IMG/VR virus record: IMGVR_UViG_3300034106_005968
Location: 1 to 30,582 of that record
Source: a virus
Taxonomy: Duplodnaviria; Caudoviricetes
Length of the DNA stretch: 30,582 nt
Strand: one strand, 5' to 3'
The notes beneath the pieces were generated by a model, which saw only the letters and a program-made list of their open reading frames with translations, did not search any database and was not told where the DNA came from. Positions 1 to 30,582 of the stretch are shown here, piece by piece. Each line of letters opens with the position of its first letter. Position 1 is the first letter of the stretch. The position numbers and the translations under genes are program-made.

Positions 1-2
1 CC

Positions 3-53
3 TTATATGTAAGTTCTTCTAGTCCAGTTTCAGTAATATATCATACAAATTAA
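3..53 (+). CDS. 3' end of an upstream gene (partial, ...LYVSSSSPVSVIYHTN*)
   Basis: Frame 3 is open from the window edge to TAA at 51-53, 4 nt before ATG 58, like other tight junctions here. Confidence 0.45.
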   Translation, partial: LYVSSSSPVSVIYHTN

Positions 54-57
54 TTTT

Positions 58-1686
58 ATGTCAAATATTTACGATCCTAACTTTAATAAGAACGTTGTAG
101 AGGTTTATACAGAAGAACCTGGTTTTACTGGATACAAAGGTTTAGATTGGACGAAGTTAGATAGCATAGAGGATATACTAACTGGCGTAGGTGGAAATGG
201 ACCAAATTATTATCTGAGCGGAATTCGATACAATACTAGTGGAATCAAAGATGATACAGCTAGCATTGATAGCAAATTGTTTGTCACAGGAGACCCATTT
301 CCAGCTGGTGTTCAAGGCACAATAGTTTTTCAAGCAGATTTAAGTTCTCAATTTGATAATGTTGATATTAGCGGAACAGCAGGAACTAATATTAATGAAA
401 TTAAAAATAATTTAGCAGATGGGGTAGATGTTAATGTAACAAATTTTGCATCTCAATCAGCTTATGTTGATGCATTTGGTAGGCAAAGAATTTCAAATCC
501 ATTTACTCTTGCAGATTATTCTCATGTTTACGGAGAAGATACAGAATTATTAACCAAAACTAGTGGCACAAATTCTAATATAACATTTTATATCAATCAA
601 GCAAAAGCAGTACTACAAGTTGGAACTGGAGCTAATGATTTTACTATTCACCAAAGCAGAATGTATCATCACTACATGCCAGGAAAAAGTCAATTGACTT
701 TTCAAAGTTTTAATTTTACAGGATATAGAGCTGGCACAAATAAAAGAATTGGTCTTTTTGATGATTATAATGGTATATTCTTTGAACAAAGTGGAGATGG
801 TACTTTATCTCTTGTTTTAAGATCTAATGTATCTGGATATGTATACGATCAAAGAGTTACTCAAAATAATTGGAATATAGATAAATGTAATGGAACTGGA
901 GTTGATCAATTTAATTTAGATATAGCAAAAACACAATTATTTACTGCAGATTTTCAATGGTTAGGAGTAGGCAGAGTACGAGCTGGTTTTGTACATGATG
1001 GTGAAGCAGTAATTGCTCATGAATTCTATAATAGCAATAATAAATCAACTGTTTATTGGAGCAATCCAAATTTACCTATTCGTTGCGAAATTAGAAATTA
1101 CGCCACAGCAGTTGGAACAGATACTATGGATCAAATTTGTGCCACAGTTATTAGTGAAGGTGGGTATAACGAAGCTGGTATTGATTTTAGCGCAAGAAAT
1201 AATAATCCAATATCAGTAAATAAAACATCAAAAATACCAGTATTAGCCATTGCATTAAAAACTGGTTATTATGGAAAACCAAATAGAAGCGTTGTTAGAC
1301 CACTTAATGTAAATGCAGCTACATTAGACGCTCCTATAGTTTATGAATTTTGGCGTTTACCAAGCACAGGATCAATTACTGGTGGAAATTGGATTAGTGC
1401 AGGTGATGAAAGTGTCGTGCAATATAATGCTAATCCTAGTAGCGTAAATTATACAAGTGGGATAATGATAAACGATGGTTTTGTAATTGCTGGTGGACAA
1501 GGAGCAGGAAAATTTTCAAGTCAATCATCTAATCCAGCTATCGGAAGTGCAAAACGAGGTTACATTAGTCAAAATATAGATAGCACAGATAGTAATATTT
1601 TCCTTATTGTTACATCAGGAATTAATCCAACTGCAACATATCCTACGAGTACTTTTGCCTCAATTCAATGGCGAGAAACTAGATAA
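58..1686 (+). CDS. Putative virion structural protein (shared N-terminal module plus beta-rich DAFGRxR-type domain)
   Basis: 542 aa; DAFGRQRISNPFTL and DFQWLGVGRVRAGF resemble a widespread aquatic-phage structural domain; first 100 aa are 88/100 identical to ORF 1727. Confidence 0.7.
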   Translation: MSNIYDPNFNKNVVEVYTEEPGFTGYKGLDWTKLDSIEDILTGVGGNGPNYYLSGIRYNTSGIKDDTASIDSKLFVTGDPFPAGVQGTIVFQADLSSQFDNVDISGTAGTNINEIKNNLADGVDVNVTNFASQSAYVDAFGRQRISNPFTLADYSHVYGEDTELLTKTSGTNSNITFYINQAKAVLQVGTGANDFTIHQSRMYHHYMPGKSQLTFQSFNFTGYRAGTNKRIGLFDDYNGIFFEQSGDGTLSLVLRSNVSGYVYDQRVTQNNWNIDKCNGTGVDQFNLDIAKTQLFTADFQWLGVGRVRAGFVHDGEAVIAHEFYNSNNKSTVYWSNPNLPIRCEIRNYATAVGTDTMDQICATVISEGGYNEAGIDFSARNNNPISVNKTSKIPVLAIALKTGYYGKPNRSVVRPLNVNAATLDAPIVYEFWRLPSTGSITGGNWISAGDESVVQYNANPSSVNYTSGIMINDGFVIAGGQGAGKFSSQSSNPAIGSAKRGYISQNIDSTDSNIFLIVTSGINPTATYPTSTFASIQWRETR

Positions 1687-1712
1687 TTTATAATATATAT
1701 TTTAATTTTAAG

Positions 1713-1718
1713 GTGTAA
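1713..1718 (+). promoter_or_regulatory. GTGTAA motif (putative phage late promoter)
   Basis: GTGTAA followed by exactly 8 nt and ATG 1727. Confidence 0.7.
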
Positions 1719-1726
1719 TAATATTT

Positions 1727-2353
1727 ATGGCAAATATTTATGACCCTAATTTTAATAAAAATGTAGTTGAAGTCTACACAGAAGAGCCTGGATTTACAGG
1801 CTATAAAGGATTAGATTGGACGAAGTTAGATAGCATAGAAGATATATTAACTGGGGTTGGTGGTACTGGACCCAATTTTTATCTAAGTGGCATTTTAAAT
1901 ACTACAAGTGGTATTTTAAATGATACAATTTCAATTGATAGTAAATTATTTATTACTGGCGATCCATATCCAGCAGGAGTCCAAGGAACAATTGTATTCC
2001 AAGCCGATTTAAGTCAACAATTTGATGCAGTAACCACTTTTCCAGAGCAAAGTACTGGCATTAGCAATTTTACAGCAAGTGGAAGTAATGGTACAATATT
2101 ACAAGCAAATTCAATTCGTAGAGAATTATTTGTTCAAAACTTAGATACTGGGGTACTTTATGTTAAATATGGTTTAGATGCAAATGCTAGTAGTTTTAAT
2201 TTTGTACTTGCTGCAAATAGTTCAATAAACGCTGGTGACGGTGGAACTTTAAATGATCAAGGTTATTTTGGACCAGTTAGCGTTAGTGGATTATCTGCCC
2301 CAAGATATATTAGTTGGGAAAGAACGAATACAGGTAAAAGCCCATTAGTATAA
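1727..2353 (+). CDS. Putative virion structural/decoration protein, paralog of 58..1686 in its N-terminal 100 aa
   Basis: 208 aa; shared N-terminus plus small beta domain RRELFVQNLDTGVLYVKYG typical of phage decoration/spike domains. Confidence 0.65.
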   Translation: MANIYDPNFNKNVVEVYTEEPGFTGYKGLDWTKLDSIEDILTGVGGTGPNFYLSGILNTTSGILNDTISIDSKLFITGDPYPAGVQGTIVFQADLSQQFDAVTTFPEQSTGISNFTASGSNGTILQANSIRRELFVQNLDTGVLYVKYGLDANASSFNFVLAANSSINAGDGGTLNDQGYFGPVSVSGLSAPRYISWERTNTGKSPLV

Positions 2354-2354
2354 T

Positions 2355-3536
2355 ATGGAAATTGATTTAACAAATAATATTATCGCAGCGAAAAAAGGCA
2401 AAGCACCTTTAAATAAACCATTTCGTCTTCCCTCTGGAAGCAAAAAGAAATTTGGTGTTTATGTAAAGAATGATAAAGGTAATATTGTAAAAGTTACTTT
2501 TGGCGACCCAAATATGTCCATCAAAAGAGACAATCCAGAAAGACGCAAAGCATATAGATCAAGACATGGTTGCGATAGTCCTGGCCCAAAATGGAAAGCT
2601 AATTACTGGTCTTGTAAAATGTGGAGCGCAAAACCAGTAAGTAAAATTACTGGAAGCGAAGAAGAAATCAATTTAGAAGCAGAAGTCCAAGGAAAAAGCA
2701 AAGGACTCTGGTACAATATTCAACAAAAGAAAAAAAGAATGGGTAAAAATTATCGCCCAGCTCCAAAAGGCTCAAAAGATCGCCCAAGTCAAGAAGCTCT
2801 TAAAAAAGCTCAAGCAGAAGATTACTCTAACGAACAATACGAATGGGATGGCGAAACAGAATTTGATCAAAATGAATTAATGACAGCAGAATTAATTAAT
2901 GCAGAAGAAATGGAATCTCCAGAAGAAGAACTACAAGATTACAAAGAAGATTTTTATGAAATGATAGTTGGCTCAATTAATTCTATTTATCAACATTCAA
3001 AAAATATTTTAGATAAACTAAATGATCCAATGGTAAAAGAAAATCTTACTGAACCATTTTTACAACAAATGGCTGCTCTTGCAGAAGACTATATGATTAC
3101 AATTCATAATTATGTAATGTTTAACAAAGAGAATGAAGAATCAGAAAATATGCAAGAAAGCGAAGCTTCTATGATTTTCAAAGTTGGCGATAAAGTCAGA
3201 AATGTAAATGCAGAATGTAAGCACTACGGAAGCGAAGGAATAGTTAAAGAAATTCGTGATCTACCAGAAGACATGGGATATGCAGTTATGTACGAATGTA
3301 CAAATGATGGATCATCTTGGAAAAAGGGTGACATGCTCGGTAAAACAGAAATTCAATTAGTAAAAGCTTCTTATAATGAAAAATATCAAATAGAAGCAGA
3401 CGAAGAATACAAAAAAATGATGACCATTGAAGGCGAAAAATTCAATGAGTTCTTAAAAAAATGTATTCCTACAAAAAAAGGTGATGATAAATCTAAATTT
3501 AAATCTTGCCTTGAAGACTACAAAAAAAATAAGTAA
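2355..3536 (+). CDS. Multi-domain phage protein, possible internal head protein
   Basis: Basic domain KKFGVYVKNDKGNIVKVTFGDPNMSIK...RHGC...YWSCKMW, basic GLWYNIQ...DRPSQEALKK module and SH3/KOW-like FKVGDKV domain, separated by acidic linkers. Confidence 0.6.
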   Translation: MEIDLTNNIIAAKKGKAPLNKPFRLPSGSKKKFGVYVKNDKGNIVKVTFGDPNMSIKRDNPERRKAYRSRHGCDSPGPKWKANYWSCKMWSAKPVSKITGSEEEINLEAEVQGKSKGLWYNIQQKKKRMGKNYRPAPKGSKDRPSQEALKKAQAEDYSNEQYEWDGETEFDQNELMTAELINAEEMESPEEELQDYKEDFYEMIVGSINSIYQHSKNILDKLNDPMVKENLTEPFLQQMAALAEDYMITIHNYVMFNKENEESENMQESEASMIFKVGDKVRNVNAECKHYGSEGIVKEIRDLPEDMGYAVMYECTNDGSSWKKGDMLGKTEIQLVKASYNEKYQIEADEEYKKMMTIEGEKFNEFLKKCIPTKKGDDKSKFKSCLEDYKKNK

Positions 3537-4047
3537 ACTCTGGAACTGGAAAACAAAAACATTACTTGTTGGGGTTGCGTTAATCGTATCTTGGATCTCC
3601 TGCTTAAAAATTGGATTTGAATTAAAGAAATATAACTCAATAACAAATCTTCCTAATTCTTGCTTTGTTGATGCAATGATTTATGCTTCTAGATGTAATC
3701 TTCTTTTAGTAACTACCTCAGACTCTTGGAATAGTGTTTATGGTTTTACTTTTGGCTATAAAGACGACAAAGAAGCTATCCTTGGTCATGCAGTTTGTGT
3801 TTTTGAGTATAATAATAACTTATGGATGTATGATCCTAATTGGGGTACATCTCCAATATGTCAAATTGGAGATAGAAAAAGATACAAAGAAAAAATAAAA
3901 TTGCATATAAACAAAAATTACCCTATAATAGTAATAGAGGATTTTATGTTAAATGATTGGACATATGTTCAAAAAGCAAAGAAAAATAAAATGAACAATT
4001 CATATAAAGAAGTGTCTATACATTTAGATGAAAACAAGAAGGAGTAA
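3481..4047 (+). CDS. Membrane-anchored papain-fold/transglutaminase-like Cys-His-Asp enzyme
   Basis: N-terminal hydrophobic helix LLVGVALIVSWISCL; spaced motifs NSCF, GHAVCVF and WMYDPNWG; start uncertain (GTG 3481, ATG 3484 or TTG 3511). Confidence 0.6.
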   Translation: MMINLNLNLALKTTKKISKLWNWKTKTLLVGVALIVSWISCLKIGFELKKYNSITNLPNSCFVDAMIYASRCNLLLVTTSDSWNSVYGFTFGYKDDKEAILGHAVCVFEYNNNLWMYDPNWGTSPICQIGDRKRYKEKIKLHINKNYPIIVIEDFMLNDWTYVQKAKKNKMNNSYKEVSIHLDENKKE

Positions 4048-4056
4048 ACTAATATC

Positions 4057-4782
4057 ATGAAAATAAACCTACTAAAAAGGTTACTAAGAAACACAGCCGC
4101 AAAATTAATTGCGGCTTTTTTAATGCTCAGTAGCGGCCAGTCAAACGCTGCACTTGTCCTGACCAATGGCAGCTTTAGTGATACGACTGGTCTAAGTATT
4201 GTTGGCGGTGGTTGGTATTCTGGCGTTCCAATCGGCTGGAGTAGCGACAGACCAGATACAACTTATTCAGTCTTAAATACTGGCGATACTTATGTTGCCA
4301 ACTTGTCTCAACTCACTCGTATATCTCCTGCATTTTCTGCTCTCACTCAAAGCGTTGGAACTACAGATTATTTTGGTGATGTTACGATGAAGTTTGACAT
4401 GTCAACCTTCATTAATGCTCCTGATTGGCAAGTTGGGGCTGCGATCTATTCAAACAACTTCGGTAGTCTCCTTGCCCTTAAGCAAATCAAAAACGGAAGC
4501 GCATTTGCAGACCCTGTAACAGGTGACGTTCCAAACGGTATCGGAACCTTTGAGCTCACAGCGTTGAATGTCGCCGCAGGATCCGATATTCAAGTCGCCT
4601 TCTGGACAACTGGAGGCACTCCAGCCTTGACCAATGTCTCTATAATTCCTGAACCTACAGCATTGGAGTTAATCTCACTGCCAGTAAAAGTGGGTCTGTA
4701 CATGGTGGATAATATTTCAAAGAATATTTACACATGTGGAATAAACCCTAGAAAATTTAATGCACTACACATTGTGTACTAA
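4057..4782 (+). CDS. PEP-CTERM-like exported protein 1 (non-canonical tail)
   Basis: AAGGAG SD upstream; signal peptide ending SNA/A; beta-rich passenger; IIPEPTALELI without a following TM helix and basic cluster. Confidence 0.75.
   Translation: MKINLLKRLLRNTAAKLIAAFLMLSSGQSNAALVLTNGSFSDTTGLSIVGGGWYSGVPIGWSSDRPDTTYSVLNTGDTYVANLSQLTRISPAFSALTQSVGTTDYFGDVTMKFDMSTFINAPDWQVGAAIYSNNFGSLLALKQIKNGSAFADPVTGDVPNGIGTFELTALNVAAGSDIQVAFWTTGGTPALTNVSIIPEPTALELISLPVKVGLYMVDNISKNIYTCGINPRKFNALHIVY
4095..4121 (+). terminator. Intrinsic terminator-like hairpin inside the 5' end of gene 4057
   Basis: AGCCGCAA-aattaa-TTGCGGCT perfect 8-bp stem running into a T-tract (4116-4121). Confidence 0.55.
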
Positions 4783-4785
4783 TTT

Positions 4786-5616
4786 ATGAAAAAAACAATA
4801 ACAACAATACTAACAATAGCAATACTAGCTATATCTAATATCTCACAATCAGCAGTATCATATGTAGGTACTGAGACTGGAGGCGCAAGCAATGGCTATT
4901 CAGTACAAAATTGGTCAAACGCTAGTGTATCTAAAGCTTATGATGTAGGAGGCGATGTATATGGTTCTTCTGGCTACATTCAAATACGTCCTATGCCTTG
5001 GGATCCAAGTTCAGCAAGTATTGGTGAAGCTACAGGTTCTGGAAACCTTCTTGGCACAGATGCAAGCTCCAATCCTTCATTGAGTTTAACTCCATCTTTT
5101 GTTAGTTCATTTTCTGGAGGAGCAGGTACATTTGTTAACTATGGTGGTTATAATATTTTTAGAGGCCCTGATGGTTCATTGCTTTACAGACAAGGCGCAT
5201 TATCAGTACCAGTGAACAATGGTCCTTATGATACACCCGCAGGATCGAATAATGGTTATTTTGGTGTGGCTTTTAGTTTTACCATAAATGCTCCAACCAC
5301 ATTCAGATTTGGTTTAACTGTAGATACAGCTGCTAATGGTTTGTATGCACCAGATTATGTGGGTGTGTACAGTGCCAGAACAGGCACAGTTCTCTCCACG
5401 CAATTAACCAGAGATGGTAATCCTGATATGGCAGTCTTTGAAATTGAAGCATTAGTAAATGAAACATTTACAGTATCAGTATGGCAATTAGCTGGCACTC
5501 AAAGTATTGCTCCTTTTAGTTTAGCTACATTTGATGCTGTTGCAATTCCAGAACCTCTTACGATTAGCCTAATTCCAATTACATTATTTCTTGCATGTAG
5601 AAAAAGAAAAATATGA
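4786..5616 (+). CDS. PEP-CTERM sorting-domain protein 2
   Basis: Signal peptide MKKTITTILTIAILAISNISQSA; C-terminus IPEPLTISLIPITLFLACRKRKI (PEP, hydrophobic stretch, basic cluster). Confidence 0.88.
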   Translation: MKKTITTILTIAILAISNISQSAVSYVGTETGGASNGYSVQNWSNASVSKAYDVGGDVYGSSGYIQIRPMPWDPSSASIGEATGSGNLLGTDASSNPSLSLTPSFVSSFSGGAGTFVNYGGYNIFRGPDGSLLYRQGALSVPVNNGPYDTPAGSNNGYFGVAFSFTINAPTTFRFGLTVDTAANGLYAPDYVGVYSARTGTVLSTQLTRDGNPDMAVFEIEALVNETFTVSVWQLAGTQSIAPFSLATFDAVAIPEPLTISLIPITLFLACRKRKI

Positions 5617-7241
5617 AAAAAATAATACTAACAATACTAACAGTACTAACATTAACTTTTTATTCACACGCTGCGACAGATACTTGGAGTGGCGCCACAA
5701 GTAGCGACTGGTCCACTGGAGCCAACTGGAGCCTTGGCTATGCTCCGACAAGTGTAGATATGGCAAGATTTATGTGGTCCACAGCAAATGCTCCGACTCT
5801 TGGCGCGGGTTCTTTTATAACCACAAAAATGTATTTTTTCTCCAGCGGAGCTCTGCCGAATTATAATTTCACTGGTGCGGGTAGTGCTAACACGACACTA
5901 AAAATCGATCCTAATTCGGGCTCGACGGTAAGTTTCATTGAAAACGCTGGAGGCACTTCGGGTGGAATCAATCAAACCTTTAGTAATTTAACTCTTCTGC
6001 TTCAGGATTCTAATCTAACAGGGCAGACGAAAATTCAAACTGGAGACGGACGATCAGTTACCATCGCTTCGAATGCAACCTTGCAAATTGGATTTACAAC
6101 TACCCAGACGGTGATACTTGAGGCGAACTCGCCTCAAACAGGATCTGGCACACTAAATGTCAACGGTGTGCTGAACGCTGGAGTTACAGGTTCAACCATC
6201 TCGGTTGAGAAATCAGGGGTCTTAAACTTGAACTTGGCGGCGGGAAGTGATTTCACCAATCTGCAACTGAGTTCCAAAAATGGTGGTGTAATTAATTTTT
6301 TGGCTGGTGGAGACTTGGGAGGATCTGTCTCGATATATTCTGGTGGTGTTGCTAACGTAGCCACATCTGGCATGACATTAGATACAACACAGTTTTCTAT
6401 AGTGAGTGGTGGAAAAATCAGCACAACGTACACCAGCGGAACTTCAACCCTTGGCGGATTGCTCAGTCTCGCAAATGGGACAGGGGGGCCAACAAGCACA
6501 TTTGATGTCGCTTCTGGCGGAATCTTGGCGCTGACTAATCGAGTTCAATTGGGTAGTGCTTCGGCAATTGTAGAGAAAACTGGAAACGGAACGTTAGCTC
6601 TCACCTATTCTGGTGGAACTGGGAACTCCTTTACCGCAAGTGCATTTAATGTCAAGGCAGGAACTCTTCTGGTGAATAATATTGGGAACAGTACGGCCAG
6701 TGCTGCTGCTGTCAATATTTTCTCTGGAGCGACTCTTGCTGGAGCGGGTAGGATTACGGGTGCGACCACAATCAGCGGTATCTTAGCGCCAGGAAACAGC
6801 ATTGGTACACTCACGGTAGCAAATGATGTGACTTGGAATGGAAGTCTATTAGGCGGGGATGCAACTACTGATTGGAAGTTTGAGTTGGGCGCAGCTAACA
6901 CGGCGGATCTTCTCCAGATTACTGGTGCAGAAAGCGAGTTTATCAAAGGCACAGGAACGACTTTTCGTTTTGATTTCTTGGGCAGCACAGCTACAGGTAC
7001 ATTCAAGCTGGTGGATTGGGATAGCATTGTGCCATGGACTGGTGGTGAGGTGGAAGGCACAAACTTTAGTATAGCAGATTTCACCTACACTAATCTGGGG
7101 GGTAGCAATTTTGGTACTTTTCAATTTAACGGATCTCAGCTCGAGTTTCAAGCTATTCCTGAACCATCAGCTGCATCTTTAATGGTTCTAGGAGGAGCAG
7201 CACTATCATTACTTGGACTAAGAAGGATTAAAAATTCATGA
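5613..7241 (+). CDS. PEP-CTERM protein 3 with autotransporter-associated beta-strand repeat passenger
   Basis: Signal peptide; WSGATSSDWSTGANWS, VEKTGNGTLALT, LAPGNSIGTLTV; tail IPEPSAASLMVLGGAALSLLGLRRIKNS. Confidence 0.92.
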   Translation: MKKIILTILTVLTLTFYSHAATDTWSGATSSDWSTGANWSLGYAPTSVDMARFMWSTANAPTLGAGSFITTKMYFFSSGALPNYNFTGAGSANTTLKIDPNSGSTVSFIENAGGTSGGINQTFSNLTLLLQDSNLTGQTKIQTGDGRSVTIASNATLQIGFTTTQTVILEANSPQTGSGTLNVNGVLNAGVTGSTISVEKSGVLNLNLAAGSDFTNLQLSSKNGGVINFLAGGDLGGSVSIYSGGVANVATSGMTLDTTQFSIVSGGKISTTYTSGTSTLGGLLSLANGTGGPTSTFDVASGGILALTNRVQLGSASAIVEKTGNGTLALTYSGGTGNSFTASAFNVKAGTLLVNNIGNSTASAAAVNIFSGATLAGAGRITGATTISGILAPGNSIGTLTVANDVTWNGSLLGGDATTDWKFELGAANTADLLQITGAESEFIKGTGTTFRFDFLGSTATGTFKLVDWDSIVPWTGGEVEGTNFSIADFTYTNLGGSNFGTFQFNGSQLEFQAIPEPSAASLMVLGGAALSLLGLRRIKNS

Positions 7242-9007
7242 AAAAACTAATAACAACAATACTAACAACAGCTCTATTAACTATAGCTAATAATGCTCAA
7301 GCAGTAGTTTTTTTGTGGAATAATACTGGAACAAATTGGACATCTCCAACAAGCTGGACCAATGGCGTACAACCATCATCAACTAGTTCTAGTACCACCA
7401 CAGATGAAATTCAGTTTGGCAATGTTGGAGCCAATAACAATACTGTTGTGTTGACTTCAGCCACCAGAGCTGCTCAGAATATAACATTCTTAACAAATGC
7501 TAATGCATATAATATTAACAGTTTCAATGGCGCTCAAACATTATCATCTAGAGCAGGAATTACAAATAATTCTACTGCTACTCAAACATTTAATATATTA
7601 GTAGAAAATGCTAATAATAGTAATACATGGTTTCAAACTGCAGGTGGCGAATTAGTATTCAATAATGTAGCTTCTCTCACAACTGCTTCTTCTAGCACAT
7701 CCAGACTATTAACTCTAGCAGGAGATGGTGCATTCACATTTAATAATGAATTGAGACAAGGTGGTTCAGCTACAGGTGGTAGAGTTTTATATACAGGCAA
7801 TGGTACAGTCACATTCAATGGCACTAACATTCTGGGTGGAGGGTTTGAAATTAAAGGAGGTGGCACTGTGAATGTGAATGGTGGCACTGGCATGGGCACA
7901 GGATTAATAACAATTGCAGCTGCAACTGGCACAACCAATGGTCCTAAATTGATAATCAATACAACCAATGGTCTATCTGTTGCCAACAGCTTCAAGGGTT
8001 CCAGCAGCTTATCTACCATGGCCACATTGGATTTACTAGCAGGCAATGATACAAATGCAGTCATGACCTTTGTTGTCAATCAGTATCAAGGCAACAACAT
8101 GAGCTTCACCAACCACGGTATAGGTAAAACACTGTTACAATTCACCAATGCTTCCAACATACTCACATCATCCACAGATAACAGTGGTGGCAGAAGATTG
8201 ATTAATAATAGCGCTAGTTTAACTATACAGTTTGATGGTACATTGGACATTGGATCCACAACTGCAGATGTTAATATTGTAGGTGGAGCAGGTGATTTTC
8301 TATTCAAAGGATCTCTGCTCAACACAGCCTCAGTGCTCAGAGGATTAACCAAGACAGGCACTGGCACAGTCACTTTGCAAGCGGTCAATACTTACAATGG
8401 AGAAACTATTGTTCAAGATGGCACATTAATAGTGAATGGTTCTTTGCAGAGCCCTCTGACTACAGTAAATAATGGAGCTTTATTGGGTGGATCTGGTTCA
8501 CTACAAGGAGTACTTTTAAATCGTGGCACTATATCAGCAGGAAATAGCGCTGGCTTATTAAGTATGAATAGTTTAAATGCAAGTAATGGTAATTTTATTT
8601 TTGAGTTAGGTGCACCAAGTTCTAGAGGCATTACTTACGATGCAATAGATGTAAGTAGTTTATTAACTCTTGGAACAGACACAGACTTTACATTTGAAAC
8701 ATTAAACAATTATGTATTTGCAGATGGAGATACTTACGATCTATTCAATTGGGGTTCAGCGGATATGACTAACTTTAATGTGTCAGTACTCGAAGCTGCA
8801 CTACCTTCTTTGGCAAGCACACCTGAATTGACATGGAATGTATCACAGTTTACTTTGGATGGTTCAGTTTCTGTTAGTATTATACCTGAGCCAACAGTAT
8901 TAGAATTAATAACTGCACCATGGCAAGCTTTAAAAGCTTTATGTAGAATGCAAGCAGAATTTGCAGAACAAAACCCCGTTATTGCTACCATACAAACAGG
9001 AATATAA
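7238..9007 (+). CDS. PEP-CTERM-like protein 4 with autotransporter-associated beta-strand repeats (non-canonical tail)
   Basis: Signal peptide MKKLITTILTTALLTIANNAQA; GLTKTGTGTVTLQAVNTYNGETIVQDGTLIV; ISAGNSAGLL; IIPEPTVLELI with no TM/basic end. Confidence 0.85.
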   Translation: MKKLITTILTTALLTIANNAQAVVFLWNNTGTNWTSPTSWTNGVQPSSTSSSTTTDEIQFGNVGANNNTVVLTSATRAAQNITFLTNANAYNINSFNGAQTLSSRAGITNNSTATQTFNILVENANNSNTWFQTAGGELVFNNVASLTTASSSTSRLLTLAGDGAFTFNNELRQGGSATGGRVLYTGNGTVTFNGTNILGGGFEIKGGGTVNVNGGTGMGTGLITIAAATGTTNGPKLIINTTNGLSVANSFKGSSSLSTMATLDLLAGNDTNAVMTFVVNQYQGNNMSFTNHGIGKTLLQFTNASNILTSSTDNSGGRRLINNSASLTIQFDGTLDIGSTTADVNIVGGAGDFLFKGSLLNTASVLRGLTKTGTGTVTLQAVNTYNGETIVQDGTLIVNGSLQSPLTTVNNGALLGGSGSLQGVLLNRGTISAGNSAGLLSMNSLNASNGNFIFELGAPSSRGITYDAIDVSSLLTLGTDTDFTFETLNNYVFADGDTYDLFNWGSADMTNFNVSVLEAALPSLASTPELTWNVSQFTLDGSVSVSIIPEPTVLELITAPWQALKALCRMQAEFAEQNPVIATIQTGI

Positions 9008-9010
9008 TTT

Positions 9011-9169
9011 ATGAAAAAACTAACAACATTAATTGGGGAGATAACTTCTTTTGCAACAGATGAAATGGTTAGTGTTATCTCTGTTCCAGAACCATCAGCT
9101 CTTCAATTATTTGGAATAGGTTTGATTTCTTTGCTCGCTTGTCATAGAATAAATAAAAGAAATGGATAA
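9011..9169 (+). CDS. Mini PEP-CTERM gene / empty cassette (52 aa), not in the ORF track
   Basis: MKKLTTLIGEITSFATDEMVSVISVPEPSALQLFGIGLISLLACHRINKRNG*: array-type leader start joined almost directly to a canonical VPEP-TM-basic tail. Confidence 0.8.
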   Translation: MKKLTTLIGEITSFATDEMVSVISVPEPSALQLFGIGLISLLACHRINKRNG

Positions 9170-9407
9170 TCAATTGAGAAACTTATTATTGAGTAATTAT
9201 GAAAGAAGCCTTCCATCCAAAAGGGATACAGAAGATTTTATAAGTAATTTCCATCAATATAGAGCCCAAAAGAAAGCACAAGAAAAGACACATTATGGTT
9301 TAGCTTTGTTGGCTATATTAATTTTAACTGCATTAGGATCAATAGCCTTAAAAGAAACAACAAATAAATTAGATATACAAACAGCTAGTGGTCAAGTTCA
9401 AAAATGA
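9162..9407 (+). CDS. Small single-pass membrane protein, anti-sigma-like topology
   Basis: 81 aa; soluble N-terminal helical part, TM YGLALLAILILTALGSIAL, short C-terminal tail. Confidence 0.55.
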   Translation: MDNQLRNLLLSNYERSLPSKRDTEDFISNFHQYRAQKKAQEKTHYGLALLAILILTALGSIALKETTNKLDIQTASGQVQK

Positions 9408-9784
9408 AATTAATATATATACTATTAGCCGCAATTTTAATTCAATCTTCTTATGCTGAAGATAAAATCAAAATATCAATAAATAAAGATAAGAATGGTA
9501 AAATAACTTTAGTTAGCTCTGGACATTCAGCTCCAATATCTTTTGATATTATGGGCAAAAGCTATGATGTTCCATCTGGTGGTGGATCAGTAGAAGTTGA
9601 ATCAAAAGAATTTGAATCTAAAACAGAAACAGAGATTGATCCTGCTTTAGATGTTAATGCTGAGAGCGGATCTGAAAATCGTAGTAGCAATATCTCGCAG
9701 CCATTTGGATCTCAACAATTTAACTCTTTACTTATACCGCCAGTAAATTCTAATCCAAATCCACTAGAAGCAACCCCAATTTAA
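9404..9784 (+). CDS. Exported hypothetical protein
   Basis: Signal peptide MKLIYILLAAILIQSSYA; small beta domain and disordered acidic/Pro-rich tail. Confidence 0.7.
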   Translation: MKLIYILLAAILIQSSYAEDKIKISINKDKNGKITLVSSGHSAPISFDIMGKSYDVPSGGGSVEVESKEFESKTETEIDPALDVNAESGSENRSSNISQPFGSQQFNSLLIPPVNSNPNPLEATPI

Positions 9785-9788
9785 TCTG

Positions 9789-9794
9789 GTGTAA
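9789..9794 (+). promoter_or_regulatory. GTGTAA motif
   Basis: N8 to ATG 9803. Confidence 0.7.
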
Positions 9795-9802
9795 GCTTAT
9801 GT

Positions 9803-10069
9803 ATGGCGATCAAAATAAAAAATTGGTGGGGTAATTTAAAAACTTATGATAAGTTCTTTTTTATCACCTTCATTCCTGCGATACTTTTTACGCTTTGGGG
9901 GCTAAGTGACCTTTATATTAATTACTTTGATTTATTAAGTAAGGAAGATCATCTTCAATTCTTTCTTAGAGTATTCTTTCCAGTCTCAATAGCTACTTTA
10001 GTAACAGTATTAGAACGAAATAAAAGACGAAAATTAATAAAAGATATAAAAGATTACTTAAATAGATAG
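9803..10069 (+). CDS. Small two-TM membrane protein
   Basis: 88 aa; two hydrophobic segments and a basic C-terminus; preceded by GTGTAA-N8. Confidence 0.75.
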   Translation: MAIKIKNWWGNLKTYDKFFFITFIPAILFTLWGLSDLYINYFDLLSKEDHLQFFLRVFFPVSIATLVTVLERNKRRKLIKDIKDYLNR

Positions 10070-10070
10070 A

Positions 10071-10076
10071 GTGTAA
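10071..10076 (+). promoter_or_regulatory. GTGTAA motif
   Basis: N8 to ATG 10085. Confidence 0.65.
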
Positions 10077-10084
10077 TACTATTT

Positions 10085-10159
10085 ATGATATATAACCCAG
10101 GTAAAGGTAATTTAGTAAATACAAATACAGATCAAACTACAAATGGAATTAAAAATTAA
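10085..10159 (+). pseudogene. Truncated fibre-gene remnant (24 aa MIYNPGKGNLVNTNTDQTTNGIKN*)
   Basis: Begins like ORF 10183 (MILNPGR); NTNTDQTTNGIKN resembles the NTGNQTISGVKNF motif of ORF 24115; ends at an 18-bp repeat. Confidence 0.6.
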
Positions 10160-10175
10160 TCTTTCAATAAGATAA
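10158..10175. repeat. 18-bp direct repeat, copy 1 (AATCTTTCAATAAGATAA)
   Basis: Exact second copy at 11078-11095; the pair flanks gene 10183..11064. Confidence 0.85.
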
Positions 10176-10182
10176 TAAAAAT

Positions 10183-11064
10183 ATGATATTAAATCCAGGT
10201 AGACCAGATATAAATAAAGCGGTAATTCCCTCTACTCAAATTTCAGATTCCACAACTGCTGGAAGGGCTTTATTAACGGGCCCTAGCGTTCAATCTCAAA
10301 GACAAACTTTAAGTCTTTTTCCAACATATTCTAGTTACGCAGATCTTGTAGCAAATGGTCCACAACAAACAAGTAGAGTTTATATAACAACTGACGATTG
10401 GAGAACTTATGCATGGGTTTCAAGTATAAGTCAATATATTGAAGTATCTCCTTCTGTCTCATCTGTAAATTCTGGAGTTATGATTTCTAGCGGAATAAAC
10501 GGTGATTTTAGTAATTTAAATGGACTTGTAAAACAAGTTGCTGAGGAATGGTGGGAGGGTGTGCCAATTGGCTGGTCTGGAGTTAACTCACTTTATACAG
10601 TATATAGTGGTATTAACACTAATAATTATATAGCTAACGTAGCAGCACTATCGACAGGACCTGCTGGTAATTCTTTTCGTCAAAATTTAGGAAGATTACC
10701 AATAACTTCAGATGTAGAATTAACATTTACTTTATTGAATTCTTTTCCAGCTTTTGGTACTCCAGTTTTAAATGCAGCAATATATGATATAGGTTATAAT
10801 AATCTTGCTACAGGTTCATATTCTACAACAACTAGCGGTACATTTACATTAACTGGAAATTCAATTCCAGCAAATACTAACATTATTGTAGGATTTTGGG
10901 CAGACGCTGCTAATCCAGCTCTAGATAATGTATCAATTTCTCAAACTACGCCAGCAACTACATGGATATTTCCCACTACTTTACCAAGAAATAGTGATAA
11001 TTTACCAAGTGGCGCTTTATGGGTAGATGTAGCTGCTGGAAATGTATTAAAAATTAAATTATAA
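10183..11064 (+). CDS. Tail-fibre-type virion protein carrying a PEP-CTERM passenger homolog
   Basis: Phage fibre-like modules ISDSTTAGRALLT, RVYITTDDWRTYAW...YIEVSP and LPSGALWVDVAAGNVLKI flank a domain alignable with the passenger of ORF 4057. Confidence 0.72.
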   Translation: MILNPGRPDINKAVIPSTQISDSTTAGRALLTGPSVQSQRQTLSLFPTYSSYADLVANGPQQTSRVYITTDDWRTYAWVSSISQYIEVSPSVSSVNSGVMISSGINGDFSNLNGLVKQVAEEWWEGVPIGWSGVNSLYTVYSGINTNNYIANVAALSTGPAGNSFRQNLGRLPITSDVELTFTLLNSFPAFGTPVLNAAIYDIGYNNLATGSYSTTTSGTFTLTGNSIPANTNIIVGFWADAANPALDNVSISQTTPATTWIFPTTLPRNSDNLPSGALWVDVAAGNVLKIKL

Positions 11065-11070
11065 ATAATA

Positions 11071-11145
11071 CTATTTCAATCTTTCAATAAGATAAAACAT
11101 ATAAACAAATACTGCCAAGCAAATTAATCCAGTTGCAATTGTCAT
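11071..11145 (-). CDS. 24-aa single-TM peptide MTIATGLICLAVFVYMFYLIERLK, not in the ORF track
   Basis: Minus-strand GTGTAA (11159-11154) N8 ATG; hydrophobic helix with charged end; fills the intergenic gap. Confidence 0.6.
   Translation of the reverse strand: MTIATGLICLAVFVYMFYLIERLK
11078..11095. repeat. 18-bp direct repeat, copy 2
   Basis: Identical to 10158-10175. Confidence 0.85.
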
Positions 11146-11153
11146 ATAAAAAA

Positions 11154-11177
11154 TTACACTTATAAAAATAAGTGTAA
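11154..11177. promoter_or_regulatory. Back-to-back GTGTAA motifs (TTACAC-N12-GTGTAA)
   Basis: Each half is 8 nt from an ATG (11145 minus, 11186 plus). Confidence 0.7.
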
Positions 11178-11185
11178 TGATATAC

Positions 11186-11593
11186 ATGCCAATACCTTCA
11201 AAAAAAGATAATGAGAAACAAGGTGATTACATGGGTCGCTGCATGGAATTTATGAAAGATGAGAAATATCCTCAAAAACAAAAAGTAGCAATTTGTTTAA
11301 ATACTTATAGCAACCCCAAAAAGAAAAGTAAAGCAGCAGACAGAAATAGCATTGAAATTGATTTTTCAGATAAGATTAAAGAAATTAAAGATAAAAAAGC
11401 ACAAATAGAAGCAGAAAAAGAAATTAAAACCCAACCAGTTATTGAGCAAAAAATTGAAACTCCAGCCCCTTTACCACAAAACCCAGTTATTGAACCAGCT
11501 CATAATGCAGTAACCGCCCCAGCTCCAGAAGTTAAAGCAGATCTTAAAATAGAAGAAACAAAGGTTTCTTCCGAATCAACGCAATCATCTTAA
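11186..11593 (+). CDS. Phage protein with MPIP...RCM...AIC domain and Pro/Glu-rich tail
   Basis: Start moved from 11177 to 11186 on GTGTAA-N8 spacing; small two-Cys domain common in aquatic phages. Confidence 0.7.
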   Translation: MPIPSKKDNEKQGDYMGRCMEFMKDEKYPQKQKVAICLNTYSNPKKKSKAADRNSIEIDFSDKIKEIKDKKAQIEAEKEIKTQPVIEQKIETPAPLPQNPVIEPAHNAVTAPAPEVKADLKIEETKVSSESTQSS

Positions 11594-11644
11594 ATAATTA
11601 TTTTAATTGGATTTAAATTAATATTTAATATATAATTATATTAA

Positions 11645-12091
11645 ATGAAAAGATATTGTACCTCTTGTGGATCTCCAACAGATTATTCTTTAAAAAAACC
11701 CCAATTTTGCTGTAATTGCGGTAAATCATTTGATAATAATCAAACTGTTCAAGATAAACCTGTTATAGCTAATAATACGATTAATCGTGCTCGCCCTAAT
11801 CTTAATCAGAAATTAAGAAATTTCAAAAATATTGAAAATGATGATCACGAAAATTATGATGACGATAATGATGATTATGATAATAATGTTAATCATGTTC
11901 CAAATATAAATGGTTTAGAAGTAGAAACTTTTGCAGAAAAAACCAGAGGAGAAAAAATAGGAGATTTAATGAAATCTCCCTCAAAACCAAATAAAAGAAG
12001 TCCTTCAAAAACAAAAGCTCAAAAAATATCAAATAAGAAAATTCTTGAAGATTTCAAAAAAGAAGCTGGATCTATCCGAAGATCAAAGTAA
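11645..12091 (+). CDS. Zinc-ribbon protein
   Basis: CTSC and CCNC CxxC pairs at the N-terminus; TAATG-coupled to the sigma gene. Confidence 0.75.
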   Translation: MKRYCTSCGSPTDYSLKKPQFCCNCGKSFDNNQTVQDKPVIANNTINRARPNLNQKLRNFKNIENDDHENYDDDNDDYDNNVNHVPNINGLEVETFAEKTRGEKIGDLMKSPSKPNKRSPSKTKAQKISNKKILEDFKKEAGSIRRSK

Positions 12092-12774
12092 TGAGCAAAA
12101 AGAAGGCTAAGTTTGAGGAAAAAATTTCTGAAATAGATCAAGAAATCTATAAGAGGAAAAATAAATGGAATTTAACAGCTCTTGCTTGGATGGATTTCAG
12201 TGATGTTTCTCAAATTTTAAGAATACATATAAATAATAAATGGGCGCTTTACGATCAAAATCAACCACTTGCTCCTTGGGTTAATAGAATCATAAGCAAT
12301 CAAATTAAAAATTTGATTCGTAATAATTATGGAAATTATTCGAGACCTTGTTTAAAATGTTCAGCTGCAGAAGGTGAAGATCTATGTAAAATATATGGCA
12401 AACAATGCGGTTCATGTTCTATTTATAAGAAATGGGAGAAAAGAAAAAAATCAGCTTACGATATTAAACTTCCAGTAGCCTTAGAGAATCATACTCAAGA
12501 AGTTCATAACATGGTACATGATAATATCAATATCGAAAAGAGCGCGGAGAATATTCACAATAAAATGTCAAAAATGTTAAAGTTATCTGAATGGAAATTT
12601 TATGAATTAGTTTATGTTCAACATAAGTCAGAAGAAGAAGCTGCAAGAATAATGGGATATAAAACTACTGAAAAAAATAGATCAGCAGGATACAAGCAAA
12701 TTAAAAATCTTAAAAAATCAATTATACAAAAAGTTAAAAAATATATCTATAGCGGAGAAATAGATATACGTTAA
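12091..12774 (+). CDS. Phage RNA polymerase sigma factor (ECF/sigma70-like) with Cys-rich insert
   Basis: Region-2-like DFSDVSQILRIHINNKWALYDQNQPLAPWVNRIISNQIKNLIR; region-4 HTH-like LSEWKFYELVYVQHKSEEEAARIMGY; five-Cys insert between them. Confidence 0.78.
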   Translation: MSKKKAKFEEKISEIDQEIYKRKNKWNLTALAWMDFSDVSQILRIHINNKWALYDQNQPLAPWVNRIISNQIKNLIRNNYGNYSRPCLKCSAAEGEDLCKIYGKQCGSCSIYKKWEKRKKSAYDIKLPVALENHTQEVHNMVHDNINIEKSAENIHNKMSKMLKLSEWKFYELVYVQHKSEEEAARIMGYKTTEKNRSAGYKQIKNLKKSIIQKVKKYIYSGEIDIR

Positions 12775-12775
12775 T

Positions 12776-13870
12776 ATGTCAGACGATATACTAATACTAA
12801 CCGAAGACCAACAATTAAAACTCCTAAAAGAATGGAATGATAGGCCGAATAATCCTCCATCTTTAGCAGAATTAGTTAAATTAGCTTTTGATAGAGATGA
12901 TTTAGACGGACGAAGCAAAGAAGGAAAAGCTGTTAAACAATTTTTAGCTTCAAGACAAATTAAACCAAAGAAAAGCCACGAATACGAAGCAAAAGGTTTA
13001 ATAGAATTAACAATAGACCAAAAAGAATATATTAGTAACAATTGCCACACTATGACTGGGTTAGAGATGGCAAAAATTTTATTTAAAAATGAATCATTAA
13101 CTAACTTATGCCAAGAAACGAGAAGTATTCTTGAGCATATGAAAAATATACCGAGCAATATTAAATTCAATAATACTGAAAATGAAAATGCCTCTACAGA
13201 AGGATACAAACCACCCCGTAGCGAAGAAAGAACAATAGCGAAAATTAATAAATATGTTTTAGATGGAATTGATAAGAACAAGCTTACCCATAAACATAAA
13301 AAAGAAATAAACTCATTAATTGGTTATATGAATACTCATAGATTTACTCATCAAATGAATATTTACGATAACGAACCAGATAGAGAATTATTCGAAAGTA
13401 GTTTCGTAAGATACACTTACGATAAAGGAGATCTTTCTCAAGAAGAAGTAGATCAATATATTGTACTCTGCACAGAGGTTGTTATATCCTCTAATATTCA
13501 ACAAACAATTAATGTTTTACAACATCAAATAGAATTATCTATGCAAGAAGATGGCAAAATCCCAATGGCTCTTGTAGAAGCAAGTAGTACGGCTCGCAAG
13601 GAATATAATGATTGCGTTAATCGTCAGCAAAAATTAAATAATGATCTTAAAGTAAAAAGAAGTGATAAATTAAGTAAACAAGTTAAAGAAACAGCTTCTA
13701 TTATTAATCTTGTACAAATGTGGAAAGAAGAAGAGAGTAGGGCGAAATTATTAAAAATGGCAGAGATGAGAAAAAAGACTATCGAAAAAGAAATAGATAG
13801 ACTCTCAACAATGGATGAAATAAAATGTAAAATTTTGGGGATCTCAAAGGATGAGATTTTAAATGGATGA
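12776..13870 (+). CDS. Phage protein, candidate terminase small subunit-like
   Basis: 364 aa; HTH-like segments and a C-terminal coiled coil; upstream of the nuclease and terminase; function from position only. Confidence 0.4.
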   Translation: MSDDILILTEDQQLKLLKEWNDRPNNPPSLAELVKLAFDRDDLDGRSKEGKAVKQFLASRQIKPKKSHEYEAKGLIELTIDQKEYISNNCHTMTGLEMAKILFKNESLTNLCQETRSILEHMKNIPSNIKFNNTENENASTEGYKPPRSEERTIAKINKYVLDGIDKNKLTHKHKKEINSLIGYMNTHRFTHQMNIYDNEPDRELFESSFVRYTYDKGDLSQEEVDQYIVLCTEVVISSNIQQTINVLQHQIELSMQEDGKIPMALVEASSTARKEYNDCVNRQQKLNNDLKVKRSDKLSKQVKETASIINLVQMWKEEESRAKLLKMAEMRKKTIEKEIDRLSTMDEIKCKILGISKDEILNG

Positions 13871-14802
13871 GCGTAATATGTAAAGTTGATGGTAAAGAGT
13901 TCAAAGATGAAAAAAGTCTTCATTTCGCGCTTAGAGGTTATGGTTTAAATAAAGAAAAATACTATCATACATATTATCCGAAGAAAGATCTTCTTACAGG
14001 AGAAACAATTAATTTCAAAACAAAAGATCAATATCTAAACAGCGACTTTAACGATAAGAATAATATGAAAAAATGGTTGAAAGAACAATCATTAGATAAG
14101 GCTCAAGAATATTGCAAGAATCTTTTAATTAAAAGAAAAAAAGATAAAAACTTAATATATTCTCCAACACAAATAGAGTTGAGAACTATAATGAGTCCTT
14201 CTATTATTTTTTACAATAAAATATTTAATGATTATTATGATATATGTTCTAGCATAGGATTAGAAAATAAGTTCATTCACCCAAATAATATCACCTCTCA
14301 ATTTCAAAATAAATTAACAACTAAAGATACCATATACGTAGATACAAGAGAACAGAGCTGGTTGAAGTTCGATATTCCTTTTGAAATTAAGACGCTTTCA
14401 TTTGGAGATTATTCTTGCAGTAATGAAAATTGTAATTGTTATATAGAAAGAAAAAGTCTAAGCGACTTCATAAGTACTTTAAGTGTTAAGAATTTTGATA
14501 GGTTTAAAAATGAAATTGAAAAAGCTCAAAAGAATAATTCATATTTAATAGTTATCGTTGAAGAGAAACTTGCCAGCGCTTTAAGCTTTCAATATCTACC
14601 TCATATTAGTAAAAAAATAAAAGCTACGCCAGAGTATATATTTCATAATGTTAGATCTTTAATTCAAGAGTATAGTAACCTACAATTTTTATTTGTTGAT
14701 GGCAGAAATGAAATGAAAAGAGCAATTGAATCTATATTTGCAAGTAAATGTTTCTACAACAAAGTAGATTTGCAATTAGCTTATGATATGAAACTTTTAT
14801 GA
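13867..14802 (+). CDS. ERCC4/XPF-family nuclease domain protein
   Basis: YVDTREQ, LSFGDYS and IERKSLSDF motifs. Confidence 0.8.
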   Translation: MSVICKVDGKEFKDEKSLHFALRGYGLNKEKYYHTYYPKKDLLTGETINFKTKDQYLNSDFNDKNNMKKWLKEQSLDKAQEYCKNLLIKRKKDKNLIYSPTQIELRTIMSPSIIFYNKIFNDYYDICSSIGLENKFIHPNNITSQFQNKLTTKDTIYVDTREQSWLKFDIPFEIKTLSFGDYSCSNENCNCYIERKSLSDFISTLSVKNFDRFKNEIEKAQKNNSYLIVIVEEKLASALSFQYLPHISKKIKATPEYIFHNVRSLIQEYSNLQFLFVDGRNEMKRAIESIFASKCFYNKVDLQLAYDMKLL

Positions 14803-16643
14803 TATATTGTCCAGATAAATATATAAGAGAGGTTAAGGATGTTAACGCTGAGTTAGCAGAGCTAAAGGGTTATCTTAATGATAAAGAAGCTAAAATATCT
14901 CTTGCTAAATTTCTTAGAGCTAATATTGGATTCACAACTGAATTAATTAGTGGAGTTAAATTAGCTGCATATCAAGAAATTCATCTTAAAGCCTTAATGA
15001 ATAGAAATTTTAATATGTGCGTATTTGGTCGTGGCTGTGGAAAATCTTTTATGGCAGCTGTATTTTGTTTTCTTCAATGCGTATTCGAACCAAACACTAA
15101 AATACTTATAGCTGGACCAACTTTCAGAACTGCAAGATTTATATTTAATAATTTAGAAAAAATAGTAGATAGTCCAGGAGCAGAGTTATTAGCTCAATGC
15201 TTTGGAGCCAAAGCTAAAAGAAACGATCAGTTTGAATGGCAGATTAATGGAGGAAGTATTGTAGCGATTCCATTGAATGGTGAAAAAATTCGAGGATTTC
15301 GCGCTAATGTTCTAGTGCTTGACGAGTTTCTACTTCTTCCAGAAGAAATTATTAAAAATGTATTGATGCCATTCTTAGTCGCTCCACAAAATATGAAAGA
15401 ACGAATGGAGATAAGAGAATACGAAGATAAACTTATTGCAGATGGACTTATGAAGCCAGAAGAAAGAATGGTATTCGAGAATACAAGTAAAATGATAGCT
15501 TTATCTTCAGCTAGCTATACTTTTGAAAATCTTTATAAAACTTATAATGAATGGTCTGAGAAAATCTTGGAAAAAGAGAAAAGTGAAGCAAAATACTTTG
15601 TAAGTCAATTAAGTTACGAAGCCTTACCAGAAGAAATGATCGATAAAACAATCATTGAAGAAGCTCAAGCTGGTGGATCAAGCCATAGCAGTTTTTTGAG
15701 AGAATATTGCGCTAGATTCACAGATGGTAGTGATAGTTATTTTAATGCAAAAAAGATGGAAGATTGCACAATTAAAAATGGAGAAAGCCCTCATACTTTA
15801 ATGAAAGGTCAACCAAATAAAAAATATATTCTTGGAATTGATCCTAATATGAGTGATAGTCCAAATGCAGATTATTTTGCTATGGCAGTTTTAGAAATAG
15901 ATGAAATCACTAGACAAGGTACTTTAGTTCATACATACGCTGGATTAGGAAATTTAAAGAATCATGTTAATTATTTTTATTATTTATTAACTAATTTTGA
16001 TATTCATTTAATTGTTATGGATAATGCAGGAGCAGACGTATTCTTAGCTTCAGCAAACCAATCAGAACTATTTAAAAATAATAAACTTGAAATAAATTCT
16101 TTTGATTTCGATTCAGACCTAGAAGGTGAAGATTATAATCAAATGTTAAGAAGAGCTAAAAATCAATATAATTTAGAAAATAAAAGAATATGCTTTAACC
16201 AAGTATTTACTAGCAATTTCATAAGAAGAGCTAATGAATATCTTCAAGCATGTATAGATTATAAAAAGATTTGGTTTGCCAGCAAAACTTCAGCTTCAGA
16301 TGATTTCTTTAATTCTCAATTTTCATTAAGACTACCAATGGAATTACTAAAAACAGAAGATAAAAAAGATTGGGAAATGCTTGATTTTATAGAAAATCAA
16401 GATGATTTCATTTATCAAACCAAGAAGCAATGCGTATTAATTGAACATTCCGCTACTAGTAGGGGTACTCAATCCTTTGATTTACCTCAACATTTAAAAA
16501 GAAGCGCCTCTGCTAATAAAGCTAGAAAAGATAATTATTCTGCATTTATGTTAGCCAATTGGGGTTTGAAGTCATATAATGACTTAATGATGCAGCAAAA
16601 AGAACAGATATCCAACTCTTTTTCGCCTATAATGATTAAATAA
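14799..16643 (+). CDS. terL: Terminase large subunit
   Basis: Walker A GRGCGKS, Walker B VLVLDE after KIRGFRAN, FLREYCARF, nuclease YILGIDP and C-terminal KDNYSA. Confidence 0.92.
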   Translation: MIYCPDKYIREVKDVNAELAELKGYLNDKEAKISLAKFLRANIGFTTELISGVKLAAYQEIHLKALMNRNFNMCVFGRGCGKSFMAAVFCFLQCVFEPNTKILIAGPTFRTARFIFNNLEKIVDSPGAELLAQCFGAKAKRNDQFEWQINGGSIVAIPLNGEKIRGFRANVLVLDEFLLLPEEIIKNVLMPFLVAPQNMKERMEIREYEDKLIADGLMKPEERMVFENTSKMIALSSASYTFENLYKTYNEWSEKILEKEKSEAKYFVSQLSYEALPEEMIDKTIIEEAQAGGSSHSSFLREYCARFTDGSDSYFNAKKMEDCTIKNGESPHTLMKGQPNKKYILGIDPNMSDSPNADYFAMAVLEIDEITRQGTLVHTYAGLGNLKNHVNYFYYLLTNFDIHLIVMDNAGADVFLASANQSELFKNNKLEINSFDFDSDLEGEDYNQMLRRAKNQYNLENKRICFNQVFTSNFIRRANEYLQACIDYKKIWFASKTSASDDFFNSQFSLRLPMELLKTEDKKDWEMLDFIENQDDFIYQTKKQCVLIEHSATSRGTQSFDLPQHLKRSASANKARKDNYSAFMLANWGLKSYNDLMMQQKEQISNSFSPIMIK

Positions 16644-16649
16644 GTGTAA
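16644..16649 (+). promoter_or_regulatory. GTGTAA motif upstream of portal (leadered)
   Basis: Directly after the terL stop, 22 nt before ATG 16672. Confidence 0.55.
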
Positions 16650-16671
16650 ATATTTTAAATATAAATTAAAA

Positions 16672-18558
16672 ATGAGCAAAAAATCTAAAAAAATGGAAGT
16701 TTCAAATGCCTCAGAAATAATGCCCTTAATGGTAGAAGGGTCTTCGCAAAAGAATGGCACTTTTTCAGAAGCAAGAGCCTCGACTGCTATTAGAAGAAAT
16801 ATAGCAGGAGATATAGAAAGAACTAATAGGTTTATTAATATTGATCGAGGACTTATCCCATTTAGATTTAGTCCAAATATTCAAAACCTATCTACCTTAG
16901 ACGTTAGAGACGCTATCGTTCTATGTCAAAAAGCATATTATAATGTTGGTATTTTTAGAAATACAATTGACTTAATGACTGAATTTTCAGCTAGCCCAAT
17001 TTATTTAACTGGTGGCAGTCAAAAATCAAGAGAATTTTTTACAGCATATTTTAAGAAGATTAATTTGGCAAGTTTCCAAGATCAATTTTTTAGAGAATAC
17101 TATAGAAGTGGAAACGTATTCACTTATAGATTTGATACAGAATTATCACTAGAAGATACTTTAAAGATTGTGCAGGTTTTTGGTTCAAGAATCAAAGCAG
17201 CAAAAAATATTAAAATTCCAGCTAGATATACTATATTAAATCCTGCGGATATTTATGTTGGTGGATCAGTAAATTATAATTTTAATGTTTATTATAAACT
17301 CCTAAGTGATTATGAACTAGAAAGATTAAGAGATCCTAAAACAGATGAAGACATAGAGGTATTTAACTCTTTACCAGAACCTACCCAAAAACAAATTAAA
17401 AATAAAAATAATAGATTTATTCTAGTTCCTCTTGATGGTTCAAAATTAGCAGCAGTATTTTATAAGAAGCAAGATTACGAGCCACTTTCTATTCCAATGG
17501 GCTTTCCAGTTCTTGATGATATTAATTGGAAATTAGAAATGAAAAAAATGGATATGGCAGTTACAAGGACAACTCAACAAGCAATTTTACTTGTAACAAT
17601 GGGAGCAGAGCCAGAAAAAGGTGGAGTAAATCAAAGGAATCTTGAAGCAATGCAAAGTTTATTTGCAAATCAAAGTGTTGGCCGTGTTCTGATTGCAGAC
17701 TATACAACAAAAGCACAATTTGTTATACCTGATATTGGAAATCTTATTGGGCCAGAAAAATACGAAGTTGTAGATAGAGATATTCAAATTGGTTTAAATA
17801 ATATTCTTATTGGTAGCGAAAAATTCGCAAATCAAAGCATTAAAGTTCAAGTTTTCATTGAAAGATTAAAACAAGGTAGAGAAGTTTTTATTAATGAATT
17901 TTTAGTACCAGAAATTAGAAGAATCAGTAAAGATTTAGGATTTAAAAACTTTCCTCAACCATCATTTGAAGATATTAGCTTGAAAGATGATGTTCAATAC
18001 TCTAGAATATATAATCGTCTTATTGAACTTGGAATTCTTACTCCAGAAGAAGGAGTACAAGCCATTCAAACTGGAAGACTTCCAACTTCAGAAGAATCAA
18101 TTGAATCTCAACAAAAACTCAGATCTTTCAAAGATAAAGGTCTATATCAACCAATTATTGGTGGCGGTGGGGCTCAAGGTGGTAGACCATCTGGTTCAAC
18201 TGGAATTCCTCAATCAACAAAAAATGTTAAACCAGTAGGAACAAACGCTAACTTTTCAGTATCTAAAATTAAAGAAAATATATTAGCTGCACAAAATCTA
18301 GAAGAAGAGATTAAGTCAGCTTTTAGAAAAAAGTTGAATGTTAAGAAATTAAGTAACCAACAAAAAGAAGATGCAGAAAAAATCTCTGAAATTATTATAG
18401 CTAATGAAGTTCCAGCTGATTGGAATAATAAACTTCAAGATTATATTGAAAAACCTATCGATCAAAATTTAGAGCAAGTAAATAATATTCAAGAAATTGC
18501 AGTAGAACATCAAGTTACAAATTATATAGCTAGTCTTTTATATCACAGTAAATCTTGA
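16672..18558 (+). CDS. Portal protein
   Basis: 628 aa directly after terL; portal-like segments FFREYYRSGNVFTY and YKKQDYEPLSIPMGFPVLDDI. Confidence 0.78.
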   Translation: MSKKSKKMEVSNASEIMPLMVEGSSQKNGTFSEARASTAIRRNIAGDIERTNRFINIDRGLIPFRFSPNIQNLSTLDVRDAIVLCQKAYYNVGIFRNTIDLMTEFSASPIYLTGGSQKSREFFTAYFKKINLASFQDQFFREYYRSGNVFTYRFDTELSLEDTLKIVQVFGSRIKAAKNIKIPARYTILNPADIYVGGSVNYNFNVYYKLLSDYELERLRDPKTDEDIEVFNSLPEPTQKQIKNKNNRFILVPLDGSKLAAVFYKKQDYEPLSIPMGFPVLDDINWKLEMKKMDMAVTRTTQQAILLVTMGAEPEKGGVNQRNLEAMQSLFANQSVGRVLIADYTTKAQFVIPDIGNLIGPEKYEVVDRDIQIGLNNILIGSEKFANQSIKVQVFIERLKQGREVFINEFLVPEIRRISKDLGFKNFPQPSFEDISLKDDVQYSRIYNRLIELGILTPEEGVQAIQTGRLPTSEESIESQQKLRSFKDKGLYQPIIGGGGAQGGRPSGSTGIPQSTKNVKPVGTNANFSVSKIKENILAAQNLEEEIKSAFRKKLNVKKLSNQQKEDAEKISEIIIANEVPADWNNKLQDYIEKPIDQNLEQVNNIQEIAVEHQVTNYIASLLYHSKS

Positions 18559-18731
18559 GGAGAGCAAGGTAAAAAACTTAAATTTGAGTATTGACCAAGT
18601 AGTTCGCGAATTTCATTGAATTCTTTTTCTTCCTTTACATAAATAGATTCCATTGTATTTAAATCTGTTTCTTTTCGGAGTACTATGTAAATATTATCTT
18701 TTTTATAAGCAATATAAGATGTCTCTTTCAT
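18543..18731 (-). CDS. Small hypothetical protein (62 aa, MKETSYIAYKKD...)
   Basis: Minus-strand GTGTAA (18745-18740) N8 ATG 18731; fills the gap between portal and the next gene; start revised from the track's 18782. Confidence 0.65.
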   Translation of the reverse strand: MKETSYIAYKKDNIYIVLRKETDLNTMESIYVKEEKEFNEIRELLGQYSNLSFLPCSPQDLL

Positions 18732-18739
18732 ATACTTAT

Positions 18740-18760
18740 TTACACTCAAAAAATGTGTAA
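18740..18760. promoter_or_regulatory. Back-to-back GTGTAA motifs (TTACAC-N9-GTGTAA)
   Basis: Each half is 8 nt from an ATG (18731 minus, 18769 plus). Confidence 0.72.
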
Positions 18761-18768
18761 TATAAAAT

Positions 18769-19047
18769 ATGCGCACTTTCAATGGACTTCAGATTTTTAC
18801 AGAACAATTAACTAATACAGGTCAATTAGATTTGCGTTACGTTGGAATTACAGGAAGTAATGTCATTACAGGGCCTAAAACATTTCAAAATTTATTTGTT
18901 ATTCAACCATTCGGAGTACCAACAGGATCAATTGCGCCAGGAATAAGTGGTCAAGTTTGTTGGGACTCCAATTCTTTTTACATTTGCACAAGCGGAAACG
19001 GAGTTGGAAATGGTTTTTGGAAAAAGACAATCATAGGGAGTTTTTAA
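18769..19047 (+). CDS. Small fibre-associated protein A1
   Basis: N-terminal 25 aa 24/25 identical to ORF 21013; C-terminal GISGQVCWDSNSFYIC...W module. Confidence 0.7.
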   Translation: MRTFNGLQIFTEQLTNTGQLDLRYVGITGSNVITGPKTFQNLFVIQPFGVPTGSIAPGISGQVCWDSNSFYICTSGNGVGNGFWKKTIIGSF

Positions 19048-19050
19048 TTT

Positions 19051-20985
19051 ATGGCAGATAGAATTTTATCCGCAGTAGTTTATGATTCCGCAACAAATAG
19101 TTACGCTAATTTATCTCCAGCAAACTCTCCACTTTTAATAAATCCCACTGGAGATCTAGTTTTCAATACAAATAATCTTGCATTGTATAACAAGGACTCT
19201 AATAATAAAATTATTCGTCCAACTGGACCATTCTCTTTTTATTTTGGTACAAATTTAGATAATGTTTTAATTGGAGGAAATAATTCCACAATTATCGGTG
19301 GATGTCAATCTATATTAAATTCAACTGACTCTATGATTTCTGGTGATTATTTTTCAACTTATGGTGATCCAGTGTCTTGTCGTTTTACATATTATAGTTC
19401 AATAACAAATTCTACATCTAGTAAAATATTAGCCGCTGGGGGTTGGAGCTCAATTTATAGTTCCCAATTCTCTTGCGTAACTGGTGGGCAATTATCAACG
19501 ATTACAAATGGTTATGGTGTTTGTATTTTAAATGCTTCATTTTCAACTATTATAAATTCAAGTTCATCTAAACTATTAGGTACTTATTCAGTAACAAATA
19601 CCACTGGAGGCAGAACGTTCTCTTCGGAAGCAGCATATAATGCAAATTTATACTTTGGTGGTTATAATTGCGGAATTGAAGCAAATACTAGTCTAGCAAG
19701 ATTTAATAGTGTCTTAGGCGGAACAGGATGGGCAAATGGTCTTTCATTATTTTGGTCTACTGCTGCAGGAAATAGTGATATTTCTATACTAGGAGGTTAT
19801 CAAAACGCTATTATAACTAGTCAGAGAGCAACTATTACAAATTCCTTTTGTTCTACAATTTCTGGGGTTACGAATCTTCCTGGTATTGGAAGAAGTATGG
19901 GAGGAGGTGGAATTACGATAGCTTGTTGGGGCTATAATCAAGGAAATTCAATTTTAGGAAGTGACTGTTCATGCATTTTTAATCAAGTAACCAATAGTGT
20001 AATTTTAGGTGGATGTAAAAATGAAATTATTTCATCAGATTATCCAAGATATTTTTCTGGATCAGACTCAGCAACAAGATTCGATAGAATAGTATCATAT
20101 TCGGCTATTTTAGCTGGAGCAGAAAATCAAATAAGAATGGGAGCAAGTTGCTCTACAATACTTGGAGGTTACCAAAATAAAATTTGTAGTGGATTTTTAA
20201 ATAGCGTAATTTTAGGTGGATGGAATAATATATTAGGCTCAAATTTAAGTGGATGTTTTTCAACTATAAATAATGGACAAAATAATACTATTCAAGGCGG
20301 ATGCTTTCAAAATATATCTGCTGGTTCCAGCAATTTAATTGGCTGTGGAAATCGCAATACTATTTTAAATGGATCTTCTAACAGTATTTTCCAATCAAGT
20401 GGAATTGGTAATTTGATTGGAAATGGAGAATCTAATATCATAGGTAGCAATCCAACTAATATCGGTTCATGTTACAACACTATTCTTAATGGAAAATCAA
20501 ATTGCAATTATTCAAATTTACATTCTACAATAATCAATGGATGTAATAATAAAATTACTTCTGCAACTAGTAATTATATTTTCATTGGAGGAGGAAGTGA
20601 TCATTGCGTAGTTGGAAATGCATCATATAGTTATATATTAGGAGGTTACAAAGGTTATATTCAAAATGGTCATAGTGGATCTGCAGTTTTAGGTGATGGC
20701 CAAAATAGAGTTCATGCTTCTTTTAATTCTAATAATCTAACATTAGATTTTATAAATGGAGTTTATTTTGCTCAAACAGGAATATTTGGTGAAACTAATT
20801 TTTCTACTCGACCAAAAGTAAATAATATACCAATTTTAATAAGTGGACAAACATCTCAAATATTTACTTCGCCAGTAAGCGCCAATTCAGCTGGAACAAG
20901 TGGGCAATTTGTTGTAGATGGAGATTATTTCTATTTTTGTAAAAAAGACAATACTTGGGTAAGAACTGCATTATCTAGTTGGTAA
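19051..20985 (+). CDS. Tail fibre/adhesin with Gly/Asn/Cys-rich beta-solenoid repeats (B1)
   Basis: Repeated SxILGGxxNxI units; C-terminal GTSGQFVVDGDYFYFC...WVRTALSSW. Confidence 0.75.
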   Translation: MADRILSAVVYDSATNSYANLSPANSPLLINPTGDLVFNTNNLALYNKDSNNKIIRPTGPFSFYFGTNLDNVLIGGNNSTIIGGCQSILNSTDSMISGDYFSTYGDPVSCRFTYYSSITNSTSSKILAAGGWSSIYSSQFSCVTGGQLSTITNGYGVCILNASFSTIINSSSSKLLGTYSVTNTTGGRTFSSEAAYNANLYFGGYNCGIEANTSLARFNSVLGGTGWANGLSLFWSTAAGNSDISILGGYQNAIITSQRATITNSFCSTISGVTNLPGIGRSMGGGGITIACWGYNQGNSILGSDCSCIFNQVTNSVILGGCKNEIISSDYPRYFSGSDSATRFDRIVSYSAILAGAENQIRMGASCSTILGGYQNKICSGFLNSVILGGWNNILGSNLSGCFSTINNGQNNTIQGGCFQNISAGSSNLIGCGNRNTILNGSSNSIFQSSGIGNLIGNGESNIIGSNPTNIGSCYNTILNGKSNCNYSNLHSTIINGCNNKITSATSNYIFIGGGSDHCVVGNASYSYILGGYKGYIQNGHSGSAVLGDGQNRVHASFNSNNLTLDFINGVYFAQTGIFGETNFSTRPKVNNIPILISGQTSQIFTSPVSANSAGTSGQFVVDGDYFYFCKKDNTWVRTALSSW

Positions 20986-20998
20986 ATACACAATTAAA

Positions 20999-21004
20999 GT
21001 GTAA
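20999..21004 (+). promoter_or_regulatory. GTGTAA motif
   Basis: N8 to ATG 21013; partial inverted copy TACAC at 20987-20991. Confidence 0.7.
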
Positions 21005-21012
21005 ATCATTAC

Positions 21013-21294
21013 ATGCGCACATTTAATGGTCTTCAAATATTTACAGAGCAGCTTACTAATAGTGGTCAATTAGATCTAAGATATGTTAGAATAAGTGGCA
21101 ATAACGAAGTTCCTTATATTACTCTTGGAATGAGAATAGGTATAGGTAATAATCAACCATCTTCTCCAACTTCTCCTGGATTGCCAGGGCAAATTGCACT
21201 AGGAGATGCTTCTGCACCTTTGGGTGAGGGTATATATATTTGTTTATCAGATGGTAAATGGGCTGTTGCTCCATTAATAAGATTCGAGGCGTAA
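21013..21294 (+). CDS. Small fibre-associated protein A2
   Basis: Paralog of ORF 18769; PTSPGLPGQIALGD...IYIC...W. Confidence 0.7.
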   Translation: MRTFNGLQIFTEQLTNSGQLDLRYVRISGNNEVPYITLGMRIGIGNNQPSSPTSPGLPGQIALGDASAPLGEGIYICLSDGKWAVAPLIRFEA

Positions 21295-21297
21295 TTT

Positions 21298-22782
21298 ATG
21301 GCATTAGATAATATTTTTGTATTTAAAAAACAATCTGATGGTACATATTCTTATATTCCTGCCTCTGGTTTGTTGTTTGGTCTTGGATCAAGTGGAACAT
21401 TTGTTCTAGGCGATCAAACTAATAAGATATCTGGAGTATATAACAGTATATTAGGTGGTTCTAATAATTCTTTTGGTGGAAATACTTCAAGAAGTATTAT
21501 CGGCGGTGGAGATTATAATTGTATTCGTTTAGGAAATGGAAATTTTATTACAGCAGGAGAATTTAATTATATATCTGGATTTAAGAATTCACTTAATGTA
21601 ATTATTGGAGGTTGTTCAAATGTTATCTTAGGAAATCAAAGTCTTATAGGTGGTGGATGTGGAAATTTCTTAGGCGCAGGTATAAAAAATATAACATATT
21701 CTGGCGCATCTACAAATACAATTGTTGGTGGTCAATATAATTGTGCGTTTGCTGCAAATCCTTTTGATGCATCCTCCATATTTAATCAACTTAATGGTTG
21801 GAATGGAGTTAATTTTGATGGAACAGTTTATTATAATCCACCATGTGAATCTACAATAGTTGCAGGTATTCAAAATAGAATTGGCGGATGCAGAAGTTTC
21901 GTTGGTGGTGGCGCTACTAATTGGGCTATTAAAGATTATTCGTCTGTAATCAATGGTTATGATAATAAAAATTTATCAATATTTTCTACAATCATCAATG
22001 GTTGTGAGAATTTTATAGCAAATGGATGTTTTAATAAAATTGATAATGGATTCTGTAATCGCATAGGAATAAAATTTGGTGAGGGAATACTTAGTGTCAT
22101 AACTGCAACACAGTCATGTTTCTCTTCAATTGATAATGGTTGTTGTAATATAATCTTAAGTGGATGTGCTTCAAATATTAGAAATGGTTGTTGCAATAAT
22201 ATAACAAATACATATGGTGCCTCTATTGGAGGTGGCCAAAGGAATACTATTAATAACTCTTCAAATGGTGTTATTGGTGGTGGAACATTAAACAGCATGG
22301 TAGCGGCTGAAGCAGGTTTTATAGGTGGAGGTGGAGCAAATTGCGTTAAGGTATATGGAGTAGTAGTTGGTGGCCTTAGTAATTGCAATTTATCAGAGTA
22401 CTCTTCAATTTTAGGTGGCCAAAGCAACTGTATTTCTACAGATGGATATCATGCTACAATTGGTGGTGGTTTAGGAAATTGCATCTCTGCTTCTTATGGT
22501 TATATTATTGGTGGAAGACGTAGTAAAATACAATCTACTCATACTGGTGCAGCGATATTAGGCGATGGAGAAGATCGCAATCATCTTTCCTCTGGTCCTC
22601 ATACTCTAACATTAGATTTTGCAAGTGGCACTTATATTAAAAATAAAACAATACTCCAAAATTCATATGTTCCATCTACTTCAACTAGCCCTGGAACTAG
22701 TGGTCAAATAGCAACAGATTCAAATTATTTTTATTCTTACGATGGTTCAAAATGGAAAAGAACTGCGCTTGCTGAATGGTAA
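21298..22782 (+). CDS. Tail fibre/adhesin with Gly/Asn/Cys-rich repeats (B2)
   Basis: Same repeat type as ORF 19051; shared C-terminus HTGAAILGDG...LTLDF and GTSGQIATDSNYFY...WKRTALAEW. Confidence 0.75.
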   Translation: MALDNIFVFKKQSDGTYSYIPASGLLFGLGSSGTFVLGDQTNKISGVYNSILGGSNNSFGGNTSRSIIGGGDYNCIRLGNGNFITAGEFNYISGFKNSLNVIIGGCSNVILGNQSLIGGGCGNFLGAGIKNITYSGASTNTIVGGQYNCAFAANPFDASSIFNQLNGWNGVNFDGTVYYNPPCESTIVAGIQNRIGGCRSFVGGGATNWAIKDYSSVINGYDNKNLSIFSTIINGCENFIANGCFNKIDNGFCNRIGIKFGEGILSVITATQSCFSSIDNGCCNIILSGCASNIRNGCCNNITNTYGASIGGGQRNTINNSSNGVIGGGTLNSMVAAEAGFIGGGGANCVKVYGVVVGGLSNCNLSEYSSILGGQSNCISTDGYHATIGGGLGNCISASYGYIIGGRRSKIQSTHTGAAILGDGEDRNHLSSGPHTLTLDFASGTYIKNKTILQNSYVPSTSTSPGTSGQIATDSNYFYSYDGSKWKRTALAEW

Positions 22783-22787
22783 ATATA

Positions 22788-22793
22788 GTGTAA
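22788..22793 (+). promoter_or_regulatory. GTGTAA motif followed by an SD-like leader
   Basis: GTGTAA-N8-AAGGATTAAGGTAA-ATG 22816. Confidence 0.6.
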
Positions 22794-22815
22794 TCCTATA
22801 TAAGGATTAAGGTAA

Positions 22816-24099
22816 ATGGCTAGAAATAGAATAATCTATAATGTACAAGGTTTATTTGTTGGTCCATATAGTGGCGAACAAAATCCAACCACAGACTATT
22901 ATTTAAGCGGCTATCAAATATTAAAAAGAATAGAAAAAGTTCAAAATTTCAATTATGGTATAGATAACAATAGAATTAATCTAGAAGGTTTCGCTAGCAA
23001 GAAAAATATTTTTAGAGGACTAGCTTCTCAACCAACGGTTAATTTTACTTTTAGTTATACTCCAGATGGTTTTACTAATGAAAATAGATTAAATTTCGAT
23101 ACAGCAAATTTTTTATCTTCAATTCAAGCTCCAATGTTTTCTGGTTTATGCCAAGACAATTCAATTGTTGATAAAAAAGATTTTTATCTTGTTATAAATA
23201 ATAACGATAATGACCTTTTAGGTAATTATCCATTAACAGATTATTTTATAAATCCAACTGGAGTTAATGATGTTATAGATCCAAATTCTCCTAATTATTC
23301 TTTATTATATTTCCAAAATTCTTATTTAACGAAATATTCATTTTCTGTTAATGTAGGAGAAGTTCCAAGTGTTGAGCAAGCTTATATTGCTGACAATATA
23401 AATTTCTATATAAGTGGTAGTGGAGTAAATTATACTACATTAAATGTTCAATCTGGAAATCAAAACATAGAAAACACAAAATTAATAATTCCTAAAAATA
23501 TTAATCCATCAGATGTTAGTGGACAAAATATTCTTTTGCCAGGAGATGCTTCTGTATTATTTTCTACTTTAAATACTACTGGAGTTTTGTTCTATACAGA
23601 AACTTTAGAGACTTTAAGTTTTGATTTATCATTTGATAGGCAAAATTTAAGATCATTAAATTACAAATTCCCACAAGGAAGAAGCATTAATTTTCCAGTA
23701 AATTGCGATTTAAATATGTCTTTTGTTGTTGAAGAAAATCTAAGTGGATCATTTTTCGATACATTAAACAGAGATCAAGATTATAATATAGTTGTTAATT
23801 TTAGTAATTGTAGAACTGGAGTTTATCCAAGTAGATTTGTTTTTAGTGGCGCAAGATTTAATAATATTAATTATAATTCTTCTATAGGAACTAATAAAAC
23901 TGCTAATCTAAGTTTTAATTTTGATATTGATCCAGATTTTGGAGATAGAGGAATATTTGCTAGTGGAAATGTTTTATATGGACCCGCAGTCAGTCTGCTA
24001 GAAGCTTCAAATGCAGGATTAACTTCTGGACTTTTAGGAACAGAGAGTTCTATTGAATATGAACTTTCTGCGTCCGAAGCTTACATACTAAAGTATTAA
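22816..24099 (+). CDS. Tail tube-like structural protein
   Basis: 427 aa, beta-rich; RIEKVQNFNYG...PTVNFTFSY pattern resembles tube-fold proteins; structural context. Confidence 0.5.
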   Translation: MARNRIIYNVQGLFVGPYSGEQNPTTDYYLSGYQILKRIEKVQNFNYGIDNNRINLEGFASKKNIFRGLASQPTVNFTFSYTPDGFTNENRLNFDTANFLSSIQAPMFSGLCQDNSIVDKKDFYLVINNNDNDLLGNYPLTDYFINPTGVNDVIDPNSPNYSLLYFQNSYLTKYSFSVNVGEVPSVEQAYIADNINFYISGSGVNYTTLNVQSGNQNIENTKLIIPKNINPSDVSGQNILLPGDASVLFSTLNTTGVLFYTETLETLSFDLSFDRQNLRSLNYKFPQGRSINFPVNCDLNMSFVVEENLSGSFFDTLNRDQDYNIVVNFSNCRTGVYPSRFVFSGARFNNINYNSSIGTNKTANLSFNFDIDPDFGDRGIFASGNVLYGPAVSLLEASNAGLTSGLLGTESSIEYELSASEAYILKY

Positions 24100-24105
24100 G
24101 TGTAA
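24100..24105 (+). promoter_or_regulatory. GTGTAA motif
   Basis: N9 to ATG 24115. Confidence 0.6.
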
Positions 24106-24114
24106 ATTAAATAT

Positions 24115-24903
24115 ATGGCAACTAAAAATGTAAAAGACTTCCCAGGACAACAATCAATTAATTTAGATATTGACTCTATTTTAGCTGTTTCAGATAATAA
24201 TTTAAGAAGATTAAATGGAAATAATGCTTCTTTAACAATTAATAATATTTATGCAGCTAATATAATTTATAATACTGGAAATCAAACTATTAGCGGAGTT
24301 AAGAATTTTGTTTCTCTTCCAACTGTAAATAATACAGGAGTTCTTTTGAGTGGCCAAAGCCCTGCTATAAGCGATTCTTTAGTTACGCATATACGACCTA
24401 GCGGAACAAATAATGTTTTCGTTTCTTCTACTGCACTTGCTTCAACCTCTATTGGTAGTCAAAACAACATTGCTGTTGGGGTAAATGCACTTACCGCCAA
24501 CGTCGCGGGAGATGACAACGTTGCTATGGGCCATGAAGCCCTTTACTCTAACACAAACGGTAATGGCAATATTGGTATTGGGAGGGATGCACTAAAAAAT
24601 GCCAATGGACCTGATGCCAATATATGCATAGGTACTCAAGCGGGAGACGGTATTCAGGAAGGTGGCAGTAATATAATAATTGGACACGAAGCCGATGTTG
24701 ATAACTCTGGCAGGCAAAGGTGCATTGTCCTCGGAAGGAGCGCAACTTCCCCAGCAATCGACGGTTCGTTAGCGATTGGGGGCACTGCTGCGAATGCAAT
24801 GGCCAACCTTAATGTTACAGGCGCAGGGGCAGCTGCCGTAGGAGAATATTTAAACATTTACATAAACGGAGTTCAGCGCAAGATTGCTCTTTTACTACCG
24901 TAA
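24115..24903 (+). CDS. Fibre protein with YadA-head/Hep_Hag-like repeats
   Basis: NTGNQTISGVKNF and PTVNNTGVLLSG linker; NxAxGxxAL repeats; GC-richer 3' half. Confidence 0.72.
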   Translation: MATKNVKDFPGQQSINLDIDSILAVSDNNLRRLNGNNASLTINNIYAANIIYNTGNQTISGVKNFVSLPTVNNTGVLLSGQSPAISDSLVTHIRPSGTNNVFVSSTALASTSIGSQNNIAVGVNALTANVAGDDNVAMGHEALYSNTNGNGNIGIGRDALKNANGPDANICIGTQAGDGIQEGGSNIIIGHEADVDNSGRQRCIVLGRSATSPAIDGSLAIGGTAANAMANLNVTGAGAAAVGEYLNIYINGVQRKIALLLP

Positions 24904-24980
24904 ACAGGTAGTGTAAGTATATATGCTGGAAATGTATTAAAATTACATTAGATTTTAAAATTATATATTATTATAATAAT

Positions 24981-24986
24981 GTGTAA
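24981..24986 (+). promoter_or_regulatory. GTGTAA motif upstream of the lysis cassette
   Basis: N6 to ATG 24993; another copy at 24911-24916. Confidence 0.55.
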
Positions 24987-24992
24987 TCTTTT

Positions 24993-25274
24993 ATGAAAAC
25001 TATGCTATCTAAAATATTTGGCCCAAATTGGAGATCTAGCTCATCTGGAGTAGCCACAGTTATAGCAGTTTCTACTGCAATAGCAATTCATTCTGACCCT
25101 TCATTAGTAGCGTTTCTTCCAGATCACGCAGAAGTTTATATCACAGGAATTTCAAAATTAGTTGCAGTTGTTTCTGGTATTATTTTTGCATTAACAGTAA
25201 AAGATGCAGCAGTTACTGGTGGAACAGTAGCTCAAACAAATGAAGCAGAAAAAAGAACTGGAGAAAATATATGA
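24993..25274 (+). CDS. Putative holin
   Basis: 93 aa, two TM helices, NWRSS...G start and polar tail; first gene of the lysis cluster. Confidence 0.6.
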   Translation: MKTMLSKIFGPNWRSSSSGVATVIAVSTAIAIHSDPSLVAFLPDHAEVYITGISKLVAVVSGIIFALTVKDAAVTGGTVAQTNEAEKRTGENI

Positions 25275-25720
25275 ATAAATTAAACTTAATTGCAGTTGCT
25301 CTTTTGAGCATATTTCTTGGTGCTTGCGCCACAACACAAACTGGAAAAGTCGATGTTGAAACAAGCGTCTCAAATGCATTACCATATGTTAAACCAGCAG
25401 TTATATTAGCTTGCACAGTAGTTCTTGATCAAGCTGTTTCTGGTAATGATAGAATTGAAAAAGCTAAAATGATAAATCATGTAGCAGCTATTGTTGAAGG
25501 ACTAACAGTTGGAACTGCTCCAACTCCAGAACAATTACAAAAAGCTCTTAATGATTATCTTCCATCTGAAAAAACTCACTGGGTCAACTATGTTACTGTT
25601 ATCAAAGATATTTACGCTCAACAATTTGCAAGATTAAACGGCAATACTGCTCTGGCTATTAAGGTACTTAACGCTATTGCATCTGGATGTAAAGATGCTA
25701 CAGCAAGTTACGTAGACTAA
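25271..25720 (+). CDS. Lipoprotein
   Basis: MNKLNLIAVALLSIFLGAC lipobox; helical mature domain. Confidence 0.8.
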   Translation: MNKLNLIAVALLSIFLGACATTQTGKVDVETSVSNALPYVKPAVILACTVVLDQAVSGNDRIEKAKMINHVAAIVEGLTVGTAPTPEQLQKALNDYLPSEKTHWVNYVTVIKDIYAQQFARLNGNTALAIKVLNAIASGCKDATASYVD

Positions 25721-25722
25721 TC

Positions 25723-25923
25723 ATGCCAACTGGAATACTTCAAGCATTATTATCAGCAGTATCTGGAATATTCGCAGCAATTAACAATGTATTCGGCGCC
25801 AAGAATACAAAAGAAATGAAAGAGCGTCAAGAAGCTCAAAAAGAAGTCCACCATCAAAGTGAAATAGAAAAAGAAGTACAGGAGAAAAATCTTGAAGAAG
25901 TTCGCAAGCGTATTAGCTCTTAA
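25723..25923 (+). CDS. Candidate i-spanin-like small protein
   Basis: N-terminal hydrophobic helix then charged coiled coil; 3' end overlaps a lipoprotein gene. Confidence 0.5.
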   Translation: MPTGILQALLSAVSGIFAAINNVFGAKNTKEMKERQEAQKEVHHQSEIEKEVQEKNLEEVRKRISS

Positions 25924-26308
25924 TTTTTTTCTAATTGGTTGCGCTACTGTGACACCAAATAAAATAGAAGATGACAAATCTTCATATGATGCAAGTACTC
26001 CAAAGCAATATCAAAAAGATAATGGCGGATTAATTTCTTTTATTGGTGATGATGCTCTCATTACTCGTCAAGCGCGCGAACGATATAATAATTTAATTAA
26101 AATGTATAGAATCAAATTCAAAAAAGAAAAAGCAATTGATCTAGTTGAAGATTCTGGAATTAAACCTTATAAGGATACTTTTGGCAATGAATTATTTTTA
26201 ATTAATAGTGAACATCTTGTTTATTTTGGAGTACTTAATAGTTGGTTAAAAGAAAAAGTCCCAGCAGATAACATCATAGACAAGACCATAGATAAAATAA
26301 ATAATTAA
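25892..26308 (+). CDS. Lipoprotein, candidate o-spanin-like
   Basis: TTG start inside the previous gene; lipobox FLIGC. Confidence 0.65.
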   Translation: MKKFASVLALNFFLIGCATVTPNKIEDDKSSYDASTPKQYQKDNGGLISFIGDDALITRQARERYNNLIKMYRIKFKKEKAIDLVEDSGIKPYKDTFGNELFLINSEHLVYFGVLNSWLKEKVPADNIIDKTIDKINN

Positions 26309-26313
26309 ACAAA

Positions 26314-26478
26314 ATGAGTCGTTTAATTTTAAATAAAAAATATGGTAATATAGCTAGGACTATTATTAAAAAAACAAATACTGGTGGCAAAAGATTAGTT
26401 GTAGCTCCTAGACCACCTACAATCTCAAATATTACTAGTGGTAGTAGTGGTGGTGGAATTGGTGGAGGAGGAATATAA
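26314..26478 (+). CDS. 54-aa basic, Ser/Gly-tailed peptide, not in the ORF track
   Basis: MSRLILNKKYGNIARTIIKKTNTGGKRLVVAPRPPTISNITSGSSGGGIGGGGI*; TAATG overlap with the next gene. Confidence 0.65.
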   Translation: MSRLILNKKYGNIARTIIKKTNTGGKRLVVAPRPPTISNITSGSSGGGIGGGGI

Positions 26479-27299
26479 TGAATGTTTATATGTCTCTTTG
26501 GACCAAAGCATTCAGAAAATGGGATGTAGATAAAAGTATATGGAAATTATCTTTAGCTCTAGCAAATAAACATTATGGTAAAGTTCATTTAATATCAGAT
26601 AAATTAGGTTGTGAATTTTTAAATGATCTACCATTTGCCTCTTTTTCTGAAGAGTTAGAAAATATACCAAATTTTCCATTAATCTGGTGTTTGGGAAAAA
26701 TATATGCTTATAATATAGCATCACAAAAGGGACATTTTCTACATCTAGATGGCGATGTTTTATTGTGGGAACCTTTACCAGAAAATTTAGTTAATTCAGA
26801 TATTTTTGCTCAGTCCCCAGATAACCCATTTGATTCTAACGTCTATAAAATGGATGCTTTTAAAAAGATTCCAGAAGTTTGGGAAAAATATAAAAATAAT
26901 TCATCTTTAATTCAGCCATATAACATGGGCATCTTTGGAGGCAAAGATATTAATAATATTAAAAAATATTGTGAATTTGTATTAAGCATAGTTAATGACC
27001 CACAACTTAAGGATACATGGGATAGTCATGGAGAGATGCATATACAGAAAAATTGCTTAATAGAACAAGGAAATCTTGGCATTTTCTTATATGAAAATAA
27101 TTTGAAGATAAATACTTTACTAAAAAGTCTAGATGATAAAGAAAATCTTTCTTATAAAAAATATAGTCATTTAATGATGCAAAAAGAATCTGAAGTTATT
27201 AGACAGAATATAACAAAAAGATTAAATCAAAATCCTTATGATTTAGAACCCAAGAATGTTCCCATAGAACAATGGAATAAAAATTTCAATGCTAAATAA
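26478..27299 (+). CDS. GT-A-fold glycosyltransferase-like protein (DUF6734-like)
   Basis: WCLGKIYAY, FLHLDGDVLLW (DxD), YNMGIFGG and IEQ motifs. Confidence 0.65.
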   Translation: MNVYMSLWTKAFRKWDVDKSIWKLSLALANKHYGKVHLISDKLGCEFLNDLPFASFSEELENIPNFPLIWCLGKIYAYNIASQKGHFLHLDGDVLLWEPLPENLVNSDIFAQSPDNPFDSNVYKMDAFKKIPEVWEKYKNNSSLIQPYNMGIFGGKDINNIKKYCEFVLSIVNDPQLKDTWDSHGEMHIQKNCLIEQGNLGIFLYENNLKINTLLKSLDDKENLSYKKYSHLMMQKESEVIRQNITKRLNQNPYDLEPKNVPIEQWNKNFNAK

Positions 27300-27915
27300 A
27301 AAATCTCTTGATCTTATTCTCGAATTTGAAGTTGGTGGTGGAGAAAACTACTACAATAAATTTTTAAAAAATCCAGCATGGCCAGGAGAGCAAAGCGGAG
27401 TTACAATTGGTGTTGGTTATGATCTTGGATATATAAATAAAACAGAATTCACAAATGATTGGAAAGATCTTCCTCAAAAAGATTTTGATAGATTATATAA
27501 AGTAGTTGGAATAAAAGGCATAGCCGCAAAAAATCTTATTAGAGGATTAAAAGATATAACTATTCCTTGGGATCTTGCACTAAAAGTATTTAATAATAAA
27601 ACAGTAACAAAGTTCTATAATTTGACGCAACAAACTTTTCCTAATTTTGATAATCTTCCAGAAGATGCAAAAGGCGGATTAGTTAGTCTTGTATTTAATA
27701 GAGGAGCAGCTTTAGAAGGTGATCGTCGCCGCGAAATGAAATTAATACGAGATGGTATGAAATTAGTATCTAATTATGATCAAAAAGCACTATCTTTTAT
27801 TGCTAATCAAATTAGGAACATGAAAAGAATATGGATTGGTGGAAGTATAGAAAAAGGAATGAGTAGACGACGAGATGCAGAAGCTAAATTAATTGAAGAT
27901 TCATTAAAAGTGTAA
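27289..27915 (+). CDS. Endolysin (lysozyme/pesticin C-terminal-like muramidase)
   Basis: FEVGG...WPGEQSGVTIGVGYDLG, LVSLVFNRG and RRRDAEAKL motifs. Confidence 0.88.
   Translation: MLNKKSLDLILEFEVGGGENYYNKFLKNPAWPGEQSGVTIGVGYDLGYINKTEFTNDWKDLPQKDFDRLYKVVGIKGIAAKNLIRGLKDITIPWDLALKVFNNKTVTKFYNLTQQTFPNFDNLPEDAKGGLVSLVFNRGAALEGDRRREMKLIRDGMKLVSNYDQKALSFIANQIRNMKRIWIGGSIEKGMSRRRDAEAKLIEDSLKV
27910..27915 (+). promoter_or_regulatory. GTGTAA motif overlapping the endolysin stop
   Basis: N8 to GTG 27924. Confidence 0.65.
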
Positions 27916-27923
27916 TAATATTT

Positions 27924-28073
27924 GTGAAAAAACTAATATTAATATTACCATTATTTTTATTAATAAGCTGTTCAGAACCAAATTTAGATAGTAGAGAATT
28001 ACCAACTAAATATCCAGAAACTCCAACTATGGGTTCTGCAGATGATGCTAGTAGAGAATTGTATAATAAATAA
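27924..28073 (+). CDS. 49-aa lipoprotein, not in the ORF track
   Basis: MKKLILILPLFLLISCSEPNLDSRELPTKYPETPTMGSADDASRELYNK*; lipobox LISC; GTG start at motif spacing. Confidence 0.78.
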   Translation: MKKLILILPLFLLISCSEPNLDSRELPTKYPETPTMGSADDASRELYNK

Positions 28074-28093
28074 TTTAAATTAATTAAATTAGA

Positions 28094-28099
28094 GTGTAA
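28094..28099 (+). promoter_or_regulatory. GTGTAA motif upstream of the head operon
   Basis: 13 nt before ATG 28113. Confidence 0.55.
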
Positions 28100-28112
28100 C
28101 ATATGTAAATAT

Positions 28113-28697
28113 ATGAGTATTAATTCAGAACAATATGGCTTTGACTTGATTAAAGCTAAAAGATCTGGTCCAAAATCTGGAGCTCAAACTCCAGCAAAAC
28201 CATCTGAAAGACGCAAAGGCTCATCTAAAAATAAACCTGGTAGCGCAGGAACAAAAAGCGATAAGGCAATTGAGTTTTCTAAAAAAGTTATAGAAGCTCT
28301 GAAAAGCAAAGTCAAAGAACACAATAGTAAAAATAAAAAGAAAGTTACATTAGGTCAATTAAAAAAAGTTTTTAGAAGAGGCGCTGGAGCGTTCTCTTCA
28401 TCTCACAGACCAGGATTATCAAGAGTTGCTTGGGCTATGGCTAGAGTAAATATGTTTCTTAAAATGGTAAGAGGTGGAAAAGTAAAAGATTCTTACAGAA
28501 AAGCAGATAGTGATATTGCAAGAGCATCAACTAATAATTACATCATAGAAGCTAATTTAGATCCAGATGATGAAGATTTTAATGAAGCAGATATAGATAT
28601 CAAAAATTACAATTTAGGTGATTTTGATTTTGTTAGCGCCGACGAACTTTATCTTGATGATGAAGACGAAGGTTTTAATTTTACTTTTGAGGTATAA
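28113..28697 (+). CDS. Basic head-associated phage protein (DUF5824-like motif) with acidic tail
   Basis: LKKVFRRGAGAFSSSHRPG...WAMARVNMFL motif; directly upstream of the protease gene. Confidence 0.6.
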   Translation: MSINSEQYGFDLIKAKRSGPKSGAQTPAKPSERRKGSSKNKPGSAGTKSDKAIEFSKKVIEALKSKVKEHNSKNKKKVTLGQLKKVFRRGAGAFSSSHRPGLSRVAWAMARVNMFLKMVRGGKVKDSYRKADSDIARASTNNYIIEANLDPDDEDFNEADIDIKNYNLGDFDFVSADELYLDDEDEGFNFTFEV

Positions 28698-28699
28698 TT

Positions 28700-30235
28700 A
28701 TGGAATTTAAATATAATACAACTTTTGCTAATCTTCAATTGAAGCCAATAGTTAGCGAAGAAAAAGATAAATATTTATCAGTAGCATCTTTAAGTGCTTT
28801 GAGAAAATTTTTACCACAAATAGATTCAGAGAAGAATATAGATCTTCTTCCAATAGCTTTTGATGCTTGTGTAGTAAATAGAGTCAATAAAAATGGCGAT
28901 GTGATAAACGCTGAAACCGCTTATGAAGTCGCTAAGTATTTTATTAATAAACCAATTAATATTGAACACGATAGAACAAGAGTGGTTGGTTGTATATTAA
29001 ATGCTAACTTCAGTAAATTCGGCTCTAATGAATCTCTTGCAGAATTAGATATTAAAGATATGAAAGAACCATTTAATATTACTTTAGGTGGAGTTATATG
29101 GAAAGTAGTTAATCAAAATCTAGCTAATTTAATAGAAGAGAGCAACGATCCGACTAGTGAAAATTACATGGGTATATCAGCTTCTTGGGAACTTGGATTT
29201 AATGATTATAATTTAGTGCTTTTAAAAGATAAAGAGAAAAATTTAGAAAATGGTAAGATTGTATCTTCTGAGCAAGAAAAAGCTAAACTATCATCTAATT
29301 TGAAAGCTCTTGGTGGTTCTGGAAGAATCAATGAAAATACTTATATTTATAGAGAGGTAACTGGTGAAGTTGTCCCTCTTGGCATAGGCTTAACTATTAA
29401 TCCAGCAGCAGACGTTGAAGGAGTAGCAGTTAAGCAAGAAAATAATGATGAAATATCAAAAGTTGAACAAAATCAATCAGATATTCAAATATCTGAAGAA
29501 ATTGTTGAAGAAAATAATATTTCACATTCAGACGAAAATAATGTAAAGGATATTAAGATAATAGAGAGAATTATTATGAAAATAGAAAATATTAACCAAA
29601 TAACCGATGATCTTCTTAAAGAAGTTAAGGCTTCGTCCATAACTGATTTTATTAATGAAGAACTTAAAAAAGCTAGCGAAACTTTCGTTGCTGAAAAAAC
29701 AGAAAAAGAAACTCTTCTAAAAGAAGTCGAAGCAAAAAATGCTTCACTCGCAGAAGAGAGCGAAAAGTTAAAAACTGAAATAGCTAATATCAAAGCTAAT
29801 TTAGAGAAGCTAGAAGAAGAAAAAAATGCTAAACTAAAAGAAGAAACATTCAATGTTCGTATGGCTTCTTTTGACGAAGAATTCGAATTGAACGATGAAG
29901 ATCGCCAAGTTTTAGCTACAGATATTAAAGATTTAGAAGAAGATGCTTTTGCTGCCTATAAGAAGAAAATGGCAGTTCTCATGAAAGAGAAAAACAAATC
30001 TACTAAAAAAGCCAAAGAAGATGAAATGAAAAAGAATATGGCCTCTATAGTAGAAGAAGTAAAAGCTTCAACCGATTTGGAAAAATCTACAACCGAAGTT
30101 GTAGATGAGGTAATAGACAATTCCAAACTTGAAAAAAGTTCATTACCAAACTCTTCAACAGCTACTGATGCTACTGTAAAAGAAAAATACAGTAGAGCAT
30201 TTAGCTTCGAAGAAGGATTTATACTAAATAAATAA
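28700..30235 (+). CDS. Prohead protease-scaffold fusion
   Basis: NKNGD, FINKPINIEHDR (His) and ASWELGF (Ser) motifs; long E/K coiled-coil C-terminal half. Confidence 0.75.
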   Translation: MEFKYNTTFANLQLKPIVSEEKDKYLSVASLSALRKFLPQIDSEKNIDLLPIAFDACVVNRVNKNGDVINAETAYEVAKYFINKPINIEHDRTRVVGCILNANFSKFGSNESLAELDIKDMKEPFNITLGGVIWKVVNQNLANLIEESNDPTSENYMGISASWELGFNDYNLVLLKDKEKNLENGKIVSSEQEKAKLSSNLKALGGSGRINENTYIYREVTGEVVPLGIGLTINPAADVEGVAVKQENNDEISKVEQNQSDIQISEEIVEENNISHSDENNVKDIKIIERIIMKIENINQITDDLLKEVKASSITDFINEELKKASETFVAEKTEKETLLKEVEAKNASLAEESEKLKTEIANIKANLEKLEEEKNAKLKEETFNVRMASFDEEFELNDEDRQVLATDIKDLEEDAFAAYKKKMAVLMKEKNKSTKKAKEDEMKKNMASIVEEVKASTDLEKSTTEVVDEVIDNSKLEKSSLPNSSTATDATVKEKYSRAFSFEEGFILNK

Positions 30236-30247
30236 GGAGATAAAAAT

Positions 30248-30582
30248 ATGGCACATAATCTAAGACCATTTAGAGATTACAGTGAGCATGAAGTTGTTAA
30301 CTATTTCACATACAGTGGAGCAAATGAATCCGCTGCAGTAGTTAAAACAAAAGGCGCTGTAGTTAAAGTCGTTGCACCTGGCTTTCAACCATTCAGTACT
30401 GGTTTGCTAGGTAGTAACCCAATCGAATCCCTCGGTTCAGTTGGAGCTAGTTTCGGTAACACAGAATCTGATCGTTACGGCGCAGTTGCTAAAGTAACTG
30501 TTGCTAGTTCTGGCGATCAACCACTAGGTATCACCCTAATGGATGTACGCGAATTAGATGAAAACGGCGAAAGACTAGTTTT
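30248..30582 (+). CDS. Head structural protein (decoration/cement-like), truncated by the window end
   Basis: AAGGAG SD; MAHNLRPFRDYSEHEVVNYF...PLGITLMDVRELDENGERLV open to the edge; follows the protease/scaffold gene. Confidence 0.65.
   Translation, partial: MAHNLRPFRDYSEHEVVNYFTYSGANESAAVVKTKGAVVKVVAPGFQPFSTGLLGSNPIESLGSVGASFGNTESDRYGAVAKVTVASSGDQPLGITLMDVRELDENGERLV

Follow-up and report, generated by a model that had tools for sequence, protein, structure and literature searches.

Substrates of the PEP-CTERM/exosortase system (TIGR02595, PF07589) are described as combining an N-terminal signal peptide, a variable passenger and a C-terminal Pro-Glu-Pro motif (PMC3237569; function in PMC12188702). 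We find a similar architecture, with predicted signal peptides, in the phage contig IMGVR_UViG_3300034106_005968 (the window; 30,582 nt), where five PEP-motif genes lie at 4057–9169 between fixed flanks. Pro-Glu-Pro occurs near the C terminus of all five products, and three of the five end in the motif, a hydrophobic helix and basic residues. The array departs from PEP-CTERM substrates in being phage-encoded, with no exosortase match in 121 open reading frames of the relative G035, in having two amphipathic tails among its five, which contain an acidic residue but lack a basic terminus, and in carrying passengers that come from host genes and are set between ends specific to the phage. A virus-like element of Dehalococcoides, IME1, also encodes a PEP-CTERM-domain protein, but this is a single conserved gene of an integrative element, and the passage describing it mentions no array, capture or swapping (bioRxiv 10.64898/2026.09.15.751708).

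Phage systems of exchange offer partial parallels. In the PeSL-mediated modular shuffling of T4-type phages, as in the array, short repeats in a hyperplastic region are points where unrelated sequences are exchanged, and in both a terminator-like stem-loop lies at a junction (PMC2839356, PMC4122927). PeSLs, however, are presented there as intergenic promoter/terminator cassettes that move whole genes, whereas the array's repeats are coding (signal peptide and PEP codons), its unit of exchange is a domain and its donors include host chromosomal genes; its hairpin is single and inside an open reading frame, and the repeated intergenic sigma-70 promoter and stem-loop are absent. T-even gp38 adhesins likewise have conserved motifs flanking swappable specificity segments, but gp38 is a virion tail-fibre tip (PMC3157838), whereas the array proteins bear export signals, membrane tails and whole host domains. 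Diverged sequences are exchanged by phage recombination proteins in relaxed (homeologous) recombination (PMC2327257); unlike the lambda Red system, G035 encodes a RecA-like protein, which may be the enzyme responsible. The titles and abstract openings listed in literature searches that cover only a minority of subscription journals contained no description of a phage PEP-CTERM array.

The middles of these genes match host DNA between phage-specific ends, and other combinations occur in related phages; acquisition and reshuffling of host surface domains, through recombination at these short ends, is therefore likely. We consider it probable that this is a hypervariable array of exported proteins in which host PEP-CTERM passengers are captured by microhomology and then shuffled through leaders and PEP codons. 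It would document gene capture by a phage at the level of domains, with junctions placed to within a few bases and passengers of three apparent ages side by side, and would tie this clade of large phages, uncultured and found in lakes, to Methylacidiphilales hosts. Judged from sequence, it suggests that phages exploit the host exosortase pathway to alter the infected-cell surface.

Gene array and leader repeats

The upstream flank gene (3481–4047; 188 aa, no family) is conserved, with 39 relatives in IMG/VR at 56–97% identity, and the array starts 9–12 nt past it in relatives whose contig continues. The downstream flank gene (9162–9407; 81 aa with one hydrophobic stretch), whose start overlaps the last tail, is likewise conserved and is the downstream anchor in mapped related loci. 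The same position holds one to four genes in related phages. All genes described here lie on the plus strand. In the window, g4057 (4057–4782) joins a first-position leader to a small host-derived passenger and an amphipathic PEP tail; this fifth array gene, with its different leader, had been overlooked in the original prediction. It is followed by g4786 (4786–5616), with an internal leader, an old (ameliorated) host-derived passenger and a short canonical-type PEP tail; by g5613 (5613–7241), in which a recently captured beta-helix passenger (5666–7165) sits between a phage leader and a phage tail of PEP, transmembrane and basic segments; and by g7238 (7238–9007), which has the clade's commonest passenger, of PATR beta-helix type, and an amphipathic PEP tail. 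The 52-aa g9011 (9011–9169) is a passenger-less remnant, comprising a leader stub, g7238-type last codons and a last-position PEP-CTERM tail; the stretch 9028–9410 aligns at 83–84% with the 3' ends of complete genes in two related loci (L035 and L036).

Four of the gene starts had been proposed to be related, and those at 4786, 5613, 7238 and 9011 indeed form one repeat family (29 nt, 79–86% to the reference), of which three copies reach 76 nt at 62–80%. Over their initial 33 nt, the three full leaders are identical at 28–30 positions, and every residue they share uses the identical codon (7/7, 8/8 and 7/7 per pair; probability 0.002–0.006 per pair under core codon usage). Leader type tracks array position in 40/40 genes: the first type is found on 27/27 first genes and the MKK type on 13/13 internal genes longer than 100 aa. 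The phage leader pattern occurs in 0/34 host-family genomes. A leader-derived pattern gave three matches in the window and none in 100 shuffles, a circular result as it was built from these leaders. The predicted signal peptides were read from the sequence and from the onset of host matches; g9011 keeps a stub only. The leaders are rich in Ile, Leu and Thr.

Probable host-derived passengers

In g5613, GC3 is 1/19 in the leader, 197/495 in the passenger and 2/27 in the tail, with CpG counts of 1, 61 and 0 (Fisher p=1.5e-6). The best pair of GC3 change points is 5667 and 7143 (LR 55.6, reached in 0/200 permutations; maximum 21.2). The GC/CpG break that had been noticed at about 5670 and 7155 was essentially right. 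Breaks in the other genes are weaker or absent (g7238, p=0.004; g4786, p=0.07; g4057, p=0.77). Host DNA similarity to g5613 spans 5666/5667–7165 in three genomes (G001, G002 and G003; 71–84%), that is, from the signal-cleavage site to the PEP codons, and the matched sequences are Methylacidiphilales chromosomal genes. The host homologues have their own leader and tail, unrelated to the phage ends; the adjoining open reading frames, whose translations were read by eye, we take to be bacterial sugar-metabolism genes. The DNA of the g5613 leader resembles the leaders of its array neighbours and is unlike the host leader. GC3 is 10/36 to 19/31 in the leaders of host genes but 0–1 of about 20 in those of the three internal phage genes.

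A tree of 48 passenger rows, built by a quick method, midpoint-rooted and composed of mosaic genes, unites the ten rows with a phage leader (SH-aLRT 97) and nests them within the 30 that have a host leader. The nearest host-leader protein is 89.5% identical to the phage passenger, so none of these host alleles is a near-identical donor. Both states of 10 of the 22 phage-variable sites are seen in the 30 host rows, but because 263/491 host columns vary, this shared polymorphism is insufficient to establish ongoing phage–host exchange. Host g5613 loci were recovered only with alignment A1 as query; the single protein found 0 loci in viral_contigs and genome_contigs and 1 in metagenome_contigs. 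The g5613 model (pLDDT 78.5) is mostly beta strands and ends in one helix (520–540). Foldseek ranks autotransporter passengers highest for this model, with no row reaching E<=0.001, and no C-terminal beta-barrel family of a classical autotransporter was matched.

The g4057 and g4786 passengers also match host genes, within equivalent landmarks. That of g4057 has a DNA match to host genome G022 over 4135–4643 (59% aa; four-fold sites 0.60); it is CBM/DUF642-like by Atlas features, its Atlas neighbours being PEP-CTERM and VPDSG-CTERM clusters at 0.95. The g4786 passenger matches host DNA from 4861 in three genomes (G002, G006 and G020), at 58–60% aa with four-fold identity of 0.16–0.30 and GC3 of 0.19; its model (pLDDT 44.6) is too poor to use and its Atlas match (0.77) a lead only. 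The g7238 product scores above cut-off for PF12951 and TIGR02601, and its passenger type is found in 26 viral loci. Host homologues of g7238 are distant only (28–46% aa, in 9/104 genomes), with no close donor among the 104 genomes, and no relatives were found among 50,697 GenBank phage records. The description of the passengers as host-like holds in composition for two of four but fails for g4786 and g7238, which are CpG-poor (11.6 and 7.6 per kb, against 14.3 in the phage core).

Tails, joints and the proposed route of capture

The five tails diverge after PEP, and only those at 7158 and about 9083 share 18/20 nt. Those of g4786, g5613 and g9011 have a maximum KD15 of 1.83–2.12 and three to four K/R in the last eight residues, whereas those of g4057 and g7238 have maxima of 1.51 and 1.01 and no K/R there. 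Only g9011 exceeds the PEP-CTERM cut-offs (PF07589, 22.8 bits; TIGR02595, 17.6 bits); g5613 scores 16.4 against a cut-off of 20.7, and g4057, g4786 and g7238 have no match to either model. The amphipathic PEP tail of two array genes is a phage-restricted feature and a new observation. The g7238-type passenger occurs with five tail types (7, 7, 6, 3 and 1), one last-position tail stands behind five passenger clusters, and the near-identical passengers of P0001 and P0006 have different tails. Each small passenger is found with its own tail: in 2/2 cases for the g4786 type, and in L047, P0147 and the window for the g4057 type. Given several tail types and small passengers that move with their own, the tail is not the constant anchor that had been envisaged. 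Compared separately, leader, passenger and tail are incongruent.

In related loci, g5613 is missing from leader to leader and a g4786-type passenger sits behind the first leader (both L034), or, at the PEP codons, the g5613 passenger runs into the last tail (L073). Contigs from lake runs bear alternative joints, in leaders and at PEP codons, of the kind foreseen: X2 and X16 have another passenger ahead of the tail at 7156, and X16 places the g4057 tail directly ahead of 5612. X5 has a host leader at 5666 and X16 a host-like tail at 7166. RNA libraries add a joint from 4125 to 7296 and a g5613-type leader fused to the g7238 passenger at 5668. Joints were read from contigs at 88–90% likeness with short sides of 21–33 nt. 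Their positions vary within leaders (4122–4135, 4824, 5666–5671 and 7285–7296), and leader-to-leader and PEP-to-PEP indels have end points in repeats. In contigs of the RNA libraries the nominal depth of g7238-type sequence is high and the g5613 passenger is scarcely or not at all covered; such contigs can neither rank expression nor show strand.

Junctions do fall where the idea of fixed recombination anchors placed them, at leader ends and PEP codons, but the anchors do not act as homology arms for host capture: the host's own leaders and tails are unrelated to them, and the leader pattern is absent from the 34 host-family genomes. The host shares only about 6–15 nt with them, at the cleavage site and PEP codons, which points to microhomology plus selection. 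The recombination behind capture would take place over a few bases, close to where the signal peptide ends and to the PEP codons; microhomology would suffice, selection retaining junctions that keep export signal and tail in frame. The phage's own RecA-like machinery would perform the exchange without a site-specific recombinase, and a captured passenger would then provide long homology for exchange with host alleles and other phages. Later shuffling between phages would run through the repeated leaders and PEP codons, and true 30-nt repeats likely serve it. Complete relative G035 has RecA, PD-(D/E)XK, RuvB and ERCC4 matches. The expected lack of an integrase was borne out: the 121 open reading frames of G035 of at least 130 aa (smaller and non-ATG frames lay outside the scan) have no integrase, reverse transcriptase or exosortase (PF09721) match, and 29 in the window have no match to a tyrosine or serine recombinase or a reverse transcriptase, the enzymes that mark an integron, shufflon or DGR.

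The host is likely of the Methylacidiphilales, judged from sequence sharing only. Four of five inferred host genomes contain an exosortase and the 121 scanned frames of G035 have no match to one, so sorting would be in trans. Products would be exported by Sec and sorted by the host enzyme, altering the infected-cell surface (adhesion, receptor masking or superinfection exclusion).

A less likely alternative is that whole host genes were taken first and their leaders and tails replaced later, end by end, via array neighbours. In P0013, which branches as sister of the nine remaining phage rows, a phage leader precedes a host-like tail; P0070 shares that tail, P0005 joins a host leader, without its start, to a phage tail, and the loose ends at 5666 and 7166 in the lake runs fit the same order. 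Yet a complete host gene is absent from all mapped arrays, and P0005, possibly a chimera of assembly, departs from the phage protein at its truncated start only (0 differences in 518 residues). This route requires the same microhomology junctions and differs only in the order of steps; the mixed ends of P0013 and P0005 mean that capture by microhomology may itself be stepwise and not a double crossover.

The first-leader hairpin and remaining alternatives

An intrinsic-terminator-like hairpin (4095–4122, plus strand) lies within the coding sequence of the g4057 leader, with an 8-bp stem, a 6-nt loop and a T-run (z −2.98). It is the only such hairpin found and, as a terminator-like element encoded in a first leader, is a new observation. 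Pairing holds in 144/144 cells over 18 variants; covariation rests on one pair (G-C 10, G-U 5, A-U 3), and its score is equalled by 36/500 shuffles. Four of 41 hairpin-pattern matches are unrelated loci. An Rfam scan of the window gave no match, and a promoter scan was at chance level (20 sites found, 22 expected), singling out none. The hairpin would make array transcription depend on read-through. A fuller and rather unlikely version makes the array a regulated display platform, in which the terminator gates it by translation-coupled read-through, unchanging phage scaffolds keep sampling host surface domains and the amphipathic tail diverts the exosortase. If so, that tail would be a new sorting signal, releasing, decoying or blocking the host exosortase and remodelling the infected-cell surface. 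Amphipathic tails and a terminator within a signal peptide offer concrete ways to test how PEP-CTERM proteins are sorted and how phage accessory arrays are regulated.

A recurrent junction lies immediately 3' of the hairpin. Among first leaders with different passengers, identity is 1.00 at codon 22 but 0.37 one codon further on, at codon 23, an edge that is very sharp across 260 pairs. Such sharpness beside a conserved hairpin would suit a dedicated site-specific system inserting passengers at fixed leader and PEP sites. We regard this as improbable: the larger frames of G035 have no integrase or reverse transcriptase match, junctions vary within leaders, and the 15-mer around PEP is variable, its commonest form being seen five times. 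The edge may instead reflect selection on the T-run, conservation of the hairpin fixing the junction after codon 22.

Still less probable is ordinary divergence, in which AT-rich, fast-evolving signal peptides and transmembrane tails, together with tandem duplication, mimic a mosaic. The Ile/Leu/Thr-rich leaders, the lack of a significant break in g4786 and g4057 and a distant common C-terminal region of g5613 and g7238 (29% over 239 columns) would fit it, but the break lies at third codon positions, host leaders are far higher in GC3, the g5613 leader matches its neighbours' DNA and not the host's, near-identical passengers differ in tail, and host alignments contradict it for g5613. An assembly chimera of host and phage reads is scarcely credible, for although both copies co-occur in lake samples, and X2 and X16 show deeper coverage in parts of the g5613 passenger, contigs from other runs bridge the junctions with 0–1 differences (X5, 5219–5713 and 6962–9265; X7, 5298–5713 and 6866–8286; X13, 5499–5972 and 6854–7720), and protein P0001 is found on 8 contigs and P0002 on 10.

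Composition and probable host origin of the passengers

The array sits among phage-type genes (terminase, ERCC4 nuclease, virion-type and lysozyme-like genes; GC3 of 0.17 for phage core genes), and IMG/VR relatives of the phage reach 172 kb, one of them, G035, being rated 100% complete. Five Pro-Glu-Pro genes, named by their starts, make up the array: g4057 (4057–4782), g4786 (4786–5616), g5613 (5613–7241), g7238 (7238–9007) and the passenger-less g9011 (9011–9169). PEP-CTERM architecture is found in g4786, g5613 and g9011 and is absent from g4057 and g7238. The original prediction was that related leaders and constant PEP tails enclose exchanged, host-like passengers. The four MKK starts indeed form one 29-nt repeat family (79–86% identity), in which every shared residue is encoded by an identical codon. 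The composition switch noted in g5613 is also confirmed, with GC3 of 1/19 in the leader, 197/495 in the passenger and 2/27 in the tail, and with best change points of 5667 and 7143, whose score none of 200 permutations equalled. A milder break is seen in g7238 (p=0.004), and those of g4786 and g4057 do not reach significance. Constancy of the tail does not hold: likeness among the window's tails is confined to the region around the PEP codons, and g4786 and g4057 passengers retain their own tails across arrays.

Searching with the g5613 protein gave 287 matches, many of the best 120 being the same passenger with another long leader and another tail. With an alignment of these proteins as query, related genes were then found in Verrucomicrobia genomes, one titled Candidatus Methylacidiphilales, the likely host group. 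Host DNA similarity begins at 5666/5667, the last residues ahead of the apparent cleavage site, and stops at 7165, inside the PEP codons; the 5′ and 3′ matches lie on separate contigs because the host genes are split across contig ends. Region 3900–9500 is matched by 9 of 34 host-family genomes, and the phage leader pattern occurs in none of the 34. In three genomes, one of them with the match on a 2.05-Mb contig, host similarity to g4786 starts at 4861; the g4057 match covers 4135–4643. Judged by four-fold-site identity to the host (g5613, 0.50–0.65; g4057, 0.60; g4786, 0.16–0.30), g5613 and g4057 would be two younger captures and g4786 an old, ameliorated one. Homologues of g7238 in the order's genomes reach only 28–46% identity (9 of 104 genomes), and an unrelated 217-kb phage carries its passenger at 86% nucleotide identity from 7285, behind that phage's own leader. 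When 48 passengers were placed in a quick tree, the 10 that follow phage leaders grouped together within the host-leader rows, in agreement with the predicted capture.

Probable exchange among related arrays

Arrays were mapped at 31 loci, the window among them, with each contig contributing one; duplicate loci, near-identical arrays and loci that had hardly any array sequence or none were dropped. The 23 loci with both flanks hold one PEP gene (14 loci), two (7), four (one) or five (the window). Leaders, counted with L009 (another phage) and three 5′-open genes set aside, are of the first type in 27/27 first genes and of the MKK type in 13/13 internal genes longer than 100 aa. The g7238-type passenger is found with both leader types and with five tail types, and the tail type of the last gene tracks the downstream neighbour. 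At relative locus L034 the g4786 passenger sits behind a first-type leader, g5613 is missing, leader to leader, and an extra gene precedes the same remnant as in the window. In another relative, L073, the PEP codons are the point at which the g5613 passenger passes into the last tail, and g9011 combines a leader stub with the final part of a g7238-type passenger. The 30-nt leaders and the PEP codons provide real homology between phages, and indels have their end points within them.

The tails of g4057 and g7238 are amphipathic, with an acidic residue and a conserved proline and without a basic end. The mapped arrays contain eight tails of this kind, and a further ORF comes after each of them. 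Their profile drew 6 matches from 1.84 billion representatives, five with array-like leaders; the sixth, a long repeat protein, was taken as spurious. A second kind of passenger-less remnant (L040:10107–10280; 57 aa, QEPS replacing PEPS) follows an amphipathic-tail gene. In many relatives the array is also followed by a prepilin-type N-methylation gene (L019:10388–11056, L014:10427–11095), which always comes after its own tail types and is absent from the window.

Alternative passengers in metagenomes were sought in 8 of 24 listed sequencing runs, all as contigs, with likeness set to 88–90%. Alternative ends were found at 5612, 5662–5668, 7156, 7166, 7238, 7268 and 9017, and run contigs bridge the window junctions, which rules out an assembly chimera. 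An RNA library joins 4125 to 7296, the 19 intervening letters matching IMG/VR arrays. Since the sides are short and the likeness is 88–90%, these joints support, rather than prove, shuffling.

A hairpin within the first leader

A terminator-like hairpin with a T-run lies at 4095–4122, within the first leader. Each of the 19 distinct leader variants can fold in this way, and 144 of 144 cells pair in 18 aligned variants; one pair varies on both sides via amino-acid changes, and the pairing score is reached by 36 of 500 shuffles. A strict scan of G035 gave three terminator-like elements, that of the first leader being the sole intra-ORF case. Viral matches to the hairpin pattern fall mostly within first-type leaders (37 of 41), and first-leader identity drops sharply directly 3′ of the T-run. 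In the proteins P0009 and P0013, the hairpin region is apparently read in another frame that continues into an internal leader (as read from the protein only), a shift that would be consistent with the hairpin being kept as nucleic acid.

Proposed capture mechanism, known systems and passenger domains

At the cleavage site and the PEP codons, host and phage have only about 6–15 nt in common, and capture is therefore best explained by recombination at microhomology, with selection as a filter; it may have proceeded one end at a time (compare P0013 and P0005). Recombination-type genes of G035 comprise RecA-like, PD-(D/E)XK, RuvB-like and ERCC4, and integrase, reverse transcriptase and exosortase had no match among the 121 of its 153 ORFs scanned. 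Exosortase is present in 4 of 5 host genomes. We infer roles in the array for these four recombination-type genes and exosortase, and a surface function for its products. Also encoded by G035 (L106–L114) are two sigma-70-like proteins, a split DNA polymerase III alpha and numerous glycosyltransferases and nucleotide-sugar enzymes, a gene content that fits surface remodelling.

Repeat-mediated exchange likens the array to shuffling of PeSLs, the intergenic promoter/stem-loop cassettes of T4-type phages, to which it adds host gene capture; unlike PeSLs, it exchanges domains, inside coding anchors. Compared with the features that define PeSLs, integrons, DGRs and autotransporters, it belongs to none of them. 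The literature searched yielded no published account of phage arrays of this kind; a preprint describes a single PEP-CTERM gene in a virus-like element, IME1 of Dehalococcoides (bioRxiv 10.64898/2026.09.15.751708).

In its model (pLDDT 78.5), g5613 consists of beta-strand repeats and resembles autotransporter passengers but has no barrel; g7238 contains a PATR repeat, and g4057 is like CBM/DUF642-bearing PEP-CTERM clusters in language-model features. The passengers probably serve as adhesins or in glycan binding. The g4057-type domain is also in use outside the array, since a gene at 10183–11064 without signal peptide or PEP tail has it (31%, 177 columns, E 1e-12) with phage-like GC3 (0.13).

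Two patches of g7238 (7958–8200 and 8318–8407) have GC3 of about 0.5 and almost no CpG, and may have come from phages of higher GC but low CpG content, for which L009 and L029 are candidate lineages. At 9404–9784 a short exported-type gene stands where relatives place a FecR-domain gene, the C-terminal end alone being common to both (48%, 56 columns), which suggests another anchored domain swap or loss. Finally, in a tail-spike-like gene (24115–24903), GC3 rises from 0.0–0.17 to 0.23–0.53, and CpG also increases, from about 24415, making the remainder a possible further captured segment.
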